Below are positions 1-64,000 of a DNA stretch of 64,000 bases, piece by piece. Source of the stretch: Gammaproteobacteria bacterium (GTDB taxonomy: Bacteria; Pseudomonadota; Gammaproteobacteria; Ga0077536); assembly GCA_963662545.2 (NCBI GenBank), contig CAXXLL010000002.1, positions 1,024,001-1,088,000 on the forward strand. Reading direction: 5' to 3'. Numbering within the stretch: the first letter of the stretch is position 1; the number at the start of each line of letters is the position of its first letter. The notes under the pieces are model-generated. The model was not told where the DNA came from. It saw only the letters and a program-made list of their open reading frames with translations, and made no database searches. The position numbers and the translations under genes were made by a program.

Positions 1-869
1 ATGGTCACTGAGCTTGCCCGCGGGATCTCGCTCACCGTGCGTCGCCGGTCCACCTCGCGTGACCAGTCCTTATCACCGTAGATGACCAGTACCGGGACAG
101 CGATATCCGCGTAGCACGCATGTATCGCCGGCCAGCGCTCGATCAGGCGCAGCAGGTAATGGAACTGACGATAGTGATCTCGCTGGTGCCCGGCGACCAT
201 CATCTCATTCAGCAAGGCGGGCGGAATCGACTTCGGATCGGCCACACCGCCTTTGAACAGCGCCGCCTCGATAAACGCGTTTCGTAGCCTGAGAAAAGTC
301 GTACCGATGATGGGTACCGGTCCCAGGGTAAACAGGATCCGAAGCAGCAGGCTGCCGCGTACGGACCAGCGCCGACCGTAATCGAAGGTGTTGATCGCCA
401 CCACCGCGCGGATCGCGGGATGGCCGTCGGCGGCCATCAGGAGTGGGATATTGGCCCCGATAGATTGGCCGGCCACGATGGCGTCCTTGATCTCCAGTGC
501 CTCCAGGAATCCTGCTACGGACTCGGTTAGCAGCTCGACGCTTACCGGCTCACGCGGGATGTCGGACCAGCCGTGCGCCGGTAGATCGGGTGCATAGACA
601 GTAAAACGCTCGGCGAGCTCCGCTATCATTTTCTGGTAGATGTCGAGTTGGGTGCGCATGGTGTGCAGCAGGATGAGCGCTGGGCCGTCGCCGGTTTTCA
701 CGTAGCGCATTTCATGTCCGTTCACCGAGACGTAGTGCATAGACAGGTGCGGCCCCCAACTGAACGCGCTGGGTGCGTCTGGATGTCGCCGCAGTCTCTC
801 GACCAACAGCGACACGAATACGACTCCCAATCCGGATGCGGCGAGCGCCAAGATGATTTGACCGATCAT
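1..869 (-). CDS. alpha/beta fold hydrolase with N-terminal hydrophobic anchor (3' end runs off window)
   Basis: Manual translation from ATG at 869: MIGQIILALAASGLG...GDGPALILLHTMRT...DLPAHGWSD...GQSIG (nucleophile elbow). Open to the window edge, so absent from the ORF track. Confidence 0.85.
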   Translation of the reverse strand, partial: MIGQIILALAASGLGVVFVSLLVERLRRHPDAPSAFSWGPHLSMHYVSVNGHEMRYVKTGDGPALILLHTMRTQLDIYQKMIAELAERFTVYAPDLPAHGWSDIPREPVSVELLTESVAGFLEALEIKDAIVAGQSIGANIPLLMAADGHPAIRAVVAINTFDYGRRWSVRGSLLLRILFTLGPVPIIGTTFLRLRNAFIEAALFKGGVADPKSIPPALLNEMMVAGHQRDHYRQFHYLLRLIERWPAIHACYADIAVPVLVIYGDKDWSREVDRRRTVSEIPRASSVT

Positions 870-886
870 ATGGACGTCTCCTTCTG

Positions 887-1792
887 TCAGGCCGCGGACG
901 ATAACGGGCGTTCGCCGATGAATTCGGCACGATGTGCCCGCACGAAATCAGCGAGTTCCTGCGGCGCCTGGCCGCCGATCCGTTCAACGACGTCGGTTCG
1001 GGCACTGAAGATCCCGTGCTGGTGATCTTCGGCCACGGCCGCGAGGTGGTCTGCAAGAAATCGGGGAAACCCGATCGGGCCAACCAGCGCTTCGTGCCAA
1101 GCATCCACGGGTATATTCACGTAGTCGACGGAGCGGCCGAGTATATCGCCGATGACTTCGGCCATCTCGACGAGCGTCATGTTGCGCGGGCCGGTCAGGA
1201 CCAATCGTTGTCCGACATGCGGTGCCGGGTCCTCGAGCAGGCCGACGACGACGCGTGCAATGTCCGCGGCGGCCACGGGCGCATGCCGGGCATCGCCGAA
1301 AGGCAGCAGCATCTTCCCTTCGTTCATCAGGGTCGGGCCGGTGAAGAGATAGAGGTCCTCGGCGAAGAACGTGGGACGAATGTGGGCGGCGCCAATATGG
1401 GCCCAGTCCAGGATGTGCTCCGATTGCCAGTGCTGATAGGCCAGCTTGCTGCGGGCGTGCTCGCGTGCCGAGATCTGCGACATGTTGACGAGCGCTTTCA
1501 CTTCGGCCCGGTGCGCGGCGATGGCGATGTTCGTCGTCGCTTCGACCAGCCGGTCCGCCGTCGGGTAGCAGAAGTAAGCGCGCTCTACGCCGCGCATGGC
1601 CGCGTGCAGTGAGGGCAGGTCGAGGAAGTCGCCGACCACGGTATCGGCACCGCGGGCGGCCAGGCGTTCGGCCCGGATATCCCATGTGCGCACCATGGCG
1701 CGCACGGGGTGTCCGCGTGCAATTAGCTGCTCGACTACGTGCGAGCCGGCCTTGCCGGTCGCGCCCGTAACCAGGATTGGTTTGTCGTTCAT
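887..1792 (-). CDS. NmrA-family NAD(P)-binding protein (atypical SDR)
   Basis: ILVTGATGKAG Rossmann motif, IRPTFFAE, PVAAADIA. Start moved to MNDKP at 1792, downstream of an AAGGA RBS. Confidence 0.9.
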   Translation of the reverse strand: MNDKPILVTGATGKAGSHVVEQLIARGHPVRAMVRTWDIRAERLAARGADTVVGDFLDLPSLHAAMRGVERAYFCYPTADRLVEATTNIAIAAHRAEVKALVNMSQISAREHARSKLAYQHWQSEHILDWAHIGAAHIRPTFFAEDLYLFTGPTLMNEGKMLLPFGDARHAPVAAADIARVVVGLLEDPAPHVGQRLVLTGPRNMTLVEMAEVIGDILGRSVDYVNIPVDAWHEALVGPIGFPRFLADHLAAVAEDHQHGIFSARTDVVERIGGQAPQELADFVRAHRAEFIGERPLSSAA

Positions 1793-1833
1793 GAGAGTGT
1801 CCTTTTTGCGTTGCTCGGTTGAATTCAAATGGA

Positions 1834-1863
1834 ACAGGCGCAGCGAAAATCCGCTGCGCCTGT
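1834..1863. terminator. 12-bp stem hairpin after the small secreted-protein gene
   Basis: ACAGGCGCAGCG-aaaatc-CGCTGCGCCTGT perfect inverted repeat. Confidence 0.55.
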
Positions 1864-1871
1864 CAGCGCCG

Positions 1872-2294
1872 TTATGAGCGGCTGTCCTCGAATTGCTCCT
1901 GGTCGGCGATCTTGATCTCGGTCCGCCGGTCTAACGGGCGATACTTCTCGAGATTTGCCGATTCGTCGTTGGCATAGCTTCGAATGTTGATGAAGTAGTA
2001 CATCGAGGGATAGGGCGACGTTTCGTGCACCTCTGCACTCGTGACTGTCTGCCGGCGCGCGGCCTGACTCTCGTGGTACCAGCCTTCGCCCGTTTTAAGA
2101 GAGCCCGGGCTGCCCGTCGCGAACGATGCGTCGGGCGAGATGTGGGCGGGCGGGAAGACGGGGTCTGCCTGGCCGGGGTTGGCGGAGAGGGCGAGGAGCC
2201 CTGCCAGCAAAGCGACGGTAAGCGGCCGCACGCGGGGGGCCGGCGCATCGTGCACCGCGGCGAGTGGGGTTTGATATGACTGACGATTGTTCAT
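1872..2294 (-). CDS. hypothetical secreted protein
   Basis: ATG at 2294 with AGGAG RBS; signal-like LTVALLAGLLALSANPGQA. Confidence 0.65.
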   Translation of the reverse strand: MNNRQSYQTPLAAVHDAPAPRVRPLTVALLAGLLALSANPGQADPVFPPAHISPDASFATGSPGSLKTGEGWYHESQAARRQTVTSAEVHETSPYPSMYYFINIRSYANDESANLEKYRPLDRRTEIKIADQEQFEDSRS

Positions 2295-2432
2295 GCTCGG
2301 TCTCCTGATTTGCGAAACATTAAGTAGATGTCGGGAGTGAGTATTGCCGGTAGGAAACGCGGCCAGAAGTTTCAATAAGTCAGTAACGCGACGTTACAAT
2401 GTGCCGTAACGCGGACGGAGGCTCGCGCTACG

Positions 2433-4028
2433 GTGCAAGAATCCATGGGGAAAGAACAACGGGGTGCGCCTGACCAGGCATTGATCGCGGCCGCGTTGGA
2501 GCGAATTCTCTCAGACCCGATCTTGGTCCAGGCGGGTCGCCAGAGCCGTTTGCTGCGCTACATCATCGAAGAGACCGCGGCCGGCCGCAGCGCCAAGATC
2601 AACCAGTACTCGATCGCCGTGGACGTCTTCGATCGGGACGCCGATTTCGATCCTGCCGTCGATTCGATCGTGCGCGTCGAGTTTGGCAGGCTGCGATCAA
2701 AGCTGGGCGAGTTCTACCAGGCCCACCCGGACGAACGCGTGATCTTCAGGCTGCCGAAGGGGCGCTATTTTGCGGACATCGAAATTAACACCCCCACGGG
2801 CGGCGTTCCGGTCAGTGCCGGCATCAACGACCGCCCGTCGGTTGCCGTCCTGCCGTTTATCAACTTCAGCAGTGATGCGGAAGGTGAGTATTTTGCCGAC
2901 GGCATGACCGACGACCTGATCACCGACTTGTCGAGGCTGTCAGGATTGAGGGTGATCGCGCGCAACTCGGTGTTCGTCTACAAGGGACGCGACGTCCCCG
3001 TGCACGTGATTGGCGAGGAATTAGGCGTCGATCACGTCTTGGAGGGCAGCGTGCGCCGCCAGGGCAATCGGCTGCGGATCAACGCGCAACTCATCTATTG
3101 TCCCAGCGGGGAACATCTGTGGGCCGATCGGTTCGACCGGGAAGTTGAAGACGTCTTCCAGGTGCAGGATGAGGTCGGTCGGCGAATCGTCAACGCTCTG
3201 TCCATCGCGCTCAGTGCTACGGATCGATTCCGCTTCTCCGAACGCGGTACGCGGAACCTGCAGGCCTATGACTGTGTCCTCAGAGCGGTACCCTACGACT
3301 GGTCGCGCGAAGGCATTGAGACGGCGTACGCCCTTTACGACCAGGCCATCGCACTCGACCCGGAATATGCGCTGCCGCACGCGAAGATGGGCGAAAATCG
3401 CTGGTACGCGTGGTGGAGCGCCTGGAGTGAGCAGAATGCCATCGACCATGCGGCGCATCTTGCCGAGCGCGCGCTGAAGCTCGATGACGAGCTTGCTGAT
3501 GGTCATGCGATCTTCGGGTTCATCCAGTTCTGGCTTGGTGATTTCGAGTTGGCCGACGCCCACGGTGAGCGCGCGATCGCTCTCGATCCCGGCAACGTGC
3601 GTGCTCTGGAACGGCGGGTGATCTCCCTGGCTTATCGCGCCCGCTTCGAAGAGGCGCAGGGCTATCTGGAGCGTGCCAGATCGCTCAACCCGCACGAACC
3701 CTATTTCTATCCGCGGGGCCTGCTGGCGTATATGGGAGGCGAGGTGGATGAAGCCTTAACGCTCTTCTCGGAGAGCGCGGCGCGCTTCCCGGCGTTCATG
3801 CCGACGCGGCAGTTCCTCGCCTCAATCCATGCGCTTCGCGGCGATAAGGAAATTGCGTATGGACACGTCTCGGAAATGCAGCGCATCAGTCCGGAATTGA
3901 ATTTGGAGCGAGCCCTGAACGTTTCGCTGGCGCTGAAAAGCGACGCGGTGGTACGGATGCGCGAGGGTTTGAAGGCTGCCTGGGCGATGCACCGTCCTCA
4001 GAAGAGGGCGAAACCCCGGAAACGCTAG
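2433..4028 (+). CDS. wHTH-like / TolB-N / TPR regulator (adenylate-cyclase-associated TolB-TPR family)
   Basis: DSIVRVEFGRLRSKL N-terminal domain; PSVAVLPFINFSSDAEGEYFADGMTDDLITDLS TolB-like motif; TPR repeats. Confidence 0.85.
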   Translation: MQESMGKEQRGAPDQALIAAALERILSDPILVQAGRQSRLLRYIIEETAAGRSAKINQYSIAVDVFDRDADFDPAVDSIVRVEFGRLRSKLGEFYQAHPDERVIFRLPKGRYFADIEINTPTGGVPVSAGINDRPSVAVLPFINFSSDAEGEYFADGMTDDLITDLSRLSGLRVIARNSVFVYKGRDVPVHVIGEELGVDHVLEGSVRRQGNRLRINAQLIYCPSGEHLWADRFDREVEDVFQVQDEVGRRIVNALSIALSATDRFRFSERGTRNLQAYDCVLRAVPYDWSREGIETAYALYDQAIALDPEYALPHAKMGENRWYAWWSAWSEQNAIDHAAHLAERALKLDDELADGHAIFGFIQFWLGDFELADAHGERAIALDPGNVRALERRVISLAYRARFEEAQGYLERARSLNPHEPYFYPRGLLAYMGGEVDEALTLFSESAARFPAFMPTRQFLASIHALRGDKEIAYGHVSEMQRISPELNLERALNVSLALKSDAVVRMREGLKAAWAMHRPQKRAKPRKR

Positions 4029-4226
4029 CCCGGAAATTTCACCAGGATTCAAAAATTAGCCCCATGCTGGCGAAGCAGCTCGGGCCTAAACCCGAATAGG
4101 GCGGCGGGCCATTTAAGTGAGACGGTGAAAACAGATGTTACTCATTGAATGTACCCGAATACGGCGCCGGCGCGGTACTTGTAAAGTACGGTGGCTCGTG
4201 CGCTCCCTTCTTTCGTCCAGCCTTGC

Positions 4227-4391
4227 CTAGTGTGCTGTCCCGTAATAAACCTTCATAATTCGCTGGTCCTCGCACCACGCTGCGGCGTTGCTCGTCGTTG
4301 CCGTATTCCCGATACGACGCCTCCTCGCGCCTTGCATCGCGGCACGAGTCCTGCGCGACTTATCGAAGTTTATTACGGGACAGCACACTAG
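4227..4391. mobile_element. MITE-like hairpin element, family A copy 1 (165 bp incl. CTAG ends)
   Basis: Perfect 24-bp terminal inverted repeat CTAGTGTGCTGTCCCGTAATAAAC; homologous same-length copy at 18271-18435. Confidence 0.85.
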
Positions 4392-4411
4392 CACGTATAC
4401 TCGGCGATGCC

Positions 4412-5632
4412 ATGGCGCCATCTTCGAAACACCTGCTGAGCCGCTTTCGCGTCCTCGATCTGACGCGGGCCGTCGCCGGGCCGACGTGTACCCGCATGTT
4501 CGCGGAACTGGGCGCCGAGGTCATCAAGATTGAGTCCGCGCCAGACGGCGATATGGCCCGTTCGATATCGAAGCTCCGCAACGAACGCAGCCTCTACTAT
4601 ATCCAGCACAATTTGAACAAGAAAAGCGTCTGCATTGATTTTCGGAAACCCGGCGGACTCGATCTCATTCGCGAACTCGTGCCACACTGCGATGTCGTCG
4701 TCGAAAATTACAAGCCCGGCGTGATAGCGAACATGGGCATGAGTTTCGACGATCTGAAACGCATGCGAAAGGACATCATCCTGTGTTCAATCTCAGCGCT
4801 CGGACAGACCGGCCCTTTGTCGGGCAAGCCCGGTTACGACTACATCGGGCAAGCCTATTCCGGCATCACATCGATGATCGGCGCAAAGGGCGAAGCCCCT
4901 TACATCCCGCTCGCGGCCATGGGGGACGTCAGCACCGGTGTCACGGCCGCCTTCGCGATCACGGCCGCGCTGCTCGACCGCGCGGAGACGGGGGAGGGGC
5001 AGCATCTCGATATCGGCCTGCTCGACTGCTACTACCATTACCATGAACTCAACGTCCATCGATACAGTGGCAGCAACGGCGCCTTGAATCCGACGCGAGA
5101 GGGCCGCCACCTGTCATATATCTGTCCCGCAGGGGTTTATCAAGCGACCGGCGGCTCGATCGTTTTGATAGCGTTCATGCAGCATTGGGCCGATCTATGC
5201 GCCGCGATGGAGCGCCCGGATCTGATCGACGACGCGTGTTTCGCCACCGACGAGGCACGGCTGGAGCGCCTCGATGAGGTCGTGGCCATGGTCGAGCGCT
5301 GGCTTCAGACCTTCCCGGACGTGGATTCTGTCATCGCAAGGATGGAGGCCCACGGCGTGCCATGTGCACCGGTGCTGAGCGTTGAGGAAACGATCACCCA
5401 CCCGCATCTCGTCGAGCGTGGCACGGTGAGAACGATACGCGACCCGATCGCGGGCGAGTTCGCGATCCCGGGGATGCCGGTCAAGACTTCTGCCTACCCG
5501 ACGCATCCCGCCTACGTCGCGCCGCGCCTGGGCGAACACAACCGAGAGGTCCTGCGCGACATTCTCGGCAAGAGTGCGGACGAAATCGAGGCTTTCGAGA
5601 ACGACGGTCTCCTGCACAGCGGTGAGGTCTAG
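4412..5632 (+). CDS. family III CoA-transferase (CaiB/BaiF)
   Basis: RVLDLTRAVAGP, LGAEVIKIES, NKKSVCID, DVVVENYKPG, KPGYD motifs. Start moved to MAPSSKH because the longer ORF starts inside the MITE. Confidence 0.93.
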   Translation: MAPSSKHLLSRFRVLDLTRAVAGPTCTRMFAELGAEVIKIESAPDGDMARSISKLRNERSLYYIQHNLNKKSVCIDFRKPGGLDLIRELVPHCDVVVENYKPGVIANMGMSFDDLKRMRKDIILCSISALGQTGPLSGKPGYDYIGQAYSGITSMIGAKGEAPYIPLAAMGDVSTGVTAAFAITAALLDRAETGEGQHLDIGLLDCYYHYHELNVHRYSGSNGALNPTREGRHLSYICPAGVYQATGGSIVLIAFMQHWADLCAAMERPDLIDDACFATDEARLERLDEVVAMVERWLQTFPDVDSVIARMEAHGVPCAPVLSVEETITHPHLVERGTVRTIRDPIAGEFAIPGMPVKTSAYPTHPAYVAPRLGEHNREVLRDILGKSADEIEAFENDGLLHSGEV

Positions 5633-5670
5633 TCGGCACTAATCGCGTCCGTTTCGTCGCTCCTCGAAAC

Positions 5671-6549
5671 TTACGCAATGAACTCAGCGGTCAACTCGAG
5701 GAACCCTTCAAGCTGGTCATGGTGAACCCAATGACCCGCGTTTTCGAAACCGACCGTTCGTGCGTTCCGAAAATGAGCGGCCCTCCCATCTATTGCCGGG
5801 TCTGACGCCCAGCTTTCCTTCCCATTGACCAGCAGGGTCGGGCAGTTGATGCGATTCCATAATCCATGCAGCTCCGATGCAGGTACGTCATAAGGCGGCC
5901 AGGAGCGGACGTAGTTGTCGAATTTCCAGGAGAAGCTGCCATCCTCGTTCTGATCAATGCCATGCACGGTCAAATGGCGGGCCTGTTCGGGAGAGAGATG
6001 CTTGTTCTCGGCCTGCATGCGCTTAAAGGCTTCCTCGATCGTGCCATAGCGCCGCGGCACTCGCGCAGCTAAGCCCCGCCGTTCATCGATCCACGCCCGC
6101 ATCCGGTCATCCAGAGTCCGGCTCGCCCGTTTCGCCAGCAGTTCCGGTGACAAGCCCAGGCCTTCGATCGCCACCAGCCTGCGCACTGAATCGGGATAAA
6201 TGCCGGTGTAGCGCAGCGCGATATTGCCGCCCAGCGAATGGCCGATGAGGGTGACCGGCGCCAGGTTTTGCTGATGGATGAGCTGTGCCAGGTCGTAGAC
6301 ATAGCCGGCCATGTCGTATTGACCGTCGGCCGACCATTCGCTGTCGCCGTGGCCGCGCAAATCAGGGGCGATCACATGCCAGCTTTCGCGCAGAGCGAGC
6401 GCGACCCAGTCCCAGTTCCGGCAGTGATCGCGACCGCCATGAACCAGCAACAGAGGCTTTGCGGTCGGATTTCCCCAATCGACGTAGTGCAGTCGCAGGC
6501 GTTGCGAAAAGTAACTGTGCGACGTGGGGCCTGATATCTCATCGGACAT
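5671..6549 (-). CDS. alpha/beta fold hydrolase
   Basis: LLLVHGG, DLRGHGDS, GHSLGG, AGHWVHHD. Confidence 0.92.
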   Translation of the reverse strand: MSDEISGPTSHSYFSQRLRLHYVDWGNPTAKPLLLVHGGRDHCRNWDWVALALRESWHVIAPDLRGHGDSEWSADGQYDMAGYVYDLAQLIHQQNLAPVTLIGHSLGGNIALRYTGIYPDSVRRLVAIEGLGLSPELLAKRASRTLDDRMRAWIDERRGLAARVPRRYGTIEEAFKRMQAENKHLSPEQARHLTVHGIDQNEDGSFSWKFDNYVRSWPPYDVPASELHGLWNRINCPTLLVNGKESWASDPAIDGRAAHFRNARTVGFENAGHWVHHDQLEGFLELTAEFIA

Positions 6550-6673
6550 AAGAAACTCTCGTGTACGGCAATCGCCGTTAAGATTAGAACGGTTTTCGGC
6601 TCCGGGAAAGGATGTACGCTGCCGGCGTGACTATTTATAAATTACTCGGGCTTCTTACTACTTGCTCAACGGA

Positions 6674-7129
6674 TCACCGTTCAGGCGTCGCGCATCTAGG
6701 GCCCAGCGGTAATCGCCGATCCTCACAATAGCGCTTGTTCTGGTGGCCGGAGATTCTCAGGCTCGCGAATCCTTCGTTGCTGGTCACAACAAGGTGTGCC
6801 CTGAATACTCCCTCATGGGGGTCGTTCGTTGAACGCGGTCCTTGTGGATCGAAACTGAAGAGGATCATGCAACTACCACCATTCGCCAGGGTGAACGGGC
6901 AGCTGTGGGCGACGATCTTGAAGTTTGCGTCATCGAGGGTGACGGTGATGTCCGTAAATCGCTCACCTACGGCAGATCGGACGTACGCGATTTCTACCAC
7001 GGGCAGGCTCGTTCGATAGCCGAAATCGAATTCAGCAATCGTTTCGAACGCAAAGAAATCGGCAAAGAATAAATCGGCCGTCGCCGAATGTGCGGCAATA
7101 GAACATGCAAAGAGCATTGCTGGGACCAT
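6674..7129 (-). CDS. small secreted Ig-like (choice-of-anchor D / ASH-like) domain protein
   Basis: Signal-like MVPAMLFACSIAAHSATA; FKIVAHSCPFTLANGGSCMILFSFDP...AHLVVTSN pattern typical of these Ig-like domains. Start uncertain. Confidence 0.5.
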   Translation of the reverse strand: MVPAMLFACSIAAHSATADLFFADFFAFETIAEFDFGYRTSLPVVEIAYVRSAVGERFTDITVTLDDANFKIVAHSCPFTLANGGSCMILFSFDPQGPRSTNDPHEGVFRAHLVVTSNEGFASLRISGHQNKRYCEDRRLPLGPRCATPER

Positions 7130-7280
7130 TTTTCCCACTGGAGCCCTCTTATGGAACCAGCCGTATAAAACGCCTCGTAGTCTACTATAGGAAATATGAG
7201 CAAGCCGACTGGTGGAATCGTGGCTGGATTGGCACGGAGAAAATCGAATTGTTTCGCCTAAACCCTTCAAGGGCGAACGG

Positions 7281-7589
7281 ATGAAAGCATCGTTTAAGCT
7301 AATTGCAGCCCTTTTGCTCATCCCGAGTCTCGCAATCCATGGCGCGGAGCTGAACCTGGAAGCAACCAATGGGAACGCGCCGGTGATGCAATGCATCGAG
7401 TGGTCGGAGTTCGTACAATCGATGGCGGATACCGGGATAGAGCGCTTTCTGGTGCTCGCTAGGGAATACATTCAGCAATCGAAATGGCCCTTCGTCGAAC
7501 TTGCCGGAAAGTTCGTGCAAGTCAACCATCTCAATGGCAGCCGTGTGGCCGGCGCGATGGCATTCATCGAGTGCCGGGGGATCCCGTGA
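7281..7589 (+). CDS. small hypothetical secreted protein
   Basis: MKASFKLIAALLLIPSLAIHGA signal peptide; two Cys. Confidence 0.5.
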   Translation: MKASFKLIAALLLIPSLAIHGAELNLEATNGNAPVMQCIEWSEFVQSMADTGIERFLVLAREYIQQSKWPFVELAGKFVQVNHLNGSRVAGAMAFIECRGIP

Positions 7590-7700
7590 CGTAAAATGGG
7601 GTCGACCAAAACGAAACAGCAAATGATTCTCAAAATCAAGGCAAGGCTTGAAGCACAGTTGCGCGAAAACTAATAACGAAGCACACGGGAGCCCCGAGAA

Positions 7701-8843
7701 ATGACCGTCACAAAAGAAGAACTGTTGGAACGAACGACTTCCCTGCTTCCTGCGATCGCATCGCGTGCCCTGCAGAGCGAAGAACAACGCCGACCCCACG
7801 ACGACTCCATCCGGGAGCTGATCGACGCCGGGGTGATGCAATCCCTCGTGCCGCAACGGTTCGGCGGGCACGAACTCGGTCTGGACACATTGGCCGGCGT
7901 CGGGCGTTTGGTCAGCAGCGTTTGCCTGTCCACCGGTTGGGTTACCGCGTTTTATCTCGGCCACAACTGGATGATCACCAAATTCTCGGAACAAGTGCAG
8001 CGTGAAGTTTTTGCCGATCGCCCGTTTGCGTTGATTCCGATTCAACCGTCGCCGAACGTACAGATCAAAAAGGTGGCCGGGGGCTACGAGATCAGCGGCC
8101 GTTCGAACTTCAGCTCCGGCATCATGCACGCCGACTGGGTGATTGTTGCCAAAGCCGGGGGCGAGGATGCGCGGGCATTCGTGGTCCCGGTCAGTGACGT
8201 CGAAATCGACGACGTGTGGTTCATGAGCGGGATGGCGGGAACGGGCAGCAACGATGTCGTGGTCGATCAATTGTTCGTGCCCGAGCACCGATCCCTGCCG
8301 ACCGAGGCGCTTTTCAACAACACCGAATCGATTCACGAGAACCCGATTTATTCGATTCCACTGATGCCGTTCATTTACTGCGAGGTGATGGGCGTTTATT
8401 GCGGCGGGCTCGAAGGCGCAACCGCAGCCTACGACACCTTCGTGCAGAACAAGAGGATGACCTGGGGCGGAGACTTGCTGGCCAAGAAGCAGGCGACACA
8501 CATCAACCTCGGCGCGGCCCATGCCCGGGCCCGGGCCGCCCGATTGTTATTGGATCGACTCACACAGGATACTCAAGAGATCGCAGAAAAGCGGGATTTC
8601 AACCTGCACGCGCGCCTCGACCTAAAGCTGCGGGCCGGCTACATCGCGAATCTGTGCCGCGAAGGGGTCAACGAAATGATGGCTCGTGCCGGGACCCGAA
8701 GTTTTCAGATTGAAGCGCCGCTGCAGCGTTATTTTCGCGATCTCAATACGCTGGCCACCCACGCCTTCCTAGACTGGGAGGTTTGCCGCGAACTCTACGG
8801 CCGGCACCGCCTCGGCCTCGAACCCAATCACCCGCTGATCTGA
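7701..8843 (+). CDS. flavin-dependent monooxygenase oxygenase subunit, acyl-CoA dehydrogenase fold (HsaA/HpaH-like)
   Basis: LVPQRFGG, GRSNFSSGIMHADW, WFMSGMAGTGSNDV, PLQRYFRD...HA. Confidence 0.9.
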   Translation: MTVTKEELLERTTSLLPAIASRALQSEEQRRPHDDSIRELIDAGVMQSLVPQRFGGHELGLDTLAGVGRLVSSVCLSTGWVTAFYLGHNWMITKFSEQVQREVFADRPFALIPIQPSPNVQIKKVAGGYEISGRSNFSSGIMHADWVIVAKAGGEDARAFVVPVSDVEIDDVWFMSGMAGTGSNDVVVDQLFVPEHRSLPTEALFNNTESIHENPIYSIPLMPFIYCEVMGVYCGGLEGATAAYDTFVQNKRMTWGGDLLAKKQATHINLGAAHARARAARLLLDRLTQDTQEIAEKRDFNLHARLDLKLRAGYIANLCREGVNEMMARAGTRSFQIEAPLQRYFRDLNTLATHAFLDWEVCRELYGRHRLGLEPNHPLI

Positions 8844-9066
8844 AAGGGGTCAAGTCTTCACTATCTACAACCGGACCCACTCGCTTCGCACTGCAGGCCC
8901 GCGCAATCAGTGTTCGATCGATACGGACATCAAATTATTGACGGTGCGGGTTAGACGGAATGCCCGGATGGAAGATAATTTCGACGATGCCTGGAAATGG
9001 AGGCGACCATCGAGAGCACGGCTGAGGTGCTTTGATCGTGTATAAAGTGAAGACTTGACCCTTTCA
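8841..9066. repeat. inverted pair of GGGGTCA-type REP-like sequences
   Basis: TGAAAGGGGTCAAGTCTTCACT ... AGTGAAGACTTGACCCTTTCA enclosing ~180 bp. Confidence 0.65.
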
Positions 9067-9125
9067 TCAGGAACACCGCGATGCCCGCTACCAGCTGCCT
9101 GACTGCGTCGATGCTCGAGATCGGA

Positions 9126-9551
9126 ATGAAGCACCAAGCGGAGCTTTCATTTTCACACGAGCAAGTTGAACGCTACTGTGAGTTATGCGGTGATATGAAT
9201 GCCATCCATCGGGACGTGGCCGCGGCACAACTTCGATTCCCCGACGTCAATGACATCGTCGTTCCCGGGGGATTGATCCAGATTACGGTAACCGGCTTAT
9301 TCGGAACCGTGTTTCCGGGTGACGGGAGCCTGGGGTTGACGTTTACGCCGGAGCGCTTTCGCAAACCGGTCTGTCCCGATGAAACAGTCGTTGTTACCAT
9401 AGAAGTGACGAGAATCCGCGGCGAGCTGGTCGAGGTGAATGTGTCGATCCACGATGCCGATCAGAGTCAAATCGGTGCCGCCAAGTCGCGGATTCTTGCG
9501 CCGAACGACTCTTATCACAGCTGGTGGACGGCACAACAGGCGGGCGCCTGA
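9126..9551 (+). CDS. MaoC-like hotdog dehydratase
   Basis: GDMNAIHRD, VVPGGL, RFRKPV motifs. Confidence 0.85.
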   Translation: MKHQAELSFSHEQVERYCELCGDMNAIHRDVAAAQLRFPDVNDIVVPGGLIQITVTGLFGTVFPGDGSLGLTFTPERFRKPVCPDETVVVTIEVTRIRGELVEVNVSIHDADQSQIGAAKSRILAPNDSYHSWWTAQQAGA

Positions 9552-9651
9552 GGATTTTGATTCAGGCTCTTAACTTTCGACAACCCGACCACTTCCCCCT
9601 GGGCTGCAGGCCCGCGCGGCCTTATCCAATTTATGGTCACGGCGCACTGGC

Positions 9652-9981
9652 TCAGAACGTATGGATCCAGGCCGCCGCCGTCACCCACGGTCCATCAGCT
9701 TCGCCCGCCATATAACTGGCACCAAGGTGGTCGCAACCGTCAAGTTCGATGGACACTACCTCGCCGGCGGCTGATCGCAAGGTATCCGCCATCACCTGTG
9801 CCTGTTTACGCAGATGCGGGAAATCGTCGCTGCCATAGGCGATCAGGAAAGGCGGCGGCTTGTCGACAAACGCGAGCGGGCTTGCGCTCGTTTCCTTGCT
9901 TTGTTCATCCAGAAATCTCGGCCGCATCGACAAACCGGATCCCGGGCCGAATGTGTAAGCTCCGGAGATAGGTAAGCATCC
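9652..9981 (-). pseudogene. C-terminal fragment of an alpha/beta hydrolase (arylformamidase-like)
   Basis: GCLPISGAY...SPLAFVDKPPPFLIAYGSDD...GCDH; no 5' half present. Confidence 0.65.
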
Positions 9982-10773
9982 GAAGGACTCAGCATCGTCG
10001 ACGGCCAGGTCGTCATAACGGGCGGCGCGGAGCCGCTTATGTCACTCGAGGACATCGGCCGTCTCATCCATTTCAATACCCATGAGCTGCCCGAGGATTT
10101 TGAACCCGAGCTGGTCGTCACGCGGCATTACAGCCAACGCGAGCAACTCCTGATCTACGCGAACTGTTCGTTAGCAGGTTGTTGAAAAACTCGTTTTTCG
10201 ACAGCCTGTGCCCGGCACAGGGATGTGCCGGCATCAATCGAGCACTCTATGTGCTTGATTGATGGAGCAAGACGGAAACCGTGTTTTTGTCTTGCGAGTT
10301 GAAAAACGATAGGGACATCGTTTTTCAACAACCTGTTAGGGGTCGCTCTGGAGCTTGACATCGACACCGGCGCCGTCGAACTGCAGAAGATCTGGGCGGT
10401 CGATGATTGCGGGCGGATCATCAATGAGAAACTGGTCGCCGAGCAGATGCGCGGCGGCGTGGTTCAGGGCATCGGATCCGCCTTGTACGAAGAGTGCCTT
10501 TATGACGACCAGGGTCAGCTGCTGAACGGTACCCTGGTCGACTATCTGGTGCCGATGGCGGGTGAGATGCCGGATATCGAGTGCGCGCATATCGAGACAC
10601 CCACCAAGGCAACGGAACTCGGCGCCAAGGGTTGCGGCGAGGCCGGCACCATCGGCACCCCGGCTGCGATCATGAATGCGATCAACGACGCCTTGGAACC
10701 CTTCGGCGTCGAGATAACGACGCAGCCGTTTACGCCGGAAAGGATCCTGCGCGCGCTTGGGAAAATCGAGTAG
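9976..10773 (+). pseudogene. C-terminal fragment of a molybdenum hydroxylase large subunit (CoxL/XdhA family), interrupted by a MITE
   Basis: Removing the MITE plus one TTAG restores ...YANCSLGVALELDIDTGAVELQKIWAVDDCGRIIN...GGVVQGIG...GAKGCGEAG; 5' part missing. Confidence 0.88.
10175..10335. mobile_element. MITE, family C, with TTAG target-site duplication
   Basis: 16-bp perfect TIR CAGGTTGTTGAAAAAC; TTAG at 10171-10174 and 10336-10339; inserted inside a reading frame. Confidence 0.92.
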
Positions 10774-10779
10774 CGGGTG

Positions 10780-11664
10780 CTAAAAAACCGCGGCGGCAAG
10801 CTCATCGAGCTCCGCCAACAGCTCCTTCTCGTCGTGTCCCCGCAACCAGAGGACCGCGGTATCGGCACCGGCCTTGGCCATCTCGCGCAATTCCGCGGCC
10901 GTGCGGAACATACCCTCCGGTGCAAACAACGCGATCTCCAGCGACGCGGGATCGCGATCGAACTGCGCCGCATACTTCGCGATCTCGGCCTTGCCGTCGG
11001 CGAGTTCCTGAGGGTCGGCGCAAAACGGCAGCCAGCCATCGCCCCACTCGGCGACGCGTTTGTACACCCGGGGCGAACCGATGCTGCCCAGCAGGATTGG
11101 CGGATGCGGTTTGCGGCTGGGTTTCGGAAAACAGGCCATGGGGTCGAAATCGTAGTATTTGCCGTGATATTCCGCATCATCTTCCGTCCACAAGGCCTTC
11201 ATCGCGTGGATCGAATCCTTAGTCTGTGTCCAGCGGTGCGCAAAGTCTCCACCCATCGCCGTGCATTCGGGTTCATTCCAGCCGGCGCCGATCCCAAATA
11301 CGAAGCGGCCGTTTGAATAGTGATCGATCGAGGCGATCTCTTTCGCCATGTGCAGCGGGTTGCGTTCGGGCACCAGCAAGATACCGGTACCAAGACGGAT
11401 CGTTGAAGTCGTCGCGGACGCACGCGACAAGGCGATCAAGGGATCCGGCATCTTGAACAGGTATGCTGGCGGGGCGTCATCGGGGCCCTTGCCCGGATAA
11501 TCGTCCGCGGAACCCTTCGGGATTATGGTGTGGTCCGGCACCCAATAAGAATCAAAGCCAAGATCTTCGGCTCGCTTTGCGATAGCCGCCGGATCACCCG
11601 CCGGCCGGTCGACCAGGACCTGAAATACACCGACCCCCATTCCATCTACTGTCTTCTTGGCCAC
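10780..11664 (-). CDS. LLM-class oxidoreductase, probably F420-dependent (Rv2161c-like)
   Basis: AEDLGFDSYWVPDH, IRLGTGIL, GRFVFGIGAGWN, PKP...HPPILLG. Confidence 0.88.
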   Translation of the reverse strand: MAKKTVDGMGVGVFQVLVDRPAGDPAAIAKRAEDLGFDSYWVPDHTIIPKGSADDYPGKGPDDAPPAYLFKMPDPLIALSRASATTSTIRLGTGILLVPERNPLHMAKEIASIDHYSNGRFVFGIGAGWNEPECTAMGGDFAHRWTQTKDSIHAMKALWTEDDAEYHGKYYDFDPMACFPKPSRKPHPPILLGSIGSPRVYKRVAEWGDGWLPFCADPQELADGKAEIAKYAAQFDRDPASLEIALFAPEGMFRTAAELREMAKAGADTAVLWLRGHDEKELLAELDELAAAVF

Positions 11665-11845
11665 CTGATTCTCCTTACTCTGTTTCTTTATCGATTCGCC
11701 GGCCTCAGTCCGGGGTCCCCATTGGACGACGCCTCGATATCGAAGGCAAGCCCGGAATTAAACCTATCTCAATGTTATCCGCGTGTGCGTTGTGCCTTGA
11801 AAGTGCGGATGCAAGGCGCACATGCGGATAATTCTGAGACAGGTT

Positions 11846-12631
11846 TTACTTACCAGTCCATCGTGGCGGGCGCTTCTCGGCGAACGCTCGCGCGCCTTCC
11901 TTGCGGTCGGCTGAGGTGTAGCAGACTTTGAACGCAGGATAGGTTTTTTGGCGGCGCATGGCGTCTTGCAGGCTGGGCTCGTCAAGACCGCACATCACGG
12001 TCTGCTTGGATGCCCGCGTTGCAAGCGGCGCGCAGCGGAGTATTTTCTCGCACCATTCGTTCACCGTGGCGTCGAGCGCTTGGTGATCGACGAGCTGGGT
12101 GACAAAGCCCATTCGATATCCTTCTTCGGCGTCGACCATGTCGGCGCTCAGAATGAGCCCCATCGCTTGCTTGAGACCGATCTGGCGTGCCAGACGATGC
12201 ATGCCGCCGCCCAGGGCGACCGCTCCGACTAGAGGCTCCGGGAGTCCGAACTTCGACCGGCGGGTCGCGATCAGAATGTCGCACGCCAGGGCGAGCTCGA
12301 AGCCGCCGCCGACGGCGACACCATCCACCGCGGCGATCACCGGTTTGTCGAGATCGAAACGCTCGATGAGGCCCGCGTATCCGCTCCTCGGGTAAACGTT
12401 CGGCTTGCCGGCTTTTGCAATCGCTTTCAAATCGCTCCCTGCAGAAAACGCCCGTTCTCCAGCCCCGGCTACCACGCACAAGTGTTGTTCGTCATTGGCG
12501 GCAAATTGGTCGAACGCTTCCTGCAATTCGTCATGCATTTTCTGGTTGATCGCGTTCAAGACTTCGGGACGATTCATGGTGACCCGCGTGATGTTGGCGG
12601 TCGTCGCAACTTCGATATATTCGAAACTCAA
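11846..12631 (-). CDS. enoyl-CoA hydratase/isomerase (crotonase, CaiD-like)
   Basis: NRPEVLNAI, AFSAGSDLK, GGGFELALACD, FGLPE. TTG start at 12631 after an AGAGGG RBS. Confidence 0.92.
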   Translation of the reverse strand: MSFEYIEVATTANITRVTMNRPEVLNAINQKMHDELQEAFDQFAANDEQHLCVVAGAGERAFSAGSDLKAIAKAGKPNVYPRSGYAGLIERFDLDKPVIAAVDGVAVGGGFELALACDILIATRRSKFGLPEPLVGAVALGGGMHRLARQIGLKQAMGLILSADMVDAEEGYRMGFVTQLVDHQALDATVNEWCEKILRCAPLATRASKQTVMCGLDEPSLQDAMRRQKTYPAFKVCYTSADRKEGARAFAEKRPPRWTGK

Positions 12632-13012
12632 GAGCGTATCCCTCTTTGCTTGGTTCTGACGAAGATACGAAATTACGGGGCACACGACAAATGTCGAGCA
12701 GATCGCGATCGTCAACCGAGGATTGTGGCCGGGAGTATATGCGGAATGGGAGTCCAAGGGGTGCGTGAAGCATGATGCCAGGGTTGTGTGCACGTTCAGA
12801 CCCGGCCATTTATTTTCCTCGCCGGCACGTTAACTTTTTCTTCTGGTGGCCGACAAAGTGCCCGTTCGATGTTCATTTGCTTGCATTGGAACAAGGGCAT
12901 CCTGTTAGATTTCATGGTGTGCGCTTTTATCGATCTTTCCGCTGATAACGGTAAGATTGGCAAATTCGAGAGCGAACCCTTATCAGGTCCATCCAAGATA
13001 TTTTCTGCAACC

Positions 13013-14995
13013 GTGCTTGGCTTCAGTCGTTTAACGCCCCCTCCCTGGCCGCTCATTGTCGTGCTCCTCACGGGTGTGATGTTGCCAGCAGGTTTTACCT
13101 GGGCGAATGAGACAGACAGCGAAACAAATGACGATAGGAATACCGCAGAGCCATATACGGATCAGTACCTCGATGAGTTTGATGCCGACGAAATACCGAT
13201 TGATATCGGCGATGAACATGAAGGGCTGCCGCGGAGCTTCGCCGCCAACTATCGGACCTATGTCGATGCGCGCGAGATGATCAGACCGCTGGTCGAGCAC
13301 GGCCTGGATTTTCTTTGGTACCAGGAAACGGATGGATACGGCAGTTTCAACGCTACATTCGAACAACTCTTTAACAACGACGGCCGACCGAATCGAGATT
13401 CTCAAGGCGAGCGGTTTCAGTTGGAAAACCGGGATTTCGTCATCAATGAGAATTATGCCGCCGATACTCGACTCGGACATTTCCGCAGTGAATCCAACAG
13501 ATTGCTCGCGACGAGTTATCGGTTCTTTCTGCCGACCACCTTGCTGCAAGGCGGAACGACGCGCATCCATAGCGATCGGGCGGAGTTTGACGTCACTGCG
13601 GGCTATATCGGCGGGCTGCAAGGGACAGCAGCGCGCGGGTTTCGCAAAACTCGAGGAACCCTGCTAGGCGCCAGCGGCCAATTTTCGATCGATGACAATT
13701 GGAGTGCCTCCGCGCAATTCTGGGATACCAACGACGCCGGCATCGCCGGACGCAACCATCAAGTAGGTGGTGGGGCCGTTCAGTATTTGAGCGACGACCT
13801 GACCCAGAGGCATCAACTGCGTGGCCTGAAAGACAGTAAGGGCCAATTCGGCTCGTGGTACGACGGCGTATCTATCCTTGGACGGTGGCGCCATCGATAT
13901 GGCGCGTTTCACTTTGAGCGCGGCCTGCGGTGGACGGACGTGCAAATCGATAACGACCGGCAAGGTTTGTTCTGGCGCGGCGATTTCAGTTCGTTTCGGT
14001 GGCGCTGGACCCTGGGCTCCGAGGTGTCGAGGAACAACCTCGACGAGCTTGCGACTGTCGCCGGCAATGTCGTGACCAACTCGTTCGTCAACGGCAGCTG
14101 GCAGTTTCGTCGGAAAACGCAAATCGGCGGCCTGGTCACCGTGCGCACGCAACATGCGGATTCCGGTATCGCACGGGGTGACGGCCATACCGCTGAATTA
14201 CGTGCCTTCCTCGCACACGACTTTGCCTTCGGTTTGAGCCGGCTGGAACTGCGCTTCTTAAACGAGAACCTGCCTGCTATAGAACGCGCGGAAACGCAGC
14301 TCAGATGGGATCACGATTGGGCGATCGCATACCTTGATCGTTTTACGACAGAGTTTGAATTCACGCAGGATACATTCGAAGCGCAGGAGGTACTGCTGGG
14401 TATCATCGCCCAAAAAGACCTTACGGACACGGTGAGTGGCGGCTTGGATTTTCAATTGACCCACCGCCAGGACGAGAATGGCGTCGATTCGCGCGCCTAC
14501 AATTGGGGCTTCGGATTTCATTGGTTGGCGCACAGGGACGTCACCATTGACCTGAGTGCGACGGCGGGCCGCGTCACCACCGATCCCGTGATCGGCCCGT
14601 CACGTACCCTTGATGACCTAACGGTACTGTTGAGCGTGAGCTTTGTGAAACAACGAGGACGACCGGCACGAATGAGTGGTTACTCAACGGGACAACGCGG
14701 TAGCGGCACTATCAAAGGGCATGTGTTCTTCGATACGAACCGCAATGGTAAGCGGGATGGCGGTGAACGCGGGCTGCCGCGAATCACGGTATATCTTGAT
14801 GGCCACTTCCGTGCAGAAACGAATACCGCGGGAGAATTCGAATTCGAACGAGTCGGAGCCGGCGAACACTGGTTGCGTATCGCAGTGGAGGAAGCACCCT
14901 TACCCTTCGGCCTCGAAGACGAATCGCCGCAATCGCTCATCGTGCCGATACGCGGGATCGGGCGGATCGACTTCGGTCTGATCGAAATTGAATAG
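13013..14995 (+). CDS. predicted outer-membrane beta-barrel protein with C-terminal SdrD-B/CnaB-like domain (usher-like platform)
   Basis: Signal-like segment ending AGFTWA; long run of alternating aromatic/hydrophobic beta-strands; GTIKGHVFFDTNRNGKRDGGERGL C-terminal motif. Start uncertain (12788-13078). Confidence 0.7.
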   Translation: MLGFSRLTPPPWPLIVVLLTGVMLPAGFTWANETDSETNDDRNTAEPYTDQYLDEFDADEIPIDIGDEHEGLPRSFAANYRTYVDAREMIRPLVEHGLDFLWYQETDGYGSFNATFEQLFNNDGRPNRDSQGERFQLENRDFVINENYAADTRLGHFRSESNRLLATSYRFFLPTTLLQGGTTRIHSDRAEFDVTAGYIGGLQGTAARGFRKTRGTLLGASGQFSIDDNWSASAQFWDTNDAGIAGRNHQVGGGAVQYLSDDLTQRHQLRGLKDSKGQFGSWYDGVSILGRWRHRYGAFHFERGLRWTDVQIDNDRQGLFWRGDFSSFRWRWTLGSEVSRNNLDELATVAGNVVTNSFVNGSWQFRRKTQIGGLVTVRTQHADSGIARGDGHTAELRAFLAHDFAFGLSRLELRFLNENLPAIERAETQLRWDHDWAIAYLDRFTTEFEFTQDTFEAQEVLLGIIAQKDLTDTVSGGLDFQLTHRQDENGVDSRAYNWGFGFHWLAHRDVTIDLSATAGRVTTDPVIGPSRTLDDLTVLLSVSFVKQRGRPARMSGYSTGQRGSGTIKGHVFFDTNRNGKRDGGERGLPRITVYLDGHFRAETNTAGEFEFERVGAGEHWLRIAVEEAPLPFGLEDESPQSLIVPIRGIGRIDFGLIEIE

Positions 14996-15032
14996 TGCTG
15001 CGGCGCAGCTGCCCGAGATCGGCGGTGGCCCG

Positions 15033-15863
15033 TTATTCTTCGTTCAGTGGTGTGTCATCCAATTTCAGATTACCGCCATCCCATTCGATCAAGCCGGTCA
15101 TGGAGGCGGGCAGCGAGAGTTGCAAGGGGGGCGGTTCCCGATATTCGGGACCGCTCACCGACTGCAGCCCTATCGGCATACTGCGACCCGGTAAAACAGG
15201 AAAAGGCACGACTACAAGCTCGATGTTCGACCCGTCGCTCTGCCTGATGTTGACGCTGCCGAATGGCCGTCCATGCGCATTACCGGAATTGAAGAAATCG
15301 AGATAGGCCGCCTGCCGGCCATCCTCGCTTTCAATGACTCGAGCGCCGCGAAATTCCAAGTTCGCCGTGACGTCACCGATGACGACATACACGACAATGG
15401 CAATTTGGCCGGTTATTGGAATGCTGATATTACCTAATTGCGTCGTCTCAATGCTCTCCGGGGTTGGAGAAATTAAAATCGCAAAGCGGCATTCGCCCGC
15501 GCTGGCGTCGGCTGGAACCTGGATTTCGAATCGATATTTCTTGATTTGCTGAGGCGCGAGTTTTATCCGTCCGCGCTCGATTCGCGACCATGGCCGGCAC
15601 GAGTTCTCCGACAAGCCCGCGTCGACAGGTCGTATAACGACGCCACCCTGAGGATTGATGTCCCAGTCGGCCGTGCGGATGACGTATTCGGCCGTTTCCT
15701 CATCGTTATTCTGGATGTGGATGACGTGACGGACTTTGTCGCCGGGATCCGCCTTGAGTTCAAAATTCGGTGGGCTCACACGCGCTGCAAACGTCGCGGC
15801 ATGCGCTTGCCAAGCCACCGCAAATCCACACAGAAAGCAGGCGCCGATCAAGCACCTGTACAT
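15033..15863 (-). CDS. periplasmic chaperone-like protein (PapD/EcpB- or DUF916-like tandem Ig domains)
   Basis: Signal peptide (AHA); VSPPNFEL..DPG...IHIQN; FEIQVPADA..GECRFAI; FNSGNAHGRP second domain. Confidence 0.7.
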   Translation of the reverse strand: MYRCLIGACFLCGFAVAWQAHAATFAARVSPPNFELKADPGDKVRHVIHIQNNDEETAEYVIRTADWDINPQGGVVIRPVDAGLSENSCRPWSRIERGRIKLAPQQIKKYRFEIQVPADASAGECRFAILISPTPESIETTQLGNISIPITGQIAIVVYVVIGDVTANLEFRGARVIESEDGRQAAYLDFFNSGNAHGRPFGSVNIRQSDGSNIELVVVPFPVLPGRSMPIGLQSVSGPEYREPPPLQLSLPASMTGLIEWDGGNLKLDDTPLNEE

Positions 15864-15929
15864 ACTAAACTCGAAATTAATTGCCTCTCCCCCGCCATAC
15901 GCGCCGTTGTTGGTAATAAATGAGTGTCG

Positions 15930-16403
15930 CTACATCAATTCAATCTCATAGATCGGCTCGAAGCGCAGCGCGCCTGTTAGCGAGCGTGCATCGAGATTCA
16001 TGGTGAACGTAAAAAATTCGATGAGTAACGGGTCGCTCACGCGACCTTCGAAAATCAGCGCGCGGTTGCCGGGTGTCGTATGTCCGGCCAGAAAGTTTCC
16101 TCGGGTACGCCATTCGAGTTTCAGTCCGGCGCTATTCCCAAGCCCTTTTATCTGCTCCGGCAAGCGCAAGAAAATGCGTGCGTTTTGACCTACGAAATCA
16201 CGGGTATCGAGGCGCACCTCGGCATTCGGCACCCGCGCTGTAAGCGCGTTCAGCTCACGTTCGGACAGCGTGAACATATTGCCGTTATTCTGCCATTCGA
16301 GCTTGATGTTGAACTGTTGTCTGGGTGACGCCGAGTCGTCCAGGATCTGGGCACACGCCCAGGGCGCACAAAGGAGAAGAAACCAGGCGCAATACCGCAT
16401 CAC
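15930..16403 (-). CDS. secreted beta-rich hypothetical protein of the fibre locus
   Basis: Signal peptide (ACA-Q); start overlaps the stop of the upstream gene (GTGA/TGATG). Confidence 0.8.
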   Translation of the reverse strand: MMRYCAWFLLLCAPWACAQILDDSASPRQQFNIKLEWQNNGNMFTLSERELNALTARVPNAEVRLDTRDFVGQNARIFLRLPEQIKGLGNSAGLKLEWRTRGNFLAGHTTPGNRALIFEGRVSDPLLIEFFTFTMNLDARSLTGALRFEPIYEIELM

Positions 16404-16900
16404 GGTACCGCCGCAGTGTAGGTCACCGTACCCGCATAAGTACCGGAAGCGATCAGGTTGGTGTTGGCATAGCTGAACGTATGCGTGTCGATTACCACGA
16501 ACGCCGCGACGATAGGGCCTAGAATCACTTGTGCCGGCGTCCCCGCAAACGTACCCGACGGAATATCACCCGCTGCGGCGACCCAACTGATTTCTGTGAA
16601 CGGAATGGTCTCGAAACCATTATTCAACGGCGTTGACGAGTCGACCGTAAGGGTAAATACCTTGAATGGGATACTGAACGGTTGACGCGCATAGGCGCCG
16701 ACGAACATAGCTGGCGTGCCGCCAATGGGCGTGCCGTCGCCAACGTTGGTCACGGGGACATTGACATCCACCGTTGAAACGCCCGCCGGTTGTCCCACCC
16801 GCACGCCGATTTGAGCCGGGCCGAATCCAATGAAGAACACGGCTGCACTCGCGTCCGCCACGAGAGCGCTTACGAGCAAAAACAAAAGGAGGTTTTTCAT
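16400..16900 (-). CDS. minor pilin-like secreted subunit
   Basis: Signal peptide; IGVRVG, LNNGFETIPFTEISW, FSYAN...SGTYAGTVTYTAAVP parallel the major subunit. Confidence 0.75.
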   Translation of the reverse strand: MKNLLLFLLVSALVADASAAVFFIGFGPAQIGVRVGQPAGVSTVDVNVPVTNVGDGTPIGGTPAMFVGAYARQPFSIPFKVFTLTVDSSTPLNNGFETIPFTEISWVAAAGDIPSGTFAGTPAQVILGPIVAAFVVIDTHTFSYANTNLIASGTYAGTVTYTAAVP

Positions 16901-16928
16901 CGGTCTAGTCTCAGCGAACTTCAAAAGT

Positions 16929-16967
16929 GAAGCCCCGCACGCTAAAAGTCTAGCATAGCGGGGCTTC
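16929..16967 (-). terminator. intrinsic terminator/attenuator after the major subunit gene
   Basis: GAAGCCCCGC...GCGGGGCTTC stem followed on the - strand by ACTTTT. Confidence 0.65.
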
Positions 16968-16999
16968 GGTCCTCGGGGAGGAGGCGGGAGAGAATCCCG

Positions 17000-17596
17000 T
17001 TACAGCGCTACCGCCGTATAGGTCGCCGTACCGGTGTAAAGGCCGGATTGCGGCGGCGTCGCCGGATTATCGTAGGTGTATGTCCATACGCTGCTGCGAT
17101 CGACAACGCCCGTCGAGGTCACCGCTACGGCCGAGGTGTTGTTGCTGCTGTCGGACAGAGTCGGAGCCGGAATGCCGCCGCCGCCGGTGTCAGCGGAATT
17201 GATCTGCGCCCAACTAATGGTGCTCGTGCCGTTGCTCAAACCCGTTGCGCCGCTCGTGACTTCGGTGATTTGAACGGAACCGCCGTTACCGCGAATTTCA
17301 ACGGTAACTTGACCGGTACCAACGTCACCACCTGTGCCGGCCATACCGAGCGTTGGTGCCAACACATCGGCGACCGACGGTGCAAACGAGATCGTATCGA
17401 CGATTCCAGCCGAACCGACGCGGAATGACAGGAAGGCCGGAATCGTTATCTGGAAATCCAGATCGACGTTCGCACCTGCACCGCCTGGTAGAGCAGCAGC
17501 ACCGGTTACAATCTGCGTATCAGCCAGCGAACCCTGCGCGTAAGCTAACGAAGCAACGATGGCAGCGCTAACTAATGTCTTATTGAGTTTCATCAC
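17000..17596 (-). CDS. major pilin-like secreted subunit (Cys-free, Thr/Gly/Ser-rich)
   Basis: Signal peptide (SLA-D); ANVDLDFQITIP alternating strand; LSNGTSTISWAQI; WTYTYDN...SGLYTGTATYTAVAL; GGGAG RBS. Confidence 0.78.
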   Translation of the reverse strand: MMKLNKTLVSAAIVASLAYAQGSLADTQIVTGAAALPGGAGANVDLDFQITIPAFLSFRVGSAGIVDTISFAPSVADVLAPTLGMAGTGGDVGTGQVTVEIRGNGGSVQITEVTSGATGLSNGTSTISWAQINSADTGGGGIPAPTLSDSSNNTSAVAVTSTGVVDRSSVWTYTYDNPATPPQSGLYTGTATYTAVAL

Positions 17597-17654
17597 GTTT
17601 CTCCCGCAATTGCGAATTTAAAAAATTGGATTAAAAATTTTGTTGCCAGAGATA

Positions 17655-17671
17655 TTGCAAGCGGTGTGCCA
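17655..17671 (-). promoter_or_regulatory. sigma-54 (-24/-12) promoter of the subunit operon
   Basis: - strand TGGCAC-ACCGC-TTGCA matches the TGGCAC-N5-TTGC consensus, ~60 bp upstream of the start. Confidence 0.85.
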
Positions 17672-17691
17672 ATCTGGAACCGCGGATTATT

Positions 17692-17771
17692 TGTGCGGCA
17701 CGTCACAAGCCGCCGGCAGTGGTTTGTGATCGGTTTCACATGCGGGGGACGCTTACGTGACGGGCGTCACA
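17692..17771. promoter_or_regulatory. three CRP-family-type boxes
   Basis: TGTGC-N6-TCACA (17692), TGTGA-N6-TCACA (17725, perfect), CGTGA-N6-TCACA (17756). Confidence 0.65.
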
Positions 17772-17891
17772 AGCTCACTTTCTCTGCTGTCGCTCAGGAA
17801 CGACAGATCTTTGGAAACTGGAAATACTGCCTTTGAACCGGTTAATTTCGTGACCCCCTTCACAAAAACCGGGGGTACCGTAGAATGTAGG

Positions 17892-17918
17892 TATAGTAAT
17901 CACGATGCCTGCCGATAC
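17892..17918 (+). promoter_or_regulatory. possible sigma-28-like promoter
   Basis: TATA-N15-GCCGATAC vs consensus TAAA-N15-GCCGATAA (2 mismatches). Confidence 0.35.
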
Positions 17919-17926
17919 GGCTAAAC

Positions 17927-18265
17927 ATGATGGTTTTCAGGGGTTTATCGAAGTTGCAAGCGCGCCGCACCCAATGTGTTGGGGTGTTGCTGATCTCGTT
18001 GGGTCTAATGACGGCGTTTACCGTGTCGGCTGATGATTCAATCGGGGTCGGCGGCAACCGCAGTGCCGCGGCTCAGCTAGGTTTCAAAATTCTGATCCCG
18101 CAGGAGCTTAGCGCTGTCTTTCAAACCGGCAGTGATTCGAGGCCTGTCGTCTTCTCGTCCGGTGGACAGGTGAGTTTTACTGTAGATACCTATCGGTCGT
18201 CCGAAGATAGGGGCGCTTCAAATCTCGCGACCCCTCTCAATATTGCGACCGTCGCCGTTCCCTGA
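17927..18265 (+). CDS. short divergent pilin-like paralog
   Basis: Signal-like segment; SAAAQLGFKILIP, FSSGGQVSFT and C-terminal ATVAVP echo motifs of the major subunit. Confidence 0.6.
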   Translation: MMVFRGLSKLQARRTQCVGVLLISLGLMTAFTVSADDSIGVGGNRSAAAQLGFKILIPQELSAVFQTGSDSRPVVFSSGGQVSFTVDTYRSSEDRGASNLATPLNIATVAVP

Positions 18266-18270
18266 AGCAC

Positions 18271-18435
18271 CTAGTGCACCGTCCCGCGAAAAACTTCCAT
18301 AATTCGCTGGTCTTTTTCGTCCCCGGCGGCGTTGCTCGTCCTTGCGTAGAGCCCGCTACGCGGCGTCCTCGCGCCTTGCCAGGAACGAAAAATCCGGTGC
18401 GACTTACGCAACTTTTTCGCGGGACGGCACACTAG
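18271..18435. mobile_element. MITE-like hairpin element, family A copy 2
   Basis: CTAG ends, imperfect TIR CTAGTGYRCCGTCCCGCGAAAAA, 165 bp, same internal motifs as 4227-4391. Confidence 0.85.
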
Positions 18436-18865
18436 GTCAATTTGGGGAAATGACGCCCGCCTCCAATAAGTTTGCAAGGCCGTCTTCGATAGGCAGCGGC
18501 ATCGCCCCAGTCGACTAGCCCGCCTTCGTGCAATAGGCCGGCTACAGCAACGGGTTTTCGACCGGGTGCGTCAACGCCGTAATTTTCACCACTAACAAGT
18601 CCGTCGTGTCACTGCCGCACTGCATCGTGATGGGGTTGCTGGATTTGGCCACCCTGGGTCTAGTTGCGCAGCGTTAGCTGCGCACTACCTGACGCGCCCG
18701 CCACTATCCGCTCACAACATGTGCTCGCCTGCAGTTTCGTTCCGTCTCTCGGGCGGTTGTGGCGAAGGCTTTGCTGACCCAAATCGGTCCCCCACACGAT
18801 GGGGTTTTCGCACGATGTATCATTGACGTCTACTCGGTTGTAGGTGTGGTTTCGGGGGTGGCATT

Positions 18866-20032
18866 ATGCTGACGGCGACGAAAGATCAGAACTTGGTGAC
18901 GACGATCACGGGTTCATTACCGAGGCCCCATTGGTACGCGGAGAATCTCGCGGGCCGCTCCATTTCGAATGCGTATCTTGGAGACTTCAAGTTCCACGAG
19001 CAGTACCGCGACGCGGTCTCGTGCTGTATCGCCGATCAACGGTGCGCGGGCCTCGATATATTCACCGACGGAGACATGCGCTTCGACATGGACCTCGGCG
19101 GGCGCGCCTGGTTCGGCTACGTGTTTGACCGGATGTCCGGCATCGAGGACAGCGCGCTGCGCTCGCTGCCGTTCGGCGGTTCGCCGCGCGAGGCACAAGC
19201 GGGCGACATCTTTAATGAAATCATGGCGACGCGTCTACCGCCGCGGGTTACGGGCCCGGTGGGGCCGGGCCGACTCGAATACGATTTGGTCTGGAAGATT
19301 GCTCAGGGACTGTCTTCCCGCCCGGTCAAATTCGGCGCGTGTTCAGCACAGCTCGTCGATATGTTGGTCGTCAACGAGTTTTACAAGGATCGGGCCGAAA
19401 CGATCATGGCGCTTTCGGCCGCGAAGAACGAGGCCTACCACGCGCTTGCGGATGCCGGATGCCCGGTGATTCAGGTCGAAGAACCCTGCTTTCATTTCGT
19501 CGAGGACGTCGAATGGGACGTATCGCCGGAGGTGTACGTGGATGCTTTCAATGTCGAAGTCGCGGGCCTGCGCGATAAGGCCGAAGTGTGGTGCCACACC
19601 TGCTGGGGCAACCCGTATGCCCAGAACCTGGGCTACGGGGCGAAATATAAACCCGTGCTGCAATATCTCGACCAACTTGACGTCGACGTGATCACCTTCG
19701 AAATGAAGTACGCCGACTATCTCGAGCTCAAGGAGGTGGCGGCGGCCATCGGCAAGGACAAGAAGATAGCGATAGGCGTCATCTCGCACCGCGCCCTGCA
19801 GGTCGAGACGCCGGAAGAAGTTGCCGATGACATTCGTAGAGCGCTCGAGCTCATCGACGCGGGGCGCTTGATCCTGAGCAGCGATTGCGGTTTCGGCCGC
19901 CAGGGGATCAGCCGCAAGCATGCGTTCTACAAGATGGTCTCACTGGTTCGCGGCGCGAACATCGTGCGCCGCGAACTCGGTCTGGACGAAGTCTCCGTGC
20001 TGGCGGAACAAGCCAATCTGTCCTACTTGTAG
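18866..20032 (+). CDS. cobalamin-independent methionine synthase II family (single-barrel MetE-like) protein
   Basis: TITGSLPRP, TDGD, HTCWGN and SDCGF zinc-ligand motifs. Confidence 0.9.
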   Translation: MLTATKDQNLVTTITGSLPRPHWYAENLAGRSISNAYLGDFKFHEQYRDAVSCCIADQRCAGLDIFTDGDMRFDMDLGGRAWFGYVFDRMSGIEDSALRSLPFGGSPREAQAGDIFNEIMATRLPPRVTGPVGPGRLEYDLVWKIAQGLSSRPVKFGACSAQLVDMLVVNEFYKDRAETIMALSAAKNEAYHALADAGCPVIQVEEPCFHFVEDVEWDVSPEVYVDAFNVEVAGLRDKAEVWCHTCWGNPYAQNLGYGAKYKPVLQYLDQLDVDVITFEMKYADYLELKEVAAAIGKDKKIAIGVISHRALQVETPEEVADDIRRALELIDAGRLILSSDCGFGRQGISRKHAFYKMVSLVRGANIVRRELGLDEVSVLAEQANLSYL

Positions 20033-20196
20033 TGGTCAGGCTTATACGCGCGGTAAATAGAAAATAGATTAGCCATTATATTGCGAAGGCGCTTTCCGCC
20101 TTGGTTTGCCCGAATTCAAATTAGTAATCTGTCCGCGCATTATCCGCAATTATTCGAGCGATGATAATGACCAAGATCAGCGATAATCCGATCATC

Positions 20197-21507
20197 TCAG
20201 AGCGCGCTCTGGCGCCCATCAAATGTACGACGCCCGCAATCGGCAACGATGAGCAACTCCGTCAATGCGTGATAAGACCGTGCCTGCAAACCCGTGATAC
20301 TGAGGATTTTTTGCAACCGCGAATAGATCGTATTGGGGTGCACCGACAGCCTCTGCGCGGCTTTCAATACATTCATATCCGCGTTCGCGTATGCGCGTAA
20401 GGTCGCGACCAGAGAGCCGCCAAGCTTGTCATCAGCCAGAAAGAACTCATGCGTCCAAGCTGGCAGTACTCGCTGCAATTCATCGCCTGCTAAATGTAAC
20501 ATCAGACGCCGCGCCGGTACTTCGGAGATATGTACGACCCGGTGAGTTACCTCGGCGAGTTCGAGGGCGAGCAGTGCCTCTCTATAGGCCGTCGGAATCT
20601 GCGAAGTTGATGGCACGTCATTGCTGAGGCCGATTAAGACCGCGTTGCCGACCATCGATAGCCCGGACCTTACCCGTCTGCCGAGCGCTGTGTGCGGCGC
20701 CGTCCAACCGGACAGTCGGCAGGTATCGGAAAATACGATGGCGACCTTGTCGTGACGCAAATCGATGAGGCGACGCGACGGTGATCTCTGCAAAATCTTA
20801 TCGATTGAATCGACCAATCGACGTGCGCGATCAAGATTGATCATTTCTGAAGGATCTACGGGCTGCACCATTGCCACACAAAACGACTGATGTTTGTCGA
20901 GATAGCCGGCGTCGCGTAATACCTTCGCCACGCGCCCGTCCGACTCATCGTAGCCATCGAGCAAAATGGTGAGCAATTCCGCGCGCTGGTCCCCAGCGAC
21001 ATCGGCGAGCAAACGCGTTTGGGACAAATAGGCGCCCGCAGCGATCGAAGTGATCGCATCGGTATATTCGACCGTGAAATCCAAAGTAGCAGCGGCAAGT
21101 TGCTGCGCTTCTTCCGGGGACGATACCGACGCCAGTATCGCCTCACGGACCCAGCGCGAAAAGACCTTGTGACTGCAGCGGTACGCGTGCAGCGTCGCCT
21201 CCAATGAAAAACGGTGCTCAGCGCGCCGCCGGGCGTGCTCGCGCACGAAATCGAAGGTATCTACAGGACCGCCGCCAAGCAAATGTAGCATTTCACTCGT
21301 ATGCCGAGCGAGATCAGGCACGTCGTCGGGGTTCCTGGATTCAGAGAATGCCGGTATCGCGGCTAGGATTGCTTCGCTTTGTTCGGCATTGATGGCCGCG
21401 GAATTATCAGCTAGATGCCTGACGGCGACCGGCAGGAGTGGGTTGCGGCTGAGCTTCCGCAGTGCTTCATTGAGGGCCTTGGTATGATAATCGGACATTG
21501 GCCTCAT
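20197..21507 (-). CDS. PucR/CdaR-family transcriptional regulator
   Basis: C-terminal TLRAY...NVLKAAQRLSVHPNTIYSRLQKI HTH; start uncertain. Confidence 0.85.
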   Translation of the reverse strand: MRPMSDYHTKALNEALRKLSRNPLLPVAVRHLADNSAAINAEQSEAILAAIPAFSESRNPDDVPDLARHTSEMLHLLGGGPVDTFDFVREHARRRAEHRFSLEATLHAYRCSHKVFSRWVREAILASVSSPEEAQQLAAATLDFTVEYTDAITSIAAGAYLSQTRLLADVAGDQRAELLTILLDGYDESDGRVAKVLRDAGYLDKHQSFCVAMVQPVDPSEMINLDRARRLVDSIDKILQRSPSRRLIDLRHDKVAIVFSDTCRLSGWTAPHTALGRRVRSGLSMVGNAVLIGLSNDVPSTSQIPTAYREALLALELAEVTHRVVHISEVPARRLMLHLAGDELQRVLPAWTHEFFLADDKLGGSLVATLRAYANADMNVLKAAQRLSVHPNTIYSRLQKILSITGLQARSYHALTELLIVADCGRRTFDGRQSAL

Positions 21508-21696
21508 TGTGCACTTTACACATTTAGCAGTGCTATTTATCAGCACTTTACCCACTGTCAGGGGGTTCTGCTGATGATAGTCTCTAGTTTTATCAGCCTA
21601 TGCAACTGTAAGGCGTCATGCCGCAGTAGCCGGAAGGCTGCGTTTCAACAGCCGGGCCGACAGTCATTCCAACTCGTTAAATCGGAGATCCGAAAA

Positions 21697-22011
21697 ATGT
21701 CGAAATATCTATTTGTGTATCACGGCGGCAGCGTTCCAGAAACGAAGGAAGATCAAGCAAAAGTAATGGACGCCTGGGGGCAGTGGTTTGGATCGCTGGG
21801 TAGTGCCGTTGTCGATGGTGGCAATCCGGTCGGCAAGTCATCGACAGTGCAGAGCAACGGTTCGGTTGTTGATAACGGGGGTTCCAATCCTGTCAGTGGC
21901 TTTAGCTTAATCGAAGCTTCGGATGTCGATGACGCGGTTACAAAAGCGCAAGGGTGCCCTATTCTTGGCGCGGGCGGTTCGGTCGAACTTGCGGAAGCGT
22001 TTGATATGTAG
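21697..22011 (+). CDS. YCII-related protein
   Basis: MSKYLFVYHGG...WGQWF...VDGGNP...SGFSLIEA...AKAQGCP-like pattern; GGAG RBS. Confidence 0.8.
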   Translation: MSKYLFVYHGGSVPETKEDQAKVMDAWGQWFGSLGSAVVDGGNPVGKSSTVQSNGSVVDNGGSNPVSGFSLIEASDVDDAVTKAQGCPILGAGGSVELAEAFDM

Positions 22012-22016
22012 GTGAG

Positions 22017-22068
22017 GGGGTCAGGTCGTTCATTGCCGCAACCATACGGCAATGAACGACCTGACCCC
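22017..22068. repeat. perfect 22-bp-stem palindrome (GGGGTCA REP-like, possible bidirectional terminator)
   Basis: GGGGTCAGGTCGTTCATTGCCG-caaccata-CGGCAATGAACGACCTGACCCC between convergent genes. Confidence 0.8.
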
Positions 22069-22088
22069 AAAGATCCGGACTTGCCCGA

Positions 22089-24002
22089 CTATTGCGGGTC
22101 GAGCAGGTAGCTGTCGCCCTCGCGCATATTTTCTTTGAGCCACGTAGCGGCGCCGGCTTCGGTCGGTTGCAGCATCGGTACCTCGCCTCTTGTGGCTGTG
22201 ATCTTGGCGCGAAGCTTTGCAGTGGCGATCTCGTCCAGCTGGAAGGTCTCCGGATCCATTACGACGCCGTAGTTGTCCCGAGCCGTCTTGAAGCTGATGA
22301 TCTCGTCGCGCACGTGTTCACACACTTTTTCCGCCGGGCGAGCTAGCGGGTCACCGTAACCGCCCCCGCCCGAAGAGACACCCACCCAGACCTCACCGGG
22401 CTCGATTTTCATGTAGCCCTTGCTCGAGCAGTAATCGCGGTGCCCGGCTTCCAGATTTTCGCGGTAGTTGCCGCCGCCGATGCCGGGCGTGCCCCCGAAC
22501 AAACCAAAGGGCGGGTTCGACGCGCCGTCGCCCGTCACATGGCAATCCATGGGCGTGCCATAAGGCCGCACGACGATATTGATGCCGGCACCCCCCATGG
22601 TGTTGCCATGACCCATGGAATCGGTCTCGATTTCATGCTTATCGATCATGAGCGGGTAGAGCAGTTCGCTCATCTCGGTGCTCAGGATCTTGAGGCCGCC
22701 GAGACCAGACGAAAGCATGATCAAGGGCCAGCCGTCGGCATTTTTCGAAGCGCCGCCGCCGGAGCCCCCGTTGAAGAACATCGCAGCCCAGTCCACCGGT
22801 TCGTCGCCGCGCTCGTCGACGCCCGAGATTGAAGGGACGCAGTGGAATCCGCCGTAACCCGCGGACGATCGTTCCGGAACTGCCTGCGCCAGCGCTTTCC
22901 ACACCACCTCCTGTTCCTGAGCGGCAGGACACAGCGTCGCCATGGCGGTTGCCGCCGGGTATTTGGCTTTAACGATCGAGCCTTCCGGGGCGTCGCAACT
23001 GATATGTCTCAAGCAGCCTTCGTTATGCGGAATGTTGGGATCGATGGCGCACAGCACCGGGATTCCGGCCGAGGCCTCCATCACGCCCTGCGTGCCGTTG
23101 GTGCCGCCCGCGCCCTGGGGCGAGCTGCCCGCAAAATCGACGTGGATATGATCGCCTTCGACTTTGACTTCGGCGCACACCTTGAGGTTGGTGTTGCCCA
23201 TGCCGTCGGAGTCGATCCACGATTCCGCGAAATAGCTGCCGTCGGGTATGTTGTGGATCTCTTCGCTGGTGCGCCGGTCGGCGTAGTCGAGAATCGCGTC
23301 GATGTAATGGGTCAGCTCTTCGGGACCGTATTCATCGACGAGTTCCACCATCCGCCGCTTGCCGGTCCAGATGGAGCCGAGCTGCGCCATCAGATCGCCG
23401 TACAGCAGGTCGCGATAACGCACGTTGGCGAGATACATGTTGATCACATCGGTACGCGGCTCGCCTTTTTCGTAGAACTTGATCGGCGGCAGTTGCAGCG
23501 CTTCCTGCCACACGTTCTTGGCGCTCGGCGCGACGCTGGTTGCCTCGTAGGCGCCGCAGTCGAGCTGGTGCCCCTTGGTCACGGCCCAGAACAGGTGTTC
23601 GCCCTTGTAGAACACGGGGCAGGCGGTGACGAAATCGCCGACGTGGGTGTTACCGCTGTAGGGGTCGTTGCTGACGATGACGTCGCCGTCGTAGACCTTG
23701 CCCTCGAAGGCATTGACCATGGAGTGCAGAATCACGTGCAGCGAATTGGTATGGATAGGCAGTGCATCCATCATGCACACCTGTCGCGCCTTGGCGTCGT
23801 AGATGGCACAGGAGAAGTCGCGCGCCAGCGCCAGGATCGACGTCCATGCCGTGTACTCCAAGGTCAAGGTCATCTCCCTCGCAATGGTATTGAAGCGGTT
23901 CAAAATCACGGAAAACGTGATCGGGTCGATGTTTTCATCGGCCAACAGCGGGATCTTGTCGTGCTGGGAATCGAAATCCTTAACCGGTTGTACAGTACTC
24001 AT
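22089..24002 (-). CDS. hydantoinase B / oxoprolinase family protein
   Basis: DFSCAIYD, SNDPYSGNTHVGD, HQLDCG, GGGGYGDPLAR. Confidence 0.93.
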   Translation of the reverse strand: MSTVQPVKDFDSQHDKIPLLADENIDPITFSVILNRFNTIAREMTLTLEYTAWTSILALARDFSCAIYDAKARQVCMMDALPIHTNSLHVILHSMVNAFEGKVYDGDVIVSNDPYSGNTHVGDFVTACPVFYKGEHLFWAVTKGHQLDCGAYEATSVAPSAKNVWQEALQLPPIKFYEKGEPRTDVINMYLANVRYRDLLYGDLMAQLGSIWTGKRRMVELVDEYGPEELTHYIDAILDYADRRTSEEIHNIPDGSYFAESWIDSDGMGNTNLKVCAEVKVEGDHIHVDFAGSSPQGAGGTNGTQGVMEASAGIPVLCAIDPNIPHNEGCLRHISCDAPEGSIVKAKYPAATAMATLCPAAQEQEVVWKALAQAVPERSSAGYGGFHCVPSISGVDERGDEPVDWAAMFFNGGSGGGASKNADGWPLIMLSSGLGGLKILSTEMSELLYPLMIDKHEIETDSMGHGNTMGGAGINIVVRPYGTPMDCHVTGDGASNPPFGLFGGTPGIGGGNYRENLEAGHRDYCSSKGYMKIEPGEVWVGVSSGGGGYGDPLARPAEKVCEHVRDEIISFKTARDNYGVVMDPETFQLDEIATAKLRAKITATRGEVPMLQPTEAGAATWLKENMREGDSYLLDPQ

Positions 24003-24036
24003 CAGGAATCCTCCTGTTTACTCTCTACGCCCCATT

Positions 24037-26100
24037 TCAGAGCTCTAGGACGAAATCACCGTACTCATTCACTTCAAGCTTCTGGCCCGGAAAGACCACG
24101 ATGGTCGTGTTCTGCTGCTCCACGACGGCGGGACCGGTGATCATCATACCGCGATTGAGCCGATCTCCGTCGTAAATTTTGGTGTCGCGATAGTCGTCGA
24201 TATCGCCGAAATAGACCCGACGCGTCCCTTTCTGGACCTTGGTGACGGGTTCGCCGGTCTCCGGCAGCTCGGGAGTTTGTGGCGACTGCACGGCCCGGTG
24301 CGCGATCACGCGCCAGTGGAAGAAGTCGACCGAACTCTCGCGCACGCTGTAACTGAACATGCGTTCGTGCAGATCGTGGAACGCCTCGGCCATTTCATCG
24401 ATATGCGCCTCGGTCAACGGCCCGTCGGCCTTGAGCGGCACCGTCAGCTCGTGGATCTGCGCCGGATACTTGGCATCCGCGAAGCGCGTGAGGGTTACCT
24501 CGCCCTCGGGAAAACCCTCCTCGATCATATCGTCGAGCGCCTTGCGTTCCAGATCGGCGATGACTTTGTTGGTGCCTTCCAGATCGAAGCGCTCGGTGTT
24601 GGTCGCAAAGGCCTGCATGTAATCATGACGTACGTCGCTGACGATCATGCCGACGGAGCAGAACACGCCACTGTAGCGCGGAATAATCGCAGTTTTCATG
24701 CCGAGCGTGCGGCCGAGCATGCCGGCGTGGATAGCGCCCGCCCCGCCCCCGACCACGAGCGAGTAATGTCGTGGATCGATCCCGCGCTCGATCGAGACCA
24801 CGCGGATCGCGTCCACCATGTTGTTGTTGATGATCCGGAATATGCCGTGCGCCGCTTCGGGCACCGTCAAACCGAGCGGCTTTGCAATAAGGTTCTCAAT
24901 CGCACGTTCGGAGAGCTCAACATTAATCTCGCGCCGCCCGCCGAGAAAATAATCCGGATTGATATAACCCAGGACGACGTTCGCATCGGTGCATGTGGGA
25001 TCGGTGCCGCCCTGAGCGTAACACACCGGTCCCGGTTCGGCGCCCGCGCTCTGCGGACCGACCTGCAGTGCGCCGCCCTTGTCAATCCAGGCGATGCTGC
25101 CGCCGCCGGCCCCTACGGAATGCACGTCGACTGCGGCGACGCCGACCGGCAAGTCGTGCACGCGAAGCTCGCGCGTCAAAGTCGGCGTGCCGTCGGTCAC
25201 CATCGAGACATCGAAACTGGTACCGCCCATGTCGATCGTGATCACATTCTCCATCCCGACTCGCTGGGAACAATGGAGCCCGGCTATGGGTGCCGCCGCC
25301 GGACCGGAGGCCAGCGTGTAAATCGGCCGATGCAGAATCTTGTTGACCGTCGAGCTGCCGCCATTGAGCTGCATGATCAAGAGCGGATGACGAAAACCGT
25401 TACCGTGCAGGAACTCTTCGAGTTCCACCATGTAGCGTGCAATGCCCGGGATCACGTAGGCGCTCAACACCGCGCAGGTCGTGCGCTCCCATTCGCGGAT
25501 CATCGGCAGCACATCGGAACTCAACACCACCGGCACGCCCGGCAGTTTCTCTTCGATGATCGCTTTAACGCGCCGCTCGTGAGCGGCGTTCATGATCGAC
25601 CACAAAAAGGCGACTGCCACCGATTCGACACCAGCATTTTTGAGCTTCGCGGCGGCGGCATGCACCGAATCTTCCTCGAGCGGTGCTACGACCTCACCGG
25701 TGTAGTTCACGCGCTCCTTGATCGGAATGCGCAGGTAGCGTGGAATGAAATCTTCCGGCGGTTGCAGTTGGATGTTGTAGCGGTCGGGTTTGAAGCCATC
25801 GCGAAAGTGAATGACGTCGCGGAATCCCTCGGTGCATAACAGTGCGGTCTTAGGTCCGTTGCGCTGAATGACTGTGTTGGTGGCAATGGTCGAACCGTGG
25901 ACGAACAAATCGAGGCGATCGAGGAATTTGTCGAGGCTCATTTCAGCCTGTTCGGCCAGAGCGCGAATCCCTCGCTGAATCGCTTCAGTGGGGTTTTTAG
26001 GGGTCGTCGCCTCTTTCCACAGCGCAATGTGGCCATCTTTGTCGAGTAGGGAGAAATCGGTGAAGGTGCCGCCGATATCGACACCCAGAACGTAGTGCAT
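24037..26100 (-). CDS. hydantoinase A / oxoprolinase family protein (ATP-binding)
   Basis: GVDIGGTFTD, HGSTIATN, SGPAA, DMGGTSFD, GAGGGS. Confidence 0.95.
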   Translation of the reverse strand: MHYVLGVDIGGTFTDFSLLDKDGHIALWKEATTPKNPTEAIQRGIRALAEQAEMSLDKFLDRLDLFVHGSTIATNTVIQRNGPKTALLCTEGFRDVIHFRDGFKPDRYNIQLQPPEDFIPRYLRIPIKERVNYTGEVVAPLEEDSVHAAAAKLKNAGVESVAVAFLWSIMNAAHERRVKAIIEEKLPGVPVVLSSDVLPMIREWERTTCAVLSAYVIPGIARYMVELEEFLHGNGFRHPLLIMQLNGGSSTVNKILHRPIYTLASGPAAAPIAGLHCSQRVGMENVITIDMGGTSFDVSMVTDGTPTLTRELRVHDLPVGVAAVDVHSVGAGGGSIAWIDKGGALQVGPQSAGAEPGPVCYAQGGTDPTCTDANVVLGYINPDYFLGGRREINVELSERAIENLIAKPLGLTVPEAAHGIFRIINNNMVDAIRVVSIERGIDPRHYSLVVGGGAGAIHAGMLGRTLGMKTAIIPRYSGVFCSVGMIVSDVRHDYMQAFATNTERFDLEGTNKVIADLERKALDDMIEEGFPEGEVTLTRFADAKYPAQIHELTVPLKADGPLTEAHIDEMAEAFHDLHERMFSYSVRESSVDFFHWRVIAHRAVQSPQTPELPETGEPVTKVQKGTRRVYFGDIDDYRDTKIYDGDRLNRGMMITGPAVVEQQNTTIVVFPGQKLEVNEYGDFVLEL

Positions 26101-26557
26101 GTTATTTCCTCTTATTTTCTGTTCGCAGCAGGGATCCTAATACCCCGGACTCGGGGTGACATTTATTTCCGAAAACTTCACGGTTAACCGTCCCTCTCAC
26201 TCATTCAGGAAGAACAGGAAAATACGTTTCAACACAATCATACGGCGGTGCGAGGACGCCGACCACCCATACCGAACTTCGACCTCAACCAATTCATTTC
26301 GTGCTAAGTTACGGTGCGCGCTTACATAAACATCCGGTGTTGGCTCAAAGGAGCCTCTTAGGCGCGTTCAATTCTGACACCGTCTGTAAGATCAGGTCTG
26401 AGCTATACGACCTACGTCTCGAGCCGGGGCGCCTTTCATCAATCAGCAGGGGCATGAGCGCGCGAATAAAAATAACGGCGGCGTCTTATGTAGAAACTGG
26501 AGCTACTCGAATGCGAAACTGTAAATTGAATCGTAATCACCAGAACTAAAGGTTGCA

Positions 26558-29011
26558 ATGAACGCGAACATCTTTCCCGCCCACGCCCGTGCCGTCGTCG
26601 TCGGCGGCGGCGTCATCGGTTGTTCGACGGCCTACCATCTCGCGAAGCTCGGTTGGACCGATGTGGTCCTGCTCGAGCGCAAGCAGGTCAGTTCGGGCAC
26701 GACCTGGCACGCCGCCGGACTCATCACCACGCTACGGGACAGTGAGAGCCAGACCCGCCTGGCGCAGTATTCGCTTAAGCTCTACGAGGATTTGGAAACG
26801 GAAACCGGTCAGGCGACCGGGTTCATTAAGTGCGGCTCTATCCAACTCGCGGCGACGGCCGAGAAAGCCGAGGAGATGCGCCGCGGCTGTGCGATGGCGC
26901 GCATTTTCGGGGTTGAGAACGAGGAGATCTCACCCGGCCAGATCAAGGAACTCTTTCCACTGGCCTACGTCGACGATCTCTTAACCGGCTTCTACTTTCC
27001 GGACGACGGCCGGGTCAATCCGGCCGATGTCGGGCAGGCGCTGGCCAAGGGCGCGCGACAGTACGGCGTCAACATCATCGAGGATACGCCAGTGACCGCC
27101 TTGATCGTCGAGAACGGCCGTGCGACCGGTGTGCGAACGGACAAGGGCGAGATCTGCGCCGAGGTCGTCGTGCTGTGCCCGGGCATGTGGGGCCGCGAGG
27201 TCGGGCTGATGGCGGGCGTCGACATTCCGCTGCAGGCGGCCGAGCATTACTACCTCATATCGGAGCCCATCGACGGCGTGCACAATCGGCTGCCGATCCT
27301 GCGCGACCCGGGCCGCTGCGCGTATGCGCGCGAGGAAGCCGGTAAGATCCTGCTGGGTTTCTTCGAACCCGGCGCCGCGCCCTGGGGCGTCGATGGTATT
27401 CCGGAGCATTTCTGTTTCGACGAGATCCAGCCCGATTGGGAGCGAATGGAGCCGCATATTCAACGCGGGATGGAGCGCTTACCCATCCTGTTCGATACGG
27501 GTATTCGCCAGTTTTTCTGCGGTCCCGAATCCTTTACGCCGGATCACAACTACCTCATGGGCCGCGCGCCTTACGTCGACCAGCTCTTCGTCGCCTGTGG
27601 CTTCAATTCCCTGGGGATCCTCTCGGGCGGTGGCGCGGGCTACGTCGTGGCGAACTGGATTAACGATGGCGTACAGCCGATGGATATCTGGGACGTCGAC
27701 ATCCGTCGCATTCAGCCCTGCCACAACAATAAGTCTTTCGTGGTGGATCGCGTGGTGGAGTCGCTCGGAATCGCCTACCAGATGCACTGGCCGAATCGCC
27801 AGTGGGAGACCGGGCGCAACATCAAGTTATCCATCCTGCACGACCGCCTCGCGGCCGCCGGCGCGTGTTTCGGTGAATCGGCCGGGTGGGAGCGGCCGAA
27901 CTGGTATGCCAAGCCGGGTCAGAAGCCCGTATATGAATACGACTTCGGCCGCCAGAACTGGTTCGAGAACAATGCCGAGGAACACCGCGCCGTGCGTGAA
28001 GCCGTGGGTGTCTTCGAGCAGACCTCCTTCGCCAAGATCTTCGTGCAGGGACGGGATGCGGAACGCGTTTTGAATCGCATCGCCACCGCGGACATGGCGA
28101 TGCCGCTCGGCAAGGTCGCCTACACGCAGTTCTTAAACGTGCGCGGCGGGGTCGAGGCCGATCTGACCGTTACCCGCCTGGCCGAAGATCGCTATCTGGT
28201 CGTGACGGCCGCGTTCACTTGCACCCAAGTCCATGCTTGGATCCGGGAGAATATTCCGGACGATGCCGCCTGCGTGACCACCGACGTCACGGGCGCCTAT
28301 GCGATGTTAAACGTACAGGGCCCGAATTCTCGCGCGCTCCTGTCGCAGATCTCTAGCGCCGATTTCACCACCGAATCATTTCCCTTCGGCACCATGCAGC
28401 ACATCGAGATCGGCTACCAGTCGGCGATGGCCGTGCGACTCTCCTATACGGGCGAACTCGGCTGGGAGCTCTACATCCCGACTGAGATGGCGTTACCCGT
28501 ATACGACCGCCTGATCGAAGCGGGCGCCGACCACGGCCTCAAGCATTGCGGCTACCACACCCTCAACACCCTGCGCATCGAGAAAGCCTATCGCGAGTGG
28601 GCGCATGACATGGGACCGCTGGAGACTCTGCTCGAAGCCGGTCTTGGGTTTACCTGCGCCTGGGACAAGCCCGGTGGGTTCATCGGGCGTGAATCATTGA
28701 TCGCCGAGCGCGAAGCGAACCCGCTCAACCGGCGGCTGGTGCAGTTCCTGCTGGACGACCCCGAGCCGATGCTGGTGCACAACGAGCCCATCCTGCGCGA
28801 CCGTGAAAGGGTCGGTTACACGACCTCGGCAGGCTATGCACACACCCTCGGCGCCTGCGCGGCGATGGGCTATGTCAATCACGAAGACGGTGTGACGGAC
28901 GCCTTCGTCGCTGATGGAAGCTATACGCTCGAACAGGCCAACCGCACGTACACGGCGAAAGCCTCATTGAAGCCGATGTACGATCCGAAGAGCGAGCGTA
29001 CCCGGTCTTAA
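26558..29011 (+). CDS. FAD-dependent amine oxidase/dehydrogenase with GcvT folate domain (dimethylglycine/sarcosine dehydrogenase-like)
   Basis: VVVGGGVIG, SGTTWHAAG (flavinylation His), GPESFTPD, SYTGELGWE, LRIEK. Confidence 0.93.
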   Translation: MNANIFPAHARAVVVGGGVIGCSTAYHLAKLGWTDVVLLERKQVSSGTTWHAAGLITTLRDSESQTRLAQYSLKLYEDLETETGQATGFIKCGSIQLAATAEKAEEMRRGCAMARIFGVENEEISPGQIKELFPLAYVDDLLTGFYFPDDGRVNPADVGQALAKGARQYGVNIIEDTPVTALIVENGRATGVRTDKGEICAEVVVLCPGMWGREVGLMAGVDIPLQAAEHYYLISEPIDGVHNRLPILRDPGRCAYAREEAGKILLGFFEPGAAPWGVDGIPEHFCFDEIQPDWERMEPHIQRGMERLPILFDTGIRQFFCGPESFTPDHNYLMGRAPYVDQLFVACGFNSLGILSGGGAGYVVANWINDGVQPMDIWDVDIRRIQPCHNNKSFVVDRVVESLGIAYQMHWPNRQWETGRNIKLSILHDRLAAAGACFGESAGWERPNWYAKPGQKPVYEYDFGRQNWFENNAEEHRAVREAVGVFEQTSFAKIFVQGRDAERVLNRIATADMAMPLGKVAYTQFLNVRGGVEADLTVTRLAEDRYLVVTAAFTCTQVHAWIRENIPDDAACVTTDVTGAYAMLNVQGPNSRALLSQISSADFTTESFPFGTMQHIEIGYQSAMAVRLSYTGELGWELYIPTEMALPVYDRLIEAGADHGLKHCGYHTLNTLRIEKAYREWAHDMGPLETLLEAGLGFTCAWDKPGGFIGRESLIAEREANPLNRRLVQFLLDDPEPMLVHNEPILRDRERVGYTTSAGYAHTLGACAAMGYVNHEDGVTDAFVADGSYTLEQANRTYTAKASLKPMYDPKSERTRS

Positions 29012-29130
29012 GCCGCGTCCGTCGATTTACCCCCTCTGTTTGAGTAAATTCGCTGCGTTAACAACGATTTAGCCGCCCCCGAAAGTTAGCTGTCCCGGAA
29101 TTTTCGGCGCCCGCCAGGCCGGGCATATCC

Positions 29131-29157
29131 TAAAGAAATGCTGTTCCCGCCCGATAA
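29131..29157 (+). promoter_or_regulatory. sigma-28 (FliA)-like promoter
   Basis: TAAA-N15-CCCGATAA, 1 mismatch to TAAA-N15-GCCGATAA. Confidence 0.55.
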
Positions 29158-29280
29158 CCAGCAACAGGGTTCGTGCGCCTCGCGAAGCTATGCAGCAGAT
29201 GTCTCTGGCAGACCTTGGATTTCGGCGCCGAGCCCCCTAAGACCCACGAAAAAGGCAAAAGAACCCAAGGATCGCCCCCT

Positions 29281-31059
29281 ATGCAGGCCGCACGGGAACA
29301 GATGACCAGAATTCTGCTGATCGAGGATGATGAGGCCGATTACGAGTTGACCTGCGCCATGCTCGATGACGTATCCGGTGTTCACTACGAGATCGATTGG
29401 GCACGCGATTACGACGACGGGCTCAAGGCCATTCGTTCGGCTGCGCACGACGTGTGTCTGCTCGACAATCGGCTTGGTGGCCGCAGCGGTCTCGAACTGC
29501 TTGATGCGTGCGGCGGTGCCATCGCTGCGTTACCGATCATCATCTTGACCGGTGTGGCCGACCGGCAGGTCGATGAAGCCGCCATGGAAGCAGGTGCTGC
29601 GGATTTTCTGGTTAAGGATCAACTCAGTCCCAATATTCTGGAACGGGCGGTCCGCTATGCGACCGAACGTCACCGCTTGCGCGCCGAACTCGAGCATTTA
29701 GCGAAATACGACGCCCTCACCGGTCTCGCCAGCCGCGTCCTGTTTCAGGATTTTCTCGACGGTGCGATGGCGCGCGCCGAACGCGGCAAGCGCCCCTTGG
29801 CACTGCTGTTTCTGGATCTGGACCACTTTAAATACATTAACGATACCTTCGGCCACGTAACCGGCGACGCGTTGCTGGCCGCGGTTGCCCAGCGCCTGAA
29901 GACGTGCGTGCGCACGGGTGATCTGGTCGCGCGTCTCGGCGGCGACGAGTTCGCCATCGTTCTCGATGATATCGGTACGACGGATAACGCGGCGCGGGTC
30001 GCGCGGAATATCGTCGAGGCGCTAAAGCAGCCATGCGAAATCGCCGGGCACGAAATTCACGCACAGACGAGTATCGGTATTGCGCTATATCCTAATGGCG
30101 TCAGTGATAGCGCCGAATTGATCAAGGCCGCCGATACGGCGATGTACGAAGCCAAGCGCCAGGGACGCAACACTTACCGTTTTTTTGCCCCGTCGATGCA
30201 GCAGGCCGCACGGGTCGCAGTCGACCTCGAGGCGGCGCTTGCGCAGGACGTCGCAAAGGACCAGTTCGCGATTCATTTTCAACCGCAGGTCGATGCCGCC
30301 ACGGGCATCATTGTGGGGATGGAAGCGCTGGCCCGGTGGCGGCGACATCCGCCATCGACATTCATTCCCGCAGCCGAACGCTCCGGCCTGATCATCCCGC
30401 TGGGCGATCGACTACTGCGGCGGGCATGCACGCACTTCAGTCGTTGGTGGCAGTCGGGACTGGCGGGTGTGGACGCGCGTCTAGCGGTCAACGTCTCGGC
30501 GGTACAACTCAAGGGCGACATCTTGATTGAAAGTGTATTAAAGGCGCTTGCGGCAAGCGGCCTGCCCGCGCATGTACTCGAACTCGAATTGACCGAAACG
30601 GCGGTGATGGACGATCCAGATAACGCGGTCGCCGTGCTGGAGCAGCTCGATCGATTGGGCGTGATAATCGTGACGGATGATTTTGGTACCGGTTATTCCT
30701 CGCTCACCTATCTCAACCGGCTGCCAATCCGGGCGCTCAAGATTGACTATTCCTTTGTCAAGGACATCGGCATCGACGAACAAAGCGAAACCATCATCAA
30801 GGCGACTATCGGTCTGACGCAAAATCTCGGTCTCGATGTCGTGGCCGAAGGTGTTGAAACCGAAGCGCAGGCCGCCTTCCTGCTCGATAACGGTTGTCGC
30901 GTGATGCAGGGCTGGCTGTTCAGCCGCGCGCTGCCGCCGGAGGCGATGGAACGCCGGCTTGCGGCGGGGCCGTTCGCCCCCCTGCGATTTGGAGGGTATG
31001 ACCATGCCGATGTAACCGGAGCAACCATCGTCACGGTCGGTGCTCTGGCGAGGAATTAG
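29281..31059 (+). CDS. REC-GGDEF-EAL c-di-GMP signalling protein
   Basis: ILLIEDD...LLD receiver; RTGD I-site and GGDEF; EALAR; DDFGTGYSS; VAEGVE. Confidence 0.95.
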   Translation: MQAAREQMTRILLIEDDEADYELTCAMLDDVSGVHYEIDWARDYDDGLKAIRSAAHDVCLLDNRLGGRSGLELLDACGGAIAALPIIILTGVADRQVDEAAMEAGAADFLVKDQLSPNILERAVRYATERHRLRAELEHLAKYDALTGLASRVLFQDFLDGAMARAERGKRPLALLFLDLDHFKYINDTFGHVTGDALLAAVAQRLKTCVRTGDLVARLGGDEFAIVLDDIGTTDNAARVARNIVEALKQPCEIAGHEIHAQTSIGIALYPNGVSDSAELIKAADTAMYEAKRQGRNTYRFFAPSMQQAARVAVDLEAALAQDVAKDQFAIHFQPQVDAATGIIVGMEALARWRRHPPSTFIPAAERSGLIIPLGDRLLRRACTHFSRWWQSGLAGVDARLAVNVSAVQLKGDILIESVLKALAASGLPAHVLELELTETAVMDDPDNAVAVLEQLDRLGVIIVTDDFGTGYSSLTYLNRLPIRALKIDYSFVKDIGIDEQSETIIKATIGLTQNLGLDVVAEGVETEAQAAFLLDNGCRVMQGWLFSRALPPEAMERRLAAGPFAPLRFGGYDHADVTGATIVTVGALARN

Positions 31060-33844
31060 GTTGTGAACACCGAAACAATGGACGTCTTTGCGTCGCGAAG
31101 TGCGAGCCCGAATCCCGCTACCCGTATACACCGGCGAATCCTGATCTATTGGCTGACTGCCGCAGGGCTTGCGGCGGCATACGCGGTATTGCGGGGCGCC
31201 ACCTGGCAGGGCACTGCTAACTTGCACACGGGCATGGAAACAGTCGCAACCATCCTCGCCCTAATGGCAGGGCTATTACTGTTACGCCGCTGGCGCCGTG
31301 TCGGCGGCTCGCTGCCGCTCATCCTCGGCGTCGGATTCATCGGCACCGGATTCCTCGACGGTTACCACGCACTGGTGACCTCGGCGGCGTTGAAACACTA
31401 CCTGCCGTCCGACCTGGCCTCGTTGATCCCGTGGAGTTGGATCGCCTCGCGGCTCTATCTCTCATTGCTGCTGTTAATGAGCATCGCGGTATGGCGGCGC
31501 GAGCAGCGCCTGGGCGCCGCCGGGCGCGTCGATACCGACACCATTTTCCTCGGCTGCATCGCGTTGACCCTGCTCAGCTTTCTGTTCTTCTCCCTGGTGC
31601 CGCTGCCGCCGGCTTATTACCCCGAAATACTCTTTCATCGCCCCGAGGAATTCGTCCCGGCGATTTTCTTTGGCATCGCACTGTCGGGCTACCTTCGCAA
31701 GGGCGACTGGCGCCACGACGTCTTCGAGCATTGGCTGGTGCTGGCGCTGATCATCAATCTGGTCGCGCAGGTGGTGTTCATGTCCTTTTCCGGGCGGCTG
31801 TTCGATTTCGAGTTCGATGCTGCGCACATGCTGAAGAAGCTGAGCTATATGTGCGTGCTGTGTGGGCTGGTATGGAGCCACCTGCAGGGCAGCGATCGGC
31901 GCCAGCCGGCAAGCCTTGTTGGCGGAACGCCGCATAGGGGTGCGGTGCTCGCCGGCGTTTCGTTCGGCATTGCCCGGCAGATCGTGCTCATGATCTCGCT
32001 GATCGTGGTCGGTGCAGTGGCCGTGACGACATCCATCGTGTGGGTGCATTTGCGTACCGCCTTGTATCACGACACCGCGCATTCACTCGAATGGCAGGGA
32101 AGACTCGTAGCCCAGGAGCTGCAGGCGATGAGCGGTAAAGCGGCCGCGACGGCGCGGTACTTCGCCGCTGCGCCGCCCGTCCAATTTCTCGTCGCGGCCG
32201 GGACGAACGATGAACGCGCGAGCGGGAAAACGCAACGACAGGTCACGCTGCTTGGGGATCTGCTGCGTAATGTATTTGATGTCTTCCCTTTGTACCGGAG
32301 TATTCGGGTGCTCGGTCGAATCGACGGTGAATGGGCGAACGTCGCGGCCGTGGCGCGATCACCCGATGACACGCGCTCGCTAGGAAGCGGAATCGGCGTG
32401 CGGCGTTGGGCGGCGGTGCTGGATGACATGAGCGTGACAGGCGAGCACCAGGTTCGCATTATCGCGCCGACCGCGGGTGCGCCGGCGGCGTTTTATGTCG
32501 CGATGCCGATTCAGGTCTCGGCGTCGCCCTGGGCCGGGCTTATTGTGATCGAACTCGATTTCGCACGGGTGCTCGCCGAACTCGCGCGGTTCGAGCAACC
32601 GGATGTGGTGATGCTACTGCTTGATGAGCACGGTGCGCCGCTGGCGCCAGCGGACATGCCGAAGTCCAAAAGCGAGCTTAGATCATTGATTCGACAATTG
32701 GCACATACCGGCATCGAATCTGCATCGAGCAATACGTCCAGCGCGAAACGGCGTCATCTGGCCGATGGCCGGACGGCGGTCGTGCATGAACGCCGTGTGG
32801 AACTTGAACCTGCGAACGGTAGCGCTTCTTTGCACCTGGTACTGGCGGCGGATCCCGAATCGACACTGATCGGTGCCCGCGCCAGCGGCCGCCAGGCACT
32901 GACGGCTGCCGCCATCGTTACGGGTGTCGCGCTTCTCGTCGGTTGGTGGTTTGGTCGTGCGCTCATCGGCCCATTGCGGCACATCGCGCAGGTATCGGCC
33001 GCCTACGGAAAGGGATCCGGGCGAACTGACCTACCGGTTGCCGCGAGCGATGAAATCGGCGTCGTAGCGCGTGCCCTCAGCGATATGATCAATCAGATCG
33101 AGGCGCGCACGGCCGAGCTTGAACGCGAGGTCTCCGAGCGCACGCAGGCGCAGAGCCGGCTCGCCGAAAAAAGCGTCGAAATCGAACGCTCCAATGAGGA
33201 GCTTGGCCAGTTTGCCTACGTGGCCTCCCACGACCTGCAGGAACCGCTGCGCACGGTGACGAGCTTCGTGCAGTTATTGCGCAAAAAACATGGCGGGGAA
33301 CTCGGCGAGGACGCCGATCGTTACATTCAGCATGCGATCGACGGTTGCGACCGCATGAAATGCTTGATTAAGGACCTGCTGACTTATTCGCGCATCGGTG
33401 GCGACACTGTCGATCATCACCCGGTTGACAGTGCAGCCGTATTGGATCAATGCCTGTCCGATTTGACCACGGCGATTGACGATGCCGGCGCACAGGTGTC
33501 CACCGGTCCGCTGCCACGTGTGATTGCCGACGAGAGCCAGCTGCGCACGCTGCTTCAAAACTTGATCGTCAATGCGCTCAAATATCGCGGCGAAACCGTG
33601 CCGGAGATCTCGATCGGCGCCCGGCAAGTGGATGATGAATGCGAATTCTTCGTTACCGACAACGGAATCGGTATCGAATCCGAATATTTCGGGCTCATTT
33701 TCGGTGTATTTCAGCGCCTGCACGGACGTGGCGAATACGAAGGTACCGGTGTTGGTCTGTAACCGGTCAATCCAGGCCGTTATTCACGGTCTCGGGCAGA
33801 TGGTTTAGTTTGCCAGGTTTCCCAGTCAATCGGGAGCTTGGTAA

Positions 33845-34135
33845 ATGAATGATCACGGAAAACCTCGGAACAAACGACGTAGTGCGGATGAGTGGCGTGG
33901 CCTATTAGCGGAGCAGGCACAAAGCGGTTCATCGATCCGCGCATTCTGTGCTGAGCGAGGAATTGGATATTCGACGTTCAGTAAAAGGAAGTCGAGGTCA
34001 GCGAGGGACGCTCAGATAGGGAAGGCGGAAACACGTTTCGTCGAGTTGGCCCCGTTACAACCATTAACCAATGCACAATGGGATATCGAGTTAGCGCTCG
34101 GTGATGACATCGTGCTACGTGTGTCACGGCACTGA
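33845..34135 (+). CDS. tnpA: IS66 accessory protein TnpA
   Basis: W..L...QSG.SIRAFC..RGI.YSTF HTH and FVEL motif. Confidence 0.9.
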   Translation: MNDHGKPRNKRRSADEWRGLLAEQAQSGSSIRAFCAERGIGYSTFSKRKSRSARDAQIGKAETRFVELAPLQPLTNAQWDIELALGDDIVLRVSRH

Positions 34136-34503
34136 TGTGGTCGCCCCCATCGGGTTTGCGTATATGGTTATGTCGGGCACCGACTGATATGCGTCAATCG
34201 TTCCATGGTTTATCGGCGTTGGTGCGGCAGGCGTTACACGAGGAGCCCCTCGATGGGGCACTGTACGTTTTCGTCAATCGCCGGCGTACGTTATTAAAAG
34301 CGCTGTACTTTGAGTCGGACGGATATTGTCTGTGGAGTAAGAAACTCGAACGCGGTCAGTTCCAGGTTCGGTGGAATAGCGAGGTCAAACAGCGGCTGCA
34401 ACGCAGCGAATGGCAGTGCATTATTGAAGGGATCGATCTACGCTCAGTGCGTCGATTAAAACGGTTTCGATTACCGGAAAACGATCGACGGTCAGCAGTG
34501 TAA
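34135..34503 (+). CDS. tnpB: IS66 accessory protein TnpB
   Basis: PTDMRQSFHGL, LYVFVNRRR, KKLERGQF. Confidence 0.95.
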   Translation: MWSPPSGLRIWLCRAPTDMRQSFHGLSALVRQALHEEPLDGALYVFVNRRRTLLKALYFESDGYCLWSKKLERGQFQVRWNSEVKQRLQRSEWQCIIEGIDLRSVRRLKRFRLPENDRRSAV

Positions 34504-35901
34504 ACGGTACAATACGTACCCATGAATGGGGGTTATGCAACGCCGGAAATATCACTTGATGCGGCGGTGTTACAAGCGGAAAACACAGCCCTCAAAACGC
34601 AGGTCGCCACACTCACCCAACAACTCGACTGGTTCAAACGCCAACTGTTCGGTCGCAAGTCTGAACGGCGGCTGATTGATCCCAATCCCGATCAACGGTT
34701 ACTCAATGGCTTCGAGGATGAGTCGTCATCGACGGCGGCGGTTGAGAAAGAAACGATCACTTATCAGCGGCGCAAAGGAAAGCGCCGTGGCGATGATTGT
34801 GTGACTGATCAAGGGTTACGTTTCGATGACTCGGTGCCGATTGAATGCATCCAATTGTCGGTACCTGAAGATGTCGCGGATGCGTTTGAAGCGAGCAGTG
34901 AAAAGATCACCTATCGTTTAGCGCAACGGCCGGCGGCCTATGTGGTCTTGAAGTACATCCAACCGGTAGTGAAGCGCAAAAGCGACGGTCAGATCTTCAC
35001 GATCCCGGCGCCCGATGGTCTGTGGTCCGGCTCATTGGCGGATGTGAGTGTGGTTGCGGGGATGCTGGTTGATAAGTTCGCTTATCACCTGCCGCTGTAC
35101 CGTCAACATCAACGAATGGGGCTGAACGGCATTACCGTGGCGCGGTCGAGTCTGACGCACTGGGTGCAGAAGGCAAGTGACCTGTTGAAGCCGATTTATC
35201 TGGCGCAGTTGCGGCATATCTTGTTATCGAAGACGCTGGCGATGGATGAAACGCCGATTAAGGCGGGTCGCTCGGGCAAGGGCAAGATGAACGCGGCGTG
35301 GTATTGGCCAATTTATGGCGAAGCGGATGAGATTGCGTTCACGTTTGCGCGAACCAAGGCGCGGTCGCACATCGACAAAACGTTGGTGGACTTTAAAGGC
35401 ACCTTACTAACCGATGGCGCCGCGGCTTATGCGCGTTTTGCCGCCGATCGCGGCGATGAAGTCGTGCATGCGCAATGCTGGGCGCACACGCGTCGTCAGT
35501 TCGAAAGGGCATTATCCGATAGGCCACAAAGTGCGGCGCAGGCACTTGATTTGATCGCGGCACTGTATGCCGTTGAGGCCACCATCCGTGACCAGGCAAT
35601 GGATGAAGCGGCGACCCAGACCTACCGCAGCCGGTACGCCTTGCCTGCGGTTGATGCATTTTTTGCCTGGCTTGACGAGCAACGCCAGTGCATGGGTTTA
35701 TTACCGAGTCAGCCGTTTACGAAGGCGCTGGCCTATGCAGCCGAGCGTGAGGGCGCGTTACGTGTTTACTTATCGGATGCGAGCGTCGCGATCGACACGA
35801 ATCATTTAGAGCGCGCTCTGAGACCCATTCCGATGGGCCGAAAGAATTGGATGTTCTGTTGGACTGAGGTGGGCGCTGAACACGTTGGGATCATACAAAG
35901 T

Positions 35902-37286
35902 GGGTCTACGCGGATTCATGTGGGTAAATTCTGAATTAGACCAAGTGTAAACCATTGAAATCATGTAGACATTCAGAGATTTCGTATGGGGTGAAAGTGG
36001 TTTCATTTTGTGGGTAGGCTAAGGCCATGAAGAATCCCAAGTCGATCCGAGCGCTGTTTGCGTTCCCTGGTTTTACCGCCGCATCGAAATTGGTGGGCAT
36101 GTTTGGTGATCGGTATGCCCGTGTGATCCAACTCAAGAGGCGAAAAAAACAGCGATCTGTTCTCACTGTGCTCACCGGTGCCGCGGGCGTTACGACAAGA
36201 AGGTGCTGCGAGTACGAGACCTGTCAGTTGCCGGATGGCGAATCTACCTGGAGTTCGAACGCTGGCGTGTCAGTTGCCGGAGGTGCGGCGGCGTGCAGGT
36301 AGAACATCTTGACTGGCTGGCAAAGAACCCTCGCTATACGCAGCGCTTTGCCATGCAGGTGGGCAAGCTGTGCCGGGACATGCCGAACCAGGCTGTCGCC
36401 GAGAGGGAACGCCTGCACCACAGCACGGTGAAAGACCTCGATAAGCTGTACATGCAAAAGCAGGTTGAGCTGGCGGGCATGCCAGCACCCCGGGCCATCG
36501 GTATTGATGAGATCTCCATCCGCAAAGGACATAACTACCGGGTCATCGTCAGTGACCTGGATCGGGGGCGTCCTATCTGGGTCGGTGGTGAAGGTCGCAA
36601 AGAGGCTGACATCGACCTGTTTTTCCAGGCATTGGGCGAGAACAAGAGCGCTCGCATCGAACTGGCGGCGATGGACATGTGGAAGCCGTTCCGTAACTCG
36701 GTCATGAACAACGCACCGCAGGCGCGGATCATCTATGACAAGTTCCATATCATGCGCCACCTCTCAAAGGCTCTCGATGAAGTCCGGCGCCGTGAATACA
36801 AACGTCTCCGCGGCAAGGACAGGAGTTACATCAAAGGCCAGCGATATACCTTGCTCTCGCGACGCGAGAACCTGAATCTGGATGGCAGACGAGCCCTGAA
36901 AAAACTGCTCCAGGCCAACCGGCGTCTGAACACCGCCTACGTCCTCAAGGAAACCTTCGGCCAACTCTGGGACTACCGTACCGAGCGCGGCGCGCGTGCC
37001 TTTTTCGAGCGCTGGAAGGACAGTCTGAAATGGCAGCGATTGGCGCCGTATCGCAAGTTTGCTGAGCTGATTGAATCCCATTGGGATGGCATTGCTTCCT
37101 ATTGTGATGCTAAGAATAAAGTCAGTCTTGGATTGGTCGAAGGGGTCAACAACAAAATCCGGGTCCTGCAACGACGCGCCTATGGCTATCGTGATGAGGA
37201 ATTCCTCAAACTGAAAATCATTGCGGCATTTCTTCCGCCACTACCCAGAAATGCCAATATCAACCCACACGTTTCCGCGTAGACCC
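35902..37286 (+). mobile_element. ISL3-family insertion sequence
   Basis: TIR GGGTCTACGCGGA; 8-bp TSD TACAAAGT at 35894-35901 and 37287-37294. Confidence 0.96.
36027..37282 (+). CDS. ISL3 transposase, two overlapping frames joined by a probable -1 frameshift
   Basis: IGIDE, AMDMW, DKFH, EGVNNKI...RRAYGYR; A7 run at 36143-36149 links the 36027 frame to the zinc-finger frame. Confidence 0.88.
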
Positions 37287-37679
37287 TACAAAGTTTGATC
37301 TGTACTTGCCGAATACACGGCATTAATCCGTACACCTACCTGGTTGATGTACTCCAGAGGATCGCGATCCATCCGGATAGCGCAGTGGAACAACTCACGC
37401 CTCGGGTGTGGAAGACATTGTTCGCTACCCAACCGCTGCGTTCTAACTTGGCCGTCGTTACCGCAACACGAGATCAATTACCAGACGCCGCCGTTTGACC
37501 GGTTACGTTGGTCTGTCCGTGTGTAAGAAAATCGTCGAAGCGCATGGCGGGCGTATCTGGGTCGAATCGACGCCGGGCCTGGGTTCGACGTTCCGCTTTA
37601 CTCTAAAGGCCGTCGCGGACCACGCTAATAATTTCGATGCGGGTGGGGCTCTCGTATCTCAAGATGAGGTGACAACAAC

Positions 37680-38144
37680 ATGAACGAACATAGCGCGGCA
37701 AGTCGCAGCGTGGACATACTCATGGTCGAGGACAATCCGGCCGACGTCGAACTCGCCATCGAGGCACTGCACGGCGCACAGATCCAAAGCAATATTCATA
37801 TCGTCGACGATGGCGTGCGGGCTCTTGAGTACCTACGCCGCGATGGCGAATACCGCGACGAACCGCGGCCGAGCCTGATCCTGCTCGACCTCAACCTGCC
37901 GCGTAAGGACGGCCGTGAGGTGCTGGCTGAACTCAAAAACGACGATGACTTGAAATCCATTCCGGTGGTCGTGCTCACGACCAGTGACGCCGATGAGGAC
38001 GTGCTCAAGAGCTATGACTTGCACTGCAATTGTTACGTCACCAAGCCGTATGATTTCGAAGACTTCGTAGGCGTCATCAAAGCCATCGAGGGCTTCTGGT
38101 TGAGCGTGGTAAAACTACCGGTGAAGGTTCGTACTCTTGCCTGA
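37680..38144 (+). CDS. single-domain response regulator (Rcp1-like)
   Basis: [35 protein letters not shown]; overlaps the kinase stop (ATGA). Confidence 0.95.
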
Positions 38145-38158
38145 CGGCGTTTGGATTT

Positions 38159-39424
38159 TCAACCCGACTCGCGCTGCCTTTGCACATCGATCGTGGCGGT
38201 CTTGACTGCGGCTTTGACCACCGGCACGTCTTCGCGGGCCAGCGGCTGCATGTAATCCTTGCGTGCCAGCGCGGCCTGGATGAACGGTGCGAGTTTTTTG
38301 GCTTTCACTGATTCGCGCTCGGCGACGTCCCGGGAAAAATCGGGCATCACGGTGCGGGCGAACAATTCGAGGGATTCACAGATATTCTTGTGGGAATTCC
38401 GGCCGGCCTGCTGCAGAAAGACCACCTGGTCGACGCCCGCGTCCTGCATGCTGGCGAGGTGCCGCTGCATGTCGTCCGGCGTGCCGATACCCGCGCCGTC
38501 GTATTCGCCGCGAGCGAGCGCCGCCTGGATGAGGGCGTCCGAGGCATCGCCGCGCTTTTCTTGAAACTCCTTCCAGATGTTGCTGTAGCCAGGCACGAAA
38601 TCCTCGGCTACGAGCTTCTGCTGTGAGTAACGGAAGAACTCGAAATGATCCTGGCCGCGCCGAATGGCTTCGCCGCGGTCCTCGTGCATGGAAAAGGCTG
38701 AGACCATGGCGAGCCTGGCATTGACCGACCAGCCGACCGGCACGCATTCCTCACTCTTGATGATGTCGTAGTAGATCGTCGACCAGGTCCGGGCTTCTTC
38801 CGGATCCAGGAAGGAAAAGGCGAGTGCGCCGACGCCATTGCGCGCGGCAACCTTGATCGTCTCGCGATTTGTGCACGCCATCCAGAGCGGTGGATGGGGC
38901 TTTTGCAGTGGCTTGGGGAGCACGTTGCGACACGGCATCGAAAACCCTTCACCGTCGAAGCCCGGATACGGCGTCAGCACCATCATGTTGCAGATTTGCT
39001 CGGTCGCTTCGAGCGCCATTGCACGCTTGGTCTTCGCGGGTATCCCGAAGGCACCGAGTTCTAGCCGCGTCGCCCCTTCGCCGATACCGAACTCGAGCCG
39101 CCCGTCCGAAAGCAAGTCCAAAGTCGCAAGACCCTCGGCGGTACGCGCCGGATGGTTGTATTTCGGTATGACCTGACGGATCCCGTGGCCGATCCGGATG
39201 TTCTTCGTCTTCGCTGCGGCCGCGGCGAGGAACACTTCCGGCGCCGAAGAATGCGAATACTCATCGAGAAAATGATGTTCCACCTGCCATGCAAAATCGA
39301 AACCCAAGCGGTCCGCGAGGACAACTTGTTCCAGCGCGTCCTTGAACAGGCGGTGTTCGTCGCCCTCGTTCCAGGGACGAGGGAGTTGTAATTCGTAGAA
39401 GACGCCAAAACGCATGTAAGACAC
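38159..39424 (-). CDS. LLM-class flavin-dependent oxidoreductase
   Basis: ADRLGFD..WQVEHHF, HPARTAE..ATLD, PKPLQKPHPPLW. Confidence 0.92.
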   Translation of the reverse strand: MSYMRFGVFYELQLPRPWNEGDEHRLFKDALEQVVLADRLGFDFAWQVEHHFLDEYSHSSAPEVFLAAAAAKTKNIRIGHGIRQVIPKYNHPARTAEGLATLDLLSDGRLEFGIGEGATRLELGAFGIPAKTKRAMALEATEQICNMMVLTPYPGFDGEGFSMPCRNVLPKPLQKPHPPLWMACTNRETIKVAARNGVGALAFSFLDPEEARTWSTIYYDIIKSEECVPVGWSVNARLAMVSAFSMHEDRGEAIRRGQDHFEFFRYSQQKLVAEDFVPGYSNIWKEFQEKRGDASDALIQAALARGEYDGAGIGTPDDMQRHLASMQDAGVDQVVFLQQAGRNSHKNICESLELFARTVMPDFSRDVAERESVKAKKLAPFIQAALARKDYMQPLAREDVPVVKAAVKTATIDVQRQRESG

Positions 39425-39536
39425 TCCATTCTATCGATCCGATATTTGGTTCATACTGACTGCTGGGTCGAATTCAGTCAATTTCCCCATAAAGAAATTG
39501 CCGATTTGAGGAATTCCAGATGCAGCGAATCGAGAC

Positions 39537-40391
39537 GTGGCCGCAAGGACTGAAGAAATGAGCGCAATGAGTTCATCGGAGCAGACAGTCGTGCAGCCTG
39601 GCGACGGACTTTATCGCGCGGAAGCGGGTTTCGAATTCCCGGTCGAGAACATCACGATTACGCGGGATGAGCAGCGTCGTCTGCACGGCTGGTGTGACAT
39701 CGAACCCGAGGTATTCGGAGAAGTGGCCGACCCGACGTTCGTCGCGCGCCGTCCGATCTTGCTCAACACGGCGATGATCCGCCAGTCGCGCCCGCGCTGG
39801 GGGCAGGTGCACACCGTGCATCGCGTCACGCAGCACCGTCCGATTCGGCTCGACGAAGCGCTGGTGATGAGCGGGCGCATCAACTCGCTCGAACCGCACC
39901 CTAAAGGCGTCGTGATCAAGAGCACGTGGAACTACCGTGACGCGCGCGGAGAGATCCCTTTCATCGTCGAACCCGACGTCCTCATGGTCGACCCGGATAT
40001 AGCGCCGCCACCGAGGTCGGCGCGATCCGAACGCGATGTTGACGCTGAAAAGTATGAATTCCTTACCAAGAAACACTGCACCCCGGAATCGACGCTCGGC
40101 TATTGTGAAGGCAGCGAGAATGCGATTCACCTCGACCCCGAATATGCGCGCGGATTCGGCTTTCGCGCTCCGATCATCGCGGGCATTCAGACCGTAAACT
40201 TTCTGATGGAGCCGGTCTATCGCAAACAGCCGCCGGATACGCTCGAGCTCCACATACGGTTCCTGCGTCCTGTTTTCTGGGACGACACGCTGGTCATCGA
40301 AGGACGTACGGACGACAGCGGTGTATTGCAGGCCGTCCGTGCGCTCAACGCGGACGGCAAATGCGTTGCCGATTGCCAGCTCGCCGGTTGA
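39537..40391 (+). CDS. double-hotdog MaoC-family dehydratase
   Basis: [30 protein letters not shown]. Confidence 0.85.
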
Positions 40392-40429
40392 GATCTGACC
40401 CCCTCCACTCGGCCGTCAACGCCGACCGA

Positions 40430-41095
40430 ATGATGATGAATTGTGATCCCGCGCTCAAAGCGCGCATCAGCGCCCACCTTGCAGCGTTCACCTTGAACGA
40501 GGGCGATAAGGGGGAGGGAAAAGCGGCCGCCGTCGCGCTCGCCATCGTTGACGAGGGATTCGGCGCGGATCTGTCCGGCCTCCCCGAACATGAAAGCTGG
40601 CAATCGCGAGCCGCCCTCATTCTGACTCGGCGCTCGTTGAAGTTACGCACTCACCCGGGCCAGTGGGCTCTGCCGGGCGGCCGCGTCGACGACGGCGAAA
40701 CGCCGGAACAGACAGCGCTGCGCGAAATGCGGGAGGAAGTGGGACTCGAGCTCCGTGAGGATGCAGTCCTCGGCCGGCTCGACGATTTCATCACGCGCTC
40801 GGGATTCATGATCACCCCGATCGTGATCTGGGCCGGCCCCGGGAGCGAGCTGGTCGCGAACGAGGAAGAAGTGGATTCGATCCACCGCATTCCGGTCGCG
40901 GAGTTCCTGCGCGACGACGCCCCGTTGCTCGATCACGAGGAAGGCGAGACAGCGCCCGTCCTGCGCATGCCGATCGGCGACGCCTGGATCGCCGCGCCGA
41001 CCGCGGCGATGCTGTATCAGTTCGCCCAGGTCTGCCTGCTCGGCAACGACGTACGCGTAGCGCATTACGACCAGCCGCGTTTCGCGTGGCGGTGA
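40430..41095 (+). CDS. Nudix CoA pyrophosphatase (NudL-like)
   Basis: [14 protein letters not shown] plus Nudix box [23 protein letters not shown]. Confidence 0.9.
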
Positions 41096-41111
41096 GTGGA
41101 ATTCAGCTTTA

Positions 41112-41273
41112 GGAATCTCTGAATAAGTCATGGTGCGTCTGAATTGCTCATGAAATGGTGCAGATCAAGGCACGAATCGCAGGCCATAGCGGGGACTATG
41201 GGCAAGGTTCGTAACGCCGAGCTGCGCCATTTCATGGGTCAGGCAGATGGGCCATGACTTATTCAGAGGTTTC
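41112..41273. mobile_element. MITE-like element, family B copy 1 (162 bp)
   Basis: TIR GRAAYCTCTGAATAAGTCATGG, flanked by TTA on both sides; inverted homolog at 43074-43235. Confidence 0.88.
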
Positions 41274-41297
41274 TTAAGTAAGGGAGATGAAGACATC

Positions 41298-42167
41298 ATG
41301 AGACTCGAAGGCAAAACGGCCGTCATCACCGGTGGCGCCAGCGGTATGGGTCGCGCGACCGTGCTGCGTTTTCTGGACGAGGGCGCGAACGTCGTAGTGG
41401 CCGATTACAACGCGGCGACGGGCGAGGAAACGATCAAACTGGCAACGGATGCGGGTCACCCCGACGCCGTGTGCTTCATACGCACCGACGTGGCGAAGGA
41501 GGCCGACATCGAGGCCATGATGCAATGCGCGCTCGATCATTACGGAGGTCTGGACATCGTGTTCAACAACGCCGGCGTCGGCGGCGCCATCGGCCCGCTG
41601 ACCGAAACCACGGTCGACTCCTGGGACTATACCTTCGACGTGCTGGCCAAGGGTGTCTTCCTCGGCATCAAGCATGCCGCGCGCATCATGCAGGCGCAGG
41701 GCGAGGGCGGTTCGATCATTAACACGGCCTCGGTTGCGGCGCTCAGCGGCGACGGTGGGCCACTGGTCTATTCGGCTGCGAAAGCGGCCGTGGTGAGCTT
41801 ATCCAAATGCGCCGCGGTCGAACTGGCACCGGATCGGATCCGGGGCAATGCGATCTGTCCGGGATTCATCAATACACCGCTGGCCGACGGCGGTAAGCCT
41901 GATCGGACGGAGGAAAAGTTCGCGAAATCGCAACCCTGGCCTGAAGCCGGGCACGGCGAATACATCGCCGGTGCCGCCCTGTTTCTCGCGACCGACGATG
42001 CACGCTTCGTGACCGGCGAAACGCTGGTGGTCGACGGCGGCCTGACAGCGGCCGGGCCGGAGTTATCCAAGAAGTTCACCGCGATCTCGGCGCGCGGCTC
42101 CGGCATGGTCGGGGTAACGCGCGGGTCGACGGGTGAAGCGCACGATCTGAGAAAGCTCGACGATTAG
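41298..42167 (+). CDS. short-chain dehydrogenase/reductase
   Basis: TGGASGMG, NNAG, YSAAK; start at MRLEGK after a GGAG RBS. Confidence 0.94.
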   Translation: MRLEGKTAVITGGASGMGRATVLRFLDEGANVVVADYNAATGEETIKLATDAGHPDAVCFIRTDVAKEADIEAMMQCALDHYGGLDIVFNNAGVGGAIGPLTETTVDSWDYTFDVLAKGVFLGIKHAARIMQAQGEGGSIINTASVAALSGDGGPLVYSAAKAAVVSLSKCAAVELAPDRIRGNAICPGFINTPLADGGKPDRTEEKFAKSQPWPEAGHGEYIAGAALFLATDDARFVTGETLVVDGGLTAAGPELSKKFTAISARGSGMVGVTRGSTGEAHDLRKLDD

Positions 42168-42958
42168 CTGCCGGTGAACGCGGGCTTCCGTTTCTCGACG
42201 AAAGCCCTCACGCCTTCCCTGAAATCCCCGCGCGTCGCGCAGTCGGCGAAGCATTCGCCCTCCATTTGCAACTGCGATTCGAATTCGTTTTCGAGCGAGC
42301 GGTACAAGAGCCGCTTGGTGTTGCCGTAGACGTGAGTCGGCCCGTTCGCGAGGCGTTGGGCGAGTTTCGCGGTTTCGGCCTCGAGGGTTCCGGCCGGCGC
42401 GACGAAGTTGATGAGCCCGATGGATTGGGCCGTCGCGGCATCGAAGCGATCGCCCAGCAGGGCGATTTCCATGGCCTTCTTGATGCCGACTGCGCGCGGT
42501 AGATGAAACGTGGCCGAGCCGTCCGGGCTGGTCCCGATGTGGCAGTAAGCGAGGGTGAAAAATGCGTTCTCATCGGCAATGATGAGGTCGCTGGCCAGGG
42601 CCATGCTGACGCCGGCGCCGGCCGCCGCGCCGGCGACGCTCGCGATGATCGGTTTCGGCATGCGGCGCATGGCGAACATGATGGGGTGCAGCTCGTGTAT
42701 GCGGTGGATGAACTGCGTGCGGAGGTTTTCGGGCGATTCATCGAGCATCTGAGACATCATTTTGACATCCCCGCCGGCCATGAAATGATCCCCTGCGCCG
42801 CGTATGACTACACAGCGTACGCGATCGTCGCATTCGACATCATGCAGCGTATCGCGCAGCATCGAACGCATTTCCATGCTCAAGGCATTTCGCGCATCGG
42901 GGCGGTTGAAGGTCAGGGTGGCAACACCGGCCTGGGTGTCAACGAGTAAATCGGGCAT
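42164..42958 (-). CDS. enoyl-CoA hydratase/isomerase (PaaG-like)
   Basis: NRPDARNAL, FMAGGDV, AAGAGVSMALASD, IGTSPDG. Confidence 0.92.
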   Translation of the reverse strand: MPDLLVDTQAGVATLTFNRPDARNALSMEMRSMLRDTLHDVECDDRVRCVVIRGAGDHFMAGGDVKMMSQMLDESPENLRTQFIHRIHELHPIMFAMRRMPKPIIASVAGAAAGAGVSMALASDLIIADENAFFTLAYCHIGTSPDGSATFHLPRAVGIKKAMEIALLGDRFDAATAQSIGLINFVAPAGTLEAETAKLAQRLANGPTHVYGNTKRLLYRSLENEFESQLQMEGECFADCATRGDFREGVRAFVEKRKPAFTGS

Positions 42959-43073
42959 CGCGTGTCTCCTCTTTATCTTATTGTCGGGCGAATAAATCCG
43001 AAGGTTTTGCAATCGTCACGAGATAGGGCAGACTCTTAGTGTATCGCGCTGCAGGCGAACGGGGATGAGTTAC

Positions 43074-43235
43074 GGAACCTCTGAATAAGTCATGGCACAT
43101 CTGCCTGGCCCATGAAATCGCGGAGTCTTACGTTACGAACTTTGCCCATAGTCCCCGCCATGGCCTGCGATCCGTGCCTTGATCTGCACCATTGCATGAA
43201 CCATTCAGACGCACCATGACTTATTCAGAGGCTTC
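43074..43235. mobile_element. MITE-like element, family B copy 2 (inverted relative to copy 1)
   Basis: GGAACCTCTGAATAAGTCATGG...CCATGACTTATTCAGAGGCTTC, 162 bp. Confidence 0.88.
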
Positions 43236-43243
43236 TTAATGCT

Positions 43244-44044
43244 ATGAACTACGCGTCCATCGAAGGCTTACGGATCGCCTACGATCACCGCCGGCCCCCA
43301 TCGGGCGACGGCCGTGGCCGAGTCATCTACATACACGGCACCGGCTGTACCGGCCGTGTATTCGAACGCCATCTGGCGGCGGTCGCCGCCGCGCACGAAG
43401 TGGTCGCGATCGATTTGCCCGGGCACGGGGCGTCGGAAGGCTCGGGATTTCGCGGCGTCGCCGATCATGCGTTTTTCACCGCCGGTCTTATCGAACACCT
43501 CGGCTGGGAACGCTGCGTCGTCGCGGGTCATTCACTGGGCGGCGGCATCGCGTTGGCCATGGCGGTGTACTTCCCCGAGCTCGTCGAAGGCTTGCTGCTG
43601 ATCGATACGGGCGCGCGGTTGCGCGTCGACCCCGCGATCATCGAGGCTGCCCGGCAGACGGCGGCTGGGCGCGATGTCGCCGCGCGCGATCCGCGCCGCG
43701 GCTTCGCTGAATGCACGCCGCAGGCCGTCGTTGATGAGACCGACATCTTGCGCGGGGCATGCAACCCCGAGGTCACATACAAAGACTGGATCGCCGATGA
43801 CAGTTTCGATTTCATGAGCCGGCTGCCGGATATCTTGGTCCCGAGCCTCGCCGTATGCGGCGACGAGGACGCGTTCACGCCCGTCAAGTACCACGAATAT
43901 TTTCGCGATAAGCTGCCTGATTGCCGGCTCGAGATCATCCCCGGGGCGGGACATTGGCCGTTCGTTGAACAGCCTGAACCCTTCGATCGGTGCGTGCTGC
44001 GATTTTTGGACGAATTCGCCCGCAAGCAGGCTCCTACAAGCTGA
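43244..44044 (+). CDS. alpha/beta fold hydrolase
   Basis: IHGTG, DLPGHG, GHSLGG, GAGHW. Confidence 0.92.
   Translation: MNYASIEGLRIAYDHRRPPSGDGRGRVIYIHGTGCTGRVFERHLAAVAAAHEVVAIDLPGHGASEGSGFRGVADHAFFTAGLIEHLGWERCVVAGHSLGGGIALAMAVYFPELVEGLLLIDTGARLRVDPAIIEAARQTAAGRDVAARDPRRGFAECTPQAVVDETDILRGACNPEVTYKDWIADDSFDFMSRLPDILVPSLAVCGDEDAFTPVKYHEYFRDKLPDCRLEIIPGAGHWPFVEQPEPFDRCVLRFLDEFARKQAPTS
44015..44038 (-). repeat. GTAG-family REP within the 3' end of the hydrolase gene
   Basis: - strand TGTAGGAGCCTGCTTGCGGGCGAA, similar to the REPs at 59329-59396. Confidence 0.65.
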
Positions 44045-44082
44045 GAGAATTCCGATTCTTAACAACCAAGAAAGGACCCCCC

Positions 44083-44892
44083 ATGCTCGACCGTTATGCC
44101 GATTACCACGCGCTCGACCTCGATTCACCTGCGGATCGGATCCTGCGCATTTCTTTCAACAAACCCGAAACCTACAATTCACTGGACAAGGACGGACACC
44201 GCGAGCTGACCTATATCTGGCGCGAGATCGACGAGGATCCCAACGTCAGCGCCGTGATCCTGACTGGCAAGGGCAAGGCGTTTTCCGCCGGCGGTGACTT
44301 CGGACTGATCGAGGAAATGCTGGAGAAGTCCGAAGCCCGCGTGCGCTCCTGGAAAGAGGCGCGTGACCTCGTCTACAACGTCATCAATTGTTCCAAGCCC
44401 ATCGTCTCGGCGATCAACGGTGCGGCCGTCGGTGCCGGGTTGGTGGCGGGTCTGTTGGCGGACATCTCGATCGCGGGCAAATCGGCCAAGATCGTCGACG
44501 GTCATACCCGACTGGGGGTGGCGGCCGGTGATTCGGCCGTCATGAACTGGCCCTTGCTGTGTGGCATGGCGAAGGCCAAGTATTACCTTCTGCTCTGCGA
44601 GCCGATGAGCGGCGAGGAGGCGGAGCGGATCGGGATGGTGTCGCTCTGCGTCGAAGACGACGCGCTGCAGGACAAGGCGCTGGAAATCGCCGAACGGCTG
44701 CGCGACGGCGCGCCGAGTGCGATCCGCTGGACCAAGTACGCACTCAACAACTGGTACCGGATGGCGGGACCGGCTTTCGATGCCTCGACCGCGCTCGAAA
44801 TGCTCGGCTTTACCACCGACGAGGCGGTCGAGGGCGTGCGTTCGTATCGTGAGAAACGGCCACCTAAATTCGATCCGAACTCTCCCATTTGA
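44083..44892 (+). CDS. enoyl-CoA hydratase/isomerase family protein
   Basis: AFSAGGD, AINGAAVGAGL, DGHTRLGVAAGD. Confidence 0.92.
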   Translation: MLDRYADYHALDLDSPADRILRISFNKPETYNSLDKDGHRELTYIWREIDEDPNVSAVILTGKGKAFSAGGDFGLIEEMLEKSEARVRSWKEARDLVYNVINCSKPIVSAINGAAVGAGLVAGLLADISIAGKSAKIVDGHTRLGVAAGDSAVMNWPLLCGMAKAKYYLLLCEPMSGEEAERIGMVSLCVEDDALQDKALEIAERLRDGAPSAIRWTKYALNNWYRMAGPAFDASTALEMLGFTTDEAVEGVRSYREKRPPKFDPNSPI

Positions 44893-45074
44893 TCGGCGAG
44901 TTGGACGAGGCGCCGGCCGAGTGGCGGCCGCCGGCGTAGTACCAGTGTGTTTTTTCGACCGCGCAGAATCCTTCGATGGCCAGAAGACGGCCCGCCCATG
45001 AAACTCGTTCTTGACCGTTTGTTTCCCATACAATTGTCCCGAGCCTGGCAAGAATCAAAAGGATCACGGACACC

Positions 45075-46784
45075 ATGAGCACTCGGACGATCGTCAGCTA
45101 CCTCCTCGTTACGTTCTTCGTCGCCGGACTCGCGAGCGTCGGCGCCAACGATGCCGATTCGAAGGCATCGGAGCTTGCGTCGGTTACCGCCGAACGGCTA
45201 GCGAAAGGAACGGACGACCCGTCGTCCTGGCTCATGTACGGCGGGAATTTCGAAAACTGGCGCTACAGTCCGCTCGCCGACATCAACCGCGACAACGTCA
45301 AGAAATTGCAGGCCGCGTGGCTGTTCCAGACCGGTGTCCCCGGGCAGCTCGAATCGGCGCCGATCGTCGCCGACGGCATCCTCTATTTCACCGCGTCATA
45401 CAACAATCTCTATGCGCTCGATGCCCGCACCGGCGAGAGCCTGTGGCATTACGAGCACGAGATGCCGAGCGACCTGAGGATTTGCTGTGGACCGACCAAT
45501 CGCGGCGTGGCGATCGCTGACGACAAGGTGTTCATGGCCACGCTCGACGCGCGCCTGGTGGCGCTCGACAGGGCGAGCGGTGAGGTTGTCTGGAACGTTG
45601 AGTTGGACGATTACAAAGAGGGATACAGTGCCACGGCTGCGCCCCTGGTGGTCAAGGGTCTCGTCATGATCGGGATCGCGGGCGGCGAGTACGGCGCGCG
45701 CGGTTTCATCGATGCCTTCGACGTTGCGACCGGCGAGCGGCGCTGGCGACGTTACACCATTCCCGTCGCGGGCGAGCCCGGCGTCGAAACCTGGGCCGGC
45801 GATTCCTGGAAGACGGGCGGCGGTCCGCCCTGGGTTACGGGCAGCTACGACCCGGTGAACGATCTCCTCTACTGGCCGACCGGCAACCCCTCGCCCGATT
45901 GGAACGGCGACCCGCGCGCGGGCGATAATCTATATTCCAATTCAGTCCTGGCGCTGGATCCGGATAGCGGCGAGATGAAATGGTATTTTCAGTATACGCC
46001 GCACGACGTGTGGGATTACGACGCCACCAACGGCCTCATCGTCGTCGACACGTTGCATGACGGGCAGCTTGTCCACGCGGTCGTACAGCCCAACCGCAAT
46101 GGCTATCTCTACGTGCTCGATGCCAAGAACGGTAAGTTTCTGCATGCCATGCAATATGTCGATCACTTGAACTGGGCAAAAGGGTTGGATGAAGATGGCC
46201 GTCCCATCGTCGATGAGCAATACGTGCCGATGGACGGCGGTAACCCGGAATATATCTGTCCCGGTAACGTCGGTGGTAACAACGGTTCTTTCACCTATGC
46301 TTACAGCGCGGCGACGAAGCTCGTTTACGTGCCGACCATCGAAAGCTGCGGGAAGATGGAAAAGGCGGTCACGGTGTTCGTGAACGGCACGCCGTTCTGG
46401 GGTGGCGGCCCGGGCGTCATGCAGGGTGAGGACGGCTCATCCTACGGCCACATCTCCGCGATCGATCCGGCCTCCGGTGAGGTCAAGTGGCGCTATGAAG
46501 ATCCCTATCCGCTGGTTGGCGGTGCATTGGCGACGGCCGGCGGGGTGGTATTCAGCGGCAACCAGCAAGGTTATGCGCTCGCGCTGGACGACACCACGGG
46601 TGAGGTGTTGTGGAAATTCCAGACGGGCTCCACCGTGCGCAGTCAACCAATCACCTATACGATCGACGGCCGGCAGTACGTCGCCATCGGCAGCGGCGGC
46701 GGCGGACTCGCGGTCACCCTGGTCGGTGAGGTGCCGAGGCGCACGCTCGGCAGTACGCTGGTCGTCTTCGCACTGCCCGAATAA
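45075..46784 (+). CDS. PQQ-dependent alcohol dehydrogenase (methanol/ethanol family), lanthanide-type motif
   Basis: Signal peptide, ICCGPTNRG vicinal Cys, GGEYG, TGNPSP, PHDVWDYD, Trp-docking repeats. Confidence 0.92.
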   Translation: MSTRTIVSYLLVTFFVAGLASVGANDADSKASELASVTAERLAKGTDDPSSWLMYGGNFENWRYSPLADINRDNVKKLQAAWLFQTGVPGQLESAPIVADGILYFTASYNNLYALDARTGESLWHYEHEMPSDLRICCGPTNRGVAIADDKVFMATLDARLVALDRASGEVVWNVELDDYKEGYSATAAPLVVKGLVMIGIAGGEYGARGFIDAFDVATGERRWRRYTIPVAGEPGVETWAGDSWKTGGGPPWVTGSYDPVNDLLYWPTGNPSPDWNGDPRAGDNLYSNSVLALDPDSGEMKWYFQYTPHDVWDYDATNGLIVVDTLHDGQLVHAVVQPNRNGYLYVLDAKNGKFLHAMQYVDHLNWAKGLDEDGRPIVDEQYVPMDGGNPEYICPGNVGGNNGSFTYAYSAATKLVYVPTIESCGKMEKAVTVFVNGTPFWGGGPGVMQGEDGSSYGHISAIDPASGEVKWRYEDPYPLVGGALATAGGVVFSGNQQGYALALDDTTGEVLWKFQTGSTVRSQPITYTIDGRQYVAIGSGGGGLAVTLVGEVPRRTLGSTLVVFALPE

Positions 46785-46786
46785 GC

Positions 46787-47665
46787 GTGCGCAACGCCCG
46801 TCGCCACAGGCTGGTGTTGTGCTGTGGCGTAGTAGTTTCTTTGTCGTGCTTCCTTTTCTTCGGAAACGCGTTGGCGCAGGTCGACACGCATGACCTTCAG
46901 GCACTGCGAGTCTGCCTGCTTGCCAACAACCTACCCTACGCGTCACGATCGGAAAACGCGGGATTCGATCTGGACACCGCGAGCGCCGTCGCGCGCATCC
47001 TCGAGCGGCCGTTCGAATGGGTTTGGACGGACAACCCCGCCGACATCCAGGAAATCGAAGAGAGTGACTTTCCGTTGCAGAAACTCGCGCGAGGCGACTG
47101 TGACCTCATCTTCAGCATGCCCGGACCGGCCGCCGAAACATTAGGCGGCGACGGCAGCCTCGTGCTCGGTGAGGCGTATTACGGCGCCGCTTTTGAACTG
47201 ATCGGATGCGGAAATGATCTGCCATCCGGGTTGCGCGGCTTGCGCGAACAGACCGTTGCGATCCAATCGCAGACCGTCGCGCATTTCGCGCTACTTATGG
47301 TCCAGGCGAAACCGCAGACGTATTTCGAGGTTGCCGCGGCGCTCGAGGGGATTGCCGCGGGCGAAGCGGAAGCGGGTCTGTTGTGGGGACCGGCCGCCGG
47401 TTGGCAGCTCCATCGAACGGGGAACCGCCAATGCACGCTGTCGGCGGACTATCGTCCACCGGCCGCTGTGCGCTGGAACCTGCACGCCGCGACACGAGAG
47501 GCGGACAGTGAACTTCGTCTTCGCGTCGACGCGGCGCTGCTCGACCTATCGACGACCGATCGCCTGCGCGACATCGGACGAGGCTACGGCGTACCGGTCA
47601 GGCCGCCGTTCGAGACGACCTACAGCCTCAGGGCCTTGAATGAACTGCAACGGACGGGCGAATAA
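46787..47665 (+). CDS. MxaJ/XoxJ-like periplasmic substrate-binding protein
   Basis: LRVC..ANNLPY, GFDLD, LARGDCDL, LLWGPAAG; directly after the PQQ enzyme. Confidence 0.78.
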   Translation: MRNARRHRLVLCCGVVVSLSCFLFFGNALAQVDTHDLQALRVCLLANNLPYASRSENAGFDLDTASAVARILERPFEWVWTDNPADIQEIEESDFPLQKLARGDCDLIFSMPGPAAETLGGDGSLVLGEAYYGAAFELIGCGNDLPSGLRGLREQTVAIQSQTVAHFALLMVQAKPQTYFEVAAALEGIAAGEAEAGLLWGPAAGWQLHRTGNRQCTLSADYRPPAAVRWNLHAATREADSELRLRVDAALLDLSTTDRLRDIGRGYGVPVRPPFETTYSLRALNELQRTGE

Positions 47666-47721
47666 AGAGTACGTCGTTCACCCACGGGCGGATGAACCGT
47701 GACGCGGTCCCGTCCGTCTCA

Positions 47722-48147
47722 CTATTGCTCCGCGGTACGCGGCAAGGCCCGCAGGTCCTCGACCCAGTTCAATGCGGAACGGTGCCAGATCTGACGGCGC
47801 GGCACGAGTTCTGCGCGCTGGACAATCGTGCCTGCGCGCAATCCGTAGACCTTGGAACCTTCGTCGGTCGAAGTGGCATAAATCGCGGAACCGCATTCCG
47901 GGCAAAACGCCTGCGCCCGCTCGCGTCCACTGTCGGCGACCTTGACGTAAATCTTCAATTCGCCGGTCAACATCTCCAAGGCGTCTTCGCGAGTAAACGC
48001 GACGAACCGGTAGGCCGATCCCGAAAGAGCCTGGCAATCCGTGCAGTGACAGATGACGACCCGCTCGGGATCGATGTCCGCACGGTAGGTGATATGGCCG
48101 CAGTGGCAGCCGCCGTCAACTTGCATGGTGTTGGCCTCCATCATCAA
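47722..48147 (-). CDS. GFA (glutathione-dependent formaldehyde-activating / CENP-V) family protein
   Basis: GGCHCG, CHCTDCQ, FCPECG. Confidence 0.92.
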   Translation of the reverse strand: MMMEANTMQVDGGCHCGHITYRADIDPERVVICHCTDCQALSGSAYRFVAFTREDALEMLTGELKIYVKVADSGRERAQAFCPECGSAIYATSTDEGSKVYGLRAGTIVQRAELVPRRQIWHRSALNWVEDLRALPRTAEQ

Positions 48148-48457
48148 TTGTCGAAATGCGCGATATCCTTTACGTAGGGCGTTATGGGACGGAATCAGTC
48201 AGCCGAGTATAGGACGAACAATTTCACTATTTCCAGAATTCGGAGCTTGCGCAGTTATTCGTCCTATACTCCCGAATACCTATCGTCGCTTTCAGGCGAC
48301 CCCACGGGGTCGTTGTGCTGCGCATGTCACGACTTACGGCGAACCGGCCTTATTCAATACATTTGACCTTAAGGCAACTTTTGAAGGGCCTCATCGTCAA
48401 CCGTGATGATCGAACATTATGCAGAACCTAGGAGGTCGTCAGAAGGGGTAATTCATC

Positions 48458-48577
48458 ATGGATGTGTTCAATCAAGGCCTCATGGGGATGTGCCTGGGCG
48501 AGGCAATCCGCGAGGACGCTGATGGATTCACCGACGATGCGTGCGTAATTGCAGCGGACGATGGATCAGTTCCCTGA
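48458..48577 (+). CDS. putative 39-aa acidic peptide
   Basis: GAAGGGG RBS-like sequence upstream; MDVFNQGLMGMCLGEAIREDADGFTDDACVIAADDGSVP; ends 25 bp before the next start. Confidence 0.4.
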   Translation: MDVFNQGLMGMCLGEAIREDADGFTDDACVIAADDGSVP

Positions 48578-48602
48578 ACTTCCATACGCCGAGGAAACCC
48601 AG

Positions 48603-49835
48603 ATGTCCAAACTCTCGCGTCGTGGCCGGCGCCTCGTCGATTCCTCACCGATCCCACTCTACATTGCCGAGCACTTCGCACGTGCCGGTAAACCGTGGGA
48701 TCGGAAAATGCATCCCGAGGCGTACATCAACTTGTGCATCGCCGAGAACAAGTTACACAACGAAGCCCTGATCGCGCAGTTGGCTCGCTACGAGGTGCCG
48801 GCGCGCGTGCTCGGGTACGACGCGATGACCGGGAACCTGATTTTTCGGCAACGCCTCGCGTCGTTCATGGGACGTAGTTTTCTGCGGCGGGCCTTTGATG
48901 CCGATCAACTCGCTGTAGTCGCAGGTGCGGGCACGGTGCTCGAATTGCTTTGCTACGCAATATGCGATCCTGGCGATGGGGTGCTGATCCCAACGCCCAG
49001 CTACGCGGGTTTTTGGCCCGATCTCGAAACACGAGATGGGCTCAACATCGTTCCGGTGGACTGTTTGAGTGAAGATGATTTTCGACTCACGCCAGCGCGC
49101 CTGGATGCGGCAATGGAAGCGGCGGACTGTCCGATCAAGGCCCTCCTGTTCACGTCTCCAAACAATCCCCTGGGGCAGGTATACACGCGCGATGAGGTGC
49201 TGCAGATCGTCGATTTCGCGGAGCGTCGAGGCATCCAGCTAATCGTGGATGAGATTTACGCCCTGTCGGTCTTCGGGGAACGCGAATTCGTTAGTGTCGC
49301 CTCGCTTCGCCCCCAATTGGGAGACGGTGTGCACATCGTTTGGGCCTTCTCCAAGGACTTCGGTGCGAGCGGTTTGCGTTGCGGAGTGCTGATCAGCGAG
49401 AACCAAGCCGTGCTCGAGGCCGTAGGGGGTTTGGCCTACTGGTCGGCCTGCTCCAGCCACACTCAACACCTCCTATCGGAATTGGTCGCGGATGACGCCG
49501 TGGTTGACGAGCACATCGCTGGCATGCGGGTGAAGTTAGGGCAAGCCTATCGGCGCGTGACGGGTGCGCTCGATGCGCTAGACATCACCTACCTTGCTGC
49601 TGAGGCCGCCTTCTTCTTGATCTGCGATCTTCGCGCGTACCTCGCATCCCCCAGCTGGGAAGCGGAGCGCGGACTGTGGCGACGCTTCCTCGACGAGGCG
49701 AACGTCAACCTTACCCCGGGTGAAGCATGCCGCATCAACGAGCCGGGCTTTTTTCGCCTGTGCTACGCCTCCGAAAGTGGGGACGCGGTGGCCGAGGCAA
49801 TCGCCCGACTCGGGCGGGTGCTGGCGAGCTGCTAA
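48603..49835 (+). CDS. PLP-dependent class I/II enzyme, ACC-synthase-like subfamily
   Basis: YINLCIAENKL, PTPSYAGF, SPNNPLG, DEIYALSVF, FSKDFGASGLRCG, PGFFRLCYA. Confidence 0.88.
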   Translation: MSKLSRRGRRLVDSSPIPLYIAEHFARAGKPWDRKMHPEAYINLCIAENKLHNEALIAQLARYEVPARVLGYDAMTGNLIFRQRLASFMGRSFLRRAFDADQLAVVAGAGTVLELLCYAICDPGDGVLIPTPSYAGFWPDLETRDGLNIVPVDCLSEDDFRLTPARLDAAMEAADCPIKALLFTSPNNPLGQVYTRDEVLQIVDFAERRGIQLIVDEIYALSVFGEREFVSVASLRPQLGDGVHIVWAFSKDFGASGLRCGVLISENQAVLEAVGGLAYWSACSSHTQHLLSELVADDAVVDEHIAGMRVKLGQAYRRVTGALDALDITYLAAEAAFFLICDLRAYLASPSWEAERGLWRRFLDEANVNLTPGEACRINEPGFFRLCYASESGDAVAEAIARLGRVLASC

Positions 49836-50111
49836 GCGGCTGCCAGGTGTCGCCACGGCCTTCCGCTGCCGAGGATCTTTTCGTTCTACGCGCGATCTAA
49901 AACCGTTGCCCCCATCGTGTCCTGGTCGCGCCGGCAGGTGCAGGTGAGCCTGGGCGTCACGCAGGAATTCTTGTTAGTCGGCTCGCTTACCCCGCTAGAC
50001 GACCTGTGAGAAATAGGTGACGGTAGGCCGATCTCCTTTTCATATTTCGCGAAATGAGCGGCTTGCGTGCCGTAAACCCTGGATGGTGAATGCGATAGCA
50101 TTCGGCGCACC

Positions 50112-50891
50112 ATGATCCAGTACTTCGGCTATGGCTCGAATATGCGCCGGGTGAACCTACGCGTCAAAGGCGTTGAATCGCGTAGCTCCGAACCCGCGCT
50201 TCTCAAAGATTGGCGCCTCGCCTTCAACCTCGCACACCCGTTTCCATTCGAGGGTTGCGTTGCCAACATTGTGCCTGCGACGGGTATCGCCGTTCATGGT
50301 GCGCTCTACGCGTTCGAAGATGAATATTTGGAGTCCCTGGATCGGTTCGAGGGGCTCGGTGTGGTCTATGAGCGGCGAGAGCTGGAAGTTCGGACCTACC
50401 GAGGTGACACGAAGACGGCTTACGCCTATGTAGGAATGCCAGCGAAATTACAATCGGAGGGCAAGCCCTCGCTCCGCTACCGGAATATTCTTGTCGAGGG
50501 TGGTCGCGATGTGGGCCTTGCAGACGAATACCTAAACTGGCTGGTCAATGTTCCCGTACATCCGGCGCCGGACTATCCCCCGTTTGTTCCGCCGAAGGGG
50601 CCGGCGGAAGTATTTACGCTGGCACAACTTGCGGGGCAACCCTTACATGCCGTGCTCGCGGGCTACGTGTTCGACATGTCGGGAGCAGGTGTCGAGCATG
50701 TGATCCTGAGGTCGCTTATCAAAGACCAAGATGTCACGCTGTTTTTTTTGCAGCACATGGATTCCAGTCTCGGTACTGAGACGGCCGAAGACATCGCGCC
50801 TGATCGGCTAAGTGACGAGCAGCGGCGCTACTTGAACGATTATCTTCACGAATTCTCCCGAGTGTACTCATACGTCGGTCGTTTGGCGTAA
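50112..50891 (+). CDS. gamma-glutamylcyclotransferase-family protein with C-terminal cytochrome-b5-like domain
   Basis: YFGYGSNM, LDRFEG...YER; C-terminal FTLAQLA...VLAGYVFDMS. Confidence 0.8.
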   Translation: MIQYFGYGSNMRRVNLRVKGVESRSSEPALLKDWRLAFNLAHPFPFEGCVANIVPATGIAVHGALYAFEDEYLESLDRFEGLGVVYERRELEVRTYRGDTKTAYAYVGMPAKLQSEGKPSLRYRNILVEGGRDVGLADEYLNWLVNVPVHPAPDYPPFVPPKGPAEVFTLAQLAGQPLHAVLAGYVFDMSGAGVEHVILRSLIKDQDVTLFFLQHMDSSLGTETAEDIAPDRLSDEQRRYLNDYLHEFSRVYSYVGRLA

Positions 50892-51180
50892 ACGCGCCGT
50901 TGAGGGAGTGTCCGTTCAGGAACGAATCTTATAATCTGAATGTCTAGATTTGCGCTGTCGCGGTGAGTAGGGACTCGTCACGCGCACCCTTCATTCCCCG
51001 CAAGCTCAATCGTTTCATCTTCCAACAAAGGGGTCGGTCACAAATAAATAAGCAATTGATTCTCTGTTGTCACCGACGCGTATAATTGGTAATCCGAATC
51101 GATATACAAACCTATCTGGAGACGGCATTGGATGGTGCAGAGTGCACCATTGGGCCAACCACAGCGAGAGGAGAGGGCTT

Positions 51181-52137
51181 ATGGACATACTGATCGGCCT
51201 CGGTTCGGTAATCTTCTCGCTGTTCATTACCGTGCTGTCGGTGAAACTCGTGGCTGGGTGGCTGAACGCGGAGCGCAACAGTTGGGGGCGATGCTTCGCC
51301 GCGCTGCTGCTCTCCTATGTGGTCGCCGCGATGATCGCCGGGGGCGGGTCCATCGCCGCTGCTTTGTCGCCGGGTATGGTCGGACTGGTCGTCGTGATCG
51401 TCGCTGTGATAGCGGCCATTGGTGTGCCGATCGTCATCTTCGCGCGGTTGCTCGGCACCAGTGGATTGCGTGCCTTCGGCATTTTATTGATCGCCACCGT
51501 GGTCAACATGGCGATTATCTTCGGGATCGGCATAGCGCTTGCCACCGTGCTTGGCATCGGTCTTGCCGGTCTCGTTGCGATGATTGGCATGGGCGAGTTG
51601 ATGCCGGGTATGGACAGCGGTGATGCCGAGGCGCTCGCACGCTTTGAGCGCGGCATCGATCAACTATGTGAATGCACCGAAAAAGACTGTGTCGATGCAA
51701 TAGTCCCCGAGCTTATGGATGACATGATGGCCGCCCTTGAGAGCCGCACCTTGGATACCGACCCGGCCGAGCAGGCGCGCTTCGAGGCACTGTCGGAACT
51801 CATGGACCTTTGCCAGGAGTTCGATGATGCGGCGACGCCGGAGCCCGCCGCACCGGACGCTGCGTTTACTCCCGCACCCAAACCCGCACCGGCGCCGACG
51901 GACGGTAGTGCCCCGCCTCCCGTTTACTATGCCCTGCGCGATGTCGCCATTGCTGACGCTCCGGCACACATCGGCAAGCTGGTACGCGTGACGCTTGCTG
52001 ACGGCAGTCGGGAACGCAACCGGCTGGTTGTCGTGGAAGGTGGCTCGATCACCTTAAAGCGCGACAAGTCCGAGGGCGGCGGCCATTACTCGATCGCCCT
52101 ATCGGAGATCGTGCGCATGGAGGTGTTTGACCGCTAG
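51181..52137 (+). CDS. hypothetical membrane protein
   Basis: GGAG RBS; ~5 hydrophobic helices, CECTEKDC, Pro/Ala linker, small beta C-terminal domain. Confidence 0.8.
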   Translation: MDILIGLGSVIFSLFITVLSVKLVAGWLNAERNSWGRCFAALLLSYVVAAMIAGGGSIAAALSPGMVGLVVVIVAVIAAIGVPIVIFARLLGTSGLRAFGILLIATVVNMAIIFGIGIALATVLGIGLAGLVAMIGMGELMPGMDSGDAEALARFERGIDQLCECTEKDCVDAIVPELMDDMMAALESRTLDTDPAEQARFEALSELMDLCQEFDDAATPEPAAPDAAFTPAPKPAPAPTDGSAPPPVYYALRDVAIADAPAHIGKLVRVTLADGSRERNRLVVVEGGSITLKRDKSEGGGHYSIALSEIVRMEVFDR

Positions 52138-52167
52138 CCCGCGTATTTCCTCGCCGGACATCACGGG

Positions 52168-53310
52168 CTACCACAATCGTTCGGACGCGATCTTTGCGCC
52201 CGCGGCCAGCGTATTCAGTTTTTCGAAGACGATATCGGGGTCGACGCGGCCAAACTTCGCGAACGTGGCAAAGCCGCAATCGGTTCCCGCCAGCACTCTC
52301 TCCCGGCCAACGATATCGGCGAAGCGACAGATGCGTTCGGCCACATATTCCGGATGTTCGACATAATTGGTCGAAGTATCGATCACCCCCGGCATGAGTA
52401 CTTTGTCCGCGGGCAGGTCGATCTCGCTCCATACCTTCCATTCGTGGGCGTGTCGAGGGTTAGCCGCCTCGAAACTGATGACCTGCGGTCTGGCCTTGCA
52501 CAGCACACCGGCAATTTTACCGAGCGGGATATCGCGGTCGTGCGGCCCCTCGTAATTGCCCCAGCAGATATGCATACGCGACATTTCGGGGGGCACGTTT
52601 TGCAGCGCGTCGTTCAGTACCTCGACCGGTCGCTCAGCCTGTTTGACGAATTCGTCGTCGCTCAGGCCCTTGTACTGCGTGTGACGAGCCATCGCGAGAT
52701 CAGGACAGTCAATCTGGATCACGAAGCCCGCGGCGTGAATCGCCTCGTATTCCTCGCGCATCGCGCGGCCCAGGGCCTCGAGATAATCCTGTTCACTGGG
52801 ATAATACTCGTTGGGTAGAAAGGCGCTGATGACACCGGGCGAAGAAGCGTTCAGAAAACCCTCTACGGCGCTGCCGTCCTGAAGCGCGTCACGAAAATTC
52901 GCGATATCGGTTTCGAGCGGTGCGCGCGTCGTGACCGTGATTTCCCCGGTGCACATCGGGCGTTTGATCGCCGGCGCCTGATTGCGCTGCGCTGACAGTT
53001 GCATAAACGCTGGGAACCGCTCCAGATCGGCCGGCGGTTTACGCGGGCTGTCGCCCGAGAAACCGGAACAGCGGTCTTTGATATAAGTCGAATAACCGAT
53101 CTTACCCATCTCGCCGTCACTGACGATATCGACGCCGGCCTCCACTTGCCGGCGCACGATGTCGTGCACCGCGGCGCTCACCTGTTTTGCGAACGATGCT
53201 TCATCGATCGCTTCACCGGATTCGCGCTGGAGGAGAAGATCGGCGAGGCGTTCCGGGCGCGGCAGGCTGCCGACGTGTGTCGTGAGAATCCGATCTGTAC
53301 TCAAATGCAT
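52168..53310 (-). CDS. cobalamin-independent methionine synthase II family protein
   Basis: TTHVGSLPRP, SDGE, HICWGNYEG, TDCGF. Confidence 0.92.
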   Translation of the reverse strand: MHLSTDRILTTHVGSLPRPERLADLLLQRESGEAIDEASFAKQVSAAVHDIVRRQVEAGVDIVSDGEMGKIGYSTYIKDRCSGFSGDSPRKPPADLERFPAFMQLSAQRNQAPAIKRPMCTGEITVTTRAPLETDIANFRDALQDGSAVEGFLNASSPGVISAFLPNEYYPSEQDYLEALGRAMREEYEAIHAAGFVIQIDCPDLAMARHTQYKGLSDDEFVKQAERPVEVLNDALQNVPPEMSRMHICWGNYEGPHDRDIPLGKIAGVLCKARPQVISFEAANPRHAHEWKVWSEIDLPADKVLMPGVIDTSTNYVEHPEYVAERICRFADIVGRERVLAGTDCGFATFAKFGRVDPDIVFEKLNTLAAGAKIASERLW

Positions 53311-53506
53311 GGTGTTTTCCGTAGGAGAGGAATCGATCCGGGGAAGAATTCAGACAGTATACGTATTTAGTCCAAACCCTCCGGCTTTCCTCTCGGTCTT
53401 TCAGGCTTCAATTCACGGTCGGTCGACTGCTGTGCTCGATTCGAGCTACGCCTAGTACGATTAGTGTCCCCAGCACGCAGTCCACTACGCGCGCTTCGAC
53501 AATCTC

Positions 53507-54010
53507 TCAGGACTTGTTGAATTCCTTGCACATATCGAAGAAATCCTTGAAATACTCGCCCACTCTGCCGCTTGAGGCGACGGAGCGCGTGTCATCCGGC
53601 AGATGCACCCGACGTACTTTGATATACCAGCGTCCGTCCACCCGTACGTAGTCGTCCTCATACCAGCCGTGCAGATTGTTGTAGATCGCTTCGGGCCGCA
53701 GCATGAATTCGTTGAGTTCGCATTTCCCCCGGGCCCGGTCGCCGTCGATGTCGATGACGAAGTTGCTCATCACGTGGTGTAAACCGGGAACGGTGCGATG
53801 CAGACCTTCCATGAACTTGATCAGCGCGGCCCTGCCCGCGACGACCAGGGAAATTTCCGGGATTTCGAAGCGGCCTTCCTCGATGAACAGCGCCGCCCAG
53901 GATTCGGGATCGCCCTTACCGTAGTCCGCGGCGAAAGCATAACGGCCGAGCAGGTCCTGAATCATGATTCGGTCGGCAGCTTCCTGGATATATTTTTCGT
54001 CTAGGCTCAT
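53507..54010 (-). CDS. SnoaL-like / NTF2-fold protein
   Basis: IQDLLGRYAFAAD, HHVMSN, YEDDYVRVDGRW. Confidence 0.88.
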   Translation of the reverse strand: MSLDEKYIQEAADRIMIQDLLGRYAFAADYGKGDPESWAALFIEEGRFEIPEISLVVAGRAALIKFMEGLHRTVPGLHHVMSNFVIDIDGDRARGKCELNEFMLRPEAIYNNLHGWYEDDYVRVDGRWYIKVRRVHLPDDTRSVASSGRVGEYFKDFFDMCKEFNKS

Positions 54011-54137
54011 CGGATTTCTCCCTCGTCATTTGATCGTCGCAGTGGGTGTCCGCAAGTGCTGTGGCCGCAGTGGCAACCGCCGTCGACCTGCATGGTTTTG
54101 ACCTCCATCAAAGGAGACATTCGCAAACGCGCTTGCA

Positions 54138-57100
54138 TTATTCCAACTCCTCCAATAACACCTTTGCCTCATGCAGATCTTTGGTGTCAAAGCCTTCAGT
54201 GAACCAGTTGTAAATATCGGAGAGCAATTTGTGAGCTTCGGTCGTCTTCCCCTGCCGCCGCCACAGCCGGGCGAGGCTCGTTGCGGCGCGGAGTTCCCAG
54301 GATTTGGCCTGCTGGTGGCGGGCAACATCGAGCGCTTGCTGGAAACAGGCCTCCACTTCCTTTTCAATTTCAGACTGTTGACCCGCAGCTTGAGACTGTA
54401 GGGTCAGCGCACCCTTCAACCGATACAATTCCGCCTCGTACAAGCGCTCTTCGGTCTGCTCCACCAACGCCAAGGCCTCGGCCACCGTTGCCAGCCCTTC
54501 CCGAGCCTGGCCTACCGTACGTTGCGCCTCAGCTAGCAGGCCAAGATCTTGCGATCGCGCAATTGCTGTGCCTGTCGCCCGGATGGCAGCCAGGCCCTGG
54601 CGAATCTGCGCCATCCCTTCCGCGGCCTGTCCCTGGGCGGCCAGTGCCCAGCCCCGTATCACAGTTCCCCACGCCAACCAGTAAGCAAATCCTTGCTCAG
54701 TAGCGAGCGCAATGACTGCCTCAGCCCGCTCCTGGGCTGCTGGACCCTCCCGGCGAAACTCATGGACTCGGCCAGCGAAGTTCAGGGCCCAGGCCAGGCT
54801 GAAGGGGTGAAGGGACTCCCGAGCCAAGGTAATCGCCTGGTGCATTTTCTCGAGGGCTTGCTGCGGGTAGCCCAAACACCATAAATTCCAAGCGCTATAG
54901 GAGAAACATGCAACCCCCGGGTCTTGCCGATACAGGGCAACATGAGCACGGTGCTGTTGAGGGTCGTAAAGGGCCATCGCCGCTTCGAGGTGTTCGCGGG
55001 CAGAAACGAACTCTCCCATGTAGTACAGGGTGGCCCCCGTTGCCCGGTTCGCCTCCAGGAGCAGACCGGGGTCCTCCGCACCTTGGACCAAAGCGAGGAG
55101 CTGCTGTGCCTCCTCGTGCGCTGCTTTGTATTCTGCTCGTACTAAGTAAAAGTCCCACAGACCATACACCACCGGGAAGAGCTGTGGAGTCTCCCCCACC
55201 TGCTCACACAGTTCCCGCGCCCGCGTGTAGACCTGTTCCATTTCTGGTGAAGCAAAGCCCGTGGTGGCCGCTAGCGGCACTGCCAAGGCCACTTGCACGG
55301 TAAGTTCCTGCTGATTGCGCTCCAGGGTGTCGGGCAGGGTCTGGAGCATATCGAGCGCCTTGGTGAAGTGGCCAATGGCCTCGACATTCGCCGAGCGCTG
55401 CACTGCACGCTCACCCGCCTGCTGCCAATAGGGGATGGCCTGCTTGATGAGCCCGGCCTCAGTGTAGTGATGCGCAAGCAACTCGGGCTCGGTCTCGATG
55501 ATTTCGCCGAACTGCTTCTGCAGTGCGTCCGCGATCCGACCGTGGATCGGTCGCCGGCGACTTTTCAAAAGGCTTTGATAAGCGGTCTCCTGCACCAAGG
55601 CATGTTTGAACGAGTAAGTCGCATCGGGCGGGCGGCCATGCCGATACAAAAGCTCCCTATCGGTCAACTGGGCCAGCGCATCGTCGAGACCGGCAAGGTC
55701 GCCGGGTACTATCGCGGCTATCAGACTGTAGCTGAACTCACGACCGATGCAGGCACCGATCTGCGCAATCTCTTTACCCGATTCAAGCCGGTCGAGTCGC
55801 GCCATCAGGCTGTCCTGCAATGTCGCCGGGATCGCCACCATAGATTCAGCCACGCCGTGTCTCTGCCGACCTACGGCAAGGCCCGCCTCCAGCACGGTCT
55901 TGGTCAGTTCCTCGACGAATAGCGGCACCCCGTCGGTCTTGGCGACGATCTGGTCGAGCACCTCCTCGGGAAGCGCTTTGTCGCCGGTCACCTTTGCCAC
56001 CATCCGGGCGCCTTGCCGTCGGCTGAGGCGATTGAGCGAGTGCGACGTGACATGGCTGTAGCCGCCCCACGACGGTTCGAACTCCGGCCGGTAGGTGATC
56101 ACCAACAACACGGCCGCATCCTGAAGCCGGTCAACGATCGTTCCCAGCACGTCCAGCGTCGTCGGATCGCTCCAGTGAACGTCCTCGAAGATCATCAGCA
56201 CCGGGTCGTGCCGCGCGAGCCCGACTACCTGTTCGGCCAGCACCTCGAAGGTCTTTTCCTTTTGTTGCTGCGGGCTCAGATTCAAGGGCGGGTAGCGCTC
56301 CATCGGCAGCGACAGCAGGGCCGCGAACAAGGGCGCCGCTTCAGCCACGTTCTCGGTCCCCTGCGCCAACATCGCCTCCAGCTTGTCGAGCCGGGCCTCC
56401 GGCGCATCGTCGCGCGCGAAGCCCGCGGCACGTTCGAATTGATCGATGACCGGATAGAACGCGGAGTTGGTGTAATGGGGTGAGCATTGATAGCGGAGCC
56501 GGGTGTGGGGCTCGCTGGCAATCTGCTCCCGGAGCACTTGCGTGATCCGACTTTTACCGATGCCGGGCTCACCAGATAACAGCACCACCTGCCCCTCACC
56601 TTCTTTGGCCTCGGCCCAGCGCTCGAGCAGCAACGCGATTTCGCTGTCACGGCCCACCAGGGGAGTGAGCCCGCCCTGAGTGCGCGCCTCGAAGCGACCC
56701 TGGACCGCACTTTTGCGCACCACCCGCCAGGCGCGAAGCGGCTCCGCGATACCCTTGAGGTCCTGCTCGCCCAGGTCGTTGTAGTCAAAAGCACCGCCGG
56801 CGAGCCGCCGCGTCGTGGGCGCGATGATGATCTCGTCCGGCCCCGCGAGCCCCTGCATACGCGCCGCCACATTCGGTGTCTCACCCACTGCCGCCTTGGG
56901 CACCGACGCATCGCCCGCGCCAGTCTCGCCCACCACTACCGGCCCCGTCGCGATTCCGATCCGCACCTGCAAGGGGTCGGAGGCCTCGACAGTCTTGACG
57001 GCCTCGATGAGTTCCAGACCCGCGCGCACCGCTTGCCCGGCGTCGTCCTCATGTGCTTTCGGCCAGCCGAAGTAGACCATCAGTCCGTCGCCCAAATATT

Positions 57101-57512
57101 GAGCCACGTGCCCTTCGTAGCGTTCGATGACCGCCCCGGCGGCCTTTTGATAAGCCGCCAACAACTCGCGAAGATCCTCCGGGTCGAGTTTCTCCGCAAG
57201 CGCCGTCGAGCCGACGAGGTCGCAAAACATGACGGTGATCTGGCGGCGCTCGGCATCGGTTACCGCCGGTATGCCTGGTACAGCTTTTGCGACTTGCGGT
57301 GTTGATTGGCTATAGGTTTGCCCCTTATCACCCGATCGCGCGGCAATGGCGTCTAGTATGCGGATGCGATGGCCCATGACCCCGACGCCCAGCTTTTCCA
57401 AGGTCTCGTCGGACAGGCGTGACAACAGGTCCGGACCGATTTCGTTCTCTTCGAACGTATCGGCGTATTGGCCGAGACCCAGGTCATCTAGCCATTGGCG
57501 GATGTCGGACAT
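54138..57512 (-). CDS. SAM - class III nucleotide cyclase - AAA/STAND ATPase - TPR protein
   Basis: WLDDLGLGQY SAM; ITVMFCDLVGST and YLGDG cyclase; GEPGIGKS Walker A; FEDVHW; KSWELRAATSLARLW. Confidence 0.93.
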   Translation of the reverse strand: MSDIRQWLDDLGLGQYADTFEENEIGPDLLSRLSDETLEKLGVGVMGHRIRILDAIAARSGDKGQTYSQSTPQVAKAVPGIPAVTDAERRQITVMFCDLVGSTALAEKLDPEDLRELLAAYQKAAGAVIERYEGHVAQYLGDGLMVYFGWPKAHEDDAGQAVRAGLELIEAVKTVEASDPLQVRIGIATGPVVVGETGAGDASVPKAAVGETPNVAARMQGLAGPDEIIIAPTTRRLAGGAFDYNDLGEQDLKGIAEPLRAWRVVRKSAVQGRFEARTQGGLTPLVGRDSEIALLLERWAEAKEGEGQVVLLSGEPGIGKSRITQVLREQIASEPHTRLRYQCSPHYTNSAFYPVIDQFERAAGFARDDAPEARLDKLEAMLAQGTENVAEAAPLFAALLSLPMERYPPLNLSPQQQKEKTFEVLAEQVVGLARHDPVLMIFEDVHWSDPTTLDVLGTIVDRLQDAAVLLVITYRPEFEPSWGGYSHVTSHSLNRLSRRQGARMVAKVTGDKALPEEVLDQIVAKTDGVPLFVEELTKTVLEAGLAVGRQRHGVAESMVAIPATLQDSLMARLDRLESGKEIAQIGACIGREFSYSLIAAIVPGDLAGLDDALAQLTDRELLYRHGRPPDATYSFKHALVQETAYQSLLKSRRRPIHGRIADALQKQFGEIIETEPELLAHHYTEAGLIKQAIPYWQQAGERAVQRSANVEAIGHFTKALDMLQTLPDTLERNQQELTVQVALAVPLAATTGFASPEMEQVYTRARELCEQVGETPQLFPVVYGLWDFYLVRAEYKAAHEEAQQLLALVQGAEDPGLLLEANRATGATLYYMGEFVSAREHLEAAMALYDPQQHRAHVALYRQDPGVACFSYSAWNLWCLGYPQQALEKMHQAITLARESLHPFSLAWALNFAGRVHEFRREGPAAQERAEAVIALATEQGFAYWLAWGTVIRGWALAAQGQAAEGMAQIRQGLAAIRATGTAIARSQDLGLLAEAQRTVGQAREGLATVAEALALVEQTEERLYEAELYRLKGALTLQSQAAGQQSEIEKEVEACFQQALDVARHQQAKSWELRAATSLARLWRRQGKTTEAHKLLSDIYNWFTEGFDTKDLHEAKVLLEELE

Positions 57513-57774
57513 CGTCCCCCCTGCGAACAGTTTACACACGGCGGATCGACTGTGCACCGCGGATGGTTGTCGCAGCCGAATGTCTGGTCGCTCTCGGGCA
57601 CAACGCGTTTCCGCAGAAACGTTTTTTTAATTGAGAATCATTAACGCCGTGCCAAGGATCGCTATGGGTCCGAAAACGGGCGTCAAACCCCCAGCCCCTA
57701 AGAAAGTCGCTACCGGCCTATCGAACTGATCAGTGAAACGACAGGAAATCGTTTCTCGACATTCCGTTAGGACA

Positions 57775-58227
57775 TCATCGGTCAGCCATTTTAACGGGCC
57801 AGATAATATGTTGCCCCGATTCGTCGTATTCGGGAAACACGGTCACGCTCACGACCTTCGCGCGCGCGATGCCGAACGTCAGGTCCAGGATCCGGTCCGT
57901 GTAATACTTTTCATCGTCGTTGATCTCGACCTCGAGATCGAGGTGCGGAAACTTCTGCAACAGGAATTTCTCACTCAGGCCGATTGGGTTGAACCTGCGC
58001 ACTAGCGTAAAAGGATGATAGGACGTGATGTGCGAAAGCCTGTATTCGTTGTCGGAATCGAAGGACAGCTCGAGTCGCATCAGGCGATAGATCCAGATCT
58101 CCGATACGGCACCGTCCTCGTGCCGGTCCTGCGCCTTCTTGTCGGGCTCTCCGAGATCGTGGGCGATCCGATCGCGGCTCGAACCGAGATTGATTTCATC
58201 GACGCCGTGGTGGGGGACTACGTCCAT
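57775..58227 (-). CDS. hypothetical protein
   Basis: 150-aa ORF with natural composition, co-oriented with neighbours. Confidence 0.7.
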   Translation of the reverse strand: MDVVPHHGVDEINLGSSRDRIAHDLGEPDKKAQDRHEDGAVSEIWIYRLMRLELSFDSDNEYRLSHITSYHPFTLVRRFNPIGLSEKFLLQKFPHLDLEVEINDDEKYYTDRILDLTFGIARAKVVSVTVFPEYDESGQHIIWPVKMADR

Positions 58228-58285
58228 CTCGTGTTATGCCGGAATTACGGCATTCCATTCGTCGACGGAATCTCGATCTTCCAAG

Positions 58286-59215
58286 CTATTCGGCCCGCAC
58301 CCAGCCGTCGAGCAACGTGCGCAAAGCCGCGACGAACGCGATCGGCTGGTCGAGCATGACATGGTGCTGCGCTTCAGGGATCTCGACGATGGGGGCGTCC
58401 GGGCCCATGAGTTCGGACATGTAGTCGGCGGTGTCGCGGCTGACCAGCTTACTGTTCTGTCCGAAGATCAAACCGGCGCGGCAACGGAGTTTCTGCAGGT
58501 GCTCGTGGAAGGGCTCGCCCCAGCGCCGCGTGCCCATGGCACGGACGTCGAATTTCCAGGTCCAACCGCCATCGACCGGCTTGAGGGAGTGGCGGGCGAT
58601 GTACTCGACGATGAACGCGTTTGCGCAATCCTGCGCGGGCAGGAGCCGGAAGCGCCGCAGCGCTTCGTCGAAACTCGGATAAATGCGCTGGCGGCTCATA
58701 CCGGGCCGTGAAATCCTCCCGCTGTCATTGGGCCGTCGGATGGGGGAATCGACGATGACGGCGCCACCGATCTCCTCGCCGAAGCTCGCACCGAAGCGCA
58801 TGGTCATGTAGCCGCCGAAGGAGTGCCCGACGACGAAGGGCTTGTGCCCCAACCCGGCATCGTCGAGCACGGCGCGGATCTCCGCGGCGCGAACTTCCGC
58901 GTTGTACCCCTCGCGCTGACCGCTGTCACCCATGCCGGACAGGTCGAGCGCGGCCACCCGAAAATAGCGCGTGAAAAACGGTCCGATGAAGCGCCACCAG
59001 TTGGCGTGCGCGCCGCCGCCATGGACTAACAACAGCCCGCGACGGTCGGCGTCTTCGTCGTCACCGCGCCACAGCAGATAATGAATGGGGCAGCCTTCGA
59101 CATCGACGAAATGCGATATCACGGGCGATTCGATAGCCCAGGTGAACCAGTCGGGCATTGTTGCGTCAACGCGCAAATGGGCGGCGTCCCAGTCGGGAGT
59201 GGCTAGAGAAGACAT
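58286..59215 (-). CDS. alpha/beta fold hydrolase
   Basis: LVHGGGAH, DLSGMGDS, GHSFGG, AQHHVMLD. Confidence 0.92.
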   Translation of the reverse strand: MSSLATPDWDAAHLRVDATMPDWFTWAIESPVISHFVDVEGCPIHYLLWRGDDEDADRRGLLLVHGGGAHANWWRFIGPFFTRYFRVAALDLSGMGDSGQREGYNAEVRAAEIRAVLDDAGLGHKPFVVGHSFGGYMTMRFGASFGEEIGGAVIVDSPIRRPNDSGRISRPGMSRQRIYPSFDEALRRFRLLPAQDCANAFIVEYIARHSLKPVDGGWTWKFDVRAMGTRRWGEPFHEHLQKLRCRAGLIFGQNSKLVSRDTADYMSELMGPDAPIVEIPEAQHHVMLDQPIAFVAALRTLLDGWVRAE

Positions 59216-59328
59216 TGCGGCCAGGTGTATTTGCTGTAGGGGTTCGGTCGATCCGGGAGAGGCAGTCTACTGAAAAATGCGCATGCGAGCCGAATTGAAA
59301 GCGGGCGCGTTGGTGTGGATATTGCCGG

Positions 59329-59396
59329 TTCGCCCACGAGAGGGCTCCTACGGATCCACGTGAAGTCCGATTTGTAGGAGCCCGCATGCGGGCGAA
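59329..59396. repeat. GTAG-family REP doublet
   Basis: TTCGCCCACGAGAGGGCTCCTAC ... GTAGGAGCCCGCATGCGGGCGAA inverted pair. Confidence 0.75.
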
Positions 59397-59437
59397 TCAT
59401 CGTAAAGCTGTTGAGCGAATCCCGTGGCCTTCCAAGC

Positions 59438-60283
59438 TCAAACGCGCTTATACCCGAGCGCGCACCAGAACGGTTCTTGTTCACTGAAGGCAATTTTCTC
59501 CAATCCGGCGTCTGCCATCATCCGTTCGATCTGTGCTTTGGTGAACCGTTTTTCCAAACGCGTGCCAAAGCGATCGAGTGCGTCCGTACGCATCGTATAG
59601 AAGCTTTTGTCGCGATAGGCGGACAGCGGGAGCTGATCGATCGGCCGACCCCGTTTTTCCAGAACGCGCGCCGCGGTCGCGAACGGTAGGTAGACGGTGG
59701 CGGCGATGACCTGGCTCGCGGCGTATTTCAACGGGTGGGGCAGGACGGAAATCGCACGTCGCATGCCGTCGCTGACGCGCCAGATCAGTTTGAACCACAG
59801 GGGACGGTTGTCGAATGCGTAATACAGATAAAGCAGGAACGGCGCACCGGATTTGAGCTTGGCGACGCAGTTTTTGATACCAGCTAACGTGTCGGGTACG
59901 TGGTGAAGCACGCCGAGTGCGTAGCCGAAATCCATCGATTGGTCGTCCAGCGGGATGACATCGACGCCGGCTTCATGAAAGACGCAATTGGAATGCGTCG
60001 CGAGGTTTCGTTTCGCCACCTCGATTGCTGCGCGGCTTGGGTCGATGCAATGCAGGCAGCCAACGCGCGGTGCACAGAAGCGGGCCCAGCGGCCGCTGCC
60101 GCAGCCCAGATCGAAACCCTCCGCATGCGGCCCTAGTGCGTCCCACGGAAACAGCGCGAAATACCGATCGAAAATCCGTTCGAGTTCGGCCACATCGACG
60201 TTCGCCTGATCGAAGGTCGACCATTCACGGCCGAAGTCGGCGACGACGTCCGGGTCGAGATTCCCGCCGATTTGATTCGGCAT
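59438..60283 (-). CDS. class I SAM-dependent methyltransferase
   Basis: FDLGCGSGRW, GVLHHVPD. Confidence 0.9.
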   Translation of the reverse strand: MPNQIGGNLDPDVVADFGREWSTFDQANVDVAELERIFDRYFALFPWDALGPHAEGFDLGCGSGRWARFCAPRVGCLHCIDPSRAAIEVAKRNLATHSNCVFHEAGVDVIPLDDQSMDFGYALGVLHHVPDTLAGIKNCVAKLKSGAPFLLYLYYAFDNRPLWFKLIWRVSDGMRRAISVLPHPLKYAASQVIAATVYLPFATAARVLEKRGRPIDQLPLSAYRDKSFYTMRTDALDRFGTRLEKRFTKAQIERMMADAGLEKIAFSEQEPFWCALGYKRV

Positions 60284-60307
60284 CGATGGTCCTTATGGCG
60301 CGGCTGC

Positions 60308-61759
60308 TCAGCCGGCGCGCGTGCCGAGCGTGCCTGCGGGGTCGAGCGCCTGCCCGATGAGATCGTAGAGATGCGCGAGTCCCGTTCCATTCTGATTTTC
60401 GGCGACGGCGCGTGTTAAATCCGGACTGTCGTGCGTGATGGCATAGCCTGCCTCGGTCAGCCGCTTCATGGTGACCAGGACTGTGTCACGCTTGGCCGTA
60501 CGATCGGCGGCGCCGTAGGGGACTTCGATGCGCAGGAACAGGGTGCGCCAGCTCAGCGCGAATTCGGCGAGAAAGCTGATATCCGTCTTGCCCAGCTCGT
60601 CCGCGACGATGCTGAACATCGTCTTCGCGTCGGTTTCTTCCATGGCGGCGGACGCTACGAACCACATCGGGTCATCGGCCGGAGCCGCATCGCTGTACGT
60701 GGGAACACCACGCATCAGCTTCGTTCGGGTCGTCCATGCTGCATCGTCGCGACCGTCTTTCGCCGAAAAGACTTTCGCGCCCGGCAGCGATCCCAGCGCG
60801 TCGCCCAACCTATCCCAGACGAATGCGACGTTGTCAGGCAGCCCATAGAGCGCGCCGTATAGATTCCAGGTACCGAGCGCTCCGGATTGGACCAGCTCAT
60901 CGACGTCGGATGCCGTCGTGTCAGTAAGCTTATCGAGCAGTGCGCGCTCCCTGTCGATATGACTGATCGCCACGGTGTTGGGGACGGTCATCTCGATCTT
61001 GAACGGCCGCAGCAATTCGACGGCAGCGCCGACCGCGGCCTCGTTCGGCAAGGTGACCATGAAGGGATGATAGGCCGGCGGCGCGGGCATGAGCCAGAGG
61101 CCGAGCTTAGACACGACGGCGAAGTCCGATCGCGAGAACAGTCCGTCCAGATAGGGCCCGAAATTATATTTGAACAACTGCCAGGTATTGTTGCTGGGCA
61201 GTGCACCCATGCCGGTACGGGTGACCGTGCCGTTGGCGAGGACGACCTCCATGCCGCATTGCATGAGCAGATGATCGCCGTACGGCGTGAAGCCGTAAGC
61301 GCGCTCGCAAATGCTGCCGCAGATGGAATGCGCGCCGTTTCGATCGCAGTCGACCCAGAACGGCAAGCCCTTGTCGTCAATGTGCGCAAGCAGACGGTCG
61401 AAGCTGACGCCGGGTTCCAGCAGTGCGCACGCCGAGTCGGTGTCGAATTCCAAGATCCGATCCATGCGAGTGAGATCCAGCAGCAACGACGGCCGCTCCA
61501 GATTGCCGACGGTTGCGCCGTTACCCGCATGGTTGGGCGTGCACCACAGGCTGTATCCGGTCTCCACCGCAAGCCTGACGAGCGCTTGTAGCTCTTCGAC
61601 CGATGCGGGCTGAACCACGGCCTGAGGCCACGCGGTATCCGGCACCCAAGGTCCGGCCAGGCGATCGATCCGGGGTGCATGGGCGTCGTCCATCGCGAGG
61701 ACCTGGCCATTGCCCAGAAGCGCTTCGGCTTTCGAGATGATCCCGTCGGTTGATCGCAT
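60308..61759 (-). CDS. degenerate VAO/PCMH-family FAD-binding protein
   Basis: LDLTRMDRI, EPGVSF, GFTPYGDH, CGMEVVLANG, GPYLDGLF, LDPAG; catalytic motifs eroded. Confidence 0.85.
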   Translation of the reverse strand: MRSTDGIISKAEALLGNGQVLAMDDAHAPRIDRLAGPWVPDTAWPQAVVQPASVEELQALVRLAVETGYSLWCTPNHAGNGATVGNLERPSLLLDLTRMDRILEFDTDSACALLEPGVSFDRLLAHIDDKGLPFWVDCDRNGAHSICGSICERAYGFTPYGDHLLMQCGMEVVLANGTVTRTGMGALPSNNTWQLFKYNFGPYLDGLFSRSDFAVVSKLGLWLMPAPPAYHPFMVTLPNEAAVGAAVELLRPFKIEMTVPNTVAISHIDRERALLDKLTDTTASDVDELVQSGALGTWNLYGALYGLPDNVAFVWDRLGDALGSLPGAKVFSAKDGRDDAAWTTRTKLMRGVPTYSDAAPADDPMWFVASAAMEETDAKTMFSIVADELGKTDISFLAEFALSWRTLFLRIEVPYGAADRTAKRDTVLVTMKRLTEAGYAITHDSPDLTRAVAENQNGTGLAHLYDLIGQALDPAGTLGTRAG

Positions 61760-61775
61760 GCCCTTAGCGCTCCCC

Positions 61776-62174
61776 TTACTCGCCGTCGTAGTTCTGTGCG
61801 ACGTAAGCGGCGAGTGCGGCGAGTTCCTCGTCCACGATTTCGGTCGGGCGAAACGGCGGCATCATCTGCGTGCCGGAACGCACGATCTCTTCGACCGCCG
61901 CGGGCGCCAGGTCATTGCGCGCCAACAGGGCGGCCTGTCCGTCGCCCAGCCGCAACGCCAGGCGCATGGTACCGGGATGACCCGGTCCGGCGTCGTGACA
62001 GCCAGCACAATGGTGATCGTAGAGGCGCTGCCCCGAAGCACTTGGCGTGGGTGCCTGGGTGACCTGGGCGCGTACGCTTCCGGACTCATTGTCCGTGCCG
62101 GCGTCGGTCGCGGTGTCGTCGGCGCAACCCGCGATCACCGTGACCACGCTAATGATCAATAAAGAAAATCGCAT
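61776..62174 (-). CDS. monoheme cytochrome c lipoprotein (PchC-like)
   Basis: IAGC lipobox-like, CAGCH, HPGT..L, MPPFRPTEI. Confidence 0.88.
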   Translation of the reverse strand: MRFSLLIISVVTVIAGCADDTATDAGTDNESGSVRAQVTQAPTPSASGQRLYDHHCAGCHDAGPGHPGTMRLALRLGDGQAALLARNDLAPAAVEEIVRSGTQMMPPFRPTEIVDEELAALAAYVAQNYDGE

Positions 62175-62177
62175 CGC

Positions 62178-63734
62178 TCAGGTGCTCCGCGACCGACCCG
62201 GCCAGATGCCCTGTTTGCCGGGGGACAGGATCCCGTCCGGATCGAGGGCGTCCTTGATGGCTTCGTGCGCGCGATAAAGGGCGCGGTCGTTCCAGTCGTA
62301 GGTAGCGGCGATCGCATCCATGTAATCGAGATGGGTGCGGTATTCGCCGTAGCCTTCACGGGCGGCTTCCGCGACGAGCGCGGTGAACAATTCGCGAACC
62401 TGGCGCTTGTGATCTTCGTCGGTGCGATCGAACACCAGCATCAGCACGTGATGCATGTCGCGCCAGCCGACCAGGAATTCGCCAATGTAATCGAAACCGA
62501 AGCGGTGGCAGAGATCGCGCATCACGTGGAATTGCCTGAGTGCGCCGTCGCCCGTGACCGGCGAGATCGGTGAGAAATCGATGTGCGAGCCCGGACCCAG
62601 CCAGTTCAGCAATCCGAATTCCGTCATATTGGGGATCCCGCGCATGAGTTTAGCGCGGTAATCGAAGGCCGCATCGCCGGCACGGTCTGCGGCGGAGTAA
62701 AAGCGCGCGCCCTTGACCTGGCGAAAGCTTTCCTCGATGACTTTCCAGTTGTTGTCCATGATCGGCTCGGGTCCGTACAAGGCGCCGTAGAAATTCCAGC
62801 TGCCGATCTCTAGGTCTTGAGCTATCTTGCGGCGCGCGCTTTCCGGCATCACGCCTTGGCCGTCGAAATACTGCGCCTTTGTTACTTTCACCGCCGCCTC
62901 CCAGATCAGACCGACGGTCGTCGCCGCGTTGGGGATGAGCATATTGATCTTGAGGGGCCGGGTGATCTCGGTGATCGGATGGATGTCGTCTTCTTCCGGG
63001 AACGTGATCAGGTAGGGACGGTAGCCCGGTGGTTCCGGCATCAACCAGATCCCGATTTGGGTGATGATGCCGAAATTCGATTGCGTGAAGATGCCGTCGA
63101 CCCAGGGTCCGTGACCGTATTTGTAGAGATGTTTGGACCGGGCCTGCGGTACCGTTCCCATGGCGGTGTCGACCACCGTGCCGTCGGCGAGCACCACCTG
63201 CATGCCGCATTGCGCGGTGAAGTGTTCGCCGTAGGGGGTATAGCCGACGCCACGATCGGCGAGATTGCCGAGCACACCGCCCCAGGCCGGCGCCGAAGGA
63301 TCCGACCACAATTTGAGATCGCGCGCTTGCAGATACCGGTACAGATCCTGGTAGGTCACGCCGGGTTCGACCACGGCATAGGCATGCTTCTCATTCACTT
63401 CGATGATGCGATTCATGCGCTTGAGATCGAGCACGATGCAACCCGCCTTGCGCGGCGCAGGACCGCCGTAGCCGAAATTTCGGCCGGTGGAGACCGTCCA
63501 CAATGGGATCTTCCACTTACGCGCGATCGCCAGGACCCGCTGAATTTGTTCGATGTCGAGCGGGGCAACGGCGGCCGAAGGCGCGTTGTCTTCTAATTGG
63601 CGCGGCGTGTAGGCATCCGTATAACTCGTATATCGGGCATCGTCCTGTACGATCACCGCATTGGGGCTCAGTGCGTCACGCAGTTCGCCGATGGCATTAT
63701 CGAAGTCGGCCTGTACGACGCCTTCGGGCAGCAT
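62178..63734 (-). CDS. VAO/PCMH-family 4-alkylphenol oxidoreductase flavoprotein (PchF/EUGO-like)
   Basis: STGRNFGYGG, GVGYTPYG, GPWVDGIFTQSNFG, NWLGPGSHIDFSP, YGEYRTH, LDPDGILSPGKQGIWP. Confidence 0.93.
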   Translation of the reverse strand: MLPEGVVQADFDNAIGELRDALSPNAVIVQDDARYTSYTDAYTPRQLEDNAPSAAVAPLDIEQIQRVLAIARKWKIPLWTVSTGRNFGYGGPAPRKAGCIVLDLKRMNRIIEVNEKHAYAVVEPGVTYQDLYRYLQARDLKLWSDPSAPAWGGVLGNLADRGVGYTPYGEHFTAQCGMQVVLADGTVVDTAMGTVPQARSKHLYKYGHGPWVDGIFTQSNFGIITQIGIWLMPEPPGYRPYLITFPEEDDIHPITEITRPLKINMLIPNAATTVGLIWEAAVKVTKAQYFDGQGVMPESARRKIAQDLEIGSWNFYGALYGPEPIMDNNWKVIEESFRQVKGARFYSAADRAGDAAFDYRAKLMRGIPNMTEFGLLNWLGPGSHIDFSPISPVTGDGALRQFHVMRDLCHRFGFDYIGEFLVGWRDMHHVLMLVFDRTDEDHKRQVRELFTALVAEAAREGYGEYRTHLDYMDAIAATYDWNDRALYRAHEAIKDALDPDGILSPGKQGIWPGRSRST

Positions 63735-63749
63735 GGACCTTTCCCTTTT

Positions 63750-64000
63750 TCAGCCGCGGCGCAGCGACCAGGACACGAGATACGCGGTGGAGCCGGTTCC
63801 TTGCGCCGGGGCAACGCCCGTCAATTGGGCCTTTTCGGTGCTGTCGGGCGAGGACAACAGAGACAGCGATGCGGCCATTGCCTCAATCCAGGATGCGGGA
63901 TTGGTCTCCACTGCGTCGCCGAGGGCATCGACGAAGCGGCCATGACCTTCCAATCGGTGCGAAAACCGGCCGCTTCGAAAATCGTGGATGCCGAGGTAAT
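63750..64000 (-). CDS. 3' part of a hypothetical protein, possibly a PchX-like accessory protein
   Basis: Open from the window edge to a stop 15 bp before the flavoprotein start; ends LVSWSLRRG. PchX label rests on context only. Confidence 0.5.
   Translation of the reverse strand, partial: YLGIHDFRSGRFSHRLEGHGRFVDALGDAVETNPASWIEAMAASLSLLSSPDSTEKAQLTGVAPAQGTGSTAYLVSWSLRRG

Follow-up and report, generated by a model that had tools for sequence, protein, structure and literature searches.

We report a cluster of six neighbouring genes from an uncultured gammaproteobacterium which most likely encodes a so far undescribed family of chaperone-usher-type fibre machinery, polymerisation and export being inferred. 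In simple terms, a thin fibre on the cell surface is the most likely product of the six genes, made with the aid of a helper protein and a pore in the outer membrane, both of which are pilus-machinery-like in shape. We consider it probable that the cluster is a chaperone-usher-type fibre (pilus) system belonging to a deeply divergent family that is not covered by Pfam or NCBIfam models; no experimental, expression or fibre-image data are available for it. The support obtained in silico covers the folds of the chaperone and of the subunit (the latter pilin-like), the predicted interface between the two, the conservation of the gene module and remote profile links to PapD-type chaperones and to ushers.

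Gene content and conservation of the cluster

The window analysed, a stretch of DNA of 64,000 nucleotides, holds six open reading frames (ORFs) for exported proteins within positions 13013–18265, each of them located where an earlier reading of the sequence alone (the sequence-only reading) had placed it. A 660-aa outer-membrane protein (OMP), the candidate usher equivalent, is encoded on the forward strand at 13013–14995; its ORF opens at 12788, and when started from the GTG at 13013 the protein has a signal-peptide-like N-terminus. The reverse strand carries the genes for a two-domain Ig-like periplasmic chaperone of 276 aa (15033–15863), a 157-aa exported protein (15930–16403), a 174-aa subunit (16400–16924) and a 198-aa subunit, which is the probable major fibre subunit (17000–17596). 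The 157-aa gene and the 174-aa gene share 4 bases at the stop of the latter, in agreement with the translational coupling that had been claimed. The 174-aa gene was also present as claimed; the start previously chosen for it, an ATG at 16900, is an internal and equally plausible alternative within an ORF that, as called, reaches 16924. A divergent intergenic region of 330 bp (17597–17926), presumed to be the control region, lies between the 198-aa gene and that of a 112-aa protein, a short subunit paralogue encoded on the forward strand (17927–18265). This intergenic region includes a promoter-like site at 17859–17886 (forward strand), but the evidence for a promoter is weak because such sites were no commoner in the region scanned than in shuffled sequence (2 found versus 3.6 expected). 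Terminator-like sites were not enriched in the scanned region either, and the cluster contains no large adhesin gene.

All six proteins possess the N-terminal hydrophobic stretch expected from the signal peptides attributed to them (best 19-aa Kyte-Doolittle mean 1.3–2.4), and a comparable C-terminal stretch was found in none of the six. Cleavage sites were assigned by eye, without a signal-peptide predictor. None of the six proteins reached a curated Pfam or NCBIfam cut-off. When compared with their counterparts in a 90%-identical relative (L001), five of the genes gave dN/dS values of 0.04–0.31 and are thus under purifying selection in this one genome pair, the OMP gene being outside the comparison. 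These low values, together with the tens to hundreds of homologues found for each protein family, indicate that we are dealing with real genes and not with chance ORFs.

The genes were expected to co-occur in other genomes and do so: a module made up of the subunits, the 157-aa protein, the chaperone and the OMP recurs in 15 loci from different genera, these loci being the ones with a strong match to the chaperone. The OMP gene adjoins the chaperone gene in all 15, despite altered gene order and orientation, while one to four subunit genes are present in 14 (the exception lies at a contig end) and the 157-aa gene in 12. In its own genome, which is 96.85% complete, the module is single-copy and neither Usher nor PapD_N matches were detected, so that no other platform of a known kind appears to be available there. 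A more distant system, L032, combines a chaperone that scores at about the PapD_N cut-off (21.6–23 bits) with an 833-aa OMP bearing the same C-terminal domain.

The chaperone, the subunits and their predicted complex

The chaperone consists of a signal peptide followed by a mature protein with an invariant, disulfide-capable Cys89/Cys125 pair and without a C-terminal membrane anchor. Its AF2 model (pLDDT 90.3) displays the two-domain Ig-like chaperone fold that had been anticipated. It is nearest to the WxL chaperones of Gram-positive bacteria: its best structural match is the WxLIP of E. faecium, its family profile finds 9i25_C with an E-value of 0.003, and PF06030 gives sub-threshold matches in 21 of the 30 family members (best E 5.2e-6; 22.2 bits and E 1.5e-4 for the chaperone of the window, against a cut-off of 27.3 bits). 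PF11797 (DUF3324) was matched by none of these 30 members, and PF00345 (PapD_N) by none at E ≤ 1, the chaperone of the window included. Alignment of the family profile with that of five PapD-type chaperones using hhalign nevertheless gave a probability of 84.4% (E 7e-6, 188 columns), compared with 0.1% for the reversed control. The likeness to WxL/DUF916 systems suggested by the sequence-only reading holds for the chaperone and was not borne out for the subunits, which look pilin-like and gave neither a WxL motif nor a WxL Pfam match.

The 198-aa and 174-aa proteins belong to the same family, A2; they align with 28% identity and have in common the previously noted motifs F/V-RVG, L.NG..TI....I and G.Y.GT.TYTA. 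The three subunits had been described as paralogues, which is well supported for these two and only weakly for the 112-aa protein (A2 profile E 8e-5). As claimed, the mature subunits are devoid of cysteine, the few such residues all lying inside the signal peptides. The 198-aa protein is made of a signal peptide, an 18-residue Gly/Ala-rich leader, an N-terminal strand of conserved, alternating hydrophobic residues (V44, L46, F48, I50 and I52) and a pilin-like Ig domain ending in ...TYTAVAL. In the family alignment this strand is among the best-conserved parts of the subunit, F48 being invariant and I52 and P53 occurring in at least 90% of members. The AF2 model of the 198-aa protein has a pLDDT of 85, its dN/dS against L001 is 0.16, and not one of its 114 homologues carries a Pfam domain. 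The 174-aa protein, a member of A2 with a profile E-value of 1.7e-36, has a mature N-terminus that opens directly with a donor-strand-like alternating hydrophobic stretch, and a dN/dS of 0.04. The structure matches listed for the subunits are chaperone-usher pilins. The Fimbrial and SCPU Pfam models were matched by none of 43 subunit family members, the WxL model by none of them at E ≤ 1, and a W-x-L motif is absent from all three subunits.

The 112-aa protein is a fast-evolving subunit paralogue whose length does not suffice for a complete Ig domain. It retains the N-terminal strand motif of the A2 subunits and a similar C-terminal strand, and shows 50% identity to its counterpart in L001 with a dN/dS of 0.31; no clear counterpart was found outside L001, a weak A2-like ORF of 140 aa being present in L020. 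It could possibly act as a terminator or base subunit able to donate a strand and unable to accept one, a role that is purely inferred. The 157-aa protein (46 homologues, dN/dS 0.05 against L001) showed no similarity to Pfam, PDB or A2 entries and no relation to pilins by profile methods. This conserved exported protein is possibly a tip, adaptor or initiator subunit, its fold being unknown. Among its neighbours by language model are clusters with Saf-Nte_pilin (0.92) and AfaD (0.91), which serve as leads only.

The complex of the chaperone with the 198-aa subunit was modelled and gave ipSAE values of 0.84, 0.85 and 0.84, compared with 0.07 for the best of three controls; at least 89% of contacts agreed between the runs and the pLDDT of the partner was at least 84. 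In the benchmark, 58 of 80 solved complexes and 2 of 110 mismatched pairs attained this mark, counts that apply here only roughly because the alignments were our own. In the model, the chaperone contacts subunit residues 53–61 and 184–198, and residues 26–52 are not among the confident contacts named. Chaperone positions 148–155 pair in register with subunit positions 191–196, and as both rise together the chaperone strand is predicted to lie parallel to the last strand of the subunit; residues 153–154 also touch positions 56–58 of the first strand. The predicted subunit is thus not a closed monomer, in line with the sequence-only reading: the groove that separates its first strand from its last would be completed by a parallel chaperone strand, as in donor-strand complementation, although this rests on modelling alone. 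Since chaperone-pilin complexes are common among solved structures, the score may mirror likeness to such complexes without proving that these two proteins bind.

The outer-membrane protein and a proposed assembly pathway

The OMP comprises a signal peptide, an acidic N-terminal segment, a predicted β-barrel of about 480 aa which ends in a β-signal-like strand (...LLSVSF), a linker and a C-terminal β-sandwich resembling SdrD_B/CarboxypepD_reg domains. No structure model is available, and the inference of a barrel rests on a crude scan for amphipathicity, which gave about 18 amphipathic β segments and no hydrophobic helix, and on weak OMP-type Pfam matches in 4 of 37 family members. The family extends to 3421 matches at E ≤ 1e-3, of which 165 also satisfy E ≤ 1e-30; among the weaker ones, many involve the C-terminal repeat only. 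Pfam recognises just this C-terminal domain, as SdrD_B in 37 of 37 members, and the Usher model PF00577 was matched by none of the 37 at E ≤ 0.1. Alignment of the OMP family with five ushers using hhalign gave a probability of 88.9% (E 2.4e-6) over 278 columns, covering residues 359–658 with most of the signal in the C-terminal domain. The reversed control gave 1.9%, LptD and BamA against ushers 0.2–0.3%, the OMP against LptD and BamA 0.4%, and five block shuffles at most 0.6% against the first usher alignment, with which the real OMP scored 83.3%. Based on these profile comparisons, the whole-protein match appears to be specifically to ushers. When the parts were aligned separately, the C-terminal domain gave 47%, the barrel 1.7% and the N-terminal part 0.4%; neither a plug nor an N-terminal usher domain was detected.

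We propose that all six proteins would be carried across the inner membrane by Sec, and that in the periplasm the chaperone would catch each unfolded subunit. Its long strand (about residues 146–158, alternating Ile/Val) would enter the subunit groove parallel to the last strand, thereby effecting donor-strand complementation. At the outer membrane the next subunit would displace this strand with its own conserved N-terminal one (V44-L46-F48-I50-I52 in the case of the 198-aa protein), i.e. donor-strand exchange, to yield a linear non-covalent polymer mainly of the 198-aa subunit, with the 174-aa, 157-aa and 112-aa proteins as putative minor, tip or terminating subunits. The 660-aa barrel with its periplasmic C-terminal β-sandwich would act as the usher-equivalent pore for export and assembly. 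There are no direct data for subunit–subunit exchange, the role of the N-terminal strand, the roles of the small proteins, the topology of the OMP and its function as assembly platform, export or surface display, all of which are inferred.

No result obtained here demonstrates polymerisation, and the chaperone and OMP could instead export or hold monomeric β-sandwich surface proteins (adhesins, coat or lectin-like proteins), or the small proteins could remain in the periplasm. Ig-like folds and PapD-like domains are found outside pilus proteins as well, with MSP, ASH and glycoside-hydrolase modules among the structure matches listed; moreover, a tip adhesin gene is absent and profile methods give no pilin signal for the 157-aa protein. 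We judge this unlikely in view of the conserved alternating N-terminal strand, which lies outside the named chaperone contacts as expected of a donor strand, the open groove filled by the chaperone strand in the complex model and the presence of one to four paralogous subunits per locus, as in pilus operons. The fibre model could also be right with the 660-aa protein serving as a porin, an anchor or a partner that binds peptidoglycan or matrix, in which case export would follow another route: its barrel alone is without usher similarity (1.7%), it shows no sign of a plug or of an N-terminal usher domain (N-terminal part 0.4%), and adhesins often carry SdrD_B/CarboxypepD_reg domains. This appears quite unlikely given the invariable pairing of OMP and chaperone genes in the 15 rearranged loci, the absence of an Usher-family gene from the genome, the specificity of the whole-protein usher match against five kinds of control and the similar coupling in L032 of a PapD_N-borderline chaperone to an 833-aa OMP with the same C-terminal domain.

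The cluster might alternatively be a true diderm member of the Enterococcus WxL/Elr pathway, with a chaperone orthologous to DUF916/DUF3324 proteins, divergent WxL subunits and an OMP added for export. Both the nearest structure and the nearest Pfam model of the chaperone are indeed WxLIP/DUF916, and the last strand of the subunits is aromatic-x-aliphatic with Pro or Leu after it, a pattern which may resemble WxL C-termini. PF06030, however, stayed below its cut-off wherever score and cut-off are shown (best E 5.2e-6 among 30 members), and PF11797 was found in none of the 30. The chaperone also lacks the C-terminal anchor that, according to a preprint, is present in 96.7% of WxL chaperones. 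The subunits have neither a WxL Pfam match (0/43) nor a W-x-L motif, their listed structure matches are chaperone-usher pilins, and an LPxTG-like motif (LPx[TSA]G) occurs in none of the six proteins. The WxL chain of 9i25 was not among the best 50 matches in either structure list, an absence that does not by itself exclude it. A WxL/Elr assignment is thus very unlikely, and a divergent chaperone-usher-type system remains our preferred reading.

Comparison with known systems

The cluster resembles classical, alternate and archaic chaperone-usher pili (CFA/I class 5, Csu, Ecp, Fim/Pap, Caf1) in having several subunit genes in one operon with those for a chaperone and a large OMP, in the predicted parallel placement of the chaperone strand beside the last subunit strand and in the remote profile matches of chaperone (84%) and OMP (89%). 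It differs from them in that its families returned no PapD_N (0/30), Usher (0/37) or Fimbrial/SCPU (0/43) matches, that the OMP is shorter (660 aa), with a single C-terminal SdrD_B-like sandwich and no detected N-terminal or plug domain, that the mature subunits are cysteine-free whereas the chaperone has an invariant disulfide-capable Cys pair, and that it includes an additional conserved protein, of 157 aa, whose family is unknown. SCPU-family subunits with a conserved disulfide, as in archaic Csu/spore-coat-U fimbriae, were not found, there being no SCPU match in 43 members and no cysteine in the mature subunits. The claim that the cluster matches no named system stands insofar as no component reaches the Csu, Ecp, CS1, Fimbrial, Usher, PapD or WxL Pfam cut-offs; it has to be qualified by the remote links to PapD-type chaperones and ushers.

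In comparison with the Elr/WxL pilus of Enterococcus and other Bacillota (ElrE or WxLIP chaperone, DUF916/DUF3324), the host is a diderm gammaproteobacterium, the chaperone is soluble and anchorless with no DUF3324 detected, the sequences of the subunits do not mark them as WxL domains, and an OMP takes the place of the LPxTG anchor and sortase, as checked in the cluster by the LPx[TSA]G motif. The WxL/Elr system is reported in the preprint to be confined to Bacillota after a screen of 4,698 genera, and DUF916 and PapD chaperones are reported to form disjoint families (2026 preprint). The TLP-1a/b fibrils from pond water (CryoSeek, PMC11494351) can be called like the subunit at the level of fold only (11% identity; no TLP-1 chain is found by the A2 profile), as their assembly genes are not known; their protomer is larger (~237 aa). 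We tentatively advance, as a real possibility, that the cluster represents a third, unrecognised lineage of chaperone-guided donor-strand-exchange pili, a diderm sister of the Gram-positive WxL/Elr pathway with a chaperone between DUF916 and PapD and its own minimal usher class (a barrel and one SdrD_B-like periplasmic domain). If so, environmental Pseudomonadota and, judging by the MAG labels on homologues, Thermodesulfobacteriota would produce pili of a type that escapes annotation with current family models, and both known pathways would stem from a common ancestral chaperone-pilin module.

The six-gene cluster and its protein families

Six adjacent genes for putatively exported proteins had been described in the sequence-only reading, and this observation was confirmed, with six ORFs located at 13013–18265. 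The gene coding for a 660-aa outer-membrane-type protein (OMP) lies on the forward strand at 13013–14995, in an ORF open from 12788. On the reverse strand are the genes for a 276-aa chaperone-like protein with two Ig-like domains (15033–15863), a 157-aa protein of unknown fold (15930–16403), a 174-aa subunit (16400–16924) and a 198-aa subunit (17000–17596), while the 112-aa protein is encoded on the forward strand at 17927–18265. Four bases are shared between the end of the 174-aa gene and the 157-aa gene. Each of the six proteins has a hydrophobic segment resembling a signal peptide at its start, with cleavage sites assigned by eye, and none of the six contains a further membrane-spanning stretch or an LPxTG-like motif. 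The mature subunits are devoid of cysteine, and the motifs previously quoted as common to the 198-aa and 174-aa proteins were found in both. No connection with the cluster is evident for the flanking genes, which code for a luciferase-like monooxygenase, an enoyl-CoA hydratase, a cobalamin-independent synthase-domain protein and a PucR-type regulator, and the cluster was therefore regarded as a self-contained six-gene island. The regulator, which carries a GGDEF-like domain, is encoded 2 kb from the cluster (20197–21555, reverse strand), with the synthase-domain gene sitting in between. Promoter and terminator scans of the cluster revealed no enrichment over shuffled sequences.

Pfam searches at E ≤ 1 returned sub-threshold matches only across the six proteins, specifically of the chaperone to WxLIP_PGBD/DUF916 (E 1.5e-4, 22.2 bits for a cut-off of 27.3) and of the OMP C-terminus to SdrD_B (25.7 bits for a cut-off of 29.7), and no match for any of the three subunits. 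NCBIfam gave no meaningful match for any of the six. Homologue searches yielded 55 sequences for the chaperone, 114 for the 198-aa subunit and 46 for the 157-aa protein, together with 165 representatives of the OMP family at E ≤ 1e-30. Each protein heads a genuine family despite the missing curated models. Source names were few and read ‘hypothetical protein’, apart from two cases of ‘fimbrial chaperone protein’. Where the source itself was named, it was a MAG labelled Gamma-, Beta- or Deltaproteobacteria, Thermodesulfobacteriota or Desulfobacteraceae; the OMP search gave no annotation. Among the listed homologues of the chaperone, the 198-aa subunit and the 157-aa protein, the only precomputed Pfam domain was found in one chaperone fused to SPOR, a peptidoglycan-binding domain. 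This 414-aa homologue (P0022) ends in a Pro/Ala-rich linker and the SPOR domain (PF05036, E 1.7e-11), in columns 300–447 of the chaperone family alignment. The fusion fits a periplasmic location of the chaperone and suggests that some variants are tethered to the cell wall.

Comparison with the locus of the closest relative, L001, gave dN/dS values of 0.04 for the 174-aa protein, 0.05 for the 157-aa protein, 0.08 for the chaperone, 0.16 for the 198-aa protein and 0.31 for the 112-aa protein. On this single pair, in which the chaperones are 90% identical, the five genes compared are real genes, evolution being fastest in the presumed exposed subunits. The OMP gene of L001 (8863–10833, reverse strand) is broken into two ORFs, of 342 and 312 aa, each of which matches the OMP family (E 7e-111 and 1e-91); the break comes either from a frameshift or stop or from an error of assembly.

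Distribution and gene neighbourhood

Of 400 genomes sampled evenly over the class, 16 (13 of 321 genera) matched the chaperone profile, as did 5 of 401 genomes across the phylum and 2 of 31 genomes of close relatives. At this closest range, one of the two other genomes of the genus had a match, and none of the 16 further genera sampled from the family did. Such a patchy distribution resembles that of an accessory trait. Classical ushers and PapD_N chaperones were detected in 5 and 6, respectively, of 81 genomes drawn evenly across the class, and the new chaperone family is about as common there as either. One sampled genome (G050) harboured both the new and the classical kind, and another (G014) the new module without a classical usher.

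A search for related loci with a single protein recovered one close relative only. Flanking regions from the class sample (15) and the phylum sample (three) were examined by scanning their ORFs with family profiles, and synteny was counted over the 15 loci where the chaperone match was strong, including the one studied here. The OMP gene adjoins the chaperone gene in all 15 (as two ORFs in L001), one to four subunit genes are present in 14, the remaining locus being at a contig end, and the 157-aa gene is present in 12. The gene set is kept together across loci despite varying gene order and OMP orientation.

Four loci with weaker chaperone-like matches (L031, L033, L052 and L053) were left out of this count, and the neighbours of the module were absent beside their chaperone-like genes. 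Three of these distant genes, all on the reverse strand (L031, 7812–8633; L052, 7836–8744; L053, 7764–8612), matched the family profile at E 1e-17 to 1e-27, and that of L031 adjoins PqiA, MlaD-domain and ABC-auxiliary lipoprotein genes. Locus L032 (6392–11309, forward strand) holds a four-gene system that is more distant and has a parallel layout. Its small proteins (240 and 190 aa) belong to no family and are unrelated to those of the module, and its 833-aa OMP has the same C-terminal CarboxypepD_reg/SdrD_B domain. L032 may be a sign that modules of this kind form a wider superfamily.

Chaperone, subunits and outer-membrane protein

The AF2 model of the chaperone, obtained with 30 homologues (pLDDT 90.3), consists of two beta-sandwich domains. 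Foldseek ranked the E. faecium WxL-interacting protein (WxLIP) 9i25_C first (E 2.4e-10), followed by CfaA, YadV, CsuC, EcpB, FimC, Caf1M and PapD. The paired values from structure comparison were 14.3 and 227–229 for WxLIP, 12.2 and 179 for CsuC, 12.0 and 196 for CfaA, 11.7 and 173 for EcpB, and about 11 and 172–198 for Caf1M, FimC and PapD. Searching solved structures by sequence with the single chaperone gave no match at E ≤ 10, and the family profile retrieved 9i25_C at E 0.003. PF06030 was matched at E ≤ 1 by 21 of 30 family members (best 5.2e-6), PapD_N and DUF3324 by none of the 30. Alignment of the family by hhalign with five PapD-type chaperones from genomes of the same class scored 84.4% over 188 columns spanning both domains, against 0.1% for the reversed alignment. 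The L032 chaperone is a distant cousin, with E 4e-15 to the window chaperone family, and stands at the PapD_N cut-off. Because of this structural, profile, hhalign and L032 evidence, we conclude that the chaperone family is a remote member of the PapD-like superfamily and somewhat nearer the Gram-positive DUF916 branch, from which it differs in being soluble and without a C-terminal anchor.

The 198-aa subunit was modelled by AF2 with a pLDDT of 85, rising above 90 from residue 50 on. Foldseek gave no match for the model at E ≤ 1e-3, and the lists from VIA-align and a second comparison were made up almost entirely of donor-strand pilins. The WxL chain of 9i25 was not among the best 50, which does not exclude a WxL fold. 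Sequence searches of solved structures returned CcmK noise only for the subunit (E at least 0.29) and a single match at E 1.7 for the profile of its family. Five alternating hydrophobic residues (V44, L46, F48, I50 and I52) precede the Ig core; this stretch is among the best-conserved regions of the family, and the 174-aa and 112-aa proteins have the same type of strand. The G-T-G-G-D-x-G loop at residues 85–95 is nearly invariant (G87, T88, G89, G90, D91 and G95 conserved in at least 90% of 43 family members), and we presume it to resemble a single RTX-like calcium-binding turn. The 157-aa protein was also considered as a subunit paralogue, and cannot be counted as one since hhalign against the subunit family reached only 0.8–9%. 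Its family profile gave a best E of 0.31 against solved structures. The Atlas label ‘DUF4402’ of its nearest cluster was rejected as lacking Pfam support (cluster ‘none common’), with no DUF4402 match when the protein was scanned against Pfam at E ≤ 1.

The chaperone and the 198-aa subunit, both in mature form, were modelled as a complex using a separate alignment for each. Three ipSAE values of 0.84, 0.85 and 0.84 were obtained, the best of three controls giving 0.07. In calibration, 58 of 80 solved complexes attained the mark, as did 2 of 110 mismatched pairs, counts that are only approximate here because of the custom alignments. At least 89% of contacts were common to the runs, and partner pLDDT was at least 84. 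The lowest-error contacts set chaperone residues 148–155 in register with subunit residues 191–196, and since the two numberings increase jointly, the strands are parallel in the model. Chaperone residues 153–154 also touch subunit residues 56–58, which leaves the chaperone strand flanked by the first and the last strand of the subunit. The N-terminal strand of the chaperone (24–33) contacts subunit residues 53–61, and subunit residues 26–52, including the conserved N-terminal strand, were not named in confident contacts with the chaperone. The geometry, as modelled, is that of donor-strand complementation, which is summarised for both chaperone-usher and WxL systems in the preprint 10.64898/2026.10.17.759780. 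Solved complexes of this kind are numerous, so the ipSAE pass may reflect likeness to them rather than prove that this pair binds.

The OMP family is recognised by Pfam over its last ~100 residues only (SdrD_B in 37 of 37 members, CarboxypepD_reg in 30 of 37). The Usher model matched none of the 37, and neither Usher nor PapD_N was matched anywhere in the source genome (96.85% complete). A crude scan of the OMP indicated about 18 amphipathic beta-like segments over residues 97–543, without any hydrophobic stretch of helix-like type; the segment preceding the linker terminates in ...LLSVSF, which we take to be a beta-signal-like ending. By hhalign, the family aligned with five ushers at 88.9% (E 2.4e-6, 278 columns), pairing OMP residues 359–658 with the usher C-terminal barrel and the next domain. 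Controls stayed low: 1.9% for the reversed alignment, 0.2–0.3% for LptD and BamA against ushers, 0.4% when the OMP family was aligned with LptD and BamA, and at most 0.6% for five block shuffles, run against a first usher alignment for which the real value was 83.3%. Most of the signal came from the C-terminal sandwich (47% alone; barrel alone 1.7%). The OMP is probably a very distant usher relative, or at least shares the same ‘barrel plus periplasmic sandwich’ design, as far as sequence profiles can tell. Its structure was not predicted, and the usher relationship is therefore the weakest link of our argument.

Relation to known pilus systems

Overall, the proposal of the sequence-only reading that the cluster encodes an undescribed donor-strand fibre system, of non-canonical chaperone/usher or WxL-like type, is supported by the complex model, the conserved module and the absence of curated-family matches. 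We consider it likely that the cluster is an unannotated, deeply divergent fibre system of chaperone-usher type; subunit exchange, the roles of the 157-, 174- and 112-aa proteins and the pore function of the OMP are inferred, and there are no expression data. Chaperone-usher pili are classified and counted via the PapD and Usher sequence families, and a module that works in the same way outside these models is invisible to current annotation. With the OMP, a smaller usher-like protein becomes available for work on pore-catalysed strand exchange, and the gene families supply candidates for the kind of unidentified environmental fibre that cryo-EM now reveals in water samples.

No description of the family was found by searching PMC and bioRxiv, subscription journals and supplementary files being outside the scope of the search. 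PMC10599100 makes no mention of Gram-negative, Proteobacteria, PapD, chaperone or pilus, and the TLP-1 pond-water fibrils (PMC11494351) have the fold alone in common with our subunits. According to the October 2026 preprint 10.64898/2026.10.17.759780, the pilus made by WxL clusters assembles by donor-strand exchange with a DUF916/DUF3324 chaperone that is anchored in the membrane, the system is confined to Bacillota, and WxL and PapD chaperones show no connection at the clustering threshold of E ≤ 1e-20. The screen described there used Pfam-defined families and would miss the present family. The module is not a member of the classical chaperone-usher class by sequence criteria, nor is it a member of the WxL system, and it appears to work like both. 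With a chaperone nearest to those of WxL systems, and subunits and an OMP that lean towards chaperone-usher systems, the family may connect the two, and the cluster possibly bridges the chaperone-guided pilus pathways of Gram-positive and Gram-negative bacteria.
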